Origin: Candidatus Babelota bacterium
GTDB taxonomy: Bacteria > Babelota > Babeliae > Babelales > CAIQNR01
Length of the DNA: 64,000 nt
NCBI GenBank assembly: GCA_965658655.1
Contig: CBFHTA010000001.1
Location: forward strand, 360,722 to 424,721
Direction: 5' to 3'
A program made the translations under genes and the position numbers. Positions 1 to 64,000 of the stretch are shown one piece after another. The notes beneath the pieces are model-generated. The model did no database searches. It was given only the letters and a program-made list of their open reading frames with translations, and was not told the origin of the DNA. Positions within the stretch are counted from its first letter, which is position 1, and each line of letters opens with the position of its first letter.

Positions 1-1103
1 CAGCTATTAAACCTGTGTTTGTTAAAAAAACATTAGAAAAAATTGGATTTGAAGTTACAGATACAAAGGGTGTTTATACCGTTACGGTGCCAACGTATCG
101 AGCAACTAAAGATATTGATATTCCAGAAGACATTGTAGAAGAAGTAGGGCGTTTCTATGGTTATGGTTCCTTACCACTTGAGCTTCCACAAATCACGAGT
201 ATTCCTGAGAAAGACCTTGCAACAGACCGCGTAGACCTTATTAAACAGATGCTTGCGGCAAATGTTCATATGCACGAAGTTCAAAACTATGGTTTTTTCG
301 ATAATGAATTCTTAAAACAAATTAATTGGAAATTGCATCGTCCAGTAAGGTTAGCTAATGCCATTTCAGAGCAACGCACTGTTCTTGCAACCTGTTTATT
401 ACCAGGGCTTTTGCAGAATGTGGTAGAAAACAAAGGCGCTAAAGATGAATTGCGTTTCTTTGAGTGGGGTCGTGTTTGGCGTGTTAATGCAAAGAATAAA
501 AATAAAGTAGATGAACATAGAATTCTTGCAGGCCTTTTTTATAAACGTAAAGGCGATATTGATTTTTACAATGCCAAGCAGGAGCTCGAAGAGTTATTTG
601 CTTCGATTGGTTTAAACCTGGAATGGAAAAAAGCAAAAAATCCTTCGCAATGGGCAAGTAAATACCAGACAGCCGACTTATTCTACAATGGTAAGAATAT
701 TGGTAATGCTGGTAGAATTGCAAAATCAAAACTTGCTGCCATTGGAGGTGGAGATGCGTTTGGTTTTGAACTATGCGGAGATTTCTTAGTTGAATTTGTG
801 CCTGCCATTACCAAGTTTAAAGAACTTCCAAAGTATCAGGCGACGTCGCTTGATGTAAGTGTTATGGTCCCTTCAAAAACGACAGTGGCAGATTTAGAGA
901 ATGCGATTGTAAAAGCCGATAAACGTATTTTTGATGTAGCGCTTCAAGATGTTTTTGTGAAGGATGATTGGGAAAATAAAAAATCTATTACGTTGCGTTT
1001 CTTCGTGAGAGATAATGAAAAGACCCTTAAAAAAGCAGATATTGATGCGGTGCATGGTGCGGTTGAAAAAGCACTTAAGAAACAGGGAGCTGAAGTTCGA
1101 TGA
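1..1103 (+). CDS. pheT: Phenylalanine--tRNA ligase beta subunit (5' truncated by window edge)
   Basis: B5 motif VPTYR..DI...EDIVEEVGRFYGY, catalytic-like domain (LRFFEWGRV) and C-terminal FDX-ACB domain; frame is open to the left edge. Confidence 0.95.
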   Translation, partial: AIKPVFVKKTLEKIGFEVTDTKGVYTVTVPTYRATKDIDIPEDIVEEVGRFYGYGSLPLELPQITSIPEKDLATDRVDLIKQMLAANVHMHEVQNYGFFDNEFLKQINWKLHRPVRLANAISEQRTVLATCLLPGLLQNVVENKGAKDELRFFEWGRVWRVNAKNKNKVDEHRILAGLFYKRKGDIDFYNAKQELEELFASIGLNLEWKKAKNPSQWASKYQTADLFYNGKNIGNAGRIAKSKLAAIGGGDAFGFELCGDFLVEFVPAITKFKELPKYQATSLDVSVMVPSKTTVADLENAIVKADKRIFDVALQDVFVKDDWENKKSITLRFFVRDNEKTLKKADIDAVHGAVEKALKKQGAEVR

Positions 1104-1546
1104 CCTATAATAATAAAGCTTTATGGCTATTGCTGCTACTTGATCGCATTGTAAAGCGTATTATTGTATATGCACATGTGTGTCCTGTAAGGGTATCTCC
1201 CTTTTTAGCATGTCAACCAACGTTAAATCGTGGGATTTCTTGGAGCATGTTTGCTAATGCTGGACCAAATGTTTTTTATATAATTACTGCAGTTATTGGG
1301 TTATTTCTCTTTGGTTTTGCATGGTACACTCATAAGCGTGCAGAAGCTGATTATGATACGTTTGGCGAAATGCTGGTTTTGGTTGGTGGAACATCTAATT
1401 TTCTTGATCGTTTAATCTATGGTGGTGTTGTAGACTTTATTCAAGTGTCGTTTGGGAAATGGTCTTTTCCTATTTTTAACTTTGCCGACATTTATATTGT
1501 CTTAGGTGTTGGAATTATGATTTATACTACGATTATAGAAGAGTAA
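1100..1546 (+). CDS. lspA: Lipoprotein signal peptidase II
   Basis: NRGISWS, GGTSNFLDR, VVDFI and FNFAD motifs; ATGA overlap with pheT. Confidence 0.93.
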   Translation: MTYNNKALWLLLLLDRIVKRIIVYAHVCPVRVSPFLACQPTLNRGISWSMFANAGPNVFYIITAVIGLFLFGFAWYTHKRAEADYDTFGEMLVLVGGTSNFLDRLIYGGVVDFIQVSFGKWSFPIFNFADIYIVLGVGIMIYTTIIEE

Positions 1547-1549
1547 CGT

Positions 1550-2194
1550 TTGAATCTTTTAGCCCAGCTGCAACAAGTTTTTTTCCCTCCATTTTGTTCT
1601 TATTGCAAAGAATTTCTTGCTCAAGAGACGATTCTTTGTACTGCTTGTTTTGAACGTATTAAACCGGTAGTTACATATCCATTACAAGTTACTAAAAGAT
1701 GTGAAGTACCGGTGTTTGCAGTGAGTGGGTATCATGATCCTTTGCGTGCTTTAATAAAAACTAAACATTTCCGTCAAAGAAGAACATCTCATGAATTGGG
1801 ACAACTTTTGTGGAATATGACTAATTTGCAGCACCAAAAATTTGATATTATTGTTCCCATACCTTTGCATTGGTCACGGTATGCCTGGCGATGGTTTAAT
1901 CAAGCAGAAGAAATTGCAAAAGTCATTGCAAGTAAAAGTAATAAGCCGGTGGTTAACCTTTTAAAACGAACACGTAAAACAAAATTTCAAATGGGGTTAA
2001 CTCGAAAAGAACGAATTAAGAACATTGCTGATGTTTTTGAGTTAACAGCAGATGCTCATTTGTATAAGAACAAGCGTATTCTTGTGGTTGACGATGTTTT
2101 GACAACTGGTACCACACTTAAAGAAGCGATTAAGCAAGTTCGCCGATTGGTCCCGGGCGATCTAAAGGTTGCCGTTGTAGCTCGGGTTCTTTAG
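1550..2194 (+). CDS. comF: ComF family protein (double zinc ribbon + phosphoribosyltransferase)
   Basis: FFPPFCSYC..LCTAC, PIPLH, FNQA and VVDDVLTTGTT PRT motif. Confidence 0.88.
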   Translation: MNLLAQLQQVFFPPFCSYCKEFLAQETILCTACFERIKPVVTYPLQVTKRCEVPVFAVSGYHDPLRALIKTKHFRQRRTSHELGQLLWNMTNLQHQKFDIIVPIPLHWSRYAWRWFNQAEEIAKVIASKSNKPVVNLLKRTRKTKFQMGLTRKERIKNIADVFELTADAHLYKNKRILVVDDVLTTGTTLKEAIKQVRRLVPGDLKVAVVARVL

Positions 2195-2630
2195 CTTTTA
2201 ATTTTTCTATAAGCGATTGTGGAGCTTTTTTCGCTATAGCAATTTTAAGCGGGGTTTCTTCTTTGTAGGGTATTGATGAATCTGCTCCCTCATCTAAGAG
2301 TCTTTCGGCAGCGCGAAAACCTGTCTGTGTTCCATAAGTTAAAGCGTAAAGAAAGGTTGATATTGAGCGGGGATTTCTGTATTTATCTTGTATAGTAATG
2401 CTACTGGTAGCGAGCAGTTTTACTTTGTCTCCTAGTTCTTCAAAAAATTCATTCAGCTTGTGTGTATGAATAGCTTGTGTAAAATCTCTTTTTTCTTTAT
2501 AGGTTATCCCTGCTTCATGAGGATATCTCCTCTGCTCTATGGGTCCAAAATCTATAGGTCCAAATGCACATATTATTGGCATCATTGTACTGCAAAAAAT
2601 GGCTATAAGTATTCTTTGTCGTTGATTCAT
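2130..2630 (-). CDS. Exported protein with ankyrin-like repeat
   Basis: N-terminal signal-like segment; LLDEGADS...ETPLKIAI ankyrin-like motif; 3' overlap with comF. Confidence 0.6.
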   Translation of the reverse strand: MNQRQRILIAIFCSTMMPIICAFGPIDFGPIEQRRYPHEAGITYKEKRDFTQAIHTHKLNEFFEELGDKVKLLATSSITIQDKYRNPRSISTFLYALTYGTQTGFRAAERLLDEGADSSIPYKEETPLKIAIAKKAPQSLIEKLKAKEPELQRQPLDRPGPIGELA

Positions 2631-2721
2631 TTTCTCTTTTGCCTCGTTTTATAATCTATGTTACATTACATTATCGCTCTATTAGGATAGGCAAAAAAAC
2701 CATTTATAGTAAGGAGTTACG

Positions 2722-3771
2722 GTGTCTATGAACAGAAGTATTAAGATGAAAAGGGGAATGACAGGGTTGGCGATTGTATCACTAATGTTGTTGCCTGGAT
2801 GTGGTATTCTTAACTTTGTGAAAAGCAAAATGGGTTCTTCTGATACACCAAAACATGTTCCTTCTCATGCTGAAGAAGCTTCTAGTACTCCTGTAGATGA
2901 CGGTAGTAAAGTGCTTATGTCTATTGATGGTAAGCCTGTTATTACAGAAAAATCTTTTGATGAATATTATCAGCAATTTATAAGTACTAATCCGCAGCTA
3001 CAAGCTATGATTCAGTTTATGCCCAACGCAAAAAAAGAAATTTTCAGTGGTATGGCTAATGAACGTCTTTTGATCACTTGGGGTGAAAAAAATAACATTC
3101 ATACTGATAAAGATTACCAAGCACAACTTAACCAAGCTGTGCGTATGGTTAAAACTAACTTGGCTGCAAAGCGTTTTGAAAAAGACATTATTGGGCCAAT
3201 TGAAGTTACAGATAAAGAGATGCGTGAATATTATGATTCGCACAAAGATCCAGAGTTAATTGTTACTCCAGGTGGTATTAAAGCTATAGGTAAGCAGTTT
3301 GATTCTAAAGAACAAGCGCAAACATTATTTGATAAAGTAAAAGATTCTCCAAATACTTTTAAAGTTGACGCTGGAAAAGGGGTACAAGATTTTGCTCCTA
3401 TTAACAAAGCAAGCTTTGATGTAGACACTAGTGTTAAAGAAAAAGTATTAGCAGTTGGTAGTTTCCCTAAAGTGTTAATGGTAGAAGGTACTGATAAAAA
3501 GTACTGGGTGGTTGTTGCGCTTAAAAAAGAAGAAGGGAAATACCGTCCGTTTGATGAAGTTAAAGATGGTTTAAAGAAAATGATTGAACGCGATAAGACA
3601 ATGAAACTTTATACAGAAAAAATTTCAACGCTTAAAAAAGAATATAAAGTTACAGAAGACCTTAGTTCTTTGGAGTCATCAGGAATGCCAGCAGGGCTTC
3701 CAGCAGGAATACTTCAAGGTGCGTCAGGCGATGACAAACCAAAAAAGAGTGGCGGCGTTAGATCGTTATAA
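2722..3771 (+). CDS. PrsA/PpiC-type foldase lipoprotein
   Basis: Lipobox LLPGC, IDGKPVIT, IEVTDKEMREYYDSHK and RPFDEVKD are typical of PrsA/SurA chaperones; parvulin domain is degenerate. Confidence 0.75.
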   Translation: MSMNRSIKMKRGMTGLAIVSLMLLPGCGILNFVKSKMGSSDTPKHVPSHAEEASSTPVDDGSKVLMSIDGKPVITEKSFDEYYQQFISTNPQLQAMIQFMPNAKKEIFSGMANERLLITWGEKNNIHTDKDYQAQLNQAVRMVKTNLAAKRFEKDIIGPIEVTDKEMREYYDSHKDPELIVTPGGIKAIGKQFDSKEQAQTLFDKVKDSPNTFKVDAGKGVQDFAPINKASFDVDTSVKEKVLAVGSFPKVLMVEGTDKKYWVVVALKKEEGKYRPFDEVKDGLKKMIERDKTMKLYTEKISTLKKEYKVTEDLSSLESSGMPAGLPAGILQGASGDDKPKKSGGVRSL

Positions 3772-3800
3772 GAGTTAAGAAAGTATATAAAGATAGTAAT

Positions 3801-3840
3801 GAGTCATCCTGCTTCAACGAGCAGGGTGACTCACTTTATT
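3801..3840 (+). terminator. Stem-loop after prsA-like gene
   Basis: gagtcatcctgct-tcaacg-agcagggtgactc stem followed by actttatt. Confidence 0.6.
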
Positions 3841-3854
3841 ATGGGTAGAAACAT

Positions 3855-4841
3855 ATGAAAAAAGATATTTTATTAGTGTTGTTAGCAGCAACAACACTTT
3901 CTGCAAAAGAACCGGTTAAGGTTGATACAGTAGATAAAACTATAGAGTCTTCTATTAAAAAAAATCCTCAGAAGAAAGAGGCGTCTCTTGTAAGAAAAGA
4001 AAATACTACAACCAATAAAATAGATACATCTAAAAAAACTGTAGCAAAGAAGAAACTCGTTTTAGAAGATGAGATTGGTGCTATTATTCATACTAGTCCT
4101 GAGCATGAGCCAATTTTGTTAACACGTAAAGAATTGAATCGTTTGTCTATTAATGGTACTCCGCAAACAAAAGAAGAAGTTATTCGAGCAAGAAAAATAG
4201 AATACGAAGGAGTACATGTTTTTAAAATGCCTATTCCTGATGAAGCTATTACGGGGTACATGCGTTCTTTAAGAGAGGCGCATGGTATGACCGATGATCA
4301 ATTTAAACAAAAATTTGAAGAAGCTGGTTATTTGTATGAAGAAGGTATCGATGAACTACGAAGAATGTTAATTGTTGACCAACTTTTTAACTTTAAGATT
4401 AAATCTCGTTTAGTAGTACCTGAAGCTGATGTGCGTGCATATTATGATAAAAATCCACAAGAAGTGCCTGCGGCATATAATATTCGACAAGGGTTTTTAT
4501 CTAATGGTATTTTAACTTCTGAAGAAATTAAAGAACTGAGGCAAACGAGTAAGCATAGCAATCTTGTTGACTGGATGTCTCCATATTGGCGTTCTGAAGA
4601 TGACTTAGCAAGCTCTTTAAAACATATGAAAACATTGCCAGATGGTTCTGTTGCGGCAGTTCTTACTACTGGTAATGGTTATGAAGTTATTCAGCTTGTG
4701 AAAAAGCGTCCAAAACGTACACGTACGTTTGAAGAGTCTTACAAGGAAATTACTGATATTCTACAAAGACCACTCTTTGAGGAGCTGGTTAAAAAGTATG
4801 AGCAAGAGCTCGATAGAAAATACGAAGTTGAGTATTTATAA
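3855..4841 (+). CDS. SurA-like periplasmic chaperone
   Basis: Signal peptide; SurA N-domain-like helices, VPEADVRAYYDKN and RTFEES..EI. Confidence 0.7.
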   Translation: MKKDILLVLLAATTLSAKEPVKVDTVDKTIESSIKKNPQKKEASLVRKENTTTNKIDTSKKTVAKKKLVLEDEIGAIIHTSPEHEPILLTRKELNRLSINGTPQTKEEVIRARKIEYEGVHVFKMPIPDEAITGYMRSLREAHGMTDDQFKQKFEEAGYLYEEGIDELRRMLIVDQLFNFKIKSRLVVPEADVRAYYDKNPQEVPAAYNIRQGFLSNGILTSEEIKELRQTSKHSNLVDWMSPYWRSEDDLASSLKHMKTLPDGSVAAVLTTGNGYEVIQLVKKRPKRTRTFEESYKEITDILQRPLFEELVKKYEQELDRKYEVEYL

Positions 4842-4878
4842 ACGAGCAAAAATAACAAAGTAGTATTTTTTTTAAAGT

Positions 4879-6123
4879 TTAAGTTTCTGTTTCTTCGGTT
4901 AAGTCTTGAGATTGATTATAGAGCTCAAGAGCCTTTTGAGTCAGAAGCTTTTTCTTTGATTTATAGGCAGGTTTTTCTTCAAAGTAACTGTCTAGCAGTG
5001 TTGCTAGATCCATTTCTACTTTAAGACCTCTTCGTTTTTCTCTTGTGGCAACATTATGTATAGGAATAATACCAACTAGATAATGGGCGTTTGAGCAGGC
5101 TCGTTCTACTTTGCCTATATTTACACAGTCAGGTTGATTGTCTGGGATGTAGTATTTAATTTTCACTACAGCATTCACTAGTTCGTGTTTAGCAAGTGCA
5201 TCAAGAATTTGAGAAGTTTGATCTTCTTCGGATTCTTTGAGTTTTACTTCTACTTGAATAAACGGGCGGGTAGGAACCTCTATAAATTCATAACGTGTTT
5301 TTTTTCGTTCTGCAGAAACAAGACAAAAACCTTTAGGTTCTTTGCGTTCTCCAAAATCAATACGTTCTATAGATCCTGAATAGACAATGGCGGGGTATCC
5401 ATTTTTGTTTAAGTTTTGATAACGATGCAAATGGCCAAGTGCTACATAATCATACGGTTCAATAGCAAGTTGAGAAGGCATCAGTGTTGGGTCTGTTCCA
5501 TATACCGCACGTTTTTCAGATCCAGAAAATATTCCAGAGCTAACGGTCATGTGGCTTGCTAGTACGGAAGGAATAGTAGGGTCGCACTTTTGTGCAAAAT
5601 CTGTGATTAAAGTACCAACTGCTTCTGCAATATAGCGTGTGATATCTTCTGCCGATTGTAATAAATGCTTCTTGTTTAAACTAATGGTATTTCTAGTTGG
5701 CCATGGAATGCCTACAATTTGAATAGGACCATTTTTGGTTTCTAGTTTTAATAATTCTGGCTGACTCATAACATGGAACCCATCAAGAGGTACAGAATTA
5801 AATACTTCTAAACTATTAGCTTTACCAAAGCTCAAGGGGTTGTCATGATTACCAACTATAATAACAATAGGAATGCCTGCTTTGTACAAACGTAAAAAAC
5901 AACGCATAAATAATTTTTGTTGTGTAGGACTTGGATTTGCAGTTTTATAGGCATCGCCAGAAAATAAAAAGAAATCGATTTTTTCTTTAATGCCAATGTC
6001 TATGCAATGGTTAAGTGCGTTTTCAAAATCTAAGAGACGAGTATGAATACCCGTCTCTGGATCTATCTTTCCGTAGTTTTCCATTCCAAAATGTATGTCA
6101 GCGGTGTGTATAAATTTGATCAT
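4879..6123 (-). CDS. sbcD: Nuclease SbcCD subunit D (Mre11 family)
   Basis: HTADIHFG, SGD, GNHD, YVALGHLH and YSGS.ERIDFGE motifs. Confidence 0.92.
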   Translation of the reverse strand: MIKFIHTADIHFGMENYGKIDPETGIHTRLLDFENALNHCIDIGIKEKIDFFLFSGDAYKTANPSPTQQKLFMRCFLRLYKAGIPIVIIVGNHDNPLSFGKANSLEVFNSVPLDGFHVMSQPELLKLETKNGPIQIVGIPWPTRNTISLNKKHLLQSAEDITRYIAEAVGTLITDFAQKCDPTIPSVLASHMTVSSGIFSGSEKRAVYGTDPTLMPSQLAIEPYDYVALGHLHRYQNLNKNGYPAIVYSGSIERIDFGERKEPKGFCLVSAERKKTRYEFIEVPTRPFIQVEVKLKESEEDQTSQILDALAKHELVNAVVKIKYYIPDNQPDCVNIGKVERACSNAHYLVGIIPIHNVATREKRRGLKVEMDLATLLDSYFEEKPAYKSKKKLLTQKALELYNQSQDLTEETET

Positions 6124-6131
6124 AAATTCGA

Positions 6132-6181
6132 GTCATCCTGAGTGGTTTTTGAACCTTGTGGAAAAAATGTATTCAAGGATC
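6132..6181. repeat. REP-like palindromic element
   Basis: gtcatcctgagtg-ttttt...aaaaa-tgtattcaaggatc imperfect palindrome in the glmU-sbcD gap. Confidence 0.5.
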
Positions 6182-6189
6182 AAATTCAT

Positions 6190-7644
6190 CTACTGGTTGT
6201 TTTCAAAATTCTTGCTTTTGACTGCTGCTAAAAAAGGGGATGACCCCTCCTTTTCAGTGTCAGTTTTTTTGTTTTTGATTTTGTCTACGTAACCTTCTTT
6301 ATTAACCTGTCGTTCACGCGCAATGGCGAGTGCACCTTCTGGGACTTCTGTGGTTATAGTAGACCCAGCTGCAGTGAACGCTTTCTTTTTAATAGTAATT
6401 GGGGCAACCAAAGTATTATTGCTTCCAATAAAGGCTTCATCTTCAATTCGTGTTCGGTATTTACCAGTACCATCGTAATTGCAGGTAATGGTTCCAGCAC
6501 CAATATTTACTGAGTTGCCAACAACTGCATCACCCAAGTAACTTAAGTGTTTTGCTTTGGAATTTTTTCCGACAGTACTTCGTTTAATTTCTACAAAGTT
6601 GCCAACAGAGGCTCCATCTTGCAGTATAGAATCTTGCCATACATGTGCGAATGGGCCAACTTCTACTCCAGAGCCAATAGTGGTATCAGAAACAATAGTA
6701 TGAGCATGAATAGTGGTGTTGTCTGCTATGCATGTATCTTTAACTAATGAGAAAGCACCAATAGAGCAATTTTCTCCTACGATGGTTGATCCAAGCAGTT
6801 GTGCTCCAGATTCAATAGAGCTTCCTGCACCAATAGTTACACCGCGATCAATCTGCACGTTGTGAGCAATAGAGAATCGAACACCGTGGTCCATCCAGTA
6901 TTTTACAATTTCTGCTTTAAGAATTTGCTCTGCAGCCCATAGTTCTTTAAATGTATTGATTCCACGAATCTTATCAAAAGCAGCAGTGGTTGTTCCTACA
7001 GCAAGTTTTTCATCACTGGCTATTTTAACTAAGTCTGTAATGTACCATTCATTAGTTACAGAACTTTGTGTGAGTTTCTCCATGCTTTTTTCTAAGAATG
7101 TTCTCTTGATTAAATATACACCAGCATTGATAAAGCAATTTTCGGTTATGTCACCAGTGAATTCTTTTGCTTCTACAATAGAAATAGAAGTGTCATCTTT
7201 AACTACTCGGCCATAGTTTCGAGCAGTAGGTTCACAATTATGAGAAGTTACAAAACTTATTGCAGCGTCTTGTTCTTTATGTTTTGCATACAATTCTTCA
7301 ACAATCTCTGTTGTTACTAAAGGCATATCGCCGTTCATAACAAGAATGTGATCTTTTATCCAGGTTGGTTGGGAGGTTTTTATGGCGTCTCCGGTTCCCC
7401 GTTGTTCGGTTTGCTCAACAAAAAGGACAGAGTCTTTAAAGTGCTTTTCGATAGTTTCTTCCACAAGTTCTTTTTGGAATCCTACTACCATGGTAACTGG
7501 AACATTGAGTGAGGTAAAAAGCTTTGTAGGGTATACAACCATTTCTTGGCCGCATAACTTTTCTATTAGCTTTGTTTTTCCTGTTTTAAACCGAGATGAT
7601 TTTCCTGCGGCTAAGATAACTGCTTGGACATCTTTGAGAGCCAT
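6190..7644 (-). CDS. glmU: Bifunctional UDP-GlcNAc pyrophosphorylase/glucosamine-1-P acetyltransferase
   Basis: ILAAGKSSR, QRGTGDA, hexapeptide repeats, GNFVEIK, HLSYLGDA and GAGTITCNYDG. Confidence 0.96.
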   Translation of the reverse strand: MALKDVQAVILAAGKSSRFKTGKTKLIEKLCGQEMVVYPTKLFTSLNVPVTMVVGFQKELVEETIEKHFKDSVLFVEQTEQRGTGDAIKTSQPTWIKDHILVMNGDMPLVTTEIVEELYAKHKEQDAAISFVTSHNCEPTARNYGRVVKDDTSISIVEAKEFTGDITENCFINAGVYLIKRTFLEKSMEKLTQSSVTNEWYITDLVKIASDEKLAVGTTTAAFDKIRGINTFKELWAAEQILKAEIVKYWMDHGVRFSIAHNVQIDRGVTIGAGSSIESGAQLLGSTIVGENCSIGAFSLVKDTCIADNTTIHAHTIVSDTTIGSGVEVGPFAHVWQDSILQDGASVGNFVEIKRSTVGKNSKAKHLSYLGDAVVGNSVNIGAGTITCNYDGTGKYRTRIEDEAFIGSNNTLVAPITIKKKAFTAAGSTITTEVPEGALAIARERQVNKEGYVDKIKNKKTDTEKEGSSPFLAAVKSKNFENNQ

Positions 7645-7831
7645 GGATACTCCCTCTCTTTTATTATATAAACAATACGATACACTAGTTTTTGAATTTT
7701 AAGCTATCATAAAAATGTTGGGGCGTCTAAAATCTTACCTTTTGTGTTTCTATCAAGCTTGACTAACACTAGCAACTGTTTACTCTATATACACTATAAT
7801 TACGATGTATTCTAATCATGGATAGTAAGTT

Positions 7832-9073
7832 ATGACAATAAAACAGGTAGTACTGGTAATATCAGCTTTAGTGGCAACTTCTGATGCGTACGCAATGGCA
7901 ATCAATAACCGTTACTTGCCTTCGTATACGCAACCTTTTGGAAGAACTCTCGATACTCGTTCTCATATGCATGGAAAACTCTTTTTTATGACTGCAGACA
8001 AAGCGTTTGCGCGTTCTGATGAGGAAAGAGGAATTCCTGAGGTTTGGGGAAAATATGATCAGCGATTAGCTAGTGATGTACTTCTTTCGATGGGGATTGT
8101 TAATCCCGCAATATTACTTGCTCAATGGCAAGCTGAAAACAAAATAATATGGGAAGTAGATCAGAAGATTGAAGCGCAGGGTTTTTCATTTGATGGTGAG
8201 TGGAATATAGGTCGCGGAATTTCTTTTGGTGGATCATGTGCTTTTATGCGTGCTAATTCTAATTTAACATTTTCTATTCCGGTTGTTACACGAAGAGATA
8301 TGGGTTTAACCACTCCTCAAGAGAATCAGCTTGATCGTCAACGGCGAGATATGAACAAATTAATTGGAATTACAAGTACTCAGTGGAGTAACACAGGATT
8401 TTCTGACGCACAATTGTATGTTCGTTGGGGAAATGTATGGGATTACAAACTTAAAAGTCGAGAAGTAGATGCTGGTATTAAGACAGGTGTTTATTTTCCT
8501 TTAGCTGAAAAACGAGATGAAAATAATCCGGCTTCAATTCCGTTTGGTTCAAACGGATTGTACGGAATTTTCTTTGCAGGTGACCTTGCGTTGGAGATCA
8601 AAGAAGATTGGACCTTCGGAATGGCATTGCAATTGAGTAAGCATTTTACTCGCATACAAATCCGTCGTTTGCCGGTAAAGAAAGAAAATTATTTATTTGG
8701 TGGAACTACAGGAAACGTTAAAGTTGATCCCGGAGTTACTTTTCTTTGGAATCCTTTTGTAAGGTTGGGTGATTTGCGTGATGGGTGGAGTGTGCATGTT
8801 GGTTTCACTTTAACTAATCATGCAGGTGATGTATGGACCGATAAACGTTCTGATAAAACAATTACTATTGATTTAAATGACATTCATAAAGTTTCAAAAT
8901 GGCAATCTGAGTACTTATCTTTATATGTTTCGTATGATCCAAGTAAAATAACAAAAGATCATAGAATAAATCCAATTTTCACAATTAATTGGGATGCTCC
9001 AGTAAGAGTTTTTGCTGCAGAAGAGGTAGCAAAAACACATAAGATAGCTTTAGGTATTGCTTTTGATTTCTAA
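7832..9073 (+). CDS. Putative outer-membrane beta-barrel protein (lineage-specific)
   Basis: Signal peptide, alternating amphipathic strands, C-terminal GIAFDF; resembles 39115..40518. Confidence 0.6.
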   Translation: MTIKQVVLVISALVATSDAYAMAINNRYLPSYTQPFGRTLDTRSHMHGKLFFMTADKAFARSDEERGIPEVWGKYDQRLASDVLLSMGIVNPAILLAQWQAENKIIWEVDQKIEAQGFSFDGEWNIGRGISFGGSCAFMRANSNLTFSIPVVTRRDMGLTTPQENQLDRQRRDMNKLIGITSTQWSNTGFSDAQLYVRWGNVWDYKLKSREVDAGIKTGVYFPLAEKRDENNPASIPFGSNGLYGIFFAGDLALEIKEDWTFGMALQLSKHFTRIQIRRLPVKKENYLFGGTTGNVKVDPGVTFLWNPFVRLGDLRDGWSVHVGFTLTNHAGDVWTDKRSDKTITIDLNDIHKVSKWQSEYLSLYVSYDPSKITKDHRINPIFTINWDAPVRVFAAEEVAKTHKIALGIAFDF

Positions 9074-9091
9074 CATTTTTGGAGAGAGTAA

Positions 9092-10147
9092 ATGAAAAAA
9101 TGGAAAAATTTTTTTCCCGCACAACGCATTTTTGGTTTTTTTTCTAATGACATTGCTATTGATTTAGGTACAGCTAATACTGTGGTGTATGTACGAGGAA
9201 AAGGAATTGTATTAAATGAACCTTCAGTAGTAGCGGTAAAAGCTAACACACACGAAGTGCTTGCTGCAGGAACAAAAGCAAAAGAAATGTTGGGTAAAAC
9301 ACCAGAATCTATTATTGCTTGTCGTCCTATGCGAGATGGAGTCATTGCTAACTTTGAATTAACTGAAGCTATGATTCGTCATTTTATTCGTGCCGTTCAT
9401 AATGATCGTAGAACATTGGTGAGTCCTCGCATGGTTATAGGATTACCATCTGGTGTTACCCAAGTAGAAAAACGTGCGGTTGAAGAATGTGCACGTCATG
9501 CAGGAGCAAGAGAGGTATATCCTATTATGGAGCCAATGGCGGCTGCAATTGGAGCGGGATTGCCAGTGCAAGAACCAGCAGGAAGCATGGTTGTTGATAT
9601 TGGCGGTGGAACAACTGAGGTTGCGGTAATTACGCTTCAAGGAGTTGTGTTTTGCCAATCAGTGCGTGTTGGTGGAGACGAAATGGATCGAGCCTTAGTT
9701 CACTACATAAAACGTAAATATAACTTGTTAATCGGTGAACGTACTGCTGAGCAAGTTAAAATGACTATTGGTTCTGCCATGTTGAATCCAGAAATAGAAA
9801 AGATGGTTATGCCGGTTAAAGGTCGTGATCTAGTAACTGGTGTGCCTAAAACTATTAACCTTACGGGTGTAGAGGTTCATGAGTCATTACTCGAAATAGT
9901 TTCTCAAATTGTGGACGTGGTACGCGTTGCGCTTGAAAGTACTGCGCCAGAACTCTCGTCAGATCTCGTAGATCGTGGTATTATGATGGCTGGTGGGGGA
10001 TCTTTACTCTCAGGACTCGATAGATTAATTTCGAAAGAAACTGGTTTGCCGGTTAAGGTTGCGGAAGATCCATTATTTTGTGTGGTTCGCGGGGCAGGAA
10101 AAGTGGTCGAAGAGCTTGACTCATTCCGTGATGTTTTAATGAAGTAG
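9092..10147 (+). CDS. mreB: Rod shape-determining actin-like protein MreB
   Basis: IDLGTANT, EPSVVA, EPMAAAIGAG and VDIGGGTTE. Confidence 0.97.
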   Translation: MKKWKNFFPAQRIFGFFSNDIAIDLGTANTVVYVRGKGIVLNEPSVVAVKANTHEVLAAGTKAKEMLGKTPESIIACRPMRDGVIANFELTEAMIRHFIRAVHNDRRTLVSPRMVIGLPSGVTQVEKRAVEECARHAGAREVYPIMEPMAAAIGAGLPVQEPAGSMVVDIGGGTTEVAVITLQGVVFCQSVRVGGDEMDRALVHYIKRKYNLLIGERTAEQVKMTIGSAMLNPEIEKMVMPVKGRDLVTGVPKTINLTGVEVHESLLEIVSQIVDVVRVALESTAPELSSDLVDRGIMMAGGGSLLSGLDRLISKETGLPVKVAEDPLFCVVRGAGKVVEELDSFRDVLMK

Positions 10148-10150
10148 GCT

Positions 10151-10939
10151 ATGAAAAGAAAATCGCCATCGTCTGACGGTATTACTCTTAAGAAAAAGCA
10201 TGGGCAATACTTTTTACGAGACAAACAAATTATTCTGGATATGCTTTCTCACGTTGATCTCAAAGGTAAGTCTGTATTTGAGATTGGTTGTGGAGATGGT
10301 TTTTTAACGCGAGAAATATTTTATCAAGATATAGAACGTTTATGGGTTTTTGAGATTGACCCTGAGTGGGCAAAAAAAGTTGGGCATGAGTGTATTGGGC
10401 CAAATTTTAAGATGCACATTACGGATTTTCTAGAAGTTGATCTTGAACTCCTTAAGCCTCATGCACCGTGGATTGCACTTTCTAATTTACCGTATCATTT
10501 AACATTTCCTATTTTACATCGTTTTGCAGAACATAGAGAGCTGCTTTCTGAAGGTATCTTAATGATGCAAGAAGAAGTAGCGCAGAAAATTGTTAAGAAA
10601 CGTGGTCGTGGGTATGGTTATGTATCTTTGTTTTTTCAGTATTATTTCGATTGGGAACTTCTCGCAAAAGTACCACCAACAGCTTTTTATCCTGAGCCAA
10701 AAGTATTTAGTCGACTTATAAAATTTACGGTTAAGCAAAACGTTGAACCTATTCCAAATGAAAAAGAGTTTTGGAGATTTATAAAAATTTGTTTCTCTAA
10801 CCCACGTAGAACTTTTCGTAATAATCTTATACAAACGCATATAGATTTAGAAAAAATTCCTGAAAAATACTTAGAGCTTCGCGCTCAACAAATGACTATG
10901 TCTGACTTTCTTGGTTTGTGGCAAAGCATTGGGCTTTAA
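10151..10939 (+). CDS. rsmA: 16S rRNA m6(2)A dimethyltransferase
   Basis: KKHGQYFL, EIGCGDG, SNLPYH, MQEEVA and F.PEPKVFS. Confidence 0.92.
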   Translation: MKRKSPSSDGITLKKKHGQYFLRDKQIILDMLSHVDLKGKSVFEIGCGDGFLTREIFYQDIERLWVFEIDPEWAKKVGHECIGPNFKMHITDFLEVDLELLKPHAPWIALSNLPYHLTFPILHRFAEHRELLSEGILMMQEEVAQKIVKKRGRGYGYVSLFFQYYFDWELLAKVPPTAFYPEPKVFSRLIKFTVKQNVEPIPNEKEFWRFIKICFSNPRRTFRNNLIQTHIDLEKIPEKYLELRAQQMTMSDFLGLWQSIGL

Positions 10940-12208
10940 ATAGGTCATTAAAAGCTTACTCTTTCTTAATGGATTGTCTTTTCTCATACCTCTCTTAATC
11001 CGCCGTAGAATTTTTTGTGTTTTTTCTTCTTGTTTTTTTACAGAAAAATCTTCTGGGCGATAATCATAAGCAATTGTATACATTTCTTTTGTGATTTCTG
11101 GAGTAAGGATAGGTATGGCTTTTCTAAAATATTTAGATTTACCTGTTAAGAGGGCCCCGCTATATTGTCGACTATAATCAAGGGTCAGATGCCTTCTTGT
11201 GGGGGCATGTGTATTTACTGCGTGTATAAAAGAAGGAGCAAAGCTTGCTACTGGCAATGGGTCTATTGCTAGATAATGACGATACCAATAAGCGCCCCAT
11301 CTAAAGTTCCATAATTCTGAATGTCCAGAATCGGTATGTCTTTTTCTTAATTTTGTAGAAGCCATGAGTTGATAAGGATTTTCTGGCATAACTTTTATTT
11401 TATTAGCTCCGCGCAGTTTTTTAGTGAGACGTAAACGGATCTGAGTAATTTTTTTTGGAACATCGAACTCGGATCGATTAGAGAAGCGCTTTTTAACAAA
11501 AAGTTCGCGAGAAGAAAAAACGTCCATTGTTTGAATTGAATCTTCTCTTGAATAAAAATTATAAACTTTTTTGAAGATGCTATTCGAAGCTAAATAATCT
11601 GTTGCGCGTTGGATTGGTACTCCAAATAATACAAGATTATCGATAGTGAATGCATGAGGATTAAGGTTTGGATTATCGTCTTTGACTGCAGCAAGATTTA
11701 ACGCAACGCCACCTCCATAGCTATAGCAATATAAATCAATAGTTGGATTAATTCCTTTGCTGTGCAAACGTTTTTTCTCTTTTGATAATGCTTTATAAAG
11801 ATCTTCGGCGGCTTCATACCTTTTACGAATACTTAATAAACCATCCCAACCATAGGTATAGTACAATCGTTTTGGTGGGTTTTCATACAGGGAATCAAAC
11901 TGTTTATCGAATAGGTGAGTGAAAGAGATTGCTGCTGGGCTTGGAGAATCTTTAGTTATGGGATGCAATCCAAGATGTTGCATGGGCTGGCCTTGGAAAA
12001 AGAAAGGGTCTTTGCGTATTTCTTGAGCCGTTTTCATATAGACTGAATTTTCGATTTTATTTTTCATTATTTTAAATAAATTGGAAAAAGAGAATTCTAC
12101 CGGTTTAACGGTGCCGTGAATAAAAACAATCATTTTTGGTTGTTTTTGTGGGTAAAGAGAAACAAAAGAGGTTAAAAGGGTGAAAATAAAGAGTTTCTGA
12201 TACTTCAT
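10871..12208 (-). CDS. Exported alpha/beta-hydrolase-fold protein
   Basis: Signal peptide, VFIHGT oxyanion motif, CYSYGG nucleophile elbow, YSREDSIQ Asp and SGHSE His. Confidence 0.6.
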   Translation of the reverse strand: MKYQKLFIFTLLTSFVSLYPQKQPKMIVFIHGTVKPVEFSFSNLFKIMKNKIENSVYMKTAQEIRKDPFFFQGQPMQHLGLHPITKDSPSPAAISFTHLFDKQFDSLYENPPKRLYYTYGWDGLLSIRKRYEAAEDLYKALSKEKKRLHSKGINPTIDLYCYSYGGGVALNLAAVKDDNPNLNPHAFTIDNLVLFGVPIQRATDYLASNSIFKKVYNFYSREDSIQTMDVFSSRELFVKKRFSNRSEFDVPKKITQIRLRLTKKLRGANKIKVMPENPYQLMASTKLRKRHTDSGHSELWNFRWGAYWYRHYLAIDPLPVASFAPSFIHAVNTHAPTRRHLTLDYSRQYSGALLTGKSKYFRKAIPILTPEITKEMYTIAYDYRPEDFSVKKQEEKTQKILRRIKRGMRKDNPLRKSKLLMTYLKPNALPQTKKVRHSHLLSAKL

Positions 12209-12497
12209 TGCGTCTATCCTTATATTGCTTTTTCTTCTAAATGGTTATACCACTTAAGAATAAGCAAGAGTAATCAGTAAAATAAAGGAAAATTTTATAG
12301 TAGACGTTTTATATTAGGAGTTATCATTTTTAGTCCTTTCTATGCTAAAAATATATAAAAAAATGCTCGTTAAGTATTGATGGTAATAAAAAAATAAAAG
12401 ATTAAGGTAGACATAAAGGAGGCCTTGCTAAAGATTGATAGAAAAACAAAAAGACAATGTTTAATCTTTTTAAAAGTATAGGCTTTAGGGAGTAGGT

Positions 12498-13154
12498 ATG
12501 CTGTTTTGTTTTATGAGAAGTTGCTGCGGAATTATTTATTTATTTGGTCATCTGTTTGCGAGTTATATTAGGATTGCACGAGGAGCATGGAGAGTTTCTA
12601 AACTTAAAAAACCAATTGTAACAATTTTTGGAGGGAGTAAATTAAAGCAATCGCATCCTTATGCAAAAAAAGCGCACAAACTTGGAGAAATGCTGGTTAA
12701 CCATGGGGTATCAGTAATTACTGGTGGCGGACCAGGTATTATGGAAGCAGCAAATTGTGGTGCAGCAGAAGGCAAGACAGAGGCGCGTACAATAGGTATT
12801 TCTGTTCGTCATCTAGCAACAGAAGATTTAAATTCTTGCTCGCAAGAGATCATTGTTGTGAAATATTTCTTTGCTCGAAAATGGTTGTTAACACATTACT
12901 CAACAGGGTTTATTGTATTTCCAGGAGGCTTTGGAACACTCGATGAATTTTTTGAGATTGTAACGCTTATACAAGTAGAGATGATGAAACCATTTCCTGT
13001 GGTGTTAATAGGTAATGATTATTGGCGACCATTGCTTGATTGGACTGAACAAGCTATTAAAGAAGGTTTAGTTATGAAGAAAGATATGGACCTTATTTAT
13101 GTGACAGATGATGTTCAAGAAGCGTTTAATTATTTAGAAGAGAAAAGAGTATAG
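12498..13154 (+). CDS. LOG family nucleotide phosphoribohydrolase (TIGR00730-like)
   Basis: TGGGPGIMEAAN, YFFARK and PGGFGTLDE. Confidence 0.9.
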   Translation: MLFCFMRSCCGIIYLFGHLFASYIRIARGAWRVSKLKKPIVTIFGGSKLKQSHPYAKKAHKLGEMLVNHGVSVITGGGPGIMEAANCGAAEGKTEARTIGISVRHLATEDLNSCSQEIIVVKYFFARKWLLTHYSTGFIVFPGGFGTLDEFFEIVTLIQVEMMKPFPVVLIGNDYWRPLLDWTEQAIKEGLVMKKDMDLIYVTDDVQEAFNYLEEKRV

Positions 13155-13200
13155 AAATAAAAAAGCGCTCTATAACAGAGCGCTTTTTTATTTCTATACT
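13148..13200. terminator. Bidirectional intrinsic terminator
   Basis: Perfect 24-bp inverted repeat (13148-13171 / 13177-13200) with 5-nt loop and A/T tracts, between convergent genes. Confidence 0.85.
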
Positions 13201-13204
13201 TGAC

Positions 13205-13912
13205 TTAATATCCTTTTGGTAGTCGATTTCTTAAGTTGTCGTAATCTTGGGTGAGAGCATTGAAAATATTACGACGAGTTCTTTTAAAGAGTGCTCGATC
13301 TTTAATACTTAGACGGTAAGTTGTAAAGTTAATTCCCGCTTCTGCCAAGTCAGACATTTGTAAACCACTCTTTTGGAAGAACAAAGGACGCAATAAAATA
13401 TTATTTTGAGGTGGATATTTCATTATAGCAATAACTTTATCTACATATTCTTTATGATTTTTATGATAACGTTTTTTGTAGGCTTTCAATAATTTAAGAA
13501 TCTTATTATCTTGATCTTCTGAAACTTTAATTGGTGTTCTTAAAAATTCGTTTGAACCAGCGTTTTTGAGAAAAAGTTCATCACGTATTTTATTGAGTTC
13601 CTGCAAAGATGACACTGCGTACCTTTCAGGAATCGGTTCATTATTCATAATCTTGTTTACAATTATTCTTGTTACAATTGAGTCCATTGCAAAATTGAGT
13701 TCAGAATCGAGTTGAGCTGGCAGTCTCTTAGCGAACGTAGGTGGCTGATTGTTTTCCTCATAGAATCGTTCATAATTTAGTTTATTGTTTAATTCTTTTT
13801 CAAGTACGGGACTCAGTTCACCCTTAGCTTGACCTTGACCAATTAACACAAGTCCTAAAAATAACATTTTTTTCTTCATAATACTCTCTCCATTTAGGTT
13901 AAAACTTTTCAT
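13205..13912 (-). CDS. Hypothetical exported protein (likely start MKKKMLF)
   Basis: Signal-peptide-like N-terminus with upstream GGAG; no family recognised. Confidence 0.6.
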   Translation of the reverse strand: MKSFNLNGESIMKKKMLFLGLVLIGQGQAKGELSPVLEKELNNKLNYERFYEENNQPPTFAKRLPAQLDSELNFAMDSIVTRIIVNKIMNNEPIPERYAVSSLQELNKIRDELFLKNAGSNEFLRTPIKVSEDQDNKILKLLKAYKKRYHKNHKEYVDKVIAIMKYPPQNNILLRPLFFQKSGLQMSDLAEAGINFTTYRLSIKDRALFKRTRRNIFNALTQDYDNLRNRLPKGY

Positions 13913-13992
13913 TACCTTTATCAGGATACTAAATCCATCAAGCTAAAAACAAGAGTTTTACCGGAATGAGCCTATTTGGAGAGTGTTTGAGC

Positions 13993-15354
13993 TTATTTTT
14001 TCTTTGATCCAAAGATGAACCCAATACCGTAGCCTAAGAGCGATAACCCTAGGGTTATGAAAATAGAGTAGGGCTTAAGAAGGGGGGTGCTTTTAAAGAG
14101 GAAGAAGAGAAAGCCTAGGCCACCAAAAAGGGCGCTTGTTAGGGCAGCTTCTCGTCTTAAATCTTTAGTAATAAAGCAGAAAGCAAGAGGTATGAATAAA
14201 CAGGCGACCGAAAGCTCATAGCTGGCAATTAACACATCTATAATGTTTGGAGGTACAAAGTATGAAGCAGCTAAGGTAAATACACCGCATAAAAAGGTAA
14301 CTGTACGAGAAATATGAATAGATGGTTTTGATCTTGTACCGAGTTGAGTTGCGGCTGTGGTAATAGTAGCACTTACTGCACAAAGGAGAGAATCGGTAGT
14401 AGAGGTTATGGCTGAAAGAAGTGCACATACTGCAAATACAAATACCATAGGACTGGTGATTGCTTTAAGGACTGGAAGCAAAGGATTTACACCCTCTGGA
14501 ATTGGAATATTCATCAACTGGGCTTTAAGCCCTAGATAAAATGGAACAAAAGAAAATACCAGCAATAAAGCACTTGCGATTAATGCAGAAACAGCAGCGG
14601 CGCGATCAGACTTTGCGGCAAAGAATCGCTGTGCTAAGTCTTGTTCAATAATAGAGAAAAAAACTGGCATGCTAAAAATTTTAATTGCGTGTCCCCAAGA
14701 AAGCGTTTTATAAGACACTAAGTTTTGTATGTGTGTATAGGTTTGGTGGTTTAAAAAAGGTGTAGGGCTTGTATATAAGCTATATAAGCAAATTCCGGTA
14801 AAGACAGTAACAATCACAATGATTTGTAAAAGGTCTGCGATTACTACTGCTGCAAGACCACCGATCATGGTGTACGCTAATACAAGTGCCCAAAAGAGTA
14901 AAAAGATTATTTCATTGTTTATTCCAGCAAACGTTATGAGAACAGATTTTGCTGCAATGATTTGACTAATAATAATACCGCACATACTTACAGCAGCAAG
15001 TAATGCAGTTAATTGGTGTAAGAATGGAGACTCGTATGTTTTGTCAAAAATTTCACCGACTGTGGTTACTTTAAATCGTTGTAAGTGTGAAGCTAGCCCA
15101 AGTCCTAAAACAAGAAATCCGAGCACCATACCACCGTTGTAGAGTAATCCTCTGATTGGGTCTTGAGCGGTTCCTAAAAACATTCCTCCACCAACTTGAG
15201 TGGCAAGTAATGTTGCAACAATGGTATGAATAGATAGAGATTTTCCGGCTAAGAAATAGTCGGTAGAAGTAGTAATATTACGAGAAGCAAAAATTCCTAT
15301 GCAGCAATACCCAATAAAAAGTGTTGCTAGTGCAACTAAGAATAACGTTTCCAT
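13993..15354 (-). CDS. Sodium:solute symporter family protein
   Basis: DYFLAGKS, ATQVGGG, YTMIGGL.AV..AD, QDLAQRFFAA and SAITSTTDS. Confidence 0.9.
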   Translation of the reverse strand: METLFLVALATLFIGYCCIGIFASRNITTSTDYFLAGKSLSIHTIVATLLATQVGGGMFLGTAQDPIRGLLYNGGMVLGFLVLGLGLASHLQRFKVTTVGEIFDKTYESPFLHQLTALLAAVSMCGIIISQIIAAKSVLITFAGINNEIIFLLFWALVLAYTMIGGLAAVVIADLLQIIVIVTVFTGICLYSLYTSPTPFLNHQTYTHIQNLVSYKTLSWGHAIKIFSMPVFFSIIEQDLAQRFFAAKSDRAAAVSALIASALLLVFSFVPFYLGLKAQLMNIPIPEGVNPLLPVLKAITSPMVFVFAVCALLSAITSTTDSLLCAVSATITTAATQLGTRSKPSIHISRTVTFLCGVFTLAASYFVPPNIIDVLIASYELSVACLFIPLAFCFITKDLRREAALTSALFGGLGFLFFLFKSTPLLKPYSIFITLGLSLLGYGIGFIFGSKKK

Positions 15355-15452
15355 GAGACCCTTTCAGAAAATATATTCTAAAAGATTACCGACTTAACGC
15401 ATTGAACGCAAGAAATGGGCTAAGCTCTAGACAGATATATTAATTTGAATTT

Positions 15453-16106
15453 TTATTCGTTTTCGCCTTCTACAGCCATTTCTTTTGCTTTGGTTTCTTC
15501 ACAGAGTTCTGGCATAGGTAAGAAAGTAAGGGATGGTGTAGATGTTGAACTTGCAGAGCTTACCGATCTTACAGAATCTACTGGGCTTATTGATTTTCTC
15601 GAGTTAGTAGCAGATCGTTTTAATCTCACTAAATCTTCAGAAAAAGATCTTTTTCTTTCAAGAGCACGATAAGCAGATTCTTTTGTAGAATTTGCGATCA
15701 TTCGATTTTCATGAATTCTTTTAGCTGCTTTTTTTCTCTCTACTTGGGCTTGATGTTTTTCTTGCATTTCTATAAATTTTGCTTGGCCAGAATACCGTCC
15801 ACTCTTCTTTTCTTCTAGTGTTTCTAGTCTTTTTTTATGATAGTCTTTTGAGCTATTTTCAAAAGAAAGAGATGAAAAAGCCCGACTTGCCGATCGTACA
15901 AGATCGTCGCCATTTTGGTTTATTAATCTGAGTTCTTCGTAAAGAGCGTCATCTTCCTCTATGTCTGGAGCTTGATGTACTCTTTCTTCTGAAAAAATAT
16001 CTTCAAGTTCAAGTTCAAGCTCAAGATCTGTCAAAGGTCTTGTATCAGCACCATAAGAAGTGATAGTTGTTATACTTAACAATAAAAAAAGTGTTGTTTT
16101 ATTCAT
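15453..16106 (-). CDS. Hypothetical exported low-complexity protein
   Basis: Signal peptide, acidic N-region, coiled coil, Ser-rich tail. Confidence 0.6.
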   Translation of the reverse strand: MNKTTLFLLLSITTITSYGADTRPLTDLELELELEDIFSEERVHQAPDIEEDDALYEELRLINQNGDDLVRSASRAFSSLSFENSSKDYHKKRLETLEEKKSGRYSGQAKFIEMQEKHQAQVERKKAAKRIHENRMIANSTKESAYRALERKRSFSEDLVRLKRSATNSRKSISPVDSVRSVSSASSTSTPSLTFLPMPELCEETKAKEMAVEGENE

Positions 16107-16128
16107 AATAATTGGATTTTCTTTCTAG

Positions 16129-16920
16129 TTATACTTTTATTAGTTTATTTAAATCTTTTTTAAATTGGTCGATTTTTACAAATACAATGCCGTTCATACC
16201 AGTTTTGTGAGCTTGCTTTATGTTGTGTTCTCTGTCATCCACAAAAATAATATTGTGAGGATGTTTGTTCATATCTACTGATATAAGCGCTTTTTCATAT
16301 GCTTTTTTATTAGGTTTTTGAATCCATTGGTCCGGAGCTGGAGTTACTTTGTTTATAACATTTTGTAGATGAGAAAAGTGTGCAAAATGCTGAGGGTAAT
16401 CATGCTGCAATTCTGTAAGTGTTATAGGGCCAATGTTAGAAAAAATATATTGTTTATATCCTTCATCGTGTAGTTCTTTTACCAATTGAAACATCTCTTT
16501 ATTGGGACTATAAATAGCGTTTACTAACTTATTAAGTTCAGTATACAAATGTTCATAGCCATGAAGTGCTTCAAAGTAGGCTTGAGGTATATAAGATTGT
16601 TTATCTTGTTGAGAGATAATACCACTTCTTACTTTTGAATTTAATGCAGCTTTTAAGAATTGATAAAAGAACTTTGGTTTGTTTTGTATATTCCAGATAC
16701 CAGTACGCCATAAAGCAAACCGGGGTTTGGAAAACAAACAGTCGTGTAAGTCCCACAAAATAATAGGTTTTTGTTTAGCAAATGTTTTTTGTGCATCTTG
16801 TGAGCTCGAGAAAGCCGGACTTACATAAAAAGTTTTCTCTGGTGGTGTTTTGATTTCAAAGAAGATAGCAATGCCAACCAAGGCAAAAAGAAATACACCA
16901 AATAAAAAACGAATTTTCAT
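16129..16920 (-). CDS. HAD-superfamily hydrolase with N-terminal membrane anchor
   Basis: WDLHD motif I, FSN, QKP and FVDD..HN; start reassigned to ATG at 16920 (preceded by AGGGG, downstream of a terminator). Confidence 0.75.
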   Translation of the reverse strand: MKIRFLFGVFLFALVGIAIFFEIKTPPEKTFYVSPAFSSSQDAQKTFAKQKPIILWDLHDCLFSKPRFALWRTGIWNIQNKPKFFYQFLKAALNSKVRSGIISQQDKQSYIPQAYFEALHGYEHLYTELNKLVNAIYSPNKEMFQLVKELHDEGYKQYIFSNIGPITLTELQHDYPQHFAHFSHLQNVINKVTPAPDQWIQKPNKKAYEKALISVDMNKHPHNIIFVDDREHNIKQAHKTGMNGIVFVKIDQFKKDLNKLIKV

Positions 16921-16996
16921 TGTTCCCCTATGTTTTAACCTTACAATTAGAAATATTATACCATGTTTTATTGTTCTACCGCAAACGTTTCCTTTT

Positions 16997-17026
16997 AAAA
17001 AAATCCCCACCAAGAATAGGCGGGGA
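16997..17026 (-). terminator. Intrinsic terminator
   Basis: Minus strand tccccgcc-tattctt-ggtgggga followed by a T7 tract. Confidence 0.7.
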
Positions 17027-17051
17027 CAATTTAAAGAAAGGAGGTTCTCGT

Positions 17052-17843
17052 TTAATGAGCTATTTTAAGCTCTGTGAGTAACACTTTTTCCAGTTGTGCG
17101 GGCGTTGATCCAATAGGGTAGTGAATCCCTACATCAAAACCACTTGTAACAGCGGCTTGAACATTTTTAAGTTTATCATCGATAAAAATCGTTATCTGAC
17201 CACAATTTCTGTTTTGCTCTAAGAATAGTTGATACATTGTAGGATTTGGCTTGGTGATCCAGTTATTTTCCGGTGAAGCGATAACATTGTGTTTGTCATA
17301 ACCAAGAAAATCGAGAAAAAAGACTTTAAGGCCATGATCTTCTGTTGGAACGGTTTTTAGGTGGTCTATTTGTACATTGAGCATATTTTGCCCCATATTA
17401 GAGAGCACACCGTGTGTGTGGCCATTATGAGATAACTTTTCCATAAGCTTAACCATACGACTATCAAGAGCATTAATTTTTCTTATAAAGCCTCTGAAGA
17501 ATACTACGGTTTTGGGATCATTCTTGCCGTAAAGGGTAAAGAGGCCATCCCATGAAGAACCTTCTGCTAATCCTTCTTTTTGAAGCTTATTCTTTTTTTT
17601 CCAGAGCTTGAAGAATTTCCAGGTCAACTGAGGAGTTTTAAGAATGCCAGCTTCTCTATGAATGTGTTTAAAAAGGGTGCTTGGTTTTATTTGTTTTTCG
17701 AATAAAACGTCGTTTAAATCCCAGCCAAAACAAGCTTGTTTATTTTGAGCTTGAGTAGCATCAAAGCCATCTCTGTACAGTATTTTAGCTGCATTGAGAG
17801 AAATCGCGCACAAAAATAAAAGAGAAAGCAAAACTTTCTTCAT
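17052..17843 (-). CDS. Exported HAD-superfamily hydrolase
   Basis: Signal peptide; WDLNDVLF, LSN, TKP and FIDD..KNV. Confidence 0.75.
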   Translation of the reverse strand: MKKVLLSLLFLCAISLNAAKILYRDGFDATQAQNKQACFGWDLNDVLFEKQIKPSTLFKHIHREAGILKTPQLTWKFFKLWKKKNKLQKEGLAEGSSWDGLFTLYGKNDPKTVVFFRGFIRKINALDSRMVKLMEKLSHNGHTHGVLSNMGQNMLNVQIDHLKTVPTEDHGLKVFFLDFLGYDKHNVIASPENNWITKPNPTMYQLFLEQNRNCGQITIFIDDKLKNVQAAVTSGFDVGIHYPIGSTPAQLEKVLLTELKIAH

Positions 17844-17928
17844 GATTTATACCCCATTTAAAGAAATAACCCACATTCGATACTTAGAATAGCATACCCA
17901 ATGCGGGTTGTAAAAAGCCCAAATAAGC

Positions 17929-18618
17929 TTATTGGTCGATTTTTTTTATGCCTTTCCGTCGCAAAAGACGTTCGAGCTCAATCTCATCATAACGATCAAT
18001 AATCAGGTCAGATTCATGAAGGGCATCGCGGTCTCCAGCAGTATTAATACCTACACAGAACATACCGGCTCGCTTTGCAGCCCGAACACCATGAGCAGAG
18101 TCTTCAAATGCAATACAAAATTCTGGAGCAACACCTAACTTTTGAGCAGCATGTAAATAAAGGTCGGGGTCGGGCTTTGCTTTGTTGTTTACATCAGAAA
18201 TATTATAGATGTGATTTCCGAAATATTCTTCTAAGGCGAGCGTTTCCTTTGAGATTTTCAAAGTATTGTCGTCGGCATTAGTTGCAATTCCTACCATGAC
18301 CTGATTATTAATGACAGTTTTATGAAACGTTTCAAACCCGTCTATAAATTTTAATCCTTCTTTGAACAATTGGCTTGAGATATGTTTTTTTTCTTGCATT
18401 AATTCTTCAACAGCATGTTCAAGTTCGAATCTATCTTTGAGTAATGCACATGTATTATGAATAGCAGAACCTTTGAGTTCTTTTTCTAACTCGCTATGAA
18501 GTTCATCTGTAACTTGAATGCCTTTACTTGTTAAGAGTTCTTTGGTTGTGCTCTTCCAGATATGTTCGCTATCAGTTATGGTGCCATCCATGTCGAAGAT
18601 GATTGCTTTGTATTTCAT
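17929..18618 (-). CDS. HAD-IA phosphatase (beta-PGM/CbbY-like)
   Basis: IFDMDGT, KPDPDLY and FEDSAHGVRAAKRAGM. Confidence 0.9.
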   Translation of the reverse strand: MKYKAIIFDMDGTITDSEHIWKSTTKELLTSKGIQVTDELHSELEKELKGSAIHNTCALLKDRFELEHAVEELMQEKKHISSQLFKEGLKFIDGFETFHKTVINNQVMVGIATNADDNTLKISKETLALEEYFGNHIYNISDVNNKAKPDPDLYLHAAQKLGVAPEFCIAFEDSAHGVRAAKRAGMFCVGINTAGDRDALHESDLIIDRYDEIELERLLRRKGIKKIDQ

Positions 18619-18715
18619 GGTGTCCCCTTTTGTTGTGAGTTGAAAATAAATTCAATACTCGGTACCTTTGTAATCAATTGTTTGGTCCCCTCTAACTAAA
18701 GAAGGATACATTATT

Positions 18716-19372
18716 ATGAATAAGAAATACAAAGGTCTGTTTGAAGTGGCAGCTTCAAGTCTAGTTCTGGTGAGTTTTTTATTGTTTCGACTTGCAAAAA
18801 TTTCTCCTATCATTGGTGGTTCTTTTAAATTCTTTTCTTTATCCGATGTTGCCATGCCACTTTCAGGAACATTAGGTCTTGGCATTGCGGCCTTAGTAGC
18901 ATCTATGCGCTTGGGAACAAAAATGATGCTTGCGGGTGTTTCATTAACAAACGCAGGATTTTACTTACCAGGTTTATTTGCGGCAGGATGTTGGACCGAA
19001 CGTAAAAAGTTTTTTCAATTGTTTGTTCCGTTGGTAGCAATGACATTGTTTGTAGTGCATCCAATTGGTTTTTATGCAGCTCCTTATAGCCTCTATTGGT
19101 TGATTCCGGTAACGCTGTATTGGTTAGATAAAGATTCTCTTTTCTTAGATTCTCTTGCAAGTACATTTGTTGCTCACGCAGTTGGTTCTGTAATTTGGTT
19201 GTACGTATTTAGGTTACCGGTACAAACATGGTGGGCATTAATTCCAGTTGTTGCTGTAGAACGTTTATTTTTTGCTTCTGCAATGACTGTTATTTACGGT
19301 AGTGTAGTGTTTGCACGTCGTATCTTTGTTTCTAAAATACTTTCATTTTCTCAAATAGGGTTAGTTGAGTGA
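18716..19372 (+). CDS. Integral membrane protein (possible ECF S-component-like)
   Basis: About six hydrophobic segments; overlaps the uppS start. Confidence 0.55.
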   Translation: MNKKYKGLFEVAASSLVLVSFLLFRLAKISPIIGGSFKFFSLSDVAMPLSGTLGLGIAALVASMRLGTKMMLAGVSLTNAGFYLPGLFAAGCWTERKKFFQLFVPLVAMTLFVVHPIGFYAAPYSLYWLIPVTLYWLDKDSLFLDSLASTFVAHAVGSVIWLYVFRLPVQTWWALIPVVAVERLFFASAMTVIYGSVVFARRIFVSKILSFSQIGLVE

Positions 19373-20061
19373 TTAAGCATTTAGCAATGATAATGGATGG
19401 TAACAGGCGGTGGGCAAAACAGAATAAGTTAAGTTACTCTATAGGATATTCAGAAGGTGGTTTTGGAGCAGCAAAGATTGCAGCAAAATTTTGTATAGAT
19501 TCCGGTATTTCGCATCTTTCTTTGTATACGTTTTCATTAGAAAACTTCAATCGACCTCAACATGAACAAGATGTTTTATTTAACTGTATTGTTAATGAAG
19601 GTCCAAAACAGTTGAAATTTTTTAATAAAGAAAACATTCGAGTACGCTTTATTGGAGATAGGTCTCGATTTCCTGAAAAAGTTCTTCCTACTATTGAAAA
19701 GCTCGAACAAGAAACAGAAGAGAATGATCGATTACAAGTTAACTTGTTGTTCTGCTATGGTGCGCGGCAAGAACTGGTTTGTAGTATTAAACGTTTAATG
19801 AATAAAGTGCAAAAAGGTTTGCTTTCTGAAGAACAAATTTCTGAAAAGGCATTAGAAGATTGCTTATGGACCTCGGGGATCCCTCAACCAGAACTTATTA
19901 TTAGGACGAGTGGAACGCAGCGTTTGAGTAATTTTTTATTGTATCAAGCGGCATACAGTGAATTTTACTTCTTAGATTGTTTGTGGCCAGATATTACGCG
20001 CGAAGATCTTGAAAGTGCAGTTGGTTCTTATCTTGGTGTACAGCGAAATTTTGGTACATGA
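19369..20061 (+). CDS. uppS: Undecaprenyl diphosphate synthase
   Basis: IMDGNRRWA, FSLENFNR and IRTSG.QRLSNFLLYQ. Confidence 0.95.
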   Translation: MIKHLAMIMDGNRRWAKQNKLSYSIGYSEGGFGAAKIAAKFCIDSGISHLSLYTFSLENFNRPQHEQDVLFNCIVNEGPKQLKFFNKENIRVRFIGDRSRFPEKVLPTIEKLEQETEENDRLQVNLLFCYGARQELVCSIKRLMNKVQKGLLSEEQISEKALEDCLWTSGIPQPELIIRTSGTQRLSNFLLYQAAYSEFYFLDCLWPDITREDLESAVGSYLGVQRNFGT

Positions 20062-21041
20062 AGGTTACGGTTTTAGGAAGTGGTGCATGGGGAACTGCTA
20101 TTGCAACTGTTCTTGCACACAACCATCATGAAGTGGTGATGTGGACATACGAAGAAGATGTTGTAAAGAGCATTAATCAAGAGCATATAAATGCATACTA
20201 TTTACCTGATATGCCGATTCATAATACTATTTGTGCTACAACCAATAAAGAAGAAGCTCTGCAAGATGCAGAGTGGGTTTTTGAAGCAGTTCCCGTTAAG
20301 TATATGCGTTCAGTTCTTAAAGAATGTGTTTCGTATTACAATCCAGCACAGAAGTGGGTTGTGTTAAGCAAAGGTATAGAAAAAGACACTTGTTTGTTGC
20401 CGGTGCATATTTTAGAAGAGTTATTTGGTAAAGATGTACAAAGTATTGTATTGGCTGGTCCTAGTTTTGCAAAAGAAGTTGTTGCTCAACAATTAACGTC
20501 TGTATCCATTGCTTCAAAAGACATGAAACTGTGTAATGCTTTAGAGCAATTGATGGAAACAGAGTATTTTACATTAGAAGCAACTAAAGATGTGAGAGGT
20601 GTGCAACTTTGTGCTGCTTTAAAAAATGTAGTAGCTCTTGGTATGGGCTTACTTGAAGGTCTTGGGTGCCAAGACAATACCAAAGCATTATTTTTTGCAC
20701 GTATATATCGAGAATTACGATCTTTTATTATAAAGGCAGGGGGTGATGGTGTTACTATGGAAGAGCCTGCGGGCTTAGGAGACTTAGTTCTCACAGCTTT
20801 TGGTGCTCAGAGTAAAAATCTTGCAGCTGGAAAAGCGTTTGTAATTGGAGAGGGCGGTCCGCATGAGCGTGCAGTACCAGAAAGTTTAAATACTATTGTT
20901 GCTGTTTATCAAATCTACCAAGGAAAACAGCAGTGGGGAGAGCCTTGTCCAATGGGTGATGAATATATTCTTTTGGAAGCTTTGTATGACATTGTTTCTA
21001 AGGAACAAGAACCTGCATATTTATTAGAAGTGCTTTCATAA
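20058..21041 (+). CDS. gpsA: NAD(P)H-dependent glycerol-3-phosphate dehydrogenase
   Basis: GSGAWGTA, SKGIE, GPSFA.EV, ALKNVVA and GLGDL. Confidence 0.92.
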   Translation: MKVTVLGSGAWGTAIATVLAHNHHEVVMWTYEEDVVKSINQEHINAYYLPDMPIHNTICATTNKEEALQDAEWVFEAVPVKYMRSVLKECVSYYNPAQKWVVLSKGIEKDTCLLPVHILEELFGKDVQSIVLAGPSFAKEVVAQQLTSVSIASKDMKLCNALEQLMETEYFTLEATKDVRGVQLCAALKNVVALGMGLLEGLGCQDNTKALFFARIYRELRSFIIKAGGDGVTMEEPAGLGDLVLTAFGAQSKNLAAGKAFVIGEGGPHERAVPESLNTIVAVYQIYQGKQQWGEPCPMGDEYILLEALYDIVSKEQEPAYLLEVLS

Positions 21042-21099
21042 AATATAACCTCCACTTGATGTTGTTGAAATCTCTTACATTTAGTTAAGGAGCTGATAA

Positions 21100-21414
21100 C
21101 TACTCTTGGTCTCCTTCTACCTCTTCGGCGTCTTCTTCCGTTGCATTTTGATATTTGTCGTACTCGTCTTGTAGATTATTATAAGCGTTAAAATCTATAC
21201 TACGGGTTAGCTCAAAATCTTCTAGTTCTTCTAGAACTATTGTTAAGATAGCAGAGAGTTGAGCTCTCAGTGTCCTGAGTTCATTGTGTGCGCGTTTTAA
21301 TTTTAGACTCATTTGTTCTATTTGTGGGGATTCATTAATTTGGTTTTCGGGAGCGGCGGCATTTACTTGAAGTGTTAAAAACGTAACAAAATAAACGATT
21401 AGATTTTTCTTCAT
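21100..21414 (-). CDS. Hypothetical exported coiled-coil protein
   Basis: Signal peptide ending VNA-A, GGAG RBS, acidic tail. Confidence 0.6.
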   Translation of the reverse strand: MKKNLIVYFVTFLTLQVNAAAPENQINESPQIEQMSLKLKRAHNELRTLRAQLSAILTIVLEELEDFELTRSIDFNAYNNLQDEYDKYQNATEEDAEEVEGDQE

Positions 21415-21481
21415 AGATTCTCCTAGGGTTGAAAAGAGTTATAAGAATTAGATGTAGAAAAAACGAGAGAGCGTTGTCAAT

Positions 21482-22198
21482 CTAAACCTTGAGTTGTACA
21501 GAAAAAGGTTCTTTAAGCGATACAAAAGATCCAGCCAATGGTTTTTGTTCAAAAATAATGCAACGATCACAGGTATGATGAGCAGAGGTGGTGTAAGTAT
21601 GATAAACAGTAACACCAATATTGTATTTTTCTAAAAATTGTTTTACTTCCGCAACAGGTTTTCCTTTATAAGATGGAAAAAGCAATACGTCTGATTCTTG
21701 TGAAGCAACATATAGAAGTGCGCCACTGGAAGGTATTTCTTTGCCTGCAGTAGGTATTTGAGCTACACATGTTCCTTCCGGTTTATCACTTTGAACCGGA
21801 AAGGTACGATAACGTATTTTTAAGTTTCTTAACGTTTTAGAATATTCATCAAGTGTTGTTCCTAGTACATTAGGAATGTGAGGTTGAACTGGCTTTTTTG
21901 AAAGAACAAAAAAGATTGTTTGTTGAGGCTTGATAGCACTTTGTGCCTGGGGTGTTTGACTAATAATAGTTCCTGCAGGAATATCTGCATCTTCTTGTTC
22001 AGTAATCATACGCATGTTTAGATTGTGTTGAGACAAAATAACAGCTGCCTCTGGTAATGTTTTACCAACAATGGGTGGTGCTTGAATAACGGAGCGATAG
22101 AAGAAATAAGAAAAAGATTGGTAGCCAAGTATAAAACATATAAATGGAGTGATCCAATATAAGTCTTTAATGTATTTTGAAAAAGAAGAAGGTGTCAT
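21482..22198 (-). CDS. PASTA domain membrane protein (three repeats)
   Basis: TM helix followed by PPIVGKT..A, GTIISQTP, PNVLG, VAQIP and EQKPLAG. Confidence 0.85.
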   Translation of the reverse strand: MTPSSFSKYIKDLYWITPFICFILGYQSFSYFFYRSVIQAPPIVGKTLPEAAVILSQHNLNMRMITEQEDADIPAGTIISQTPQAQSAIKPQQTIFFVLSKKPVQPHIPNVLGTTLDEYSKTLRNLKIRYRTFPVQSDKPEGTCVAQIPTAGKEIPSSGALLYVASQESDVLLFPSYKGKPVAEVKQFLEKYNIGVTVYHTYTTSAHHTCDRCIIFEQKPLAGSFVSLKEPFSVQLKV

Positions 22199-22211
22199 AT
22201 TTAAAACTTCG

Positions 22212-22590
22212 ATTATCTGCAGTTTAACAATAAGCCGGATTCTGTATCTATTGAATCAATTCAATAAATGGCAATCATGTATCTAAGCGACATACCCGCA
22301 TGTTTAACCGGAACAAACGACCGACACATGCCTATTTTGTCTTGCTCCAAGCAGGGTTTACCCCACATATATATTACTATATATGCCCGTGCGCTCTTAC
22401 CGCACATTTTCACCCTTACCAACTACCAATGTAGAAGGCGGTTTATTTTCTGTGGCACTTTCCGTGAGTTCACACTCCCCTTGATTGAAAACTTACGTTT
22501 TCTTCCAAGGTGCTTTGTTCGTTAGGAGTCCGGACTTTCCTCTCTCAAGATTGCTCTTAAAAGCGATTGCCTCGTCTAACTGCAGATAAC
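22212..22590 (-). ncRNA. rnpB: RNase P RNA
   Basis: Minus strand GAGGAAAGTCCGGAC near the 5' end, ACAGAATCCGGCTTA near the 3' end; P1 helix gttatctgcagtt/aactgcagataat. Confidence 0.95.
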
Positions 22591-23015
22591 CATTTCAAAG
22601 AAAAATACATTATAACAAAATTACCAATAAATTTTAAGCTTGTACAGTGGTTGGAAAACCAGTCTGTTTTACAGCTTAAAATGCCTGTGTATGATGTGAA
22701 AAGCAAGAAGAATAAAAGTAATAAAGCTAAGAGCCATTCCTTTAGAGCGGTAGTATTGAGCATATACAAAGCAACGCAATAGCTACCTAAAGCGGCAAAA
22801 AAGTCTATCCCTAAAGTAGTATGAACGACCATTGACTCTGCACTCAAAAGAAAAAAAGCAAGAGCAGCAAGGGGTAACGAGTGTCTCTTTGTGAGATTTG
22901 TTAAAGAAAATATATAGAGAAAATAAAGACATTGTTGAGAAAAAATTTGAATGAAAAAGATGTCTAAAAAAAAGAAAAAAACAATAAAAGAAACAAAATA
23001 TAATTCCTGATACAT
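22557..23015 (-). CDS. Polytopic membrane protein (possibly MreD-like)
   Basis: About five TM segments, ~150 aa; ATG at 23015; stop lies within rnpB. Confidence 0.55.
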   Translation of the reverse strand: MYQELYFVSFIVFFFFLDIFFIQIFSQQCLYFLYIFSLTNLTKRHSLPLAALAFFLLSAESMVVHTTLGIDFFAALGSYCVALYMLNTTALKEWLLALLLLFFLLFTSYTGILSCKTDWFSNHCTSLKFIGNFVIMYFSLKWLSAVRRGNRF

Positions 23016-23140
23016 TATTCTACATTTCAATGAAAGATTCTAATCTGATTATCCTTGTTATTCTATGTTGACAATTAATGTTGATCAAGTAGATTATAGG
23101 CGTTGTTGAAAATCTTTAAATTTTTCGGGAGTTTAATTAT

Positions 23141-23431
23141 ATGAAGAGTAAAGTAATGGCAGTTGTATTAGCAACTTCTTTGTTCACAGCTGTTCCATCT
23201 TTAGCTACTGATGCACCATCTACTGTAGCACCATCTACCGATGCGGCTACTGCTAAAAGTTGGGGAATTGGTTCTATGGTTAGCACAGTCTTGAATGCAC
23301 CAGGAAGCTGGCATAAATCGCATCCAAAAATTACTGGAACATTGGCTCTTGCAGTAGTTGCAATAATTGCTTACAACTTAGGCAAAGACAGCGATGAAGA
23401 AAAAAGTAAAAAAGCAGAAGAACTAATCTAA
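23141..23431 (+). CDS. Small exported protein with C-terminal TM anchor
   Basis: GGAG RBS, signal peptide, APST repeats, TM helix and charged tail; own terminator. Confidence 0.75.
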   Translation: MKSKVMAVVLATSLFTAVPSLATDAPSTVAPSTDAATAKSWGIGSMVSTVLNAPGSWHKSHPKITGTLALAVVAIIAYNLGKDSDEEKSKKAEELI

Positions 23432-23467
23432 TCTGCTTTTTAAAATGGGGTTTATAGATATTGAAAA

Positions 23468-23500
23468 ATAAAAGGCTGCTTATGCGGCCTTTTATCTTTA
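23468..23500 (+). terminator. Intrinsic terminator
   Basis: ataaaaggctgc-ttat-gcggccttttat followed by cttta. Confidence 0.7.
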
Positions 23501-23512
23501 TTAAGGAATCGA

Positions 23513-25414
23513 GTGAAAAAAGCGTTCAGAAGATTTTTTTTAAAAAGTGGCCTTGCTCTTTTTTTTAATCTTACTGCTTTTACTGCTGGGTTTCTCTTTT
23601 TTTTATTTCGTCATCCTATTGTAGATTTTTCTGTTTTAGAGCGATATGACCCAGGAAAGCCGTCTATTCTTTTAGATGAAAAAGGGAAAGAATGGGGAAG
23701 GTTCCAGTTTGATAAACGCGAACCAATTAGTATAAGACAAATGCCCCCTCATCTCTTGCAAGCATTCATCGCAGCAGAAGATTGGGAATTTTATAATCAT
23801 ACTGGTTTATCCTGGCGAGGGATGATTCGTTCTGCGCTTGTGAATCTTTATTATGGGCGTATTGTGCAAGGTGCCAGTACTATTACACAGCAACTTGTTA
23901 AGCTTTTATATTTTGATCCTACTCGAAGCTTTAGAAGAAAGTTAAAAGAGCAGTTTTTTACGTTAATGGTAGAGCGCCAATTTACTAAAGATCAAATTTT
24001 AGAAACGTATTTAAATCATGTGTATTTTGGATGTGGTATCTATGGAGTAGAAGCAGCTACGCAAAGATTCTGGAATAAGAAGGCTGCCGATCTTTCTGTT
24101 GATCAGGCAGCAACTCTAGCTGCAGTTGTGTGTTCGCCAGGTAATTATTGTCCTTTATTGTATCCTCTTTCGTCTGAGCATCGACGTAATGTTGTATTAG
24201 GAAAAATGAAACGTTTGAAATTTATTTCTTCTGAACAGCATAAACGAGCAACAAATATGTCTCTTGCATTGGAATCTCCAGATGCATTAAAGATTGCCCC
24301 TCATTTAAAAGAAACGCTTCGTACATGGTTAGAAGAAAAGTACGGTAAACGGCGTTTGTATAGTGGTGGATTAAAAATTCAAACAACGCTTAATGCGCAG
24401 TTGCAACGTAAAGCAGAGCAATCTTTTAAAGAGCATTTTAAAAAAATTCGTCAGCAGTACGGAGGTGATATTGAGGGTGCTTTAATTACTGTTGAACGAA
24501 CAACGGGAGAGATTAAAGCATTAATTGGAGGAGTTGATTTCTCTGGTTCTCAATTTAACAGAGCATTGCAAGCATATCGACAACAAGGTTCGGTATTTAA
24601 GCCGGTTTTATATGCAACGGCTTTAGAGAACGGAATGAGTTTGTTAGACACCGCCATTGATGAACCTTTAAAAATTAAAACTGGAGGTGCTTTATGGGAA
24701 CCTCGTAACCATACACGTACCTTTGAAGGAGAAATGACTCTTGCTCGGGCACTTTCTTATTCAAATAATATAATTTCCATTAAAACCTTGCTTGAGGTGG
24801 GAGTGCAGAAAGTTATAGCTTCGGCACGTAAAATGCATATTAAAGGACAGTTGAAGCCATATCCTTCTTTGGCGTTAGGATGTGTTGATAGCACTTTGTT
24901 TGAGGTCGTTGGCATGTTTAATGTTTTTTCTAATGATGGAGTGTATGTTGAGCCTTATAGTGTACGTTGGATTAAAGATGAATGGGGTAAAAAGATTTAT
25001 AGAAAATCATATAAAAAAGAGCCTGTTATTTCTCAGTGCGTTGCAAATCAAATCGCTAAAACATTAACTGCTGGCATGGAGAGGAAAAGAAAAACTGCTA
25101 AACATTGGATAGATTCTCAAGCTATGAGCAAAACGGGAACTACCAATGATTCCCGTACTTGTTGGTTTGCAGGTTCTACACCTGAGCTTACAACAGCATT
25201 ATATATTGGGTCTGATGACAATCGTCCTCTTGGACAAAATGTGTATCCTGTACATACTGCGTATCCTATTTGGCTTGCATTGCATAAACAAGTACCTACA
25301 AGAATAAAGCAATTTTCTTTCGATCCTTCTTTAAAGCCTGTTCTGGCAGACTGGAAAACAGGAAAAATAGTTGCATATGAAGATTCTAAGGAAGTTCACT
25401 CTCTGCTTGTATAG
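23513..25414 (+). CDS. Class A penicillin-binding protein (PBP1A family)
   Basis: GT motifs AEDWEFY.H.G, QGASTITQQL and LETYLN; TP motifs SVFK, SNN and KTG. Confidence 0.93.
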   Translation: MKKAFRRFFLKSGLALFFNLTAFTAGFLFFLFRHPIVDFSVLERYDPGKPSILLDEKGKEWGRFQFDKREPISIRQMPPHLLQAFIAAEDWEFYNHTGLSWRGMIRSALVNLYYGRIVQGASTITQQLVKLLYFDPTRSFRRKLKEQFFTLMVERQFTKDQILETYLNHVYFGCGIYGVEAATQRFWNKKAADLSVDQAATLAAVVCSPGNYCPLLYPLSSEHRRNVVLGKMKRLKFISSEQHKRATNMSLALESPDALKIAPHLKETLRTWLEEKYGKRRLYSGGLKIQTTLNAQLQRKAEQSFKEHFKKIRQQYGGDIEGALITVERTTGEIKALIGGVDFSGSQFNRALQAYRQQGSVFKPVLYATALENGMSLLDTAIDEPLKIKTGGALWEPRNHTRTFEGEMTLARALSYSNNIISIKTLLEVGVQKVIASARKMHIKGQLKPYPSLALGCVDSTLFEVVGMFNVFSNDGVYVEPYSVRWIKDEWGKKIYRKSYKKEPVISQCVANQIAKTLTAGMERKRKTAKHWIDSQAMSKTGTTNDSRTCWFAGSTPELTTALYIGSDDNRPLGQNVYPVHTAYPIWLALHKQVPTRIKQFSFDPSLKPVLADWKTGKIVAYEDSKEVHSLLV

Positions 25415-25480
25415 TTGACTCTTTCTTTTCAATTAAGGTACACCTGAAAGGAACTTTGCTTGAAGTAGAAAGGATTAGTA

Positions 25481-27196
25481 ATGGTTAAAAAACGAGGTTT
25501 TCTCTTTATTGTAATGTTAGCGTGGAGTGTTAATCTTCATGGCAAAAGCTGGGGCAGCATTGGAAACCAATGGGTAAGTGGGTTTCACAGTGTTTATCAT
25601 GTAATAAAAGGAATTGGGGGCGCTCTTGCTCAAATGGTTGGGCATATTCCTTCTGGTTATGTATTTAACTTTAGGGTTTACAATGGCGTGCAAAGCACTG
25701 TGCATGTTCAAACGCGTCATTACGATAAAGTCATGGGGGGAAGGTTTAAAGGAGACATAAGCAACTCGACCAACATTGAGCCTGGGGGAAATTCAGAGGA
25801 TGCTTTTAGTCAGAGTAATGTACATTTATATTGCAACTTAGAGATTCCAGATTGTGGGTACAGCGAGAATCATTATACTTTAGGGGAAAAACACGACAAA
25901 ACAGTGTATGTATATCATACCTACAACGATCCAGATTCACATGCGCCAAGAGCAGAGCGCTTGGGAGCAGTAAAAGGAGGAAGTGGTGCTTTTAGTGGTT
26001 TAATTTATAACGGTGCAGGAGAAACGGCAGTAGTGGATTTTGTATGGAATAAAAAGCGGATACAAATACCAGTTGAGCCAGGAACGTTTAATGCATTGAA
26101 ATCTACAACTAATAATCCTTTGCGTCCCTCTACGTTAGGGTTGAATGGAAAAGGAGTTGCTATTGGAGCAACGGGATTTGGAACTTCAGTAACGAGTGGT
26201 TCTGGAAAAAAAGCTACACAAGTTTCTATTCCAACTCGTTATAATTATCAAATTACTTCTAATGGTGGAATTGAAACAGGATTATTTCCAGGAAACTTTA
26301 AGCAGCCTGCTTCAGGCACCCAATTACGAGACATTACACCAATGAGTTGTCAAATTTGGAATGAACTTATAGCTACTTCAGAGGGAAAAGCGTGGAGTTT
26401 GAAGCCTATCAGTATGGTTAACGAACCATTATGGTATATGTATACGGGTCAAGGAATTAATCTTCAAGGTAAGATTGTGGATAAACCAATTGGTCAAATT
26501 CCTTCAGGAAAGTGCGCGTCTCTTACTTTACTTAGGCCTTCTGTAAAGCAAGGTACTGCGAAATTATATATGGTTCGTATTCGTACTACTGATACAGCAT
26601 TAGCAGGAGCATTTTTGTCTCAATTAGCAACTATGAAGTTACCTCCATATAATATTAAAGCTCCTAGTCAAAAATTTATTGAAGAAACAGAGAAAACCCT
26701 TCTTTCGGAAAAACTTTCTGATGACGTTGGATATGTAACTAGCTCCAATGGGATTAGAGGAGTCATTATAGGAATGGATATTTTTGCTCCTTATGGAGCT
26801 GCATCGGTTGGTCCATATTATTATACTGTTCCGGCACCTGAGTATGCTGTTTCATCTGTACAGTCAGTCTTTACGCAATGTATTACTAATTTAACTTCTG
26901 CAGCGAGTAAAGAACTTAATAATTATATTCAAGCATGGATAGAAGCGTATCCAACAAAGCCTCTAGAAGTAAGGAAAGCATTAGAAGTATTTTTAATAAA
27001 AAATGGTTCTAAAAGTATGATCGTAAAAAATGGTGATGAAGAAAGTTTGAACTCCACAGGATACGCCCTTTTAGATACTCTTTTATATGGACCAAAAAGT
27101 GTGAGTCGTATGCCAATATGGTATCCAAACGCAAGAAAAACAACTATTACACAGCCAGCTATTTGGGCAACTGCAGATAATGTTGTACCTTTGTAG
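25481..27196 (+). CDS. Large hypothetical exported protein
   Basis: Signal peptide, beta/Gly-rich N-terminal part, helical C-terminal part. Confidence 0.7.
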   Translation: MVKKRGFLFIVMLAWSVNLHGKSWGSIGNQWVSGFHSVYHVIKGIGGALAQMVGHIPSGYVFNFRVYNGVQSTVHVQTRHYDKVMGGRFKGDISNSTNIEPGGNSEDAFSQSNVHLYCNLEIPDCGYSENHYTLGEKHDKTVYVYHTYNDPDSHAPRAERLGAVKGGSGAFSGLIYNGAGETAVVDFVWNKKRIQIPVEPGTFNALKSTTNNPLRPSTLGLNGKGVAIGATGFGTSVTSGSGKKATQVSIPTRYNYQITSNGGIETGLFPGNFKQPASGTQLRDITPMSCQIWNELIATSEGKAWSLKPISMVNEPLWYMYTGQGINLQGKIVDKPIGQIPSGKCASLTLLRPSVKQGTAKLYMVRIRTTDTALAGAFLSQLATMKLPPYNIKAPSQKFIEETEKTLLSEKLSDDVGYVTSSNGIRGVIIGMDIFAPYGAASVGPYYYTVPAPEYAVSSVQSVFTQCITNLTSAASKELNNYIQAWIEAYPTKPLEVRKALEVFLIKNGSKSMIVKNGDEESLNSTGYALLDTLLYGPKSVSRMPIWYPNARKTTITQPAIWATADNVVPL

Positions 27197-28181
27197 CTAA
27201 AGCTTGTGTGTTATGGGTTAGTTGTTTTTGTTCAAGTACTGTAAAAGAATCAGGGTACATGGATTGCATAGCGTAGGCATTGTCCAATTGATGAGAATTG
27301 CCAGAAATTTCTAACGGAATTGTTATACACGGTTTTTTGAAAAATGCCGTTTCAAAAAGGGTGCCGGCTCCCGATCGACAGATTACAATATCAGTTGCTT
27401 GATAGTAGGAAACTAGATCCTGCTCATATTCAAAAACATATGCCGGAATATGCATTTGTGCATAAAAGAGTTTTAGTTGTTCGATCTCGTTATTACCAGC
27501 CTGATGAATTATTTGAATTTGTGTTCTATCAACCTGTTGCATGGTTGTGCATAAAAGAGTATTTAGAAAAACAGATCCTTGCGATCCACCCAAAATGAGA
27601 ATCGTTTTTTTATTTTCATCATAGCCAAGTTTTTTAATTGCTTCAGCTTTATTAGATGCATTGCTTTGGTTAGGAGAAAAACGTAATGGATAGGGTTCGA
27701 GTATGCATGAAGACCCTAGGTATTTTTGTGTTTCTTTAAAACAGATAGAAAGCTTCTTTGCAAACGGTGCTAGCACTCGAGAAGCCCGCCCTGGTTTTAC
27801 ATTGAGTTCAAAAAGCTCTATAGGAACAAATGCACAACGTGCGGCAAGGCATACAGGCAGAGACAAATAACCACCTGTACTAATTATTTTTTTAGGTCTT
27901 TTTTTTATAAAAATTACAAAACTTGTGAAAAAGCTTCTTGTAAATTGCCAGATAAAAAGAGGAAAAAACCAAGGTTTTCTGTAGGGGACGTTGCCCAGTG
28001 TTAGTGTTACTTGTTGTGATATCCAGGGAAATTTTTCACTAATATTGTTATCAAGTTCTTTATGTGAAGTGAAAAAAAATATTTCTGTGGTGTCTGACTT
28101 TTCTTGTTCTAGTTTTGTAAGGCAGGGAATTATATGCCCACCTGAGCGTGCGGCAACACCGCAGATTATTGTTTTTGTCAT
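27159..28181 (-). CDS. murG: Lipid II GlcNAc transferase MurG
   Basis: SGGHIIP, GGYLS.P, ELN..PG, GGSQGS, RSGAGT and HQLDNA. Confidence 0.92.
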   Translation of the reverse strand: MTKTIICGVAARSGGHIIPCLTKLEQEKSDTTEIFFFTSHKELDNNISEKFPWISQQVTLTLGNVPYRKPWFFPLFIWQFTRSFFTSFVIFIKKRPKKIISTGGYLSLPVCLAARCAFVPIELFELNVKPGRASRVLAPFAKKLSICFKETQKYLGSSCILEPYPLRFSPNQSNASNKAEAIKKLGYDENKKTILILGGSQGSVFLNTLLCTTMQQVDRTQIQIIHQAGNNEIEQLKLFYAQMHIPAYVFEYEQDLVSYYQATDIVICRSGAGTLFETAFFKKPCITIPLEISGNSHQLDNAYAMQSMYPDSFTVLEQKQLTHNTQALATKVQHYLQLPK

Positions 28182-28184
28182 GAT

Positions 28185-28622
28185 TTACTTTGTTTTGCAG
28201 CGCGATAAAAAGAGATGCAGCGCATCTCGCATTTCTTTGTCTTTTATTTTTAATAATGCTCCAGATTCAAGAGAATTGAGTGGTATCTTTTTTCTTTCTA
28301 GAGGAGCCTTTATTTTCTTTTTAGGAATAATTACGGGAGTAGATTTCTTTGTTGTATATTTAAGACGTATCTTTTTTAAGTATGGTTTATCTAGATGACC
28401 ATTAATTGTTTTGAGTAACACAGCAGAAAGCATATAAAGTTCTTGAAGCCAACTTACGTCGTAAACTCCAATGATAATGGTATCTCCGTGTATTTTTTCG
28501 AGTGTTATTTTATCGTGTAAATTTCCTACAATAGCTGGCCAATCTGTAAGCAACTTTGTTTTCCAAGAGTTGGTACTTAAACTAAAAGAACTACTAAGAA
28601 CTGTTTTGAGCGATTTAAACAT
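28185..28622 (-). CDS. DUF721/DciA family protein
   Basis: WPAIVG..., I.V..VSWLQEL..L...LLKTIN pattern. Confidence 0.75.
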   Translation of the reverse strand: MFKSLKTVLSSSFSLSTNSWKTKLLTDWPAIVGNLHDKITLEKIHGDTIIIGVYDVSWLQELYMLSAVLLKTINGHLDKPYLKKIRLKYTTKKSTPVIIPKKKIKAPLERKKIPLNSLESGALLKIKDKEMRDALHLFLSRCKTK

Positions 28623-28625
28623 ATT

Positions 28626-29351
28626 CTATACCAATGATTTTTGTAAAAATAAGTTACGCCAAAATATCTTTGAACTTCCAGGCATTGGAGGATTAGCAAG
28701 GGCTTGCTCAAAGAGGTCTATCATACGCTTTGTTTTTGCAATTTGTGTACTACTTCCAGAAGTAACTATTTTTTTATAATGGGTACACCAATATTCTAAA
28801 AAGAGATCAACAAGCTCTCGACTTTCAATTTCAGTTATCTGAGTGCTACTTAATTCCTTTAAGAATGCATGAGGATCAATTGCAAGCGACATAAAGTGAG
28901 TTCCAAAAGCCAAGGGCTGACCATTGGTAATTGTTGTGCCGTATGATTCAATTACACAGCGAGATCGAATGGTTGGTAATACTAGTTGTTTGCGTTGTGC
29001 GGTAAAAATAAAATGGTAACCATTAGGTGGTTCTTCAACAATCTTGAGTAAGCTATTAGCGCATGCAGGAGTTAAGAAATCTGCTTTGGTTAAAACAAAA
29101 AAATATTTTTGATTTTGTTCTAAAGAGAGTTCTGTTTTTTTAAAGATGCTCTCTAGAAGATCTAATGTGTAGCGCTTTTCTGGTTCTATCCACAAAACAC
29201 TGTGATGTTGTTTATCTTTAATCAAATTACAAATGGTACAGGTTCCACAGTTGTTCTCTTGGCAAAACAGTGTTTGTAAATATTTGTTTACAACGGCTTG
29301 CGTTTGTATGTGTGGAACAATAAAAAGCTGTGCAGGTGCAATTTGATTCAT
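28626..29351 (-). CDS. holB: DNA polymerase III delta' subunit
   Basis: CGTCTIC zinc motif, ANSLLKIVEEPP and LPTIRSRC; follows tmk. Confidence 0.88.
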   Translation of the reverse strand: MNQIAPAQLFIVPHIQTQAVVNKYLQTLFCQENNCGTCTICNLIKDKQHHSVLWIEPEKRYTLDLLESIFKKTELSLEQNQKYFFVLTKADFLTPACANSLLKIVEEPPNGYHFIFTAQRKQLVLPTIRSRCVIESYGTTITNGQPLAFGTHFMSLAIDPHAFLKELSSTQITEIESRELVDLFLEYWCTHYKKIVTSGSSTQIAKTKRMIDLFEQALANPPMPGSSKIFWRNLFLQKSLV

Positions 29352-29354
29352 ATT

Positions 29355-29978
29355 TTAGGTACCAATGCGTTTGTAAATTTCTTCTATAGCTTTATCAGCA
29401 AGTGCTTCTGGTGACTCTTTTGCATCAAGTATAACAACGTTATCTTGATTTTTGAAAAGGTCCTCAAAGGCTTCAAGGGTTTTTTGAATAAATGCTTCTT
29501 CTTGTTCAAAGACGGTAAGGTCATGGTTACGTTTTTGAATTCTCTCAAGAGCTTCTTTTACGGACAGCTTTAAATAAAAAGTTAAACTTGGCACAACATT
29601 GTTCATGGCCCAAGTGTTAATAGATTTAATAGTATTTATATCAAGACCTCGTGCGTACCCTTGATAAACTACAGACGAATCTGCCATACGGTCTGAGATA
29701 ACAATAGACCCTTCTTTAAGAGAAGGAATTACTAATTTTTCCAAGTGTTCTGCTCTGCTTGCTGCAAATAATAAAAATTCTGCTTTGGGGCACATTTCTG
29801 CATTTGTCGCTAAAAGAATAGATCTAATTTCTTCTCCCAGGGGAGTTCCGCCGGGTTCTTTAGTAAGCACACAGGAATACTCAGAAAGCTTATGATGGAT
29901 ATTTTTTGCAAGGGATGACTTTCCCGATCCATCGATTCCTTCAATAGAAATTAGAAAGCCGTTTGGTATTATCTGCAT
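29355..29978 (-). CDS. tmk: Thymidylate kinase
   Basis: EGIDGSGKS, EPGGT and SDR...SS.VYQG. Confidence 0.96.
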   Translation of the reverse strand: MQIIPNGFLISIEGIDGSGKSSLAKNIHHKLSEYSCVLTKEPGGTPLGEEIRSILLATNAEMCPKAEFLLFAASRAEHLEKLVIPSLKEGSIVISDRMADSSVVYQGYARGLDINTIKSINTWAMNNVVPSLTFYLKLSVKEALERIQKRNHDLTVFEQEEAFIQKTLEAFEDLFKNQDNVVILDAKESPEALADKAIEEIYKRIGT

Positions 29979-30115
29979 ACTGAGCCACTATTGTTTAAGA
30001 TGTCATTAAAAGTTTTCTCAATAGTATAGCGAGAATCACAAAATAAAAAACGTGCGATCTTTAAAAAAATGATTTAAAGTGAAAAACGGGTCGTTTTTAA
30101 AAGAGGATCTGAGTT

Positions 30116-31231
30116 ATGAAAAAGAAGCTTCATATTGTTCATATCATTTCAAATTTAGGTGTAGGCGGTGCAGAAGGAGTTCTTTTTCAGCTTCTTAGTA
30201 ATCTTAATACTACAGACTTCAAACATTCGGTAGCCTATTTTTATGATGGTCCGTACGTTGAAAAAATAAAGAACCTCGGTATTAAAGTTTATAAAGTGAA
30301 TGGCCTATTCTTTACCTATGATCCTGTTTTTCTTGTTCGTTTTTTTCTTTTAATTAAAAAACTCAAACCGGGTTGCTTACATACATTGTTGTGGGCAGCC
30401 AATTTTTTAGGGCGATTGATCGCTTCTATTTTAAAAATTCCTCATGTAGAAGTGCTTCACAATAATATTGAACAGAATGGATTGGTACGTCTGGCTCTTG
30501 ATCGTATCACTGTTCGCCAGCGAGGTGAGCTTATTGTTGTTTCTGATGGAGTGCATGACTCTCTTAAGAATTATGCCCCTTGGTTTCTCTGTCGTCCTGC
30601 TCAGGTCATAAAGAATGGGATTGCTGCCTATGAGGACAGTAAGTTTAAAGTTACTCGAGAGAGTTTAGGGCTTACAAAGAATCATTTTATAATTGGTTCG
30701 GTGGGTAGATTTGAGCAGGTTAAAAATTATGGTTTGTTATTAACTGCTTTTGCTCTTCTCTATGATGACCATAGAAAAGCACGTCTTGTTTTGGTAGGTC
30801 AAGGTTCTCAGGAAGCATTTCTGCGCCAGCGTGCTTATGACTTGGGGATTGATGACAGAGTGATTTTTGTGACAGGAAAAGACGCTAAGCCTTATTACGC
30901 TTTGTTTGATGCCTTTGTGTTAGCTTCGCCCAAAGAAGGAATTTCCTTAGCGCTTCTTGAGGCTATGCAGGCAGGTATCGCTTCTGTAGTAACTAGTGTA
31001 ACTACACAACATGATGTTATTCAGGATCAAAGAAATGGGTTCTTGGTTCCATCTGGAAATCCGGTTCTGTTGGCTCAAAAGTTGAACCGATTGATTGAAA
31101 GCAAAGTACTTCGTTGCAAAATAGGAGAAGCCGCTAAGAAGAGAATTGCTTCTGATTTCCAAATAAAAACTATGGTTCAGGAATACAAAAAACTCTATGA
31201 GCGAGTTGCTTTTTGGAACTTTTCGCTTTAA
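30116..31231 (+). CDS. Glycosyltransferase family 4
   Basis: GGAE, VGRF...KN and EGISLALLEAM. Confidence 0.9.
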   Translation: MKKKLHIVHIISNLGVGGAEGVLFQLLSNLNTTDFKHSVAYFYDGPYVEKIKNLGIKVYKVNGLFFTYDPVFLVRFFLLIKKLKPGCLHTLLWAANFLGRLIASILKIPHVEVLHNNIEQNGLVRLALDRITVRQRGELIVVSDGVHDSLKNYAPWFLCRPAQVIKNGIAAYEDSKFKVTRESLGLTKNHFIIGSVGRFEQVKNYGLLLTAFALLYDDHRKARLVLVGQGSQEAFLRQRAYDLGIDDRVIFVTGKDAKPYYALFDAFVLASPKEGISLALLEAMQAGIASVVTSVTTQHDVIQDQRNGFLVPSGNPVLLAQKLNRLIESKVLRCKIGEAAKKRIASDFQIKTMVQEYKKLYERVAFWNFSL

Positions 31232-31258
31232 AACGCTTAAAACTAATCGAAGAAAAAT

Positions 31259-31287
31259 TTGATTTTTTTAATCCAATACGATACATT
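31259..31287 (+). promoter_or_regulatory. Putative sigma70 promoter of candidate sRNA
   Basis: TTGATT-N17-TACATT with no downstream + strand ORF. Confidence 0.4.
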
Positions 31288-31293
31288 TTAAAT

Positions 31294-31385
31294 TATTGTA
31301 TGACTCGTCCGATTCATGTAATACCAAATCTAGATAACCTCCATTTCCCCTATCCGACGTTCTGCCGGGTGGGGGAAAATTCATT
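31294..31385 (+). ncRNA. Candidate small RNA
   Basis: Two hairpins with G.U pairs on the + strand flanking an unpaired AACCUCC segment; promoter-like motif upstream. Confidence 0.4.
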
Positions 31386-32385
31386 ATAATGGTATTTTTT
31401 CTTGAGGTGTTTTCCCTATTGAGAGGGTTGGATGAGAAGGTTCATCTTCATTTTGATAGAAGTTTTTACTCAAATAAGCTCTTCCCGAATCGCCACAGAT
31501 CATTACTGCCACATCATCTTTTGTTAAGGTTGAAAGCTTTTTGTAGAGTCCAACAGCCACGGCACCAGTGCTTGGTCCTCCCAGAAGTCCATAGCGGTGA
31601 GCGAGTGTTTTTAGCATTTTTAGGGCATCTGCGTCACCGATATTAATAATCTCATCTATAACATTGTAATTTATGACTTGAGAGGTAAAGTCGATACCAA
31701 TGCCTTCAATAGCGTATGGTTTGGGTTTCCCTTGTGTAGCACGAAGAGAATTTTCAGAATCCATTCCAATCACTTTAATATCAGGGTTTTTTTCTTTTAA
31801 ATATTGCCCAGCACCGCTGGCAGTTCCTCCGGTACCAAGTCCGGCAAAATAATGGGTAATGGTACCTTGGGTTTGCTCCCAAATTTCAGGACCTAATAGA
31901 TTGTAATGAGCCCAGCGATTTTCAATATTATAGTATTGGTCAGGCATAAAAGAATTGGGTGTTTGTTGGTGAATTCTTCTTGCTTCCATATGGTAGCTTT
32001 TAGGATCGCTAATAAACTGTGTTGCAGGGCAAACCACTACTTGTGCACCATAAGCTTTGAGTGTTTGATACTTTTCTCGGCTAATTTTTTCTGAGACAGT
32101 AATGATCACTTTGTAGCCTTTAAGGACTCCAATCATTGCAAGAGCAATTCCTTGGTTTCCAGAAGATGCATCAATAATGGTTCCACCTGGAGCAAGTAGT
32201 TTTGCTTGTTCTGCTTTTTCGATCATGTAAAGAGCAGATCTGTCTTTGACGCTACCTCCAGGATTAAGATATTCAAGCTTTGCTAAAATAGTAGCAGGAG
32301 AATTTAGGGGAAGTTTTATTAATGGAGTATTACCGATTGATTCTAATATTGTATTGTAGCGCATAACGATCTCTTTTTTATTCAA
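31384..32385 (-). CDS. Cysteine synthase / cystathionine beta-synthase family PLP enzyme
   Basis: IGNTPL, KLEYLNPGGSVKDR, SSGNQG, GLGTGGT and IEGIG. Confidence 0.9.
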   Translation of the reverse strand: MNKKEIVMRYNTILESIGNTPLIKLPLNSPATILAKLEYLNPGGSVKDRSALYMIEKAEQAKLLAPGGTIIDASSGNQGIALAMIGVLKGYKVIITVSEKISREKYQTLKAYGAQVVVCPATQFISDPKSYHMEARRIHQQTPNSFMPDQYYNIENRWAHYNLLGPEIWEQTQGTITHYFAGLGTGGTASGAGQYLKEKNPDIKVIGMDSENSLRATQGKPKPYAIEGIGIDFTSQVINYNVIDEIINIGDADALKMLKTLAHRYGLLGGPSTGAVAVGLYKKLSTLTKDDVAVMICGDSGRAYLSKNFYQNEDEPSHPTLSIGKTPQEKIPL

Positions 32386-32418
32386 GTCTTAAAGATTATA
32401 AAGAACTAGCATAAACGA

Positions 32419-33537
32419 TTAGAGTGATCGGTACAATGCTAGATGCTCTTCCACCATTGCGCTTGTTGTAAACTCAGAAAGATCTTCTTTGTGCGAACTT
32501 AATTTTTCGTATAAATGTTTATCATTAGCGAGTGAAAGCATACCCTTTCCTAAAGATCCTTTATCTTTAGGTTTGTATAGTAAGCCATTTTCTCCATGAT
32601 TGATCACATCGCTAATACCGCCTACATTATAGGCAATAACGGGCAACTTTAGAAAGCGTGCTTCTACAATGGCACAAGGGAGCCCCTCCCATAAAGATGA
32701 CAATAGAAATGCATGCCATGAACGCATAAAAGAATCTACGTCCTTTTGCCATCCATGTAGCGTAATAACATGTTCTAATTTATGCTGTTTTATCCATTGT
32801 TCTATTTGTGGTCTTAGGAATCCATCACCAATAATTTCGAGCCTTGTGCGTGGATTATGTATATGTGTATAAGAAAAAGCATGCAAAAGATCAAAAAGAT
32901 TTTTCTGTTTTTTAAAACAAGAAACGGTTCCAAAAACAAAGGATCGAGTTTCTGGAGGTGTCTTTATTGCCGGTACAAATTGAATATTATTAATTGCTGC
33001 TCGAATAATAGAATGTTTATAGATAAAGTTAGGTATCGACATAATGCCTGTTTCAACATCTTTAGTAGAAACGCAAACATAATGTGTAGTGATAAAACTT
33101 GTTAGTACTTCAAGAAGATAACTGATGAAATAAGCCGGCAATGATTGATGTTCATGAAAACCAAACCCATGAACAGTGTGAATACGGTACCTTGCTCCGG
33201 CAAACCACGCTGCCCATCGCCCCAAATAGCCTGCTTTGGTGCTATGAGTATGGACAATTAAATCTTTATTTTCTGCTTTCTGTTTTTTGATGTTGCGAAC
33301 TAAATCTATAAATGCTTTTAATTCATAAAACCCAATTTCTCTTTTAAGAGAGTCTAATAGAATAACATTTGATTTTGATTTGGTTTCGGAGACTAATTGT
33401 CCTTCTGATCCAGATATAAGCCAAGATTGATGTTGTTTTTGTAGTGCATTAAAAAGGGCAAGGCAAACTTTTTGAGCACCTCCTAATTCTAATTTAGTAA
33501 CAATATAAATAACATGGATCCCCTTTTTTTTTCCCAT
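32419..33537 (-). CDS. Glycosyltransferase family 4
   Basis: LELGGAQ, HTHSTKAG, HTVHG and SLWEGLP..IVEA. Confidence 0.9.
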   Translation of the reverse strand: MGKKKGIHVIYIVTKLELGGAQKVCLALFNALQKQHQSWLISGSEGQLVSETKSKSNVILLDSLKREIGFYELKAFIDLVRNIKKQKAENKDLIVHTHSTKAGYLGRWAAWFAGARYRIHTVHGFGFHEHQSLPAYFISYLLEVLTSFITTHYVCVSTKDVETGIMSIPNFIYKHSIIRAAINNIQFVPAIKTPPETRSFVFGTVSCFKKQKNLFDLLHAFSYTHIHNPRTRLEIIGDGFLRPQIEQWIKQHKLEHVITLHGWQKDVDSFMRSWHAFLLSSLWEGLPCAIVEARFLKLPVIAYNVGGISDVINHGENGLLYKPKDKGSLGKGMLSLANDKHLYEKLSSHKEDLSEFTTSAMVEEHLALYRSL

Positions 33538-33548
33538 TACTATCCTTT

Positions 33549-34508
33549 TTATTGAAGAAGGAGTACAAACAAAGCGATTAAGAAAGCATAAATTGAACAG
33601 GTTTCAATTAATACTTGCGCAGTAAGACTGGTACGAGAGAGTTGAGAATAATTTTCGGGATGAAGAGCAAGATACTGACAAGCTTTTGTTGCTGTGTTCC
33701 CAGAACCAATACCAACACCTAAAGTTCCAAGGCCCATTACAATCGCTGCTGCAACATAGGGTAGACCACCTGTTGCAAGAGACATCGCAGATGATTTTGT
33801 TCCTAGTAGAGCAAAAGCCATGACCAGAGAAAAAATAATTGGAGATTCAATGAGTGCTTCACTAATAAGTGTGAAAGAAAGTATTTCTGTGTAAGCAGCA
33901 CGATTAACACCTAAACTTTCACATGCTTGGCGTGCAAAGCGAGCTAGCCCCATAGTTGGGCCTATGCTCCCTAGGCCAATACATAGTCCGGCGCTGATTA
34001 ATCGTACACTTTCGGCTAAAGAAGTAATATTGGGAATCTGTTCTTTAATAAAGAAAGAAATAACAAAAGCAAAAAGAAGCGGTGTTTGCATTAATGATTG
34101 TGTAAGTAACATAATCATTTGAATTTTTTGGGTAAAAAATGGTTGTCGAGCTACAGCTAAGCATGCAGACTGCGCTGGAAGCGATGCCGCAACACCAAGA
34201 ACAGCTCCTGTTATACAAATAGCTAGACCAATGCCTGTAACACCATAATGCATTAATGGTGCATGAGGAGACGTAAGAATAGGTTTAAGTAACATAAAGG
34301 CTATAGTAAGCCCGATGATAGCTGAAGTTTCTATGAGTGCCATGCTAAGCATGAGAGTTCGTGTAATTTCTGCGCGTGCACTTGGCTGAATAGTAAGGGC
34401 TTTCATAGCTGCTAAACTCGCTAAACCTTCTCCAATTCCCACAGCTACGGAATTACATCCAACAGCAAGACCTACAGTAAGATAATGAAATAAAGTGGTA
34501 TCAAACAT
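33549..34508 (-). CDS. atpE: ATP synthase Fo subunit c, four fused hairpins
   Basis: Four ~80-aa c-subunit repeats with Gly-rich inner helices, loops IQP/RQP/VNR/LHP and outer-helix E60/Q141/E221/E302; directly follows atpB. Confidence 0.9.
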   Translation of the reverse strand: MFDTTLFHYLTVGLAVGCNSVAVGIGEGLASLAAMKALTIQPSARAEITRTLMLSMALIETSAIIGLTIAFMLLKPILTSPHAPLMHYGVTGIGLAICITGAVLGVAASLPAQSACLAVARQPFFTQKIQMIMLLTQSLMQTPLLFAFVISFFIKEQIPNITSLAESVRLISAGLCIGLGSIGPTMGLARFARQACESLGVNRAAYTEILSFTLISEALIESPIIFSLVMAFALLGTKSSAMSLATGGLPYVAAAIVMGLGTLGVGIGSGNTATKACQYLALHPENYSQLSRTSLTAQVLIETCSIYAFLIALFVLLLQ

Positions 34509-34510
34509 AA

Positions 34511-35251
34511 TTAAGGGCCTTCTTGATGCTCACCCTGAATGCCAAGTGAGAGATAGGTTAACGAAAGCATAGCAAAAACAAACGCTTGTATACTTCCCCC
34601 GAAAAGGGTGAAGAAAAATGCTATCAATATATTAAATCCAAAAAAGTTTATAACGGTGGCAATCCAATGAGAACCAATACTGCTCATATAAATATTATTA
34701 ATAACAGAACCACCAAGTAGGTTTCCAAATAAACGGAATGAGATAGAAATAATAGAAGCAAGTTTACCAACAACGTTTAATGGGAACATAACAAAAAATG
34801 GTTGAAAGAATTCTTTGCTATATTCTCTAAAGCCTTGGGCTTTAATTGCATAGTAATTGGCATAGAGAAACGACAATGTTCCTAGAGCCAAGGTAGTGCT
34901 TAAGTCTGCAGTTGGTTCTTCTAACTCAGGAATGAGACTTATCACATTGCAGATTAGAATGAAAATAAAGAGGGCAAACATAAAGCTGAAGTGGTGAAAG
35001 TTAAAAGATCCGAGTGTTTGCGTGCATAAATCCATAAAACCTTCGGTAGCCGTTATAAGAACATAGCGGGTTCGAGATTGTTTATCTTTAAAAAAGAATC
35101 GCCCTAAGACGATCAATAAAACAATAACAAATAAAACAGCCCATGTGGCTATTATTGTTGACAAGGTAAAGTTGAAAAAAGAGTGTTTGTAACCATAATG
35201 TTTGAATGGATTCCAGAACTCTTTTGGACTTAAGAGATTAAAATCACTCAT
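34511..35251 (-). CDS. atpB: ATP synthase Fo subunit a
   Basis: PTADLSTT, PLN, SISFRLFGN (essential Arg) and IQAFVFAMLS..Y. Confidence 0.95.
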   Translation of the reverse strand: MSDFNLLSPKEFWNPFKHYGYKHSFFNFTLSTIIATWAVLFVIVLLIVLGRFFFKDKQSRTRYVLITATEGFMDLCTQTLGSFNFHHFSFMFALFIFILICNVISLIPELEEPTADLSTTLALGTLSFLYANYYAIKAQGFREYSKEFFQPFFVMFPLNVVGKLASIISISFRLFGNLLGGSVINNIYMSSIGSHWIATVINFFGFNILIAFFFTLFGGSIQAFVFAMLSLTYLSLGIQGEHQEGP

Positions 35252-35507
35252 GTTGCACCTTCTTTTTTATGACGGCGACCCAAAAACTCGCTAAAAAAGA
35301 TATCAATACCAGTATAATGTCGAGTGAAGTTCTACGCAATATATAGTTCCATAGAAGTGCTACAGAAACAATACGCAGAAGTGCTGTAAAAAAAGAAGAT
35401 ACAAAATTACCTTGAGAGAATGAAAATTTATTGGTGAACAAAAAACTATAAATAATACCTGTGATAGAACCTAATGCTAACGATCCTAAGATGTGGGTAA
35501 CAGTCAT
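35244..35507 (-). CDS. AtpI/AtpR-like small membrane protein
   Basis: Three TM helices with LLR motif, overlapping the atpB start. Confidence 0.6.
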   Translation of the reverse strand: MTVTHILGSLALGSITGIIYSFLFTNKFSFSQGNFVSSFFTALLRIVSVALLWNYILRRTSLDIILVLISFLASFWVAVIKKKVQHE

Positions 35508-35509
35508 AA

Positions 35510-36931
35510 TTATAGTTTCTTAATGCCCTTATAGTTCCAATATTCAGCAAGGAAGTGTTCTGAACCAGCAATTGCAACCAAACCATGACGATCGTTAACG
35601 GTTTTCTTTGCAGCATCAAAAGCTTCTTTAAAGGTACGTACAGCGCGAGCTTTAATCTTAAGCGCTTTCATATCTTGAGTAACTTTTTCTGCGTCCCAAG
35701 ATGTGGTTTTTTGGTCGGCTCGTTCTGGTACACCACAAATAAAGATATTACCAGATGTTTTCTTAAAGAAGTAACGGATAGCACGTAAGAATTCTTGGTA
35801 ATCAAGTTTTTCTTGTGGGCACCCTACAATAAGAGTTAAACCCTTAAGAGAACGGTTATAATGTAACAATCTAATACCAAGTAAAAAGTTATTAAAGGCA
35901 TCAATGTTATTTGCATTATCAAGCAATACTGTTGGCTTTTCTTTATCTAAGATCTGGAAACGACCAGCAAGTGTGCTCGCTGTTTCTTTCCAAAAGTGTT
36001 CAATAGTTCTTTTTGGATTAATTTGTGATTGACGCTTTGCTTCTAGAGTTGGGCGACCTCGTTGTCCTTTAACACGCGCAAGCAAGCTATCTTTAGCCAA
36101 AGAAGGATGCTTTGATGCAAAAGAATTAACAAATACAGAGGCAATTCTTTCTGCCAATGCCGCACAACGCCCGTGTAGTTGTTCAAACGGATACGCAAGA
36201 GCAATAAGTTTTCTGATAGGCATTGCCCATTCAGCACCTACTTCTGCAGCATGCTGACTCATGCTTTTTAAGTTTGCTTTATTTTGATCAGCAGACAATA
36301 AATGAGTACCTTTGGTGACTGCGCCTAAATATTCTTTAATAACATCTTCAGAAGCTTGTCCTTCTGCATTAACATCGGTGCTTGTCAATCGTGTAATCGC
36401 TATAATTTTTGAATTACTAATAACGGTTGGGTGAGATGCCCCACCTTGTTCAGCTTCTAATAATGCTATATCAACCTTGTTTTGCTCAAAATAGTTGAAA
36501 GCAATCTGAGTAAGAAGCTCAGAAGTATTGGCTTTAAGACCGAGAGTTTCGGCAGTGTTAATAACATCGTTAGCCAATTCAGTAAAAATTTTGTTTGAGA
36601 CTGTTTCTTCATCAAGAGAGAAACGTTCGTTATAATTAAGGATGTGAGGCGCAACAAAACTACCAACAGTAAAACCTTCAGCGCGTAAGAGCTTAGTTGC
36701 AAAATGAGCAGTCAAACTTTTCCCGTTTGTTCCACCAATTAAAACAGTTTCCACTTTTTGTGAAGGAGAACCAAATGCTTTATCAAGCTGACGAGCTCTT
36801 TCTACATTTTTTCCGTCACAACCAATGGTCCAGTGTCTATTAAGGAAGTCTGTAACTTCTGCGTAACTACGTTGTTTTCCTAGGTTAACCGCACTTTTAG
36901 GTGAAGTTGATGTTTGTTTTACTGTGCTCAT
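35510..36931 (-). CDS. Divergent FolC-like (Mur ligase superfamily) protein
   Basis: GGTNGKS P-loop, PHI..YNERF, LLE and AGRFQ...LLD.A.N. Confidence 0.75.
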   Translation of the reverse strand: MSTVKQTSTSPKSAVNLGKQRSYAEVTDFLNRHWTIGCDGKNVERARQLDKAFGSPSQKVETVLIGGTNGKSLTAHFATKLLRAEGFTVGSFVAPHILNYNERFSLDEETVSNKIFTELANDVINTAETLGLKANTSELLTQIAFNYFEQNKVDIALLEAEQGGASHPTVISNSKIIAITRLTSTDVNAEGQASEDVIKEYLGAVTKGTHLLSADQNKANLKSMSQHAAEVGAEWAMPIRKLIALAYPFEQLHGRCAALAERIASVFVNSFASKHPSLAKDSLLARVKGQRGRPTLEAKRQSQINPKRTIEHFWKETASTLAGRFQILDKEKPTVLLDNANNIDAFNNFLLGIRLLHYNRSLKGLTLIVGCPQEKLDYQEFLRAIRYFFKKTSGNIFICGVPERADQKTTSWDAEKVTQDMKALKIKARAVRTFKEAFDAAKKTVNDRHGLVAIAGSEHFLAEYWNYKGIKKL

Positions 36932-37119
36932 CGTATTTCCTCATTTTTAGTAACATCCATTTTTCTGTTTCACTACTATTCTAGCTTATAATCACCTTTT
37001 AAAGCTTTGATTTTAAGCTACAGATGACTGTTAAATAAGTTTACGTTATAATAAAGTAATGTCAATCTGGTAATATTTAGTAGGTAGAAAAATGATATTT
37101 ATTTACAAAAGTTCAAAAA

Positions 37120-37749
37120 ATGACAAGTAAAACTTTAAGTTGGGAAGATAATCTTTCTATACGAAAATTAATAAGCTTATTAAGGGATGGAAAAGTAATA
37201 GTTGGGCCCTCTGACACGGTTTTGGGATTTTATGCTTTGCCAACAAACGAAGGGTTTTTAAGCTTAAATAAAATCAAAAAAAGATCTAAAAAACCATATC
37301 TTTTGTTGATTTCTGGTTCATCTGAATTGTCTGAGTACGTTGAGCCGGACTCATTGTTACAATCTGAAAAGATTATGGCCAATTTTTGGCCCGGTCCGCT
37401 TACTATTATTTTTAAGGCTAAATCAGAGGTTCCAGCTTATATGACGTCTGATGAAGGAACAATTGCTGTTCGTGTACCTAATGATAAAAAGGTTTTAAGT
37501 TTATTGAGCCAAACAGGCCCTTTATTTTCAACTAGCGCCAATTTATCTGGTGAGCCTATTCCTGCAACTCTAGAAGATGTTGACCCGCGTATTGTAGAGC
37601 AGGTAGCAGCCTTATTGGAGGGAGAGACAAAGAAGGGGGCAGTTCCATCAACTATTTTAGATGTTACTGGCTCTACGCCTTTCATTATTCGTGAAGGTGC
37701 TTATTCAAAAGAAGATTTGCAAGATTATTTAGAAAATAAAGAATTATAA
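37120..37749 (+). CDS. tsaC: Threonylcarbamoyl-AMP synthase (TsaC/Sua5)
   Basis: PSDTV.G, K.R..KP, FWPGPLT, AVRVP, STSANLSG and PSTILD. Confidence 0.92.
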   Translation: MTSKTLSWEDNLSIRKLISLLRDGKVIVGPSDTVLGFYALPTNEGFLSLNKIKKRSKKPYLLLISGSSELSEYVEPDSLLQSEKIMANFWPGPLTIIFKAKSEVPAYMTSDEGTIAVRVPNDKKVLSLLSQTGPLFSTSANLSGEPIPATLEDVDPRIVEQVAALLEGETKKGAVPSTILDVTGSTPFIIREGAYSKEDLQDYLENKEL

Positions 37750-37766
37750 ATTTAACTTATCAAGCT

Positions 37767-38417
37767 CTAGGAGATAAGGAGGAAGTTGTGAATATGCTGG
37801 GCGAAAATAACATAAATCATAGCACCGATAGCTAAGAAAGTACCGAGGGGAAGTTGTAGATATCTTAAGCCAGAAAAGCGATCTTTAATATTCCAGAGTA
37901 ATCCGAAGAGTGATCCTATAATAGAACCAATGAAAAGAGTAAACCAGCATCCTTGCCATCCGGTGAAGGCACCAATCATAGAAAGAAGGTCAATATCTCC
38001 TTGTCCGAGAGCTTCTTGCTGATAATATTTTTTAGCTAAGTGAGCGATTATCTTTAAAAGGGTGTAACCAAAAAAAGCTCCAAAAATACTGTCGTTTAAA
38101 GAAATTGGAAGTAACCGCATAATGCTTAAAGCAAAGGCTGCAGGGATAGCATAAAGCGTAACATTACGAGAAATAAGCATAACCCAAGCATCAGTAAAAA
38201 GTGTTACACCAAGAAAGAAAAAAAAGATTGTGTATCCAATAGGATACTGTGAAATAAGAGCTTGGCTCGTACTATACCCAAAAATACCTGCCAGAGTGCA
38301 ATCTAGAAGAAAATTTTTTGAAGTTCCAGAGAGATGCTCTTCTACTAATTTTTGAGCATATTCTCTGACTCCTACCAAAAAAATTGCGCAAGCTGGCCCA
38401 ATAAAAAAGGGGTTCAT
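37767..38417 (-). CDS. Prepilin peptidase (A24 family)
   Basis: Catalytic Asp motifs FTD and LGQGDIDL; LPLGTFLA near the C-terminus. Confidence 0.82.
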   Translation of the reverse strand: MNPFFIGPACAIFLVGVREYAQKLVEEHLSGTSKNFLLDCTLAGIFGYSTSQALISQYPIGYTIFFFFLGVTLFTDAWVMLISRNVTLYAIPAAFALSIMRLLPISLNDSIFGAFFGYTLLKIIAHLAKKYYQQEALGQGDIDLLSMIGAFTGWQGCWFTLFIGSIIGSLFGLLWNIKDRFSGLRYLQLPLGTFLAIGAMIYVIFAQHIHNFLLIS

Positions 38418-38779
38418 AGCTCGCCTTTATCCTTGAGGTTACAGAGTAGCTGCTCTACGCGATTTGATTTGTCTTTAGTTCCGTCAAATTTAAAAACAAT
38501 GTCAGGAGTATAGCGGCTTGCAATTGATTTAGAAATTGCAGCCCTAAGTGAGGGTTTATAAAGTTTGAGAGTAGGAAAAAGCTCGTCGAATACTTCTTTG
38601 CCTTCTGGAGCATAAAAGTACACATTACATTTGCTTTTGTCGGGTGACAATCTAACTTGTGTAATGACAAGACGAGACAATTCTTTATTGTCTAATGTTG
38701 CTTCTAAGAACAAACTACAAATAGTTCTAAAAAGTAATTGAGCTTTTTGGGCTCGTTTAACATCAGATATTTTAGACAT
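38414..38779 (-). CDS. rbfA: Ribosome-binding factor A
   Basis: ITQVRLSPD..C.VY and RYTPDIVFKFD. Confidence 0.9.
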   Translation of the reverse strand: MSKISDVKRAQKAQLLFRTICSLFLEATLDNKELSRLVITQVRLSPDKSKCNVYFYAPEGKEVFDELFPTLKLYKPSLRAAISKSIASRYTPDIVFKFDGTKDKSNRVEQLLCNLKDKGEL

Positions 38780-38785
38780 AAACTC

Positions 38786-39001
38786 TTACTTAATTAAACG
38801 TTGAGAGATCATGCGCATAAAGTTTTGCTTAATAGCACGCATTAAACGCTTACGACGCTTTTGTGTAGGAGGTTCAAAATACACACCACGTTTCATGTCT
38901 CTTACCACACCTTCACGCTCAATTTTCTTTTTAAGCTGGCGCAGTGAACGTTCTACATTACTTGTGACTTGGATTTCGATATTAGATTTTTTCTTGGACA
39001 T
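38786..39001 (-). CDS. rpsU: 30S ribosomal protein S21
   Basis: VERSLRQLKKK.EREG and YFEPPT.KRRK. Confidence 0.9.
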   Translation of the reverse strand: MSKKKSNIEIQVTSNVERSLRQLKKKIEREGVVRDMKRGVYFEPPTQKRRKRLMRAIKQNFMRMISQRLIK

Positions 39002-39114
39002 TCGTTTCTCAACTTCCTTTCAGCTGAAGAATTGGGAATTTTTAAGAAATTAAACTTTCTCCAATCATAGCTGTTTTAAGCTGATGTGTCTAGTCAAAAG
39101 AACCTTCAGCTTAT

Positions 39115-40518
39115 TTAAAAGGTTAAAATGGCAGAAAGTGCAAGGGTTGTTGCCTTATAAGCACCGCGTTGAGCTATAGGGGCTTGCCAAAGGAACCCAA
39201 AGGTCATATTGGGTGAAAGGTCATAATTGAACCCGATTCGAGCATTCTGGATTTTTGACTTTGATATATCTTGGAGTTTTCTTGGAATAAACGAATTGGT
39301 TGGGCTTGGGGGAGTTGGTATGGTTACTGTGTCTTGCAGGTGTTGAACATATGAATAGAGTGCATATAGAGAAAGTTTATCTAAAAAGTGCCGTGCGTTC
39401 ATACCAATACTGATATGCCATGTTTTGCCAGGTTCTATCTTGATTGTTGTTTTATAAGGGAAGAGGACCGATTGGAATTCACTTGTAGGGACTCGATCGA
39501 TGTATGTTCGGTTTGTGAAATGTGTTCCGCCGGCCTCAAACGATACTTCTACACTTTCATAGAAGTCAACGTTAAATCCTGACGCAACGTGAATAGCATT
39601 ATGTTTATTATTTCCAAAGGGCAATGAGAATAAAGTATCGGGATCTTTGGCTTTTCCGGTTCCAAAGGTTCCGGCAACTATAAAGTGAGGAGTAAATATA
39701 AATCGTGCCCAGTCTTTGGGGTCTTCGTCTTTATTAATTCTAAAATTATGGCGCCATGCAAGAGAAAGAGAAAAATCTTCTGCGCTAGTATCTGACCAGT
39801 CTTCACCGTTAACGCCCATTTGGGTAAAGAGTTGTGTGCGTTGGTCCATTAATCGAGTTTCTACAGTTGATTTGTCTATTTCAAAGTTGGCTGCATTTGC
39901 TCCAATATTATTATGAAAAACATCTGCGTAATTTGCATTATTACTTTTGTCTATGTAGAGCGTAAGTGTTTGTTTCATGTCTGCAACACCTCCTTGTACG
40001 CTTACTACAAAGTCGTCTAAAATTCTTACCGAAGCTTTAAATCGCCCACCCATTTTTCGATATTTAACGGGTAAAGAAAAGAATCCAAAGTTTTGATTAA
40101 GATCAGAGAAAGCATCATTAGCCAGCTGAGCTCCTTCAAGACCTGTAAGTTGAACATTGTCTTCAATGATTTGAGCGAGCATATCTGGTCGGTTTGATCC
40201 TGTTGGAACATCTCCGTACAAGAGCGGTACCATGCCTAATCGACCTCGTACATCACCAGCAACTACAGAAGCTTTATCTAAATTACGAGCTCTTGTTGCT
40301 TTCTGTCCTACAAAGGATGAAGAGAGTTGGATGCGTTCAAAAATACTTTTGATATCATCATGACCTTTTAACACTTCTTTGCTCTCATCGTTCATGTAAT
40401 CAAATGGATATTTGGTTGAGAACGGTGGGAACATATCGTTATAGTTCAGTGTGGTAAACGTATGGATTGAGAATATGCATGTAAGACCGACAAGTGCTAT
40501 ACTGAGCTTCATTTTCAT
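39115..40518 (-). CDS. Putative outer-membrane beta-barrel protein (paralog of 7832..9073)
   Basis: Signal peptide, amphipathic strands, C-terminal Phe, shared PFG.N motif. Confidence 0.6.
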   Translation of the reverse strand: MKMKLSIALVGLTCIFSIHTFTTLNYNDMFPPFSTKYPFDYMNDESKEVLKGHDDIKSIFERIQLSSSFVGQKATRARNLDKASVVAGDVRGRLGMVPLLYGDVPTGSNRPDMLAQIIEDNVQLTGLEGAQLANDAFSDLNQNFGFFSLPVKYRKMGGRFKASVRILDDFVVSVQGGVADMKQTLTLYIDKSNNANYADVFHNNIGANAANFEIDKSTVETRLMDQRTQLFTQMGVNGEDWSDTSAEDFSLSLAWRHNFRINKDEDPKDWARFIFTPHFIVAGTFGTGKAKDPDTLFSLPFGNNKHNAIHVASGFNVDFYESVEVSFEAGGTHFTNRTYIDRVPTSEFQSVLFPYKTTIKIEPGKTWHISIGMNARHFLDKLSLYALYSYVQHLQDTVTIPTPPSPTNSFIPRKLQDISKSKIQNARIGFNYDLSPNMTFGFLWQAPIAQRGAYKATTLALSAILTF

Positions 40519-40593
40519 GGTTACTACCTTTCCTAATTTTATAGGAATTAGTTATAGCATCTTGTCGTAAGTGTCGTCAAATAACTCGTTATC

Positions 40594-41808
40594 CTATCCA
40601 AACAAGCGGAGAAGGAACCCTGTATTGGTCATGTTAGTAATTGCAAAGTAACCAATAAGGCCAGCACAAGCAAATCCTGCAAGAGTGATATAGTTTTGCC
40701 CAGATTCCCATTCTTTCTTGAGTGTAAATAAAGTTCCCATAGAAAGGCAGTAAGCTGTTAACAAGAAAAGGGCGGTAAAGTTAAAGAACATATCATCTTT
40801 GAATGTTACAAAGCTTGCATAGATACCTAAGCCAATAAGAAGTACAGAAGTAGTTCCGTTTAAGATTCCGTGTGCAACTAATTTTTGAGTTGCTTCAACG
40901 CGTAGCTTTTTAATAAACGATAGTAACAATGCTCCAGAAGCCCAAATCATAGAATGTAGTGTGCCCAAGATTGCAGACAAACTAGAAATATGAATTGCGG
41001 TTAGCACCCATTTTTGATGTGGGAATACGTGGCTTAATGAATTGGTTACTGGTCCTGGGTATTCTGCAAACAAATGCAATGGTACTGCTAAAATAAGTGC
41101 AGCAACAAAGGCTAAGTATAAGCATGCAACGGCAAGCAATGAATAGGTTATTGCTCGAGGAAGATTTTTTTCAGGATCTTTAATGATCGAAAATAAAGAA
41201 GCAGACGCTTCGAAACCAAAGAAGCCAAATACTGCAAAACGAGTTGCATCGAGGACACTGAAAACACCTTTAGGTGCAAACGGTGTTAAATTTGTAACAT
41301 TTGCTTTGGTTAAGCACATAAGTGTTGTTCCAATTAAGGGAAACACCGTGCAGATAATTAAAACTTGTTGGCCGAGCGCAGATAAAGAAACACCCATCAT
41401 GTTCAAGGCGGTAAGTAAACCAAGTGTAATTAATCCCCATGCTTTTCCAGAGTATATAGGAAAACTATGTGCAAGGTGATCTCCTGCTGAATGAGCCAAA
41501 AGACCCATAGCAATCAAGAGCCCTGTGATATAAGCACCGCTTGCTACAATTCCTGCAGTGTGTCCTCCCCATTGACGAGCGTAGGTATAAAAAGAGCCTT
41601 CTTGTGGGTAAAGTTGGGCAACTCTAGCAAAAGATTGCGCCATAAACCAGACGGCTCCGGCAACAAAAGCGAGAGAGAGAATTCCAGCTGGACCAACATT
41701 CGTTGCCAACATAGTTGGCAATGCGAAGATTCCTGCACCAATCATTGCGTTCATTCCAACGATGGTTGCGGTTGATACCCCTATCTTATCAGAGGGACCT
41801 GTAGACAT
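40594..41808 (-). CDS. APC family amino acid permease
   Basis: MIGAGIF, GPAG, P..GSFY.Y and FFGFE; likely start MSTG. Confidence 0.9.
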   Translation of the reverse strand: MSTGPSDKIGVSTATIVGMNAMIGAGIFALPTMLATNVGPAGILSLAFVAGAVWFMAQSFARVAQLYPQEGSFYTYARQWGGHTAGIVASGAYITGLLIAMGLLAHSAGDHLAHSFPIYSGKAWGLITLGLLTALNMMGVSLSALGQQVLIICTVFPLIGTTLMCLTKANVTNLTPFAPKGVFSVLDATRFAVFGFFGFEASASLFSIIKDPEKNLPRAITYSLLAVACLYLAFVAALILAVPLHLFAEYPGPVTNSLSHVFPHQKWVLTAIHISSLSAILGTLHSMIWASGALLLSFIKKLRVEATQKLVAHGILNGTTSVLLIGLGIYASFVTFKDDMFFNFTALFLLTAYCLSMGTLFTLKKEWESGQNYITLAGFACAGLIGYFAITNMTNTGFLLRLFG

Positions 41809-41918
41809 GACTGCTCCTTGAGCAAAAAGGTTAAACAATTTCACCATAGTAACTAAAAAACAGCTATTTTAAAAGCCTTTGCTCTTGATTGTTCGATCTG
41901 ACCTGCTATCCTAAGCTT

Positions 41919-42173
41919 ATGAAGAATAACTACTGTGCCTATTATACGGGTCACGTCAAAAAAGAAACCGCTTGGCTTTTAACAGCCATTTTACGCGGAA
42001 CCGAGCATGTGGTGTTTGATCGCACCATAGACAAACAAAACAGCATCTTTGAGTTCTTTGTTCCTATTGACATGGAGTCAGTCTTCTTAGAAGTTGCTGA
42101 CTATCTTAAAAAAGAAGAGCTTCTTTTAAGTTTGGACAAAAAAAAGAATCGTCTTCTAGACAGTACTTTTTAG
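41919..42173 (+). CDS. Small hypothetical protein (DUF4911-like)
   Basis: L.AIL...EH....RT.D....IFEFFVP pattern; ATG at 41919. Confidence 0.55.
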   Translation: MKNNYCAYYTGHVKKETAWLLTAILRGTEHVVFDRTIDKQNSIFEFFVPIDMESVFLEVADYLKKEELLLSLDKKKNRLLDSTF

Positions 42174-42178
42174 TTTTC

Positions 42179-42601
42179 CTATTTTTCTTTAGAAGAGTTT
42201 TCTCTAGCAAATTTCCACCATGCGGCAATGCCTAAAGAGCTATAAGCGGAAATAAATACCATTGCTTTTGAAGATAAACCTGCACCTACTGCGCATCCAA
42301 ATAAGCATTCCGACGATGTATCAAGGCAAGGATGGCATTTTTCAGGAGTAAGTTCTTTGGTTTTATTTGCGGTTAATGCAGCGACTCCTGAAAGAACAGC
42401 AGTTGCGAATTCAGCGTTTCTGTCAGGCGCTAAGCATTTTGTTCCAGTACCTAATGTAAGTCCGCATAGAGTAGGTGCTGCGGGGTGAGAAATAACGTTT
42501 TTGCTTGTTTCTAAAATGCTTAAACAGTAACTTCTAGAATCTTCAGCAGCATTAATTAGTTGTGTTAATACCAGAAGTGTAATAAGTGATATTCGCTTCA
42601 T
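42179..42601 (-). CDS. Hypothetical Cys-rich exported/membrane protein
   Basis: Signal peptide, several Cys, small-residue hydrophobic helices. Confidence 0.6.
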   Translation of the reverse strand: MKRISLITLLVLTQLINAAEDSRSYCLSILETSKNVISHPAAPTLCGLTLGTGTKCLAPDRNAEFATAVLSGVAALTANKTKELTPEKCHPCLDTSSECLFGCAVGAGLSSKAMVFISAYSSLGIAAWWKFARENSSKEK

Positions 42602-42619
42602 AATACGGATCCAAGATCT

Positions 42620-44053
42620 TTAAAATGTTAATAGTTTTTCAATGCGTTTTTTACTTTTATCATACCCCAATATTTCTATCAACTCTCCAACACCAGGACC
42701 TTTGGGCGATCCAGTCAAAGCATATCTTAGATAAGAAAAAGCTTCTTTTGGTGTGATATTAGCAGCTTTAATATATTCTTTAATTTTATTTAAAAAAGTT
42801 TCTGATGTTTTTTCTTCTAATGCTTCTTTTACCAGTGTTTTGTATACAACCAGTTTTGAAGGATCAATAAGAAGAGAGAGTGCTGTTTTTAAATAAGTAG
42901 GTTCTGAAAAATAAAATGCTAATAGTTGTACGCTGTCTGGTAGCGTTATTAATTCTTTTTGGATGTGTCCAACAATTTCTATTAATTTTTTTTCAGACAG
43001 GTCTTTTACTGCTGGGTAACTTTCTTCTAAGTAAGGGCGGCATAACGCTGTAATTTTTGGTATATCGCTTTTACAGATCCATTTGTGGTTAACCCAACGT
43101 AGTTTATCTACATCGTATTTAATTTGCCCAGTGGTTGGAGGGTGGTCAAAATTGATAGTTTCAGCCAACTCTTGCATAGACATGATCTCGTTTTTAAAAG
43201 ATCCACCAATAATAGCCAAGTAATTAACAATGGCTTCTGGTAAAAAACCGGCAGCTTTTAAGTCTCGTAGAGAAAAACCAAAGTCTCGTTTAGATAATTT
43301 TTTACCGTCGATGTTGCATAGAATAGGCATATGCCAAAACGTAGGCATTTCCTGACCAGATGCATCATACATTGCAGCTTGGCCGGCTGTATTACTTAAA
43401 TGATCTTCCCCGCGAATTGCGCAAGAAATGTTCATAAGTGAATCATCAACAAAATTGGCAAACATAAAAGTTACTGACCCGTTTTGACGAGTAATAGGAA
43501 AGTCAGAGAAGTTTTTTAAGTCGAACGTTACTTTTTCGTGAGATAGATCATTAATAGTTAATTTTTTGTTCGGATCAAGTTTCATTCTCCAGATAAAAGG
43601 AGTTGATGATGCTTTATTGTCTGACTCTTCTTGAGAAAGTTTTAAACAGGTTCTATCGTAGCGAGGAGGTTTTTTGAGTGCTATTTGACGTGCACGTTTT
43701 TTATCAAGTTCTTCTGAGGTACAAAAACAACGATACACTAAATCTTTATCAATAAATTCTTGTAATTTTTTTTTATATAAATCGGTTCGCTCTGATTGAA
43801 AGTACGGACCAAAATCACCATCTTTACCAGGGCCTTCTTGGAAATCTATTCCCAGCCATGTAAGATCTTCCATAATTTTTACAGCACCGGGATCAAAATT
43901 GCGTTCAGGGTCGGTGTCTTCTACGCGGATGATAAAGGTTCCATCTTTTTGTTTTGCAATTAGGTAATTCATTAAGGCGGTTCGAATGTTACCCAGGTGC
44001 ATCATACCAGTTGGTGCAGGAGCAAATCTGACACGGGGATTTTTTAGTTTCAT
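42620..44053 (-). CDS. gltX: Glutamate--tRNA ligase
   Basis: RVRFAPAPTG, HLGN, RVEDTD, YRCFC, RGEDH and KLSKR; start reassigned to MKLKN at 44053. Confidence 0.96.
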   Translation of the reverse strand: MKLKNPRVRFAPAPTGMMHLGNIRTALMNYLIAKQKDGTFIIRVEDTDPERNFDPGAVKIMEDLTWLGIDFQEGPGKDGDFGPYFQSERTDLYKKKLQEFIDKDLVYRCFCTSEELDKKRARQIALKKPPRYDRTCLKLSQEESDNKASSTPFIWRMKLDPNKKLTINDLSHEKVTFDLKNFSDFPITRQNGSVTFMFANFVDDSLMNISCAIRGEDHLSNTAGQAAMYDASGQEMPTFWHMPILCNIDGKKLSKRDFGFSLRDLKAAGFLPEAIVNYLAIIGGSFKNEIMSMQELAETINFDHPPTTGQIKYDVDKLRWVNHKWICKSDIPKITALCRPYLEESYPAVKDLSEKKLIEIVGHIQKELITLPDSVQLLAFYFSEPTYLKTALSLLIDPSKLVVYKTLVKEALEEKTSETFLNKIKEYIKAANITPKEAFSYLRYALTGSPKGPGVGELIEILGYDKSKKRIEKLLTF

Positions 44054-44080
44054 AAGAGCTTTCCTTAAGGTTATCAGTTT

Positions 44081-44109
44081 ATTATAGAATGTTTTTGAGA
44101 GAACGTCAC
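44081..44109 (-). promoter_or_regulatory. Putative gltX promoter
   Basis: Minus strand GTGACG-N17-TATAAT, about 28 bp upstream of the ATG. Confidence 0.5.
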
Positions 44110-44112
44110 GTG

Positions 44113-44463
44113 TTGCACTCCGCGTGCAGTGCCAAAGGGGATGCTTTCCCACCCCCTTTGGAATCCAGGAGACAAGCCTTAGGCGGTTTGATCGCCTTGA
44201 CGGGTCAATGGTCTGACTTCGCCTTCGCTTTGCTTACGGCTCATGTCGCCCGGTGCCCCTGATAAAGACTTTTATCTTTTATTATTAATTTAGGTAAAAA
44301 TTCTTCGTTGCAAAGCGCAGGTGATCTGAACAGCGTTAAGCCCGTTAGGGTAGCTGTGTGTTCACCGTCGTTTTTGCGAAAGCGATTAAACTGCAAGTTT
44401 ATGTCCTGGGTTCTTAGGGGGGGGTAGACAAGTACCCCCTTGAGCGCTGCACGCGTAGTGCAA
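44113..44463. repeat. GC-rich structured element with ~60-bp imperfect terminal inverted repeats
   Basis: Arms 44113-44170 and 44404-44463 are imperfect reverse complements (first 20 nt match 18/20); many internal hairpins. Confidence 0.7.
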
Positions 44464-44728
44464 GCCCTTTGGCCCCCTGGGGGAGCAGATAGGAACTGTT
44501 TATGCAAAACATTAAAAAAACAAAGTAAGAAAAGGGTTTCTCATTGTCGCTTCTACCGTTATAAGTGTATGGGAATAGCACTTTGTATTTTTCTAAACTG
44601 TTCCCATTTGTATTTCAGGATTGAGAGGTGCATTTTCTGATTTAAATCTTTTTGACAAGCTGCCGATCTCTTTGCTAATGTTGGACCCTAAATGTGCAGT
44701 TTTTTACCTTAAAAAAGGGGAGTTTCGC

Positions 44729-45010
44729 ATGAACCAATGCTTACGCATTACGTTCGAGGTTCCGAGTAACAGAAGACAAACGATTCGCTCGTTGATCCAA
44801 AAGGAAGCTAAAAAGCTTTTCTTGGAGGGAACAGTTCGGGTAATGCCTGATTCTAATCTTAAAGTTATTGCATGTGGTAATAAAAATAAGATGGATATGT
44901 TTCTTGACGTTGTCCTCAAAGAGATTGCTAGCTTGCGTTGTGATGGCCTTGAAATTGAACCTTTCTTAAAAGACCGCGACTACCGGGGGGTATTCAGAGT
45001 TATTGAATAG
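44729..45010 (+). CDS. Acylphosphatase-like protein (degenerate active site)
   Basis: R..IQKEA.KL.LEG.V...PD..LKVIACG and terminal F.VI; GGGGAG RBS before ATG at 44729. Confidence 0.7.
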   Translation: MNQCLRITFEVPSNRRQTIRSLIQKEAKKLFLEGTVRVMPDSNLKVIACGNKNKMDMFLDVVLKEIASLRCDGLEIEPFLKDRDYRGVFRVIE

Positions 45011-45352
45011 GGCAAAGATTTTAAAGAACTAATTGTGTTTTGAGAGAAAAGTCTGTAAAATTTTTTATTAAAGCTACTTTTTTTGAAAGGACCAAAAATG
45101 ATAATTACCGTAAATGTCAAAGTGACTCTATGGGCAGTGCACCAGAAAGTTCATTGTTGAGCTAATTCAGGATTCTATCATTATTCTTTTCCATTTTTTA
45201 TTCATTCCTGATTTTTCTCGATCAATTCTAGGGACTTTCAATTGCCGGGTCTGTTTGGCTCAAACTCACAAAATTTCCGATTTTTTAAAAAATTGTTACT
45301 ACGCAGCAGTGCGTTTTTGCGCGCTTATGCGTTTTTATAGGGAGGCTTATTT

Positions 45353-46123
45353 ATGAGCAAAGTTTTATTAGATATCAAAGATGTTACAAAACGTTATCAA
45401 AGTAAGGGGCTGTGCGTTGATGCTTTAAAAGGCGTCAATCTTCAAATTATGGAAGGAGAAATATTTAGTTTATTGGGTATAAATGGTGCCGGCAAAACTA
45501 CACTTTCTGGCATTATTGCAACGTTGCATCCAGCAACTTCAGGTGATATTGTGCAGAATGGTAGATCAATTTATGATGATGTTGTTGAGTATAGGCGTAC
45601 TATTGGTCTTTGTCCTCAATCTCCTAATATTGATATGAGTTTAACGATTGAAGAGAATCTTCGTTATGCAGGTCGATATTACGGTATGGACAATGTAAAG
45701 ATAGAAGAGCGTATTGCCTATTTAATGAAACGTTTTGGTTTAGAAAAATACGCAAAGTCTTTGGGGTACGTATTGTCTGGTGGTTATAAACAACGATTCA
45801 TGATTGCTCGTTCGTTGATGCATGAGCCAAAGTTGGTAATTCTGGATGAGCCGACTGTTGGTTTAGATCCACATGTTCGTCGTGACATTTGGGAGGTTAT
45901 TAAAGACTTGAAGAAAGAGAACGTAACGGTTCTTCTTACAACTCATTATCTTGATGAAGCGGATAAACTTTCTGATAGAGTATGTTTGCTTGAAAAAGGG
46001 GTAATTCAATTGATTGATACACCGGATAATCTTAAATCTCTTCATGGTCAAGCAAACCTTGAAGATGTGTTTGTAAAGCTCATTAAAGAGGGTGAAAAAG
46101 CACAAGAAGAAGTAAATAACTAG
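45353..46123 (+). CDS. ABC exporter ATP-binding protein (DrrA/NodI type)
   Basis: GINGAGKT, LSGG, LDEPTVGLD and TTHYLDEA. Confidence 0.93.
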   Translation: MSKVLLDIKDVTKRYQSKGLCVDALKGVNLQIMEGEIFSLLGINGAGKTTLSGIIATLHPATSGDIVQNGRSIYDDVVEYRRTIGLCPQSPNIDMSLTIEENLRYAGRYYGMDNVKIEERIAYLMKRFGLEKYAKSLGYVLSGGYKQRFMIARSLMHEPKLVILDEPTVGLDPHVRRDIWEVIKDLKKENVTVLLTTHYLDEADKLSDRVCLLEKGVIQLIDTPDNLKSLHGQANLEDVFVKLIKEGEKAQEEVNN

Positions 46124-46141
46124 TATAAGAAAAGGATTATT

Positions 46142-46921
46142 ATGCTTTTAAGTATAAATACTTGTTTAAATTTGGTCAGGAGAGACATGCATGTTTTTTG
46201 GCCGACGTTTTTAGATCGATTTATTAACGGTACTATTTGGGTCGTTTTGACGGTTGTTATTTTTCAGTACGTTTTTCCACAAATGGGAATGTCTGAGGAT
46301 TATGCTGTTTTTATGGCTTGCGCTAATACTATGAGTTGGGGATTTTTTGAAGTAATGGGAAACGTTGCCACATTGGTGGGGGATTTGACTGGTCCTAAAT
46401 CAATTGAGTACGATTTGACTCTTCCATTGCCTCAATGGATGGTTTTTGTACGTATGGCAATTTCCAATGCACTTCAGGCAATGGTTATAGCGTTATTTAT
46501 TTTACCTATTTCAAAGATTGTACTGTGGAAGCAGTTTAGCCTTGCTCATTTTTCTTTTATGAAATTTACAGGTATTTTTATAGTAGGAAATTTGTTTTAT
46601 GGTTTCTTTTCATTGTGGCTTGCGAGTATGACAAAGAATTTGGAGCATATTAATAATGTTTGGATGCGGGTGGTTTTTCCGTTATGGTGGATCGGTGGTT
46701 ATCAATTCAGCTGGGGAACCATGTATAAAATGTCACCAGTAATGGCAAAGGTAACTCTTTTAAATCCACTAGTGTATGCTTTTGAAGGGGTTCGAGGATC
46801 TGTTTTAGGGCAATCTGATTATATTAGTTTTGGGTATTGTGTAGCAGCCTTAATTTTTGGATCTATTATTACAGGCTATATTGGAACCAAAAAAATGATG
46901 CAACGTTTAGATTGTTTATAG
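46142..46921 (+). CDS. ABC-2 type permease
   Basis: Six TM segments and NPLVYAFEGVRG. Confidence 0.85.
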   Translation: MLLSINTCLNLVRRDMHVFWPTFLDRFINGTIWVVLTVVIFQYVFPQMGMSEDYAVFMACANTMSWGFFEVMGNVATLVGDLTGPKSIEYDLTLPLPQWMVFVRMAISNALQAMVIALFILPISKIVLWKQFSLAHFSFMKFTGIFIVGNLFYGFFSLWLASMTKNLEHINNVWMRVVFPLWWIGGYQFSWGTMYKMSPVMAKVTLLNPLVYAFEGVRGSVLGQSDYISFGYCVAALIFGSIITGYIGTKKMMQRLDCL

Positions 46922-46933
46922 GGTGATTTAGAG

Positions 46934-47719
46934 ATGAATGTAAAAAAGGTATTGATAACGTTTTTTTACTTGATGGCAAGGGATCTGCGAGTTTATTTAC
47001 CAGATCTTAAAAGAGACGTTATCAATGCTTCCATATTTATTTTTTTAACAAGTTTTACCTATCAATATATAATGCCTTTGGAAGGGATAGACGGACAGTA
47101 CGGTCTTATTACAGCATGCGGTGGAATTGTTGCGTGGGGAATGTTTGCGGCTCGAAACAAAGTTAGTTTCTTGGTAAGAGACATAACAGGATTTGGAACG
47201 TTAGATTTTTTTCTTACGTTGCCTTTACCACAATGGGCTGTTTTTGTTGCTCTTGCTTTAGCTACTGCAGTAAGGCCAATGCTCATTATAGCTTGTGTTT
47301 TTCCTGTTATTAAAGTGCTCTTTTGGAATACACTCATTCTTTCTCAGATCGCATGGGGTAAATTTTTAACCATTTTTATATTAATAAATATATTTTATGG
47401 TTTTGCCACTCTTTGGCTGACTGCGTCTTCTGACAAAGTAAGTTCCATTCAGAATATTTGGATGCGCATTATATTTCCACTCTGGTGGGTTGGTGGTTAC
47501 GGTTTTATTTGGAGAACATTTTATAAAGTTTCTCCAAATGGTGCTTATCTTTCACTCGTTAATCCCCTTGTTTATGGATACGAAGGCGTTCGAGGTGCCG
47601 TTTTGGGACAAGCTGGTTATATTAATTTTTGGTATTGTGCAGGTGCATTAATTTTTACTTGTATTATTACTGGTTATATAGGGGTCAAAAAAATGATGGC
47701 TCGCTTGGATTGTTTTTAA
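46934..47719 (+). CDS. ABC-2 type permease (paralog)
   Basis: Shares LTLPLPQW, WMR..FPLWW.GGY and NPLVY..EGVRG with the upstream gene. Confidence 0.85.
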   Translation: MNVKKVLITFFYLMARDLRVYLPDLKRDVINASIFIFLTSFTYQYIMPLEGIDGQYGLITACGGIVAWGMFAARNKVSFLVRDITGFGTLDFFLTLPLPQWAVFVALALATAVRPMLIIACVFPVIKVLFWNTLILSQIAWGKFLTIFILINIFYGFATLWLTASSDKVSSIQNIWMRIIFPLWWVGGYGFIWRTFYKVSPNGAYLSLVNPLVYGYEGVRGAVLGQAGYINFWYCAGALIFTCIITGYIGVKKMMARLDCF

Positions 47720-47745
47720 TATTTTATTTAATAAAGGGTATATGT

Positions 47746-48399
47746 ATGAAAAAAACTATGATTCTCATAGCAGCTATCTGTTTAGGAATTGCATGGTTTT
47801 GTTATAGACCTGTGATAAAGGCAGGGACTGTGATAATTTTAAATGGTCCTTCTGCTTCTGGTAAAAGTTCTATTCAAGCAAAATTTCAAGATAGTATGAT
47901 GCCAAAACTTTGGATTAAAGTTGGTATTGATAATCTTTTTGATAAGCCAATGCCCGATATTACACAAGAAAATATGGCATTTTGGCAAAAGGAAAATGCT
48001 ATTCGATGGGTAGAGGCGAGTACCAATGAGGGAAACCCAGTTATTACTTTATTTACCGGTAGTCAAGGAGAACAAGTTGCTTATGGCATGAACAGTGCCA
48101 TCGCTGCCTATGCTCTAGCAGGAAATAATGTGATTGTTGATTACATTGCTTATAAAAAAGAATGGGTTGATGATTTAAGAAATAAACTTTCATCAATACA
48201 TACCTATTGGATTAAGGTAAATATTCCATTATCAACCATAGAAGAAAGAGAAGTTGCTCGAAATACTTCTCCTAAGGGGCATGCTCGTAGCCATTACGGT
48301 TCTGTTCATTGGGATATACAGTATGATTTTGAAGTTGATTCATCTCAAGATTCTGCTGAAGAAATAGCACATAAAATTAAAACATTTATTTCAAAATAA
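47746..48399 (+). CDS. Chloramphenicol phosphotransferase-like P-loop kinase with N-terminal anchor
   Basis: IILNGPSASGKSS, GID, GNNVIVD, EERE.AR and YDFEVDS; start reassigned to 47746. Confidence 0.8.
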   Translation: MKKTMILIAAICLGIAWFCYRPVIKAGTVIILNGPSASGKSSIQAKFQDSMMPKLWIKVGIDNLFDKPMPDITQENMAFWQKENAIRWVEASTNEGNPVITLFTGSQGEQVAYGMNSAIAAYALAGNNVIVDYIAYKKEWVDDLRNKLSSIHTYWIKVNIPLSTIEEREVARNTSPKGHARSHYGSVHWDIQYDFEVDSSQDSAEEIAHKIKTFISK

Positions 48400-48407
48400 T
48401 TTTAAGC

Positions 48408-48443
48408 AAAAAAAGAGCCCCGAGAATTCGGGGCTTAATTTTT
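48408..48443. terminator. Bidirectional intrinsic terminator
   Basis: A7-gagccccga-gaat-tcggggctt-aatttttt between convergent genes. Confidence 0.75.
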
Positions 48444-48834
48444 ATAAAACTTCTTGGGCTTTTTTGTGTTTTTTCTTTTGATTTCTATTGTGAATGATCT
48501 TGCCGATAGATGAGATTACTAGTGCCGGAAAGATATTGTAAGCAAATGAGTTTGCCAGCTCGATAGGCGCATTAGTTACACGACGAGATAATGTTCTAGG
48601 AATAGCCTCTATTTTTTGACCTATCATATTAAGAGGTCCTATCTTGCCTCTATAAAATATAATCATCTTAGGGTTTAACGGCCACAAAAAATTATCTGTG
48701 ATTGATATGACTGCCATAGTAGCGTAAGTTTTTTTAAAACTTGCATACCATGGAGTTTCTTCTTTTTTTGCTTTTTCACAGCTTATATTTGCAATAGATA
48801 GGCTCAATAGAACTACTATCATTATTTTTTTCAT
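48442..48834 (-). CDS. Hypothetical exported/lipoprotein, tandem copy A
   Basis: MKKIMIVVLLSLSIANISC leader; paralog adjacent. Confidence 0.7.
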   Translation of the reverse strand: MKKIMIVVLLSLSIANISCEKAKKEETPWYASFKKTYATMAVISITDNFLWPLNPKMIIFYRGKIGPLNMIGQKIEAIPRTLSRRVTNAPIELANSFAYNIFPALVISSIGKIIHNRNQKKKHKKAQEVL

Positions 48835-49367
48835 AAAATTCCTGATAATGGAAGTGATCGTAAATGTTTATCTATAGAGGGTATCAAAGCATAAGGGGCA
48901 AGTCAAAAGCCTTTGGAAGCTTAAAGTGTTTTTTCTTTTGATTTCTATTGTGGATTTCTTTAAAAATACTTACAAAGAAAACAGTTTGTACTAAATTAAA
49001 AAATAGAGTTTGTACTAGATAGTCAGCATCTATGTATTTAAAATAGTCAGGGAAACGTTGCATGAATTCCTTAGAGAAAGAATCAGTAGAATACATTACT
49101 GCATCTTTTGAAGCAGATATCGTTGTACTACTTCCTATATGTATAAGGTCTTTTACGCATAAGGCTAAAAAGAATTTTTTATGGCTTGTATACCACTGAG
49201 TTTCTTCTTTTTTTGCTTTTTCACAGCTTATATTTGCAATAGATAGGCTCAATAGAGCTACTATCATTATTTTTTTCATAAAATTCCTGATATTGGAAGT
49301 GATCGTAAATGTTTATCTATAAAGGATATCAAGGCAGTAGGGGAAGTCAAAAAACTTTAGAAGCTTA
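48466..49367. repeat. Tandem duplication (~450-bp unit) with conserved ends
   Basis: 48466-48492 is identical to 48926-48952; 48740-48923 closely matches 49185-49367. Confidence 0.9.
48884..49279 (-). CDS. Hypothetical exported/lipoprotein, tandem copy B
   Basis: MKKIMIVALLSLSIANISC leader and shared IHNRNQKKKH near the end. Confidence 0.7.
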   Translation of the reverse strand: MKKIMIVALLSLSIANISCEKAKKEETQWYTSHKKFFLALCVKDLIHIGSSTTISASKDAVMYSTDSFSKEFMQRFPDYFKYIDADYLVQTLFFNLVQTVFFVSIFKEIHNRNQKKKHFKLPKAFDLPLML

Positions 49368-49488
49368 TGAAGTCTTAATTGATTTATGCCATTATTTTAG
49401 TATTGAGGCTTTAAAGTGTACATAGTGGTTAGATACGCACTTTCATGTTACACTCGTCCAACAAATCAAGTTTGTAATAGGTAATGTT

Positions 49489-52077
49489 GTGAAGTATAAA
49501 ATCCAAATAATTTTTGTTCTGGGTATCATTCTGCCAATGAGTGTAATGGCTTCTTTGCAAAATAATGAATGGACGTTGCGTGCTTTGCGCATTCAGGGTA
49601 TTTCTTTTGAAAAACAGAAATATTATCCTTTGTATGAGATTTCTCATGGCGATACTTTTTCTTTTGATCATCATCAGGAGTCTCTTGCTTCTATTAAACG
49701 TGCGGTAAAAACAGAAGGGTACCTTGCGGCAAAAGTGTATGATTACTTTAAGTATTACCCTGATGGTAAAGCGCTTGATGTAATTGTTACTATTGATAGA
49801 GGTTCTCTTTTTAAAATATCCCAGGCTTCAGTTATAATAGATCCCTCTCCTCTTTTAACTCAGTTGCAAACAGAACAGCTGGTTTCTTTTCTAGAGGATG
49901 ATTTTATGCAAAAGCTAGTGGGCAAGAATTATACCAATGAGCGTGTTACTCAAACAATGAAAGGTATTCAACTTTGTTTAGAACAACGAGGGCTTACATC
50001 TTCTCATGTTGCTTTAACGGAGTCTTGTGCGGAAAAAGATGCACGGGTTGCACTTACGTTTGTTATCAATTTAGAAAAAAGTAGATCATTCGAATTTTTT
50101 GGAAACCATTACTTCTCTTCTAATGATCTTATGCGTGTGGTAACGCATTTTGGTAAAGATGCTGGAATGTTACCGGCAGAGATTTTAGCACAAGAAGTTC
50201 TAGCGGAGTATCATAAAAAAGGTTTTTGGAATGCCGATATAGGTACAAGTAATGAGGGGCAAAAAGATTATTTTGTTATTCAAGAGGGTCCACGAGTAAA
50301 AATTAAAGAAGTGGTGCTGAAGGGTGTAGAGGTATTTAAAAAAGAATGGTTAGAAAAGCATTTTTTAAATACCTTAAAATCGAAATGGTACGATGCAGAT
50401 AAAGAAAAACAAGCATTTAAGCGTTTAATTGATTGGTATCATGATCAGGGGTTTTGGAATATTTCTATTTTACAGCGTAAGCATATTCCGATTAATAATG
50501 ATTGGTATACTTTGACGGTAGTAGTTGATGAAGGAAAGCAACGTTTTATAAAGCGAGCAGAAGTTGTGGGGTATCCTCATCTCATGAAGCACTCTTGTTT
50601 TGCAAAAATTAATTATGAAAATCGTAAAAAACTTCCATTTTCGCCGTCTTTATTAGCAGAACAAAAAGCTTTTTTAATCAAAGCAATTCGTTCTGAGGGA
50701 TATCTCTATGCACGAATCGAATACACCTTGCACGAAGAGCAAGAGGGTTATAGGGTAAGTTGGAATATAGTGCCTGGACAGCAAATAAAATTTGGTGACA
50801 CAACTATTAAGGGATACACCAAGGTTTCGAAAAATATACTTTTAAAACAGTTAGCGTATAACCAGGCAGATATTTGGAGCAAAGAGAAACTTCAAAATAC
50901 GTTAGTTCGGTTTCGATCATTAGATTTGTTTGAAAGAGTTCATCTACAAACGGTTGATGCTAAAAATAAGAATGAAATGCGCGATGTTGTTATAACATTA
51001 CAAGAGGATGATCCCTTTGAGGTTAAATTTCGTTTAGGGTATCAACAGGTGAGTAAAAGTTTTGCTTTTAAAAGAGTGTCATCATATCGAGTGGGTGCTA
51101 CTGGTTTATGGAGAAATCCTCTTAATAGGGCAGATGCTTTATTTCTTGATTGTGCTTTTACTCGTTTTGATCGTTTAGTTTCTGGAATATATAAAATTCC
51201 TTTTTCTCTCTTTGCTCCTTGTATGGGTACTGTAAAAGGATATACAAAAAAGTATACACAGCCGGTTTCTGTTGGTTCTAAAAAAACATTATATCAGACA
51301 GATCAAGATGGATTTTCTCTGGGGGTAAGTTCTCATAGCAAACATTTTGATATGGGTTGTACCGCTGGTTTCGAGTGGGCAAAAACAAAAAATATTTCTA
51401 CTGAGCTTGCAGCAGCTATGCGCTTTGAGGCCGATTTAATAGACAAGAGAATTCCTTACTTTGTTGTTCAACCAACGATTTCTTTTGATTTTCTTAATGA
51501 CAAGTTTAATCCAACTAAAGGAATGTTTGCATCAGTTGCACTCAAAGGTATGATGCCATTTGAAAAAAGCTCTTATTCGGTCAAATTCTTGGCAGAAGAA
51601 GGGATCTTTATTCCTATGGGTCTAGCAACGTTTGCAGCACGTGCTCGTTTTGGACATATTTTTAGAAAAAAATTTACAGCGATTATGCCTCCTGAGCGTT
51701 TTTATTTAGGTGGAGCTAATTCCTTGAGGGGCTACCAAACAGACAAATGCCCCCCGCTGGGTAGTTTTGTAGATGAAAAGGGCGTAACACAATGGGTAGC
51801 TCAAGGTGGAAAATCTATGTTTAATATTAATCTTGAGCTCAGAGTTCCTGTTCATAAAAAACTTATGCATGTGGTGATATTTCAAGATTTTGGAGCATTG
51901 GAAGAAGACGCTCATGCTTTAGTAGAGCCCAAAAAGCCGCTTTCAGCTACTGGATTAGGCTTAAGGTATACTACTCCTGTTGGTTCCTTGCGATTTGATA
52001 TTGGCTGGAAATGGCATAAGCAATTTCCTGAAGAAACTTCTTATGCGTGGTTTTTAACCTTTGGACAGGCTTTTTAG
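49489..52077 (+). CDS. Omp85 family outer-membrane protein (BamA/TamA-like)
   Basis: POTRA-like repeats (G Y/F..A.V, G.R..I), RFYLGGANSLRGY, GLRY.TPVG.LRFD and terminal GQAF. Confidence 0.9.
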   Translation: MKYKIQIIFVLGIILPMSVMASLQNNEWTLRALRIQGISFEKQKYYPLYEISHGDTFSFDHHQESLASIKRAVKTEGYLAAKVYDYFKYYPDGKALDVIVTIDRGSLFKISQASVIIDPSPLLTQLQTEQLVSFLEDDFMQKLVGKNYTNERVTQTMKGIQLCLEQRGLTSSHVALTESCAEKDARVALTFVINLEKSRSFEFFGNHYFSSNDLMRVVTHFGKDAGMLPAEILAQEVLAEYHKKGFWNADIGTSNEGQKDYFVIQEGPRVKIKEVVLKGVEVFKKEWLEKHFLNTLKSKWYDADKEKQAFKRLIDWYHDQGFWNISILQRKHIPINNDWYTLTVVVDEGKQRFIKRAEVVGYPHLMKHSCFAKINYENRKKLPFSPSLLAEQKAFLIKAIRSEGYLYARIEYTLHEEQEGYRVSWNIVPGQQIKFGDTTIKGYTKVSKNILLKQLAYNQADIWSKEKLQNTLVRFRSLDLFERVHLQTVDAKNKNEMRDVVITLQEDDPFEVKFRLGYQQVSKSFAFKRVSSYRVGATGLWRNPLNRADALFLDCAFTRFDRLVSGIYKIPFSLFAPCMGTVKGYTKKYTQPVSVGSKKTLYQTDQDGFSLGVSSHSKHFDMGCTAGFEWAKTKNISTELAAAMRFEADLIDKRIPYFVVQPTISFDFLNDKFNPTKGMFASVALKGMMPFEKSSYSVKFLAEEGIFIPMGLATFAARARFGHIFRKKFTAIMPPERFYLGGANSLRGYQTDKCPPLGSFVDEKGVTQWVAQGGKSMFNINLELRVPVHKKLMHVVIFQDFGALEEDAHALVEPKKPLSATGLGLRYTTPVGSLRFDIGWKWHKQFPEETSYAWFLTFGQAF

Positions 52078-52159
52078 CTATACAAAATTTTTGCGTTCAG
52101 AGGCAAAAGGGGCTATATTCAATTTATAGATAAGGAAAACCTTTAACTAGAGGGGCTTT

Positions 52160-52828
52160 ATGAAGGTAAAAAGTAATGCTACTTTCTTTTCGCTCGTAGA
52201 ACACGAAATGGTATGTCATTTTCCGTATGCTGTTTTATCAGTAGCACTGAGTATGATTGCGGCTGGAATTTTGGGATATTTTTCATTTGGAGCAACACCG
52301 TCTACGGTTGAGCATGGGTCTATGGTACTTTTTCATAGTTGCCACTTTTTACACATTGTTTTTGCAGCTACTGGTGCTGTGCTCACATTTTTTAGATATT
52401 CTAAAGATGTGTTGAAGGGTCTTATTGTTGGAGCTCTCTCGGCTATTGTTTTTTGTATGTTGTCAGATGTTCTATTGCCATATGTGGTAGGTGAACTGAT
52501 GGGAATAAATATGCAACTCCATATTTGCTTCTTCTCTGAGTTTAGCAATGTTGCGCCATTCTTGGTGGTAGGGGTATTTAACGGTTGGTTGTTGAGTAAA
52601 CATCATGGTGGACAACAAAGTTTCTTCTCTATTTGGTCTCACTTTGCACATATCTTTGTAAGTTCGTTAGCTTCTATGTTATATACTATTTCTCATGGCA
52701 TGCATGATTGGTATCAATATATGGGAGTATTATTTATGCTATTAATTATTGCGGTGGTTATACCATGTACGTTGTCTGATGTAGTTGTTCCGGCTTACTT
52801 TGCAGGTATGGGTAAAAAACAAAAATGA
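52160..52828 (+). CDS. His-rich polytopic membrane protein
   Basis: About six TM segments with HFPY, HFLH, HICF and HFAH; ATGA overlap with potA. Confidence 0.65.
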   Translation: MKVKSNATFFSLVEHEMVCHFPYAVLSVALSMIAAGILGYFSFGATPSTVEHGSMVLFHSCHFLHIVFAATGAVLTFFRYSKDVLKGLIVGALSAIVFCMLSDVLLPYVVGELMGINMQLHICFFSEFSNVAPFLVVGVFNGWLLSKHHGGQQSFFSIWSHFAHIFVSSLASMLYTISHGMHDWYQYMGVLFMLLIIAVVIPCTLSDVVVPAYFAGMGKKQK

Positions 52829-53916
52829 ATGATATTCGTCTTAAAAAGGTTAATAAATCTTTTGAAGGGGAACCAATTCTTGAGAACATTAATCTTACGG
52901 TTCCCGAAGGTAAATTTTTTGCTTTACTAGGACCGAGTGGTTGTGGAAAAACAACCATTCTTAGAATGATTGCAGGATTCGATCAACCGGATTCTGGGAC
53001 CATTAGTTTAGGTGATACTAATATTACTGATATTCCTAGTAATAAACGTAAAATTAATACAGTTTTTCAGAATTATGCATTGTTCCCTCACATGAACGTT
53101 TTTGAAAATGTTGCTTACAGCTTAAGACTTAAGAACCTTGATAAAGAAATTATCAAGTTTCGAGTTCAAAAAATTCTAAAAACTGTTCGCCTTGAACATC
53201 AAATGTATAAGCCAATTCAGCAGCTTTCTGGTGGGCAACAACAACGTGTAGCTCTTGCACGCGCAATTATTAATGAACCAGAAGTGTTATTGTTGGATGA
53301 ACCGTTGGCAGCACTCGATGTTAAATTGCGTGAACATATGCTTATTGAACTTATCGATCTTCAAGAAACGATAAAGACAACCTTTGTGTATATTACACAT
53401 GATCAAACCGAAGCACTTACAGTAGCAGATAAAATGGCCATCATGAATTATGATGGAGAGATTGAGCAGGTAGGAACACCGCGAGAAATTTATGAATTTC
53501 CTGTTTCTTCTTTTGTAGCTCAGTTTGTAGGTAAAACAAACTTGTTTAGAGGAACGCTTCAAGTGTATGGGGATGTACCCACTGTTGATGTTGCTGGTCT
53601 TGGGAAATTTAGTGTCTATTTTTCGGCAAAATGCGAGTGGATGGTAGAGGGAAGACCGGTGCTCTTGGGTGTTCGTCCAGAAAAAATATGGATTAGTAAG
53701 ACGCCTGAAAAAGGTTTTGCTAACCATGTAATGGGTGAAGTTGAGTCAATTGTGTATCATGGTCAAGCAACACAGTACAATGTTCGTCTGCAGAATGGTC
53801 AAAAGGTCCAAGTTTTTGAGCAAAATGAAGAGCATTTCCCTAAAGAAAAAATAGATTATGACGATAAAGTGCATTTGTATTGGCAGAAAGAAAACGCGAT
53901 GGTGTTGGAAAAATGA
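52825..53916 (+). CDS. potA: Spermidine/putrescine ABC transporter ATPase
   Basis: GPSGCGKT, VFQNYALFPHM, LSGGQQQR and TOBE tail. Confidence 0.9.
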   Translation: MNDIRLKKVNKSFEGEPILENINLTVPEGKFFALLGPSGCGKTTILRMIAGFDQPDSGTISLGDTNITDIPSNKRKINTVFQNYALFPHMNVFENVAYSLRLKNLDKEIIKFRVQKILKTVRLEHQMYKPIQQLSGGQQQRVALARAIINEPEVLLLDEPLAALDVKLREHMLIELIDLQETIKTTFVYITHDQTEALTVADKMAIMNYDGEIEQVGTPREIYEFPVSSFVAQFVGKTNLFRGTLQVYGDVPTVDVAGLGKFSVYFSAKCEWMVEGRPVLLGVRPEKIWISKTPEKGFANHVMGEVESIVYHGQATQYNVRLQNGQKVQVFEQNEEHFPKEKIDYDDKVHLYWQKENAMVLEK

Positions 53917-54782
53917 AAAAAAGCTTCTTTTCTCCCAATGTTTCCTTCTTCTGGGGAGTTATAGCCCTTGTATGGCAAGCAATCTTTTTTTATATTCCAC
54001 TTTCTTTTCTTGTTGGCTCTAGTTTTATTACTTTTTCTTCCGTTTTAAAATCAACACGTTTTACAATGTTGCACTATGCGGAGTTATGTAAACCTATCTA
54101 TGCGATGATTTTCTTTAGATCACTCGCCCTTGCTCTTTCTACGGTTATTATCACCTTGCTTATAGCCTATCCGGTAGCATATTATGTTGCTATTAAAGTA
54201 ACGCGTTGGAAAGAAGCATTTTTTGCACTTTTAATATTACCCTTCTGGACTAATTTTTTATTACTTGTTTATGCATGGTACTTTTTGCTTGAGAACGACG
54301 GACTTATTAATTCTTTACTTCTTCAGTTAGGCATTATTAGGCAGCCTATTTATTTAATGAATACTACATTTGCTGTGTATGTTGGTATGGTTTATTGTTA
54401 TCTTCCATTTATGCTTTTGCCCTTATATTCAACGCTTGAAAAATTTAATGTAAAGCTCCTTGAGGCTTCTACTGATTTAGGTGCAACGTATTTCCAAACA
54501 TTTAAAAGAGTAGTATTGCCACTTACTTGGCCCGGTATTAAGACTGGCGCAATCTTAGTTTTTGTTCCTGCATTTGGAGAGTTTGTGGTTCCTGCGCTTT
54601 TAGGTGGTGACAAAGATATGTATGTTGGAACAGTCATTACACACTATTTTTTAACAATTAGAAACGCATCTTTGGGTTCTGCGTTTACCTGCTTCAGTGT
54701 GACCATTCTATTCTTTTTATTATCTTTATTCTTTGGTTTAGGAAACTTAATTACAGAAAGAAGAAGGGCAAGCAATGGTTAA
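53913..54782 (+). CDS. potB: Polyamine ABC permease
   Basis: LPFWTN.L, YLPFM.LP.Y and EAS.DLGA; start at ATGA overlap. Confidence 0.88.
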   Translation: MKKSFFSPNVSFFWGVIALVWQAIFFYIPLSFLVGSSFITFSSVLKSTRFTMLHYAELCKPIYAMIFFRSLALALSTVIITLLIAYPVAYYVAIKVTRWKEAFFALLILPFWTNFLLLVYAWYFLLENDGLINSLLLQLGIIRQPIYLMNTTFAVYVGMVYCYLPFMLLPLYSTLEKFNVKLLEASTDLGATYFQTFKRVVLPLTWPGIKTGAILVFVPAFGEFVVPALLGGDKDMYVGTVITHYFLTIRNASLGSAFTCFSVTILFFLLSLFFGLGNLITERRRASNG

Positions 54783-55554
54783 GAATCCACTGGTTAGGAT
54801 TGCTCTTCCGCTTTGGGTGAGTGCAACGTATCTCTTCTTGTATATTCCTATTATTGTTTTGATTGTGTTTTCTTTTAATTCAATCGCTTTTCCGTATCAA
54901 TGGGAAAGTTTTTCTTTAAAGTGGTATCATGAGCTTTTTTATGCAGCAGACCTGTGGAAAGCTGCTCGTAATTCGGTAATTGTTGGGTTTTCTACCGTGG
55001 CCTTAAGTCTTTTTATTGGGCTTTTTTTTGTAATGTGGAATGCGAGCAGGAAGAATGATTATTTACTCTCTTTCTTTTATCCAAATCTTATTATTCCAGA
55101 GATTATCCTTGCTGTTGGTTTATTAAGTTTTTTCATTTTCTTTAATGTACCGTTGAGCTTAGGAACCTTAATTGTAGGACATACACTTTTGGGTCTTGGA
55201 TATGCTATTCCTATTATTCACGAAAGTTTTACAAGTATTGATACTCGTTTAGTAGAAGCTTCTACAGATTTAGGAGCAACGCCAACTCAAACATTTGTTA
55301 AAGTGGTTTTGCCTATTTTAAAGCCATCATTAATAGCAGCAGGGTTACTTGTTTTTATTCTTTCTCTCGATGATTTTTTAATTGCATTCTTTTGTGCAGG
55401 CTCAGATTCTCAAACGTTATCTCTCTATATTTTTGCCATGATTAGAACTGGGGTTTCTCCTGAAGTGAATGCATTAGCAACGTTAATGATTGCTGTCAGT
55501 AGTTTCTTGGTCTTCTTATTCTGTTCTCTTAGGGTAGAGGAGCAGGTATGGTAA
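54775..55554 (+). CDS. potC: Polyamine ABC permease
   Basis: FLYIPI..LIVFSFN, LSLDDF and GVSPEVNA. Confidence 0.9.
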   Translation: MVKNPLVRIALPLWVSATYLFLYIPIIVLIVFSFNSIAFPYQWESFSLKWYHELFYAADLWKAARNSVIVGFSTVALSLFIGLFFVMWNASRKNDYLLSFFYPNLIIPEIILAVGLLSFFIFFNVPLSLGTLIVGHTLLGLGYAIPIIHESFTSIDTRLVEASTDLGATPTQTFVKVVLPILKPSLIAAGLLVFILSLDDFLIAFFCAGSDSQTLSLYIFAMIRTGVSPEVNALATLMIAVSSFLVFLFCSLRVEEQVW

Positions 55555-56630
55555 CTTTTCGCAAAGGTCTTATTCGTTCGTTGGTGGTTGTTTTCTGGAT
55601 AGGCTTTATCTTTGCGTATTTGTATACAGGCAAAGTTTTAAAATATTTTCGTTCACCCAAGTCTATTAATGTGTTTATGTGGTCCGGAGTGGTTGACCCT
55701 CGACTGTTTCATAAGTTCGAGAACGAGACAGGGATTCATGTAAATGTAAGTTATTATGAAGGGAATGAGGAACTTTTGGTGAAGTTGCTTGCAACAAAAG
55801 CCAAAGGGTATGACATGATTGTACCTTCTGATTATGTTGTTAAGTTTTTAATAAAACATAATCTATTGAAAAAAATAGACAGATCAAAATTAGACTTTTT
55901 AGATAATCTTAATCCAAAATTTTTGGGGCATTATTTTGACCCTTATAATGACTATTCTATTCCTGCGGAATGGTATGTAGAAGGGCTTGCTATTAATACT
56001 GATTATTTTGAAAAAGGTAAGATTCCAGAAGCAAGTTGGGCTTCTATTTTTCATCCAGAAAAAACACCTGATCATATTGGATTATTTAACGACAGTCGTG
56101 AAGTTTGTGGGCTGGCTATAAAGTATTTATATGGAAAAAATCGTTCAATTAACGCACAAGAAGTACAAGAAGTTAAGCAGCTTTTACAAGAACAAAAAAA
56201 GAAGGTAGAAGCGTATACAGATTTTAGAGGTGATTTTTTATTAGAATCGGGTAATTGTTCGCTGGTAACGTTACCTAATACATTTATTTGGAAAACGATT
56301 CAAGATAATCCAAATGTTATCTTTCTGATACCTAAAGAAGGAACGTTTCTTAATCTTGAAAACTATGTGATTCCTGCTCCATCTAAAAAAGCAGACTTAG
56401 TCTATAAGTTCTGGAATTTTTTGTTTAGATTAGAGCATCAGAAACACAACTTCCATTACGGTGCTTTCTTATCTACTCGTAAAGATGCAGACTTTATGTT
56501 TGCAGTTGATACCTTAAAAGAATCAACTCAGCTTGTGCATCCAGATACAACACATCAAGCTGAGCTGTTTGAAAACAAATTAACAGATGAGCAAATTAAT
56601 GAAATTTGGCTCGGCGTAAAAGGTTCTTAG
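55548..56630 (+). CDS. potD: Polyamine ABC substrate-binding protein
   Basis: FENETGI.V, NEEL..KL, YDMIVPSDY, FDP.N.YSIP and PKEG. Confidence 0.88.
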   Translation: MVTFRKGLIRSLVVVFWIGFIFAYLYTGKVLKYFRSPKSINVFMWSGVVDPRLFHKFENETGIHVNVSYYEGNEELLVKLLATKAKGYDMIVPSDYVVKFLIKHNLLKKIDRSKLDFLDNLNPKFLGHYFDPYNDYSIPAEWYVEGLAINTDYFEKGKIPEASWASIFHPEKTPDHIGLFNDSREVCGLAIKYLYGKNRSINAQEVQEVKQLLQEQKKKVEAYTDFRGDFLLESGNCSLVTLPNTFIWKTIQDNPNVIFLIPKEGTFLNLENYVIPAPSKKADLVYKFWNFLFRLEHQKHNFHYGAFLSTRKDADFMFAVDTLKESTQLVHPDTTHQAELFENKLTDEQINEIWLGVKGS

Positions 56631-56704
56631 CCGAGGTCGTTTTTTATGCCCATGGTATCTCTTTATCCTTCATGCAGTGATACGCCGCCCTTGGTGCTGT
56701 GTGC

Positions 56705-57175
56705 TTAGCTAGAAGCTCTTTTTTTATTTTTTAATGTTCTTATTGTTTTTTGTGCTGTTTCTGTAGCTTTCTTAATTATGTTGTTAACAATAGAATGTGC
56801 CTTTTGAGGTTTATATCCGTTTCTAATTAATAATTTTTTGTAAGACTGAGGCGTATTTGAAAGAGACCAAATAGCAATTATTTTGTTGGTGTCTGCGTTA
56901 TTTAATCCTTCTTTTTGAAGTTTTTCAATCATGCTTGCTTCATAAGAAGCTAAATAGGCAGGGCTGCTGAGAATACTATTAATTTGTTTGTCTGTATGTC
57001 CTGAGGCCTTAAGTCCTGTTCTTACTCCAATAGTATATCCAATAGTGTGACGGGATAAAGCTAAAGCTGTATGGCTAATGTTGAGTGTCCGGTGAGGCGC
57101 AGATGGGTTAGTGAACTTTATCGCTTGTGCGTTGAAACTAGCTGCCAATAATCCTAAAATTAAAAATTTCTTCAT
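56705..57175 (-). CDS. Hypothetical exported basic protein
   Basis: Signal peptide ending AQA, GGAG RBS. Confidence 0.65.
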   Translation of the reverse strand: MKKFLILGLLAASFNAQAIKFTNPSAPHRTLNISHTALALSRHTIGYTIGVRTGLKASGHTDKQINSILSSPAYLASYEASMIEKLQKEGLNNADTNKIIAIWSLSNTPQSYKKLLIRNGYKPQKAHSIVNNIIKKATETAQKTIRTLKNKKRASS

Positions 57176-57370
57176 TTGATCTCCATTTTTTAAACCTTTG
57201 TTAATATTCTCTTTAGCGTATCAAATTGGATTTGTTGCAAGCAATAGAAAGATGGCCCTGAGCATATATGGATGCAATTTAAGCTTAAGAGTTTAGTCTC
57301 CTTTGAGGATTTTCTGGTTTTCGGGTATTATAAGCTCCAGATATCGTTTTTAAGCTTGAGAGGCTCACTT

Positions 57371-59290
57371 GTGAATAAATTTTACGTTACGACTCCTATA
57401 TACTATGCAACCGCAACTCCCCATTTGGGAACATTATATTCAACCGTTCTTGCAGACATTGCAGCTCGTTGGAATAAAATTCAGGGAAAAGAGGTATTTT
57501 TTCTAACCGGAACAGATGAATACGGAAAGAAGATTGCGCAAGCCGCAGAGAAAGTGAATAAAGATCCTAAAGGATTTGTAGATCAGTTTATTCCAGCTTA
57601 TAAAGATTTGTGGAAGAAGTATGAAATTGATTATTCACATTTTATTAGAACCACTGATGAGTATCATGTTAAAGCGGTTCAAAAATGGCTTGGTGATTTA
57701 GAAGCAAAAGGCGATATTTATAAAGGTGCGTACGAAGGTTGGTATTGTACACCGTGTGAAACTTATTTGACCGCAAAAGACGATTCTTTGGATCCTCAAT
57801 ATTATTCAGAAGGTGGAAAAAAGCCTGAATGTGATTCGTGTCAAAGAGAAACACAGTGGATGTCTGAACCTTGTTATATGTTTAAGTTGTCTGCGTATCA
57901 AGACAGACTTTTAAAATTTTATGAAGATAACCCAAACTTTATTACCCCTAAACAACGATTTGCTGAAGTTATTTCATTTGTAAAAGGTGGTCTTGAAGAT
58001 TTAAGTATTTCTCGAACAACGCTTTCTTGGGGTGTTCCATTCCCCAATGATAAAGATCATGTCACGTATGTGTGGGCCGATGCGCTTAATAATTATTTGA
58101 CTGGTATTGGGTACAATCAAGATGGCAAAGAAGAAGCATTTAAAAAGTGGTGGCCTGCCGATATGCAGGTACTAGGTAAAGATATTGTGCGCTTTCATGC
58201 AGTATTTTGGCCAGCATTCTTAATGGCATCTGATCTGCCACTACCAAAACAGTTGTTGGTACACGGTTGGATTAAGATGGGTGAGCATAAGATGTCAAAG
58301 TCTCGCGGTAATAGTGTTGACCCTCAAGATTTATATAAAGTCTATGGTCCTGATTCTGTGCGTTATTACTTGGCTCGTCAGCTTTCTATTGCACAAGATG
58401 GCCAATTTACCGTTGATGATCTTGAACAAAAAATTACTTCTGATTTATCAAACGATTTGGGTAATCTATTACAACGGATGGTTTCTTTAGCAAACAAAAA
58501 TAAAGTGACAGAAGTTACACCAGGTTCATGGGGAGATGAAGAGCAGGGGCTCCAAGAACATGCTCAAGATATGATTAATTCATTCAAGCGAGAAATGGAA
58601 CGTGGTTATTATCACATGGCATTGTCTCATCTTTGGAAGTTTGTAAATGCAGCCAATGCGTACTTCCATGCACAAGAGCCTTGGAAACTTGCAAAAACTG
58701 ATCAAGAAAAATTTATGGCAGTGTTGAGTGCAACGTGCCATAGCTTGAAAATAATAGCAGTTATGTTGTGGCCAGTAATGCCAGAAAAGATGGAAGAATT
58801 ATTGAAACGTTTGGGGTGTACGTTTAATGTAAATGGTGATAAAGTTGCAGAATTAGCAAGCGCTTGGGGCAATACATTTGTCTTATTAATGGGAGATCCA
58901 TTATTTGCAAAGCCAGAGCCTCGTAAAGAAGATGAACCAGAAGAACAAGCGAAGGAGTCGTATATTAACATCGAAGATTTCATCAAAGTAGATTTGCGTG
59001 TAGGAACCATTAAAGAATGTGAAGTGGTAGAAAAGTCTGACAGGCTTTTAAAATCACAAGTTGATATGGGTCCTGAGCTTGGTGTTCGCCAAATTTTTTC
59101 TGGTATTAAAAAATGGTATACTCCAGAAGAACTTATTGGCAGACAGGTTATTGTGGTCGCTAATTTAAAGCCTCGTAAAATGATGGGTGAAGAATCACAA
59201 GGGATGATTACGCTTGCTGATGGTGAAGATGGAAAACCAACGTTAATTAGTCCAGTTGTTCCATTACCCAATGGGGCAAAATTGAAATAG
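57371..59290 (+). CDS. metG: Methionine--tRNA ligase with C-terminal tRNA-binding domain
   Basis: FYVTTPIYY, HLG, GTDE.G.K, YVW.DAL, KMSKS and VDLRVG; GTG start at 57371. Confidence 0.96.
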   Translation: MNKFYVTTPIYYATATPHLGTLYSTVLADIAARWNKIQGKEVFFLTGTDEYGKKIAQAAEKVNKDPKGFVDQFIPAYKDLWKKYEIDYSHFIRTTDEYHVKAVQKWLGDLEAKGDIYKGAYEGWYCTPCETYLTAKDDSLDPQYYSEGGKKPECDSCQRETQWMSEPCYMFKLSAYQDRLLKFYEDNPNFITPKQRFAEVISFVKGGLEDLSISRTTLSWGVPFPNDKDHVTYVWADALNNYLTGIGYNQDGKEEAFKKWWPADMQVLGKDIVRFHAVFWPAFLMASDLPLPKQLLVHGWIKMGEHKMSKSRGNSVDPQDLYKVYGPDSVRYYLARQLSIAQDGQFTVDDLEQKITSDLSNDLGNLLQRMVSLANKNKVTEVTPGSWGDEEQGLQEHAQDMINSFKREMERGYYHMALSHLWKFVNAANAYFHAQEPWKLAKTDQEKFMAVLSATCHSLKIIAVMLWPVMPEKMEELLKRLGCTFNVNGDKVAELASAWGNTFVLLMGDPLFAKPEPRKEDEPEEQAKESYINIEDFIKVDLRVGTIKECEVVEKSDRLLKSQVDMGPELGVRQIFSGIKKWYTPEELIGRQVIVVANLKPRKMMGEESQGMITLADGEDGKPTLISPVVPLPNGAKLK

Positions 59291-59315
59291 AGACGTTATT
59301 TAAAAAGAGAGTATC

Positions 59316-61187
59316 ATGAAGATTTCAAAGCTTCCGCATTACATGAGACGGTTAAAAGAACTTGGCCCTGTAAAAGCTGCGGAGGTTATTTCTAACCGAA
59401 TGCATACTTCTTTCTTTGAGCAGTATGCACGGTATCAAGCTGATCATAAACGTTCTTCTATAGCCTGGCCACTGCTTGCTCAAAAATATAAGCAGGCAGA
59501 TTTCCCTACGTTTTTTGAACAACTAAAAAAACGTTCATTCATTTCTGGTAGAGACTTATATGCTTCAGAGTTGAAAGATGGTAAAAAATTGATGCAAGAG
59601 GCAAGTGCCTTTGCTCATAATTGTTTTGATATTTTGGGGTCTCGTGAGCAGTGTTTGATTACGCTTCCATGGCATAGTGACTTTAGATTGCAATATCAGC
59701 ATCCTGATGCTGATTATTTGTTCGATAAAAATAAGTTTTATAAAGATATAACCATTCAATCTGGTCTTACCGATCGTTTAGCAAAAGATATAAAAGTGCC
59801 CTGGGAACTTTCTCGTTTTCAACATTTGTTTGTAATGGGAGCAGCATTTGAACGTGGTAAAGAACCAATGTATGCGCGCGCTTTTGAGCAACATGTTACA
59901 GACTTTTTAGATGAGAATCCATTCTTACTTGGTCCTAATTGGGTGTGTCCTATGGATGTTGGTATTCGTGCGGCAAACTGGGTATGGGCTTTTCATTTCT
60001 TTAAAGATTCAGAAGATATAGATGATATCTTTTGGCAACGTTTTATATGTTCTTTGTATGATCATATGCACTATCTTGAAAATAATTGGGAAAAATATTC
60101 AGTAACTTCAAATCACTATCTCTCAGACCTTATTGGGTATTTTTATGTAACGTGGTTGTTTCATGATATGCCTGGTGTGGCAAAGAAACATAAATGGTGT
60201 TACAGCGAAATCTTAAAAGAATTTGAGAAACAAGTATTCGAAGAGGGAACCGATTATGAGGGTTCAACCAACTATCATAAACTTGTTACTGAAATTTTTT
60301 ATAACTTCTATTTGATATGCCAAGAGTCTAACTTTCCTGTGCCCAAAAGGTTTCTCAAAAAACTTAAAAAGATGTTTTCTTTCATTGATTGGTGCGCGAT
60401 TAACGATACCGACTTAGTTAAAATTGGTGACGATGATTCAGGCAAAATCTTACACTATGGCATTCCGCGATCGCTTGTTGATGAAATGCAAGAAGAATGT
60501 GCATTGACCGAAAAGTATTATAAAGAGTTTGGTTTAGCAATTCGTAAAACAAAAGAATGGCATATTACGTTGCGGCACCATGCTTACAAAGCTGTACAAC
60601 CATCTGGGCATTTTCATAATGATATTGGCAGTGTAACAATTGCTGTTGATGGGATTGCTGTTGTGGTTGATCCAGGCTCATATGTGTATACACCGTCTGC
60701 TGTGTGGCGTAATGCTTTTAGATCTGCTTCTGCACACAATACTTTTTTTATAGAAGATATTGAGCCGGTACTTTTTGATGATCAATCTTTGTTTACGTTG
60801 GCGTTGCCAGAAGAAAAAGCTAGTGAGCGTCCATGGGAAGTATTTCATAATTTATACAGTGTACAAGCGCGTAGAAAACTTGATTTAGATTTAAATAAAA
60901 ATCACGTCCTCTTGACCGATTTTTGGGAAGAGCTACCGGTACAAACGTTTACAAGTGTTTGGAACTTTACGCTTGCTCCTGGTATTGAAGCAACACAGAT
61001 GGGTAATGATTGGTCTTTAAGTAAGGATGGTAAAGCATTGCTTGTGCTTCATTCAGAAGATTTAGACTTTACTGTTCAAGAGAGTTGGTATGCACCAAAT
61101 TATGGTACCAAGATTGCTTGCAAAAAGTTGGTGGCTAAATCTCCGTTAAGTACTCAGCCTGTAAGAATTTTCTTTAAAAAAGTATGA
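59316..61187 (+). CDS. Heparinase II/III family protein
   Basis: DIK.PWELSRFQH, NHYLSD, YEGSTNYH, GH.HND, DPGSY.Y and R...AHNT. Confidence 0.85.
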   Translation: MKISKLPHYMRRLKELGPVKAAEVISNRMHTSFFEQYARYQADHKRSSIAWPLLAQKYKQADFPTFFEQLKKRSFISGRDLYASELKDGKKLMQEASAFAHNCFDILGSREQCLITLPWHSDFRLQYQHPDADYLFDKNKFYKDITIQSGLTDRLAKDIKVPWELSRFQHLFVMGAAFERGKEPMYARAFEQHVTDFLDENPFLLGPNWVCPMDVGIRAANWVWAFHFFKDSEDIDDIFWQRFICSLYDHMHYLENNWEKYSVTSNHYLSDLIGYFYVTWLFHDMPGVAKKHKWCYSEILKEFEKQVFEEGTDYEGSTNYHKLVTEIFYNFYLICQESNFPVPKRFLKKLKKMFSFIDWCAINDTDLVKIGDDDSGKILHYGIPRSLVDEMQEECALTEKYYKEFGLAIRKTKEWHITLRHHAYKAVQPSGHFHNDIGSVTIAVDGIAVVVDPGSYVYTPSAVWRNAFRSASAHNTFFIEDIEPVLFDDQSLFTLALPEEKASERPWEVFHNLYSVQARRKLDLDLNKNHVLLTDFWEELPVQTFTSVWNFTLAPGIEATQMGNDWSLSKDGKALLVLHSEDLDFTVQESWYAPNYGTKIACKKLVAKSPLSTQPVRIFFKKV

Positions 61188-61660
61188 AGATAATTGGTCA
61201 AAATATATTTTTAAAAGAGCTGTCTCAAGAACACGTTCCAGACTATTTAGATATGTTTTCTCCTCGAGTACAGGAACTTTTAGGCGTTTCTTCGCCGTTT
61301 GCAGAATTGGCTTATGTACAGACTCAGGCCCAAAAACAACACACCGGAGAAACGTTCTTCTTTTGTATTTATGAGCAAAAAACCGGTACCTTGGTTGGTT
61401 CTATAGAGATTCGTTCTAAAGCCCACCGTGGGCAATTATGTACGTGGCTACACGAAGATTATTGGGGAACCGGTTACTTTAAAGAAGCATTTATCTTAGT
61501 ATCAAAAATTTATTTTAAAAAATATCCATGTGAAGATCATTTTACTGCTCGTGTGGATATATCTAATAAACGAAGTTACAACGCGTTACTCAAGTTAGGT
61601 TGTAAAGAGATAAGAGTTTCTTCTGGTCCTCGAGAACAACAATACGAGTTAAAGTGTTAG
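61184..61660 (+). CDS. GNAT (RimJ/RimL-type) acetyltransferase
   Basis: WLHEDYWGTGY..EA and N.RS...L.KLG. Confidence 0.8.
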   Translation: MKIIGQNIFLKELSQEHVPDYLDMFSPRVQELLGVSSPFAELAYVQTQAQKQHTGETFFFCIYEQKTGTLVGSIEIRSKAHRGQLCTWLHEDYWGTGYFKEAFILVSKIYFKKYPCEDHFTARVDISNKRSYNALLKLGCKEIRVSSGPREQQYELKC

Positions 61661-62217
61661 GGGCGAGCAGAAAGTGCCATAGTAAGATTGTCTCGTTGTT
61701 GGCTGGTAAGATTGGTTGTGTCATAATTTTTTAAAATCCTGATTATGTCTTTTCTATCAAGATAATGTGCGTAAGCAAGGGGAGTCAGTGTATGTCCTTT
61801 TACTTCAATACTACCGCATTGAGGATCGGCACCAATTTTTAATAGTGTTTCGATAAGATCACAATCTCCAGTCTTTATAGCTTGAATCAATGGTGTTCTT
61901 CCAAAGCTATTGAGCATATTAATATTAACTTTATGATTATACAGAGACTGAATGAGTTCTGTTTTTGTTTCTATGTTCATTGTAACACTTGCACAAATTG
62001 CTCCTAAGGGAGTGTTTTGTGTAACTGGATCAATAAAATTAGGGTCAACACCTTTTTTTAAAAATAATCTAATTTTTGCTACTTTCTGTGTTAAGATCGC
62101 GGCCATTAATTCTTTTTGTTCTTGAGAAGGGCCAAAAATCCTAAAGGTAAAAAAATTTGAATAGAGTGCTGATGGTGTACTTATTAATAAAAGTGTAATC
62201 AATATGTATTGTTTCAT
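61657..62217 (-). CDS. Exported ankyrin-repeat protein
   Basis: GVDPN, NTPL, GRTPLIQAI, LL..GADP and TPL; signal peptide. Confidence 0.85.
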   Translation of the reverse strand: MKQYILITLLLISTPSALYSNFFTFRIFGPSQEQKELMAAILTQKVAKIRLFLKKGVDPNFIDPVTQNTPLGAICASVTMNIETKTELIQSLYNHKVNINMLNSFGRTPLIQAIKTGDCDLIETLLKIGADPQCGSIEVKGHTLTPLAYAHYLDRKDIIRILKNYDTTNLTSQQRDNLTMALSARP

Positions 62218-62630
62218 AACGTTTGGTAGGGTGCAAAGTTAGGGTCCACAGTAAACAAATCAGGATAAAATTTTTCCCATACTTGGCATTGTTTTTGTTC
62301 TTCTTGGAATAAGCGCGCTCCGTATCTATGTACTAACTCGATTAAGTCTTGGTTTTGTGTTGAAATTGCGGTGTACGCGAGAGAATGTCCATCGAACTCT
62401 GTATATAAAAAAGAATGGTTTTGCTCTAGAAGTCTTTTTGCCACCTCAACTTCTTGATTTTTAATGGCTTTTAAAAACTGTTGTAGTCGTGCTTTTGAAA
62501 CGTGACTATAGTGGCGGAGTACAATCCTTGCTCCATGTGTAACACTGCCTAAGACTTGCTTGGCATTGGTTGCATACATTGATGCATTAGAAAGTAAGAG
62601 TGTGATTTTTAGAAGAACTTTTTTATACAT
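62214..62630 (-). CDS. Exported ankyrin-like protein
   Basis: AIKNQ.VE..K.LL and GHSLAYTAI...L.ELV.RYGA. Confidence 0.6.
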   Translation of the reverse strand: MYKKVLLKITLLLSNASMYATNAKQVLGSVTHGARIVLRHYSHVSKARLQQFLKAIKNQEVEVAKRLLEQNHSFLYTEFDGHSLAYTAISTQNQDLIELVHRYGARLFQEEQKQCQVWEKFYPDLFTVDPNFAPYQTL

Positions 62631-62704
62631 ACAATCCCCTTTGTATCAATTCTGTTTTTCTCTACCAGGGGATTATAAGTATAAAATTTTAATTAGCAAG
62701 CATT

Positions 62705-62827
62705 TTAATGGTGTGTACAGCCTGAACTACAGCTATGATGTGTATGAGCGTTATTCTTTAAGTTATAACGAGAGTAGGCTAGCAGTGCTCCAAGAAGTGC
62801 AAATAAAATTAACCATTCTTTTTTCAT
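62705..62827 (-). CDS. 40-aa membrane microprotein with His/Cys-rich tail (not in ORF track)
   Basis: MKKEWLILFALLGALLAYSRYNLKNNAHTHHSCSSGCTHH; preceded by AAGGAAAGGTGA SD. Confidence 0.7.
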   Translation of the reverse strand: MKKEWLILFALLGALLAYSRYNLKNNAHTHHSCSSGCTHH

Positions 62828-62851
62828 AGTTATCACCTTTCCTTAATCAAT

Positions 62852-63340
62852 TTAGATCTCTAGGACTCCAGTTATACTAACAGCAGGAACTTTTCTATCT
62901 TGTTTGTCAGATGTTTTTTCTTTAAAATATTCTTTTACCAATATGTTGATATCGTTTTGTTCTGGTGCTGCTTTGCGATCATATTCCTTTTGTTCTAATT
63001 TTTTTGAAAGGTAATCAATAAGTAGATGTGAATCTTCTTCATTTGGAGTTTTTGCTCGTGTGATTTCTTCAGTTGCTTTTAGAATTTCATTCACACATGC
63101 TTTTGAAGCAAGAGTACTTCTTGCTTTCTTTTTTTCAGAAGTAGGAATATGTTCTATCCATTCAGTTGGATTTTTTTCTGGTAGAGTAGGTTTTTTGCCT
63201 ATCAGCTCCATAAAAGCAGACTTGTTTTCTTCTTTAAACTCTGTAACAACCTGAACTTTACAAGGGAAAGGAAAGGCAGTGAATAGATTAAAAGATACTA
63301 AAAAGGGACAAAGTAATGATATATGTAAAAAATGCTTCAT
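62852..63340 (-). CDS. Hypothetical exported protein
   Basis: Signal-like N-terminus, charged helical body. Confidence 0.6.
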   Translation of the reverse strand: MKHFLHISLLCPFLVSFNLFTAFPFPCKVQVVTEFKEENKSAFMELIGKKPTLPEKNPTEWIEHIPTSEKKKARSTLASKACVNEILKATEEITRAKTPNEEDSHLLIDYLSKKLEQKEYDRKAAPEQNDINILVKEYFKEKTSDKQDRKVPAVSITGVLEI

Positions 63341-63392
63341 AGTTATGCTTTCAAATGTATAAAATTAAAGATGAGAGGTAGTATAAAGAAAA

Positions 63393-64000
63393 TTACTTAG
63401 TGTATCCACATTTTTTATCACCACAGAGAAGGGTAACTGTGCCTGCTTTTGAAACTTTTTTAATAACTGCAGGAGCTTTGCACTTAGGACAGGGTGTTTC
63501 TTCGATGTCGCCAAACAAAGCATATCTACATTTAGGATAGTTTTTACAACCCCAAAAGCTTCCACCACGCCATTTACGTTCAGCAACTTCACCTTCGTCT
63601 TTAGGGCATTTAAACCCAGCAACATTTTGATGAATGTGTTTACATTCTGGGTAACCAGAACAGGCAATAAATGGTCCAAATCGACCGACCATTTCTCTCA
63701 TGTTCTTGCCGCACTTTGGACAATCCATATCCACTTTTTTAGGTTCAGCTTTTGCAACAAGTTTAATTTCGTTGGTGTCGGGATTTCGTTCAAAGTTCGA
63801 AGTAAACTTACACTCTGGGTAACCAGAGCAACCCACAAATTCACCCGCTTTACCAAAACGAATAAGTAATTTTTTCTCTTTACATTCAGGGCAATCTACC
63901 TCGGTCATTTGCGCTTCTTTTGTAGAGTCTTTTCCTTTGAATGCTTTCAGTGCAGGTTCAAAGTTCTTCCAAAAACCGGTTAAAAGCGAGTCTCTATCTA
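63393..64000 (-). CDS. topA: DNA topoisomerase I, C-terminal zinc ribbons (5' truncated)
   Basis: Repeated CP.C...G.F.GCSGYPECK zinc ribbons; frame is open to the right edge (LLTGFWKNFEPAL). Confidence 0.92.
   Translation of the reverse strand, partial: DRDSLLTGFWKNFEPALKAFKGKDSTKEAQMTEVDCPECKEKKLLIRFGKAGEFVGCSGYPECKFTSNFERNPDTNEIKLVAKAEPKKVDMDCPKCGKNMREMVGRFGPFIACSGYPECKHIHQNVAGFKCPKDEGEVAERKWRGGSFWGCKNYPKCRYALFGDIEETPCPKCKAPAVIKKVSKAGTVTLLCGDKKCGYTK

Follow-up and report, generated by a model that had tools for sequence, protein, structure and literature searches.

A four-hairpin c subunit gene behind atpB

Within the window, by which we mean the whole 64,000-nucleotide stretch of DNA that was analysed, a minus-strand open reading frame occupies exactly positions 33549..34508 (-) and specifies a product of 319 aa followed by a stop. 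The plus-strand reading of the same interval is closed, being full of stops. We refer to this gene and its protein as c4, a four-hairpin c subunit of the F-type ATP synthase; the assignment draws on the reading frame itself, four matches to the Pfam ATP-synt_C model (PF00137), an AlphaFold2 model, and matches found phylum-wide. c4 is the last gene of a packed minus-strand run that comprises a folC-like gene, a hydrophobic ORF of 87 aa (35244..35507, -), atpB (34511..35251, -), and c4, after which comes a glycosyltransferase gene. Two nucleotides separate the stop of the folC-like gene from the 87-aa ORF, this ORF overlaps the start of atpB by 8 nt, and the atpB stop and the start of c4 are 2 nt apart. 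The atpB gene, directly upstream of c4, encodes an F-type a subunit of 246 aa (PF00119, 124.7 bits), and the conserved arginine of the a subunit is visible in the FRLFGN motif of its translation. PF00119 matched nowhere else in the genome. In the vicinity of c4 there are no genes for b, delta, or F1 subunits, and the window contains no second c gene.

Linkage to atpB is a feature of the related loci as well. The atpB gene was directly upstream of c4 in 35 of 36 such loci, with the sole miss at a contig start, and in 76 of the 80 loci of a second, overlapping set; of 113 related loci, 110 had between -14 and +29 nt from the atpB stop to the c4 start. Homologues of the 87-aa ORF were placed upstream of atpB by BLASTP in 20/36 and 34/80 related loci, respectively. 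The window's own copy of this ORF had no match in Pfam, two of 17 orthologues gave a faint match to ATP-synt_I (PF03899; best E 0.043), and a profile of the orthologues found nothing in the PDB, leaving the ORF AtpI-like by position only. The locus was also compared with the N-ATPase, an alternate F1Fo enzyme encoded in an atpDCQRBEFAG operon. Scores against the N-ATPase-specific c and a subunit models fell short of the cut-offs (TIGR03322, 90.4 versus 130.85; TIGR03306, 101.8 versus 302.1), and the order small ORF-atpB-c4-glycosyltransferase differs from that of the N-ATPase operon.

A preliminary description of this DNA had claimed four c-type hairpins in the 319-aa product encoded after atpB, and had expected a Pfam ATP-synt_C search to return four matches. 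PF00137 did align to four stretches of c4, for a total of 118.1 bits against a cut-off of 24, and when the whole genome was searched in six frames, every stretch exceeded the cut-off individually (46.3, 40.2, 34.4, and 33.0 bits). Hairpin 1 comprises residues 1-80 (34269..34508, -) and has the carboxylate E60 together with a second acid, E27, on the inner helix. Hairpin 2, residues 81-161 (34026..34268, -), carries Gln141 in place of the carboxylate, and on the cytoplasmic side its loop reads ARQPFF, the RQP loop canonical for F-type c. Hairpin 3, residues 162-241 (33786..34025, -), has the carboxylate E221 and an extra E217, while hairpin 4, residues 242-319 (33552..33785, -), has the carboxylate E302 along with Tyr307. 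The residues singled out previously (E27, E60, Q141, E217, E221, E302, and Y307) were all found in the translation or alignment, and the proposed exchange of the hairpin 2 carboxylate for Gln held up in the hairpin alignment. Hairpin-to-hairpin identity inside c4 was 19-30% by alignment, which indicates that the fusion is old and that c4 is no recent tandem repeat. The hairpin most similar to the single-hairpin c is hairpin 4, with 35% identity to the genome's own atpE product.

The AlphaFold2 model of c4, built with a 50-row alignment, predicted eight long helices forming four hairpins (mean pLDDT 95.8, pTM 0.91). In this model, the arrangement typical of an F-type c subunit, two transmembrane helices joined by a short polar loop, is present four times over. 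An F-type c polypeptide is typically one hairpin of ~70-90 aa with a carboxylate in every hairpin; c4 departs from this in having 319 aa and four hairpins, and in bearing carboxylates at E60, E221, and E302 with Gln141 in hairpin 2. Its top NCBIfam matches were F0F1 subunit C models, of which PRK06876 (75.8, cut-off 71) and TIGR01260 (47.1, cut-off 43.95) both passed. Among PDB entries, the best sequence match was the c1 subunit of Acetobacterium woodii (4BEM chain J; phmmer E 1.4e-11), followed by ordinary F-type c subunits. The same chain was the best fold match (Foldseek E 5.3e-05, TM-score 0.75 on the target, rmsd 2.0), with the V-type NtpK second. By sequence and fold, A. woodii c1, one of the fused forms named in the preliminary description, is the closest known relative.

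That c4 might be an assembly artefact or a decaying pseudogene was considered and excluded, with practically no probability left to it, on the basis of stop-free full-length relatives, phylum-wide hairpin orthology, and identical sequence in a second sample. A 15,216-nt contig of run X1, possibly the source sample, covers positions 32526-36950 of the window without differences, and pieces from the second sample, X2, which extend over parts of the c4 gene, showed zero differences.

Distribution and ion sites of c4 across Dependentiae

Names on related proteins and contigs placed the organism in Dependentiae (TM6, Babeliales). We examined a sample of 201 genomes of this phylum, including the present one, which represent 120 genera and 20 families. 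A c4 match was present in 201 of 201, in full-length, stop-free frames throughout the phylum. At least two matches were present in 198 of the 201 genomes, and in 10 of 10 other genomes examined the extra match was a single-hairpin c. When genomes were scanned with the phylum-typical hairpin 3 motif, the only records returned were those of Dependentiae, TM6, or Babeliales, or vaguely labelled MAGs. Vermiphilus pyriformis and strain Noda2021 are among the relatives that carry the gene. Atlas clusters of the c family with lengths of 314, 228, and 323 aa are described as "commonest Thermodesulfobacteriota", a label given with only 4-19 members of known phylum.

To place the hairpins relative to each other, a tree was built from 144 separate hairpins, taken from 36 loci, and 11 single-c sequences. 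A single clade was obtained for position 1 (SH-aLRT 96), position 2 (97), position 3 (99), and the single c (96), and 35 of the 36 rows of position 4 also grouped in one clade. As each hairpin position has its own clade, the fusion appears to have been single and ancient. The branches between the five hairpin groups are weak (support 23-83), and the order of duplication is not resolved by this tree. Judged by these frames, matches, and clades, c4 is an old, defining feature of the Dependentiae and is under purifying selection.

The ion sites were tallied across 100 distinct full-length c4 sequences, obtained from 116 input loci less 14 duplicates and 2 short sequences. The tally is biased, in that the scan keyed on the hairpin 3 motif supplied 80 of its 116 input loci. 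Reading the site residues of hairpins 1-4 in order, the commonest pattern in this biased set was EQED (47/100), followed by EQEE (26/100), EEEE (14/100), and EMED (7/100); DQED and EEED were each found twice, and EQGE and EGQE once each. Four acids were thus present in 16 sequences, three in 82, and two in 2. Conservation differed by position. Across 36 loci, the position of E60 was Glu in 35 and that of E221 was Glu in 34, and the position of Y307 was Tyr in all 36. The acid of hairpin 4 was Glu in 15 of these loci and Asp in 21, with Asp likewise found in 58 of the 100 relatives. Position 27 in hairpin 1 was Gln in 17 of 36 loci, Glu in 10, and another residue in 9.

A maximum-likelihood tree of c4, from which the trait's own column was left out, resolved two groups of 16 and 84 rows with support of 100/100. 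All members of the 16-row group have Glu at hairpin 2 save one row with Gly. The 84-row group has Gln at this site, apart from one 7-row clade with Met and one nested return to Glu. Three changes of hairpin 2 state were counted on the tree: the deep E/Q split, one E-to-G change, and one nested Q-to-E change. On this phylogeny, the loss of the hairpin 2 site is essentially one old E-to-Q change in the major lineage, which includes this genome. Repeated loss of the hairpin 2 carboxylate had been entertained as a sign of selection and was dropped, the tree indicating essentially one old event. Since four-acid forms of c4 exist (EEEE or EEED, 16/100), site loss cannot explain why the fusion arose.

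Mean column entropies for hairpins 1-4 were 1.93, 1.64, 1.50, and 1.74 bits, respectively. Hairpin 3 is therefore the most conserved, followed by hairpin 2, the one lacking a carboxylate; hairpins 4 and 1 are more variable. By this measure of sequence constraint, hairpin 2 is not decaying. Two loops stand out in these conserved hairpins. In hairpin 2, R121, P123, and F124 were nearly invariant and Q122 invariant across 50 sequences, and the ARQPFF loop aligns with the ARQPE loop of chloroplast c. In hairpin 3, the loop G.NR.AY was nearly invariant; the loop of the single c is only GK.PE.

A separate atpE, the scattered F1Fo genes, and the coupling ion

The genome comprises 929 kb in 4 contigs and is 95% complete. 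A fifth PF00137 match in this genome (58.4 bits) proved to be a canonical single-hairpin atpE of 82 aa at G000:C1:44808-45056, which has an intact ion site and lies ~350 kb from c4. This gene has a separate AT-rich leader of 82 nt and a strong ribosome-binding site, GAAAGGGG, and heads a cluster that continues with two ORFs of 122 and 171 aa, atpH (OSCP), and atpA. Neither of the two ORFs had a match in Pfam, and both are b-like (b' and b) by position. The atpD gene and the gene for an epsilon subunit of 80 aa are found at about C1:217 kb, and the gamma gene is isolated on contig C3. Together with the window's atpB, the genome contains one alpha, one beta, one gamma, and one epsilon gene. Three PF00006 matches were observed, which are alpha, beta, and Rho; because the third match is Rho, the genome encodes no V-type enzyme. 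Collectively, these data show a single complete F1Fo gene set at four scattered loci with two kinds of c gene. The masses of the two c proteins would be about 33 kDa for c4 and about 8 kDa for the single c.

This gene set removes the premise on which the preliminary description had based its ring arithmetic. There, c4 was taken to be possibly the only c subunit, restricting the ring to 8, 12, or 16 hairpins with 6, 9, or 12 sites. A canonical 82-aa atpE exists in the same genome, alongside stalk and alpha genes, and with this second c gene found elsewhere in the genome the restriction to these ring sizes does not follow. The same description had held that a single-hairpin atpE forming the ring would tell against it; a canonical single-hairpin atpE does lie at C1:44808-45056, and its product is probably a member of the ring.

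The ligands of the two c proteins were compared with those of a structurally defined Na+ ring. In the Fusobacterium nucleatum ring, according to PMC3692424, Na+ is liganded by Glu/Gln32, the carbonyl of Val63, Glu65, and Ser66, while Thr67 holds a water and Tyr70 is bonded to Glu65. The single c of this genome aligned with A. woodii c2 over 79 residues, matching its Q...ETS..Y to the Q...ETT..Y of c2. A complete set of Na+-type ligands is present in this single c and in none of the four c4 hairpins; among 11 single-c sequences examined across the phylum, the set is complete in only 4. Hairpin 4 had been credited with an "ET...Y" pattern resembling a Na+ site. That pattern is incomplete, as the hairpin has Ser at the Gln32 equivalent and Cys at the Thr67 equivalent, and its acid is Asp in 58 of 100 relatives. 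Hairpin 1 is like the two-carboxylate site of F. nucleatum (PDB 3ZK1; Glu32/Glu65; PMC3692424) in having E27 and E60, but it has Ile65 where the equivalent of Tyr70 would be, and position 27 is variable among relatives. From the ligands present in the single c, Na+ is plausible as the coupling ion of this organism's enzyme.

Proposed place of c4 in the rotor and comparison with known systems

The gear ratio of a rotary ATPase, in ions per ATP, is set by the count of ion-carrying c hairpins in the ring. By analogy with A. woodii, we lean towards a reading in which c4 and the single c co-assemble in a mixed ring, within an F-ATPase whose main work is ion pumping at the expense of imported ATP. 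c4 would belong to the rotor of the one F1Fo ATPase that the organism has, and would join the atpE-encoded single-hairpin c in one mixed c-ring, analogous to the A. woodii c1 ring. ATP would be imported via ATP/ADP translocases, and F1Fo would run mainly in reverse, so that hydrolysis of ATP would drive Na+ or H+ across the membrane and maintain its energised state. With the carboxylate-less hairpin 2, every c4 in the ring would mean one ion-carrying step fewer per turn. Fewer ions would then be moved per ATP, and a larger ion-motive force could be sustained by hydrolysis. This follows from how phosphorylation potential, ion number, and ion-motive force are related in PMC9171764, where fewer ions per ATP allow a larger gradient. 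One c4 per ring would amount to one site lost, a small gear change.

Several features of the genome support ATP-driven pumping. Four genes of the ATP/ADP translocase family (TLC) stand in tandem, which with membership of Dependentiae bears out the earlier portrayal of the organism as an energy parasite, and a membrane pyrophosphatase gene is also present. The 80-aa epsilon subunit consists of the beta-sandwich domain alone, without the inhibitory domain, and epsilon was 78-86 aa in 30 of 30 loci. TM6 genomes have been described as having neither a TCA cycle nor an electron transport chain (PMC4776705), and reverse operation, in which the TM6 ATP synthase may hydrolyse ATP to maintain a gradient, has been suggested in PMC4776705 and PMC6561590. 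Retention of both c genes in genomes of 0.8-2.4 Mb across >100 genera argues that both are needed. The gene arrangement lends further support to a mixed ring, with c4 packed against atpB, whose product is present once per enzyme, and atpE provided with its own leader and ribosome-binding site; this layout would fit approximately one c4 per a subunit and many copies of the single c. Co-assembly, stoichiometry, operating direction, and coupling ion are what we infer here.

A more specific arrangement of the same parts can be drawn from the hairpin loops. From work in E. coli, the RQP loop of c contacts the central stalk subunits gamma and epsilon, and this contact is the basis for considering that c4 might dock the stalk. 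The rotor would be asymmetric, with one c4, produced at ~1:1 with subunit a from their shared compact gene cluster, acting as a keystone that nucleates a ring finished by single c; we consider this unlikely. The conserved loops ARQPFF of hairpin 2 and G.NR.AY of hairpin 3 would form a socket for the foot of gamma/epsilon, and the registry between stalk and ring would be fixed, giving one silent step per turn at a defined angle to gamma. Complex prediction of c4 with gamma and epsilon, c4 being the partner, gave scores of 0.56, 0.56, and 0.55, and a control with gamma replaced gave 0.38, which speaks neither for nor against docking. c4 might instead form a homomeric ring by itself (e.g., three copies, with 12 hairpins and 9 sites), while the single c forms an alternative ring; one stator and F1 would serve both rotors as a gear shift, perhaps by life stage. 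c4 is indeed the c gene beside the only atpB, archaeal c subunits, which may have 1, 2, 3, or even 13 hairpins, include covalent multi-hairpin forms that make up whole rings (PMC9171764), and conservation of both c genes would fit two alternative rotors too. With rings of c4 alone, however, these heavily reduced genomes could do without atpE, but it is the first gene of the b-delta-alpha cluster, and the extra single-hairpin match is kept in nearly all genomes. Moreover, the one F-type enzyme with two c types known from a solved structure, 4BEM, has a mixed ring (PMC9171764), and we give homomeric or alternating c4 rings little weight.

It is quite improbable that c4 is no rotating ring subunit at all, serving instead as a scaffold for ring assembly or, with subunit a, as an ion-conducting module independent of F1. 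The small ORF-atpB-c4 cluster is separate from all F1 and stalk genes, as such a role would allow, and the unusually conserved loops of hairpins 2 and 3 might serve another partner. On the other hand, the window's atpB encodes the only a subunit on hand for F1Fo, and three or four hairpins keep the mid-membrane carboxylate, which is needed only for translocation against subunit a. The fold of c4 also matches ring subunits, and hairpin 2 keeps the F-type RQP loop. The preliminary account, in which c4 as sole c would build rings of 8, 12, or 16 hairpins with 6, 9, or 12 sites, drew on c4 lying after atpB with no other c gene inside the window. Given that this genome also encodes an atpE whose ion site is intact, and that a single-hairpin c was present in all 10 other genomes examined, it is highly improbable.

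In the literature consulted, the sole F-type multiplied c with a silenced site is that of the A. woodii hybrid rotor, the other cases named being archaeal or V-type. Here, a whole phylum of ATP-importing parasites has a four-hairpin F-type c beside a normal c, and provides a natural series with four, three, and two sites. If the ring is mixed, it would be a second and far more widespread natural heteromeric F-type rotor; if rings of c4 alone exist, ring size would be fixed in steps of four. In either case, it is a natural system for studying how the make-up of the ring, the silencing of ion sites, and an epsilon subunit stripped of its inhibitory domain adapt an ATP synthase to pumping.

In A. 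woodii, the ring combines nine copies of the single-hairpin c with a lone two-hairpin c, which carries only one Na+ site (PMC9171764), and a survey of c-subunit duplication names A. woodii as the F-type case (bioRxiv 10.64898/2026.10.01.756066). A. woodii c1 (4BEM) and c4 are alike in being F-type multi-hairpin c subunits, encoded after atpB, in which one hairpin has Gln for the carboxylate. In both organisms, a single-hairpin c with a Q...ET(S/T)..Y site coexists. The two differ in that A. woodii c1 has two hairpins (V-type-like, about 18 kDa), whereas c4 has four in 319 aa with three sites, or four, three, or two among relatives. Both c genes of A. woodii are in one atp operon after atpB, whereas here they occupy separate loci ~350 kb apart. 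Furthermore, A. woodii is an acetogen, while c4 is phylum-wide in obligate parasites.

Among the V-type enzymes, Enterococcus hirae NtpK (PDB 2BL2) and the eukaryotic V-ATPase subunits c, c', and c'' fold as double hairpins and carry one site for each pair of hairpins. c4 scored far under the cut-offs of V-type K models (47.3 versus 211), and the genome is without V-type A/B subunits. Archaeal A-type c subunits with two, three, or thirteen hairpins are likewise covalently multiplied, some with site loss that alters the ions per ATP (PMC9171764 and 10.64898/2026.10.01.756066). These archaeal forms belong to A/V-type enzymes, whereas the c4 hairpins, the a subunit, and F1 are F-type, and a four-hairpin form is not among the archaeal ones named in the consulted text of PMC9171764 and 10.64898/2026.10.01.756066. 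Our literature search found no published description of a four-hairpin c architecture. Multi-hairpin c subunits and hybrid rotors are already known; what is new in c4 is the four-hairpin, phylum-wide, F-type form.

Distribution of the F1Fo genes

The F1Fo genes of this genome (G000) are spread across four loci rather than gathered in a single operon (C1:41886-45056, C1:216737-218424, C3:103122-103988, and window 33549-35507), and the gamma gene stands isolated from the others. Between atpE and atpH, two minus-strand ORFs of 171 aa (L001:606-1121, coordinates local to the extracted locus) and 122 aa (L001:1096-1464) together occupy C1:43931-44789. A Pfam search of both yielded no match; judged by position, they should be strongly diverged b and b′ stalk subunits. 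Upstream of the Fo genes in the window lies a folC/Mur-ligase-like gene (35510-36931, minus strand; Mur_ligase_C at 28.1 bits, slightly below the 28.4 cut-off), separated by 2 nt from the small hydrophobic ORF downstream. Because of this tight packing, the folC-like gene looks to be co-transcribed with the Fo genes.

Carboxylate variants and record labels

Two relatives keep two of the four carboxylates in the four-hairpin c subunit (c4), reading E-G-Q-E across hairpins 1-4 in G114 (L050) and E-Q-G-E in G008 (L031). The c4 of L136, nested among Gln forms, again carries Glu at hairpin 2.

A genome scan keyed on the c4 hairpin-3 motif also drew out several public MAG records (L067, L075-L077, and others) in which the Dependentiae-type c4 gene cluster is present under the labels “uncultured Pseudomonadota bacterium,” “Proteobacteria bacterium,” or “Alteromonas naphthalenivorans.” These taxonomic labels look wrong or generic, and such labelling may also explain the odd phylum label of the Atlas c-family clusters.

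Energy context and the epsilon subunit

At C1:489882-495556 (L022-L029) lie four TLC-family (ATP/ADP translocase) genes in tandem, whose open frames measure 466, 477, 444, and 472 aa. The genome also encodes a membrane-bound pyrophosphatase (L207, C1:318570-320480; H_PPase match, 819 bits), which is a second, ATP-independent ion pump. PMC4776705 reports the lineage as having no respiratory chain.

Outside the window, the minus-strand epsilon gene (L177:1501-1740, C1:216737-216979) shares a 4-nt overlap with the atpD stop and encodes only 80 aa. Its sole Pfam match is ATP-synt_DE_N, and the protein therefore lacks the C-terminal helical domain. Epsilon is similarly short, at 78-86 aa, in all 30 loci compared (G000 and 29 relatives). 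In other bacteria, the C-terminal helical domain of epsilon inhibits ATP hydrolysis.

Follow-up and report, generated by a model that had tools for sequence, protein, structure and literature searches.

Two subtypes of a rare small protein family in a tandem gene pair with near-identical ends and unalignable middles in a Babelota genome

Introduction

In Helicobacter pylori, the genes babA and babB have conserved 5' and 3' ends, which are homogenised by gene conversion, and a divergent middle. They encode large beta-barrels, are located at separate loci and undergo documented in-host switching. The msp2/p44 system of Anaplasma combines a hypervariable middle with conserved flanks that guide recombination, and needs many truncated donors as well as one expression site.

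The lpl genes of S. aureus are described by Tsuru and Kobayashi (2008, PMC2568036) as tandem paralogues encoding exported lipoprotein-like proteins, in which a conserved segment in each copy is the site of homologous recombination. According to the same account, the phylogenies of parts of one ORF are incongruent, and the evolutionary unit runs from the 3' part of a gene through the spacer into the 5' part of the gene that follows. The erp genes (ospE/ospF/elp) of Borrelia burgdorferi, as presented in PMC10016077 and PMC12242104, have bodies that arose independently and were reshuffled by recombination, each preceded by a conserved promoter, a conserved leader and a conserved start of the mature protein.

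The tandem genes A and B described here share several traits with these systems. As in lpl, as far as the cited account describes it, tandem exported paralogues contain a conserved segment and show segment-wise differing ancestry. The conserved segment of lpl is central and its ends are variable, whereas A and B have conserved ends around a variable middle; lpl is represented by many copies and many sequenced strains, A and B by two copies compared with their relatives at the protein level. As in the published descriptions of erp, differing bodies follow on conserved promoter DNA, a conserved leader and a conserved onset of the mature protein. The erp genes of these descriptions, however, are many alleles on cp32 prophage plasmids, encode proven surface lipoproteins and are devoid of a conserved C-terminal anchor, whereas A and B are chromosomal, exist in two copies, encode a putative conserved C-terminal anchor block and have a candidate lipobox only. 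No sequence relationship of A and B to lpl was found in Pfam and NCBIfam scans, and none to the Borrelia families among Pfam matches at E ≤ 1. In comparison to babA/babB, the products of A and B are small, predicted helical proteins encoded in tandem with no sign of switching. Conserved flanks are common to the pair and msp2/p44, but the many donors needed by the latter were not found in the genome of A and B.

Results

Gene pair and genomic setting

The window, i.e. the whole stretch of 64,000 nucleotides that was analysed, is part of the genome of a Candidatus Babelota bacterium (0.93 Mb, 4 contigs, 95% complete, 37% G+C); positions refer to the window. ORFs A and B follow each other head to tail, both on the minus strand, and are flanked by a convergent CPT-like kinase gene and the divergently transcribed bamA, the 862-aa product of which contains Omp85 and POTRA domains (Pfam scan).

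48884-49279, minus strand: gene A (P0001), A-type member, 131 aa (ORF listing); putative signal peptide with Cys19, predicted helical A-type middle, hydrophobic anchor, HNRNQKKKH and a derived 14-residue tail
48442-48834, minus strand: gene B (P0003), B-type member with native tail KKAQEVL, 130 aa (ORF listing)
48415-48436, both strands: two-way terminator-like hairpin, 3' of gene B and of the convergent CPT-like gene

No terminator-like site was found between A and B; since the single hairpin of this kind follows gene B, transcripts of gene A probably run on into gene B. For either gene, a copy of the shared block supplies a promoter-like site and an AGGA ribosome-binding site. In the copy belonging to gene A, the promoter-like site consists of TTGACT, a 16-nt spacer and TATCCT (49350-49323). 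Folding of the shared leader RNA gave z-scores of 0.01 and -0.67, i.e. no structure signal, and Rfam returned nothing but sub-threshold matches on the terminator hairpin.

The Pfam domain scan included the pair, its two immediate neighbours and 15 ORFs of at least 100 aa between 39115 and 59290. The flanking genes encode domains of transporters, tRNA ligases, BamA and the CPT-like kinase. In G001, a genome of the same genus, an unrelated 249-aa exported protein is encoded in the corresponding slot, which lies between bamA (BamA 68% identical to that of the host) and the ABC-2 permease genes, and G001 is therefore unusable as an outgroup for the pair. The neighbourhood of bamA is probably incidental; in five relatives, the slot contains other genes or nothing.

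Constant ends and unalignable middles

Each gene is composed of a constant block at either end and a core, which is unrelated between the two genes:

49175-49367, minus strand: 5' constant block, gene A copy (upstream of and inside A), with promoter-like site, ribosome-binding site, putative signal peptide and codons 1 to approximately 35
48730-48925, minus strand: 5' constant block, gene B copy (upstream of and inside B); its upstream part, 48884-48925, doubles as the final 14 codons of A
48926-48955, minus strand: 3' constant block in gene A, with an exact 27-mer (48926-48952) encoding HNRNQKKKH
48466-48495, minus strand: 3' constant block in gene B, with the exact 27-mer at 48466-48492
48956-49174, minus strand: A-type core, 219 nt, 29% G+C
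48496-48729, minus strand: B-type core, 234 nt, 38% G+C

The 5' blocks form a direct repeat of 184 nt (48730-48913 and 49175-49358) with 89% ungapped identity (91% by BLAST within the genome, E 1.8e-70). In the approximately 90 nt upstream, 80 of 90 columns of a gapped alignment are identical. The highest similarity was found between -40 and +79 relative to the ATG, a stretch that comprises non-coding DNA as well as synonymous sites and in which 118 of 120 nt match: the 43 nt 5' of the ATG contain one difference between A and B, and the first 27 codons show no synonymous difference at all. Downstream of +79, identity drops in 10-nt steps to 8/10, 6/10 and 6/10 and is at chance level after approximately +110. 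The stepwise values of 98% in the centre, approximately 74% at -93 to -56 and approximately 65% at +83 to +105 fit repeated tracts of different ages.

The 3' blocks of A and B are 30 nt long with one mismatch. In the window, the exact 27-mer is present at two sites, compared to no expected occurrence (100 shuffles, up to 3 mismatches allowed). Homology to gene B ends at the downstream edge of the 3' block of gene A, and homology to the upstream block of gene A itself begins 2-3 nt later, at the junction. As a consequence, the last 14 codons of gene A (48884-48925), FKLPKAFDLPLML and a stop, are read from the promoter-like region of gene B.

The core DNAs are at chance level in local alignment, with scores of 19 (forward) and 22 (reverse) compared to a shuffle mean of 18.4 (sd 2.6), and a comparison of A-type and B-type core profiles with hhalign gave a probability of 0.1%. 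A frame-shift or inversion relation of the cores was considered and rejected, as any frame or strand of one core is unlike the other protein. The core lengths of 219 (A) and 234 nt (B) result from slightly different boundaries than the 232 and 247 nt given in the first-pass annotation. The description given there, of near-identical ends around unrelated cores and of a reading frame running through into the duplicated upstream region, is borne out by the 118 of 120 nt around the start codon, the exact 27-mer and the last 14 codons of gene A, and the cores stayed unalignable under profile comparison.

A seven-member family with two subtypes

With an alignment of the seven sequences as query, 7 matches among 2571 candidates were obtained in 5.8 billion clusters, which is the whole family (115-131 aa); among 1.84 billion representatives, 5 matches at E ≤ 0.001 were found. 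P0002 (125 aa) shares 69% identity with A, and P0004 (90 aa, N-terminus missing) shares 53% with B. The further relatives P0005, P0006 and P0007 originate from large protein collections. P0001, P0002 and P0005 are of the A-type, P0003, P0004, P0006 and P0007 of the B-type. Core residues are identical at 23-44 of 68-69 positions between A-types and at 13-29 of 56-69 between B-types, compared to 3-10 of 58-69 between an A-type and a B-type. The nearest core elsewhere is that of P0002 for A (44/68) and that of P0004 for B (29/69), whereas A and B of this genome share 5/68. The N-terminal 35 residues show the opposite pattern: 31/35 are identical between A and B in this genome, but only 19-26/35 between members of different organisms. 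Between organisms, the C-terminal block is identical at 6-14 of 14 positions. At the protein level, paralogue ends are hence more similar than orthologue ends, with the reverse in the cores, as is characteristic of concerted evolution. Among the family members, the run EKAKKEE is present in P0001 and P0003 only. The block NRNQKKKH of gene A is that of the B-types, whereas the other two A-types have NRNKKKQ followed by a KKAEEVF or KTLGVL tail; the HNRNQKKKH block of gene A thus seems to stem from a B-type gene, and the tail of gene A is derived.

The abrupt change from alike to unalike is also seen between orthologues, e.g. P0003 and P0007. P0003 and P0006 share 26/35 residues of the N-terminus and 13/66 of the core. 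Judged from these alignments, A and B represent the two subtypes of a single family, which is very rare, restricted to a lineage and probably made up of small envelope proteins. Since both core types occur in other organisms, the middles were not made by a recent event in this genome; on the sequences compared, both are stable lineages present elsewhere.

The five relatives are encoded on different contigs of 19389 (P0002), 261080 (P0004), 2268 (P0005), 922 (P0006) and 10534 nt (P0007), and no second family member was found on any of them. Searches with protein A in 40 other genomes and with P0004 in 15 genomes of the same family were without a relative, and a family-profile search of 260 other genomes of the same order gave no credible one. 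Ten of the same-order genomes showed matches at E ≤ 0.01 (16-20 bits, several with in-frame stops), which were regarded as chance for 260 genomes. A search for related loci matched 145 stretches of genome contigs and 589 of metagenome contigs, none of which was confirmed. None of the 36 loci (20 and 16) retrieved with a degenerate N-terminal DNA pattern encodes a family member (best hmmsearch E 0.012).

The X3 run contains a relative whose DNA is approximately 88% identical in gene B and at the end of the CPT-like gene; the X3 pieces cover B, not A. A low-depth X3 contig matches 49394-49479 and continues with 232 unlike letters where the upstream block of A would be expected; as missing cover is no evidence, this contig was left out of account. 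Between gene B and this relative, a sample of 14 of the 36 differences present in two pieces falls on 12 codons, 7 of them changed non-synonymously and 5 synonymously. For the codons sampled, this ratio indicates relaxed constraint and is not a signature of positive selection.

Predicted protein build

The proteins have a four-part build of a signal peptide with a cysteine, a short conserved TPWY.S.KK segment, a middle of approximately 65-70 residues and an anchor helix with an IHNRNQKKK tail, as predicted from the sequences. In hydropathy plots, six of the seven members have MKK followed by a hydrophobic run of 12 residues at the N-terminus, the exception being P0004, which lacks this part; all seven have a second hydrophobic run of approximately 15-20 residues directly before the basic tail. 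Cys19 is invariant in the six available N-termini (P0004 has none). The signal peptide is predicted to be of the Sec-type, and the protein is a candidate lipoprotein. Lipobox sequences follow the consensus [LVI][ASTVI][GAS]C at the end of the signal peptide. The lipobox of the family is atypical, with S at -1, I or V at -2 and N or S instead of L, V or I at -3. Of the 31 candidates that a crude census of 1062 ORFs yielded, NISC was confined to this pair, and LPGC (three times), LSGC and FSGC were present elsewhere. The genome encodes Lgt (PF01790, 144.4 bits) and LspA (PF01252, 98.1 bits), both above the curated cut-off. Alternatively to lipidation, the protein might be cleaved by signal peptidase I after SIA (SIA|N).

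On this basis, the family members would be small single-pass envelope proteins with an exported, perhaps lipid-anchored N-terminus and a cytoplasmic basic C-terminal tail. The middle is probably located outside the cytoplasm, fast-evolving and helical. AF2 models of both proteins are all-helical at low confidence (pLDDT 60.2 for A and 49.8 for B). In the ESM Atlas, the best scores were 0.78 and 0.76, below the useful range. Pfam gave no family at E ≤ 1 for A or B, NCBIfam only sub-threshold matches to the N-terminus, PHROGs and PDB sequences nothing above threshold for either protein, and PADLOC only two sub-threshold single-member matches.

Copy number and assembly

The 184-nt block has two significant matches in the whole genome, followed by a match of 24 nt at E 0.003; the 27-mer occurs twice genome-wide even with up to 3 mismatches, and the family profile matches 2 of 14 candidates in the own genome. 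Silent, truncated or partial donors of either constant block were not found in the 95%-complete genome, and both copies are full length. Further copies of the constant blocks with other cores, to be sought according to the first-pass annotation, did not appear in the genome-wide search beyond the two already known.

The junction is bridged by unitigs of two runs. Record 5 of X1 corresponds to 48818-49227 (start of B, junction and the entire A core), record 12 of X2 to 48674-48924 (end of the B core, start of B, junction and 3' end of A), both with no differences. X1 and X2 were obtained in one study and are possibly the source of the assembly itself, so that this support is not independent. 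The X1 and X2 contigs over the pair contain no alternative letters, as far as contigs, which drop rare variants, can display them.

Discussion

Recombination history of the pair

Three relations between the segments bear on the history of the pair. The sharp boundaries occur between orthologues of different organisms as well and hence primarily mark where constraint begins and ends, presumably delimiting an export signal with an invariant cysteine on one side and an anchor with a basic tail on the other. The premise of the first-pass annotation that unequal constraint would not give such boundaries does not hold in view of this. The ends, with 31/35 identical residues within the genome, are more similar than those of orthologues, which argues for recombination within this genome. 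The segments of the genes differ in their nearest relative, which argues for recombination at the conserved ends.

It appears rather probable that A and B are two subtypes placed head to tail, the ends of which have been homogenised by homologous recombination in a non-programmed way, with old and diverged middles in between. An old A-B pair would have had its ends repeatedly homogenised by gene conversion, the tracts being unable to enter the unalignable middles. One recent tract might have spanned about -40 to +80, and a short one, probably copied from B to A, the HNRNQKKKH block. One junction, the end-point of a deletion or duplication, would have removed the own tail of A and placed the promoter region of B in the 3' end of A. 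The ends would be alike family-wide due to their role in export and anchoring, and the middles would have diverged between the subtypes past recognition. Gene conversion as the process, as well as its direction, is inferred from these patterns.

Several observations speak against an old pair. A tandem of A and B was not seen on any contig of a relative, and each relative seems to have one gene only, of the A-type or of the B-type; on the available contigs, single-copy relatives would fit differential loss and the import of a core equally well. The end of the 3' homology and the start of the 5' homology coincide within 2-3 nt, a classic signature of tandem duplication, for which an old pair needs an extra event (a deletion). 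The upstream non-coding DNA is approximately 74-89% identical and the coding middles are at chance, so that either repeated conversion or a different origin of the middles is required. A conversion tract of 27-30 nt is also very short.

Alternative explanations

The junction has exactly the geometry of a tandem duplication, and a recent head-to-tail duplication of about -93 to the HNRNQKKKH codons, followed by import of a core into one copy from a related strain, would produce it directly. This amounts to the core exchange between constant flanks proposed in the first-pass annotation, as a rare evolutionary event that is not programmed. It agrees with the near-identical flanks around middles whose nearest relatives are each found in another organism, with the different G+C content of the cores (29% and 38%), and with the relatives' contigs, three of them at least 10 kb long, on which one member each would represent alternative forms of one locus. 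A recent duplication should, however, leave an evenly similar block, whereas identity amounts to about 74% at approximately -93 to -56 compared to 98% at -40 to +79. Moreover, only approximately 30 nt of 3' homology were available for the second crossover, and ends differing by approximately 25-45% between organisms (protein level) are a poor substrate for recombination between strains. Core import is therefore rated as unlikely, albeit as a serious competitor of the old pair with conversion. If middles had instead diverged on their own after a recent duplication, by extreme diversifying selection or relaxed drift and without recombination, they would be expected to outpace the ends, as is the case between orthologues (P0003 and P0006). 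Each middle is closer to proteins of other organisms, however, and the split of the cores predates the near-identity of the flanks. The middle DNA is at chance next to non-coding DNA with 89% identity, and the 7 non-synonymous and 5 synonymous codons towards the approximately 88% identical relative (14 of 36 differences) carry no positive-selection signature. This makes such a history very improbable, and the diversifying selection suggested earlier loses its footing, as both core types pre-exist elsewhere and the partial codon sample gives 7:5.

Both histories involving recombination, old pair with conversion or duplication with core import, are unprogrammed, as donor cassettes were not found, domains of a recombinase, reverse transcriptase or toxin did not appear in the 19 proteins scanned, and PADLOC gave nothing above threshold. 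Constant flanks bounding unalignable middles in exported, probably exposed products are what an expression site with exchangeable cassettes, or a polymorphic effector/immunity module with frequent core swap, would display. The pair nevertheless consists of two complete copies, each with its own promoter-like and ribosome-binding site, and donors were not found in the 95%-complete genome. Invertases were likewise not among the domains of the 19 proteins, so that the adjacent recombinase or reverse transcriptase expected of shufflon or other site-specific inversion targets and of diversity-generating retroelement targets did not show up either, the PADLOC matches were limited to the two single-member ones below threshold, and the core types are kept elsewhere at 42-69% identity, which is unexpected for hypervariable cassettes. 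The X1 and X2 contigs display no alternative letters, with the reservation that contigs drop rare variants. Polymorphic toxin and immunity cassettes have a recognisable domain and join a constant N-terminal part to a variable C-terminal tip; searches of Pfam, NCBIfam, PADLOC, PHROGs and PDB sequences returned no such domain, and both ends of the approximately 130-aa proteins are constant. Programmed variation is accordingly given hardly any credence. The antigenic-variation, effector or immunity cassettes envisaged in the first-pass annotation find no counterpart in two copies with neither donors found in the genome nor recombinase, reverse transcriptase or toxin domains among the 19 proteins scanned; of the core exchange at constant flanks, the recombination is indicated (31/35 at the ends versus 19-26/35), the programmed switching of cassettes is not. 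Equally far-fetched is a false tandem, in which the alleles of two strains were collapsed or chimerically joined. The genome was assembled from a metagenome and the unitigs break inside the shared block, which would suit such an artefact. There are fixed differences between the block copies, however, and record 5 of X1 and record 12 of X2, possibly from the source runs of the assembly, cross the junction with no differences. Given these bridging unitigs, a chimeric join is unlikely.

Significance

The process corresponds to the known segmental concerted evolution of tandem paralogues for exported proteins and opens no new mechanism; the family is a new orphan family. A rather doubtful extension of the findings is that the constant ends serve as handles for a swap at the population level, with each strain carrying one of several idiomorph-like unrelated exposed middles at one locus, and that the tandem represents a strain which captured the second type. 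Homologous recombination in the promoter and signal-peptide block and in the 27-nt anchor block would then allow strains to exchange or stack these middles. If this were true, surface-protein shuffling of the kind known from erp and lpl would exist here in a minimal form, chromosomal and with two handles, in the reduced genome of a marine bacterium.

Distinctive traits of the locus are the tiny proteins, the presence of two handles, i.e. a 5' expression and export block and an anchor block of approximately 30 nt, and the overlap of the promoter region of B with the coding end of A. The locus also advises caution, in that sharp edges between constant and variable parts in tandem genes for exported proteins usually reflect constraint and gene conversion and are not evidence of cassette switching. 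For the family, the analysis defines seven orphan proteins with an unusual predicted build, in which the signal peptide contains an invariant cysteine, the helical middle is variable and the C-terminal anchor ends in a basic tail. For the host, an uncultured bacterium with a reduced genome (0.93 Mb), the pair would be a clean and very small case in which the modules for export and anchoring are kept and homogenised and the probably exposed middle is free to change.

Genes flanking the mosaic pair

The kinase gene convergent with the tandem pair follows an ABC transporter trio that is also present in the same-genus genome G001. The two permease genes of this trio are adjacent paralogues.

45353-46123: ABC ATPase gene, followed by the two permease genes
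46142-46921: first ABC-2-type permease gene
46934-47719: second ABC-2-type permease gene
47629-48399, plus strand: CPT-like P-loop kinase gene (chloramphenicol-phosphotransferase, Pfam PF07931, E 1.5e-32)

The listed TTG start of the CPT-like gene runs into the preceding permease gene, and the true start is likely the ATG near 47746. The N-terminus of the protein resembles a signal peptide or membrane anchor (MKKTMILIAAICLGIAWFC). The gene is absent from the corresponding slot of G001. The relative in metagenome run X3 (about 88% DNA identity) carries 65 other letters in place of 33 nt (window 48369-48403) lying between the shared terminator and the end of the CPT-like gene, as seen in a single contig at a depth of 3.2.

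The part of gene A that codes for the anchor helix holds a 23-nt direct repeat (83% identity, spacing 24 nt), which translates as LVQTLFF-N-LVQTVFF. Orthologues of gene A are of equal length in this region, with a weaker repeat.

48974-48996 and 48998-49020: internal direct repeat in gene A

The bamA neighbourhood in relatives

The content of the slot directly upstream of bamA differs among the relatives (loci L084 to L088). Exported proteins of approximately 245 aa, with similar C-terminal halves (E 1.8e-13), are encoded there in G001 and G006. In G003 and G002 the slot is occupied by genes for different exported proteins, roughly 270 aa long, and in G004 no such gene is present. None of these four slot proteins had a tblastn match in the genome containing the window.

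L088 (G001), 4050-4799: gene of the ~245-aa exported protein
L084 (G006), 333-1067: gene of the ~245-aa exported protein

Directly downstream of bamA lies an ORF without a match in a Pfam scan.

52160-52828, plus strand: 222-aa ORF

An ORF of comparable size occupies this position in relatives too, where its N-terminus is His-rich and then hydrophobic.
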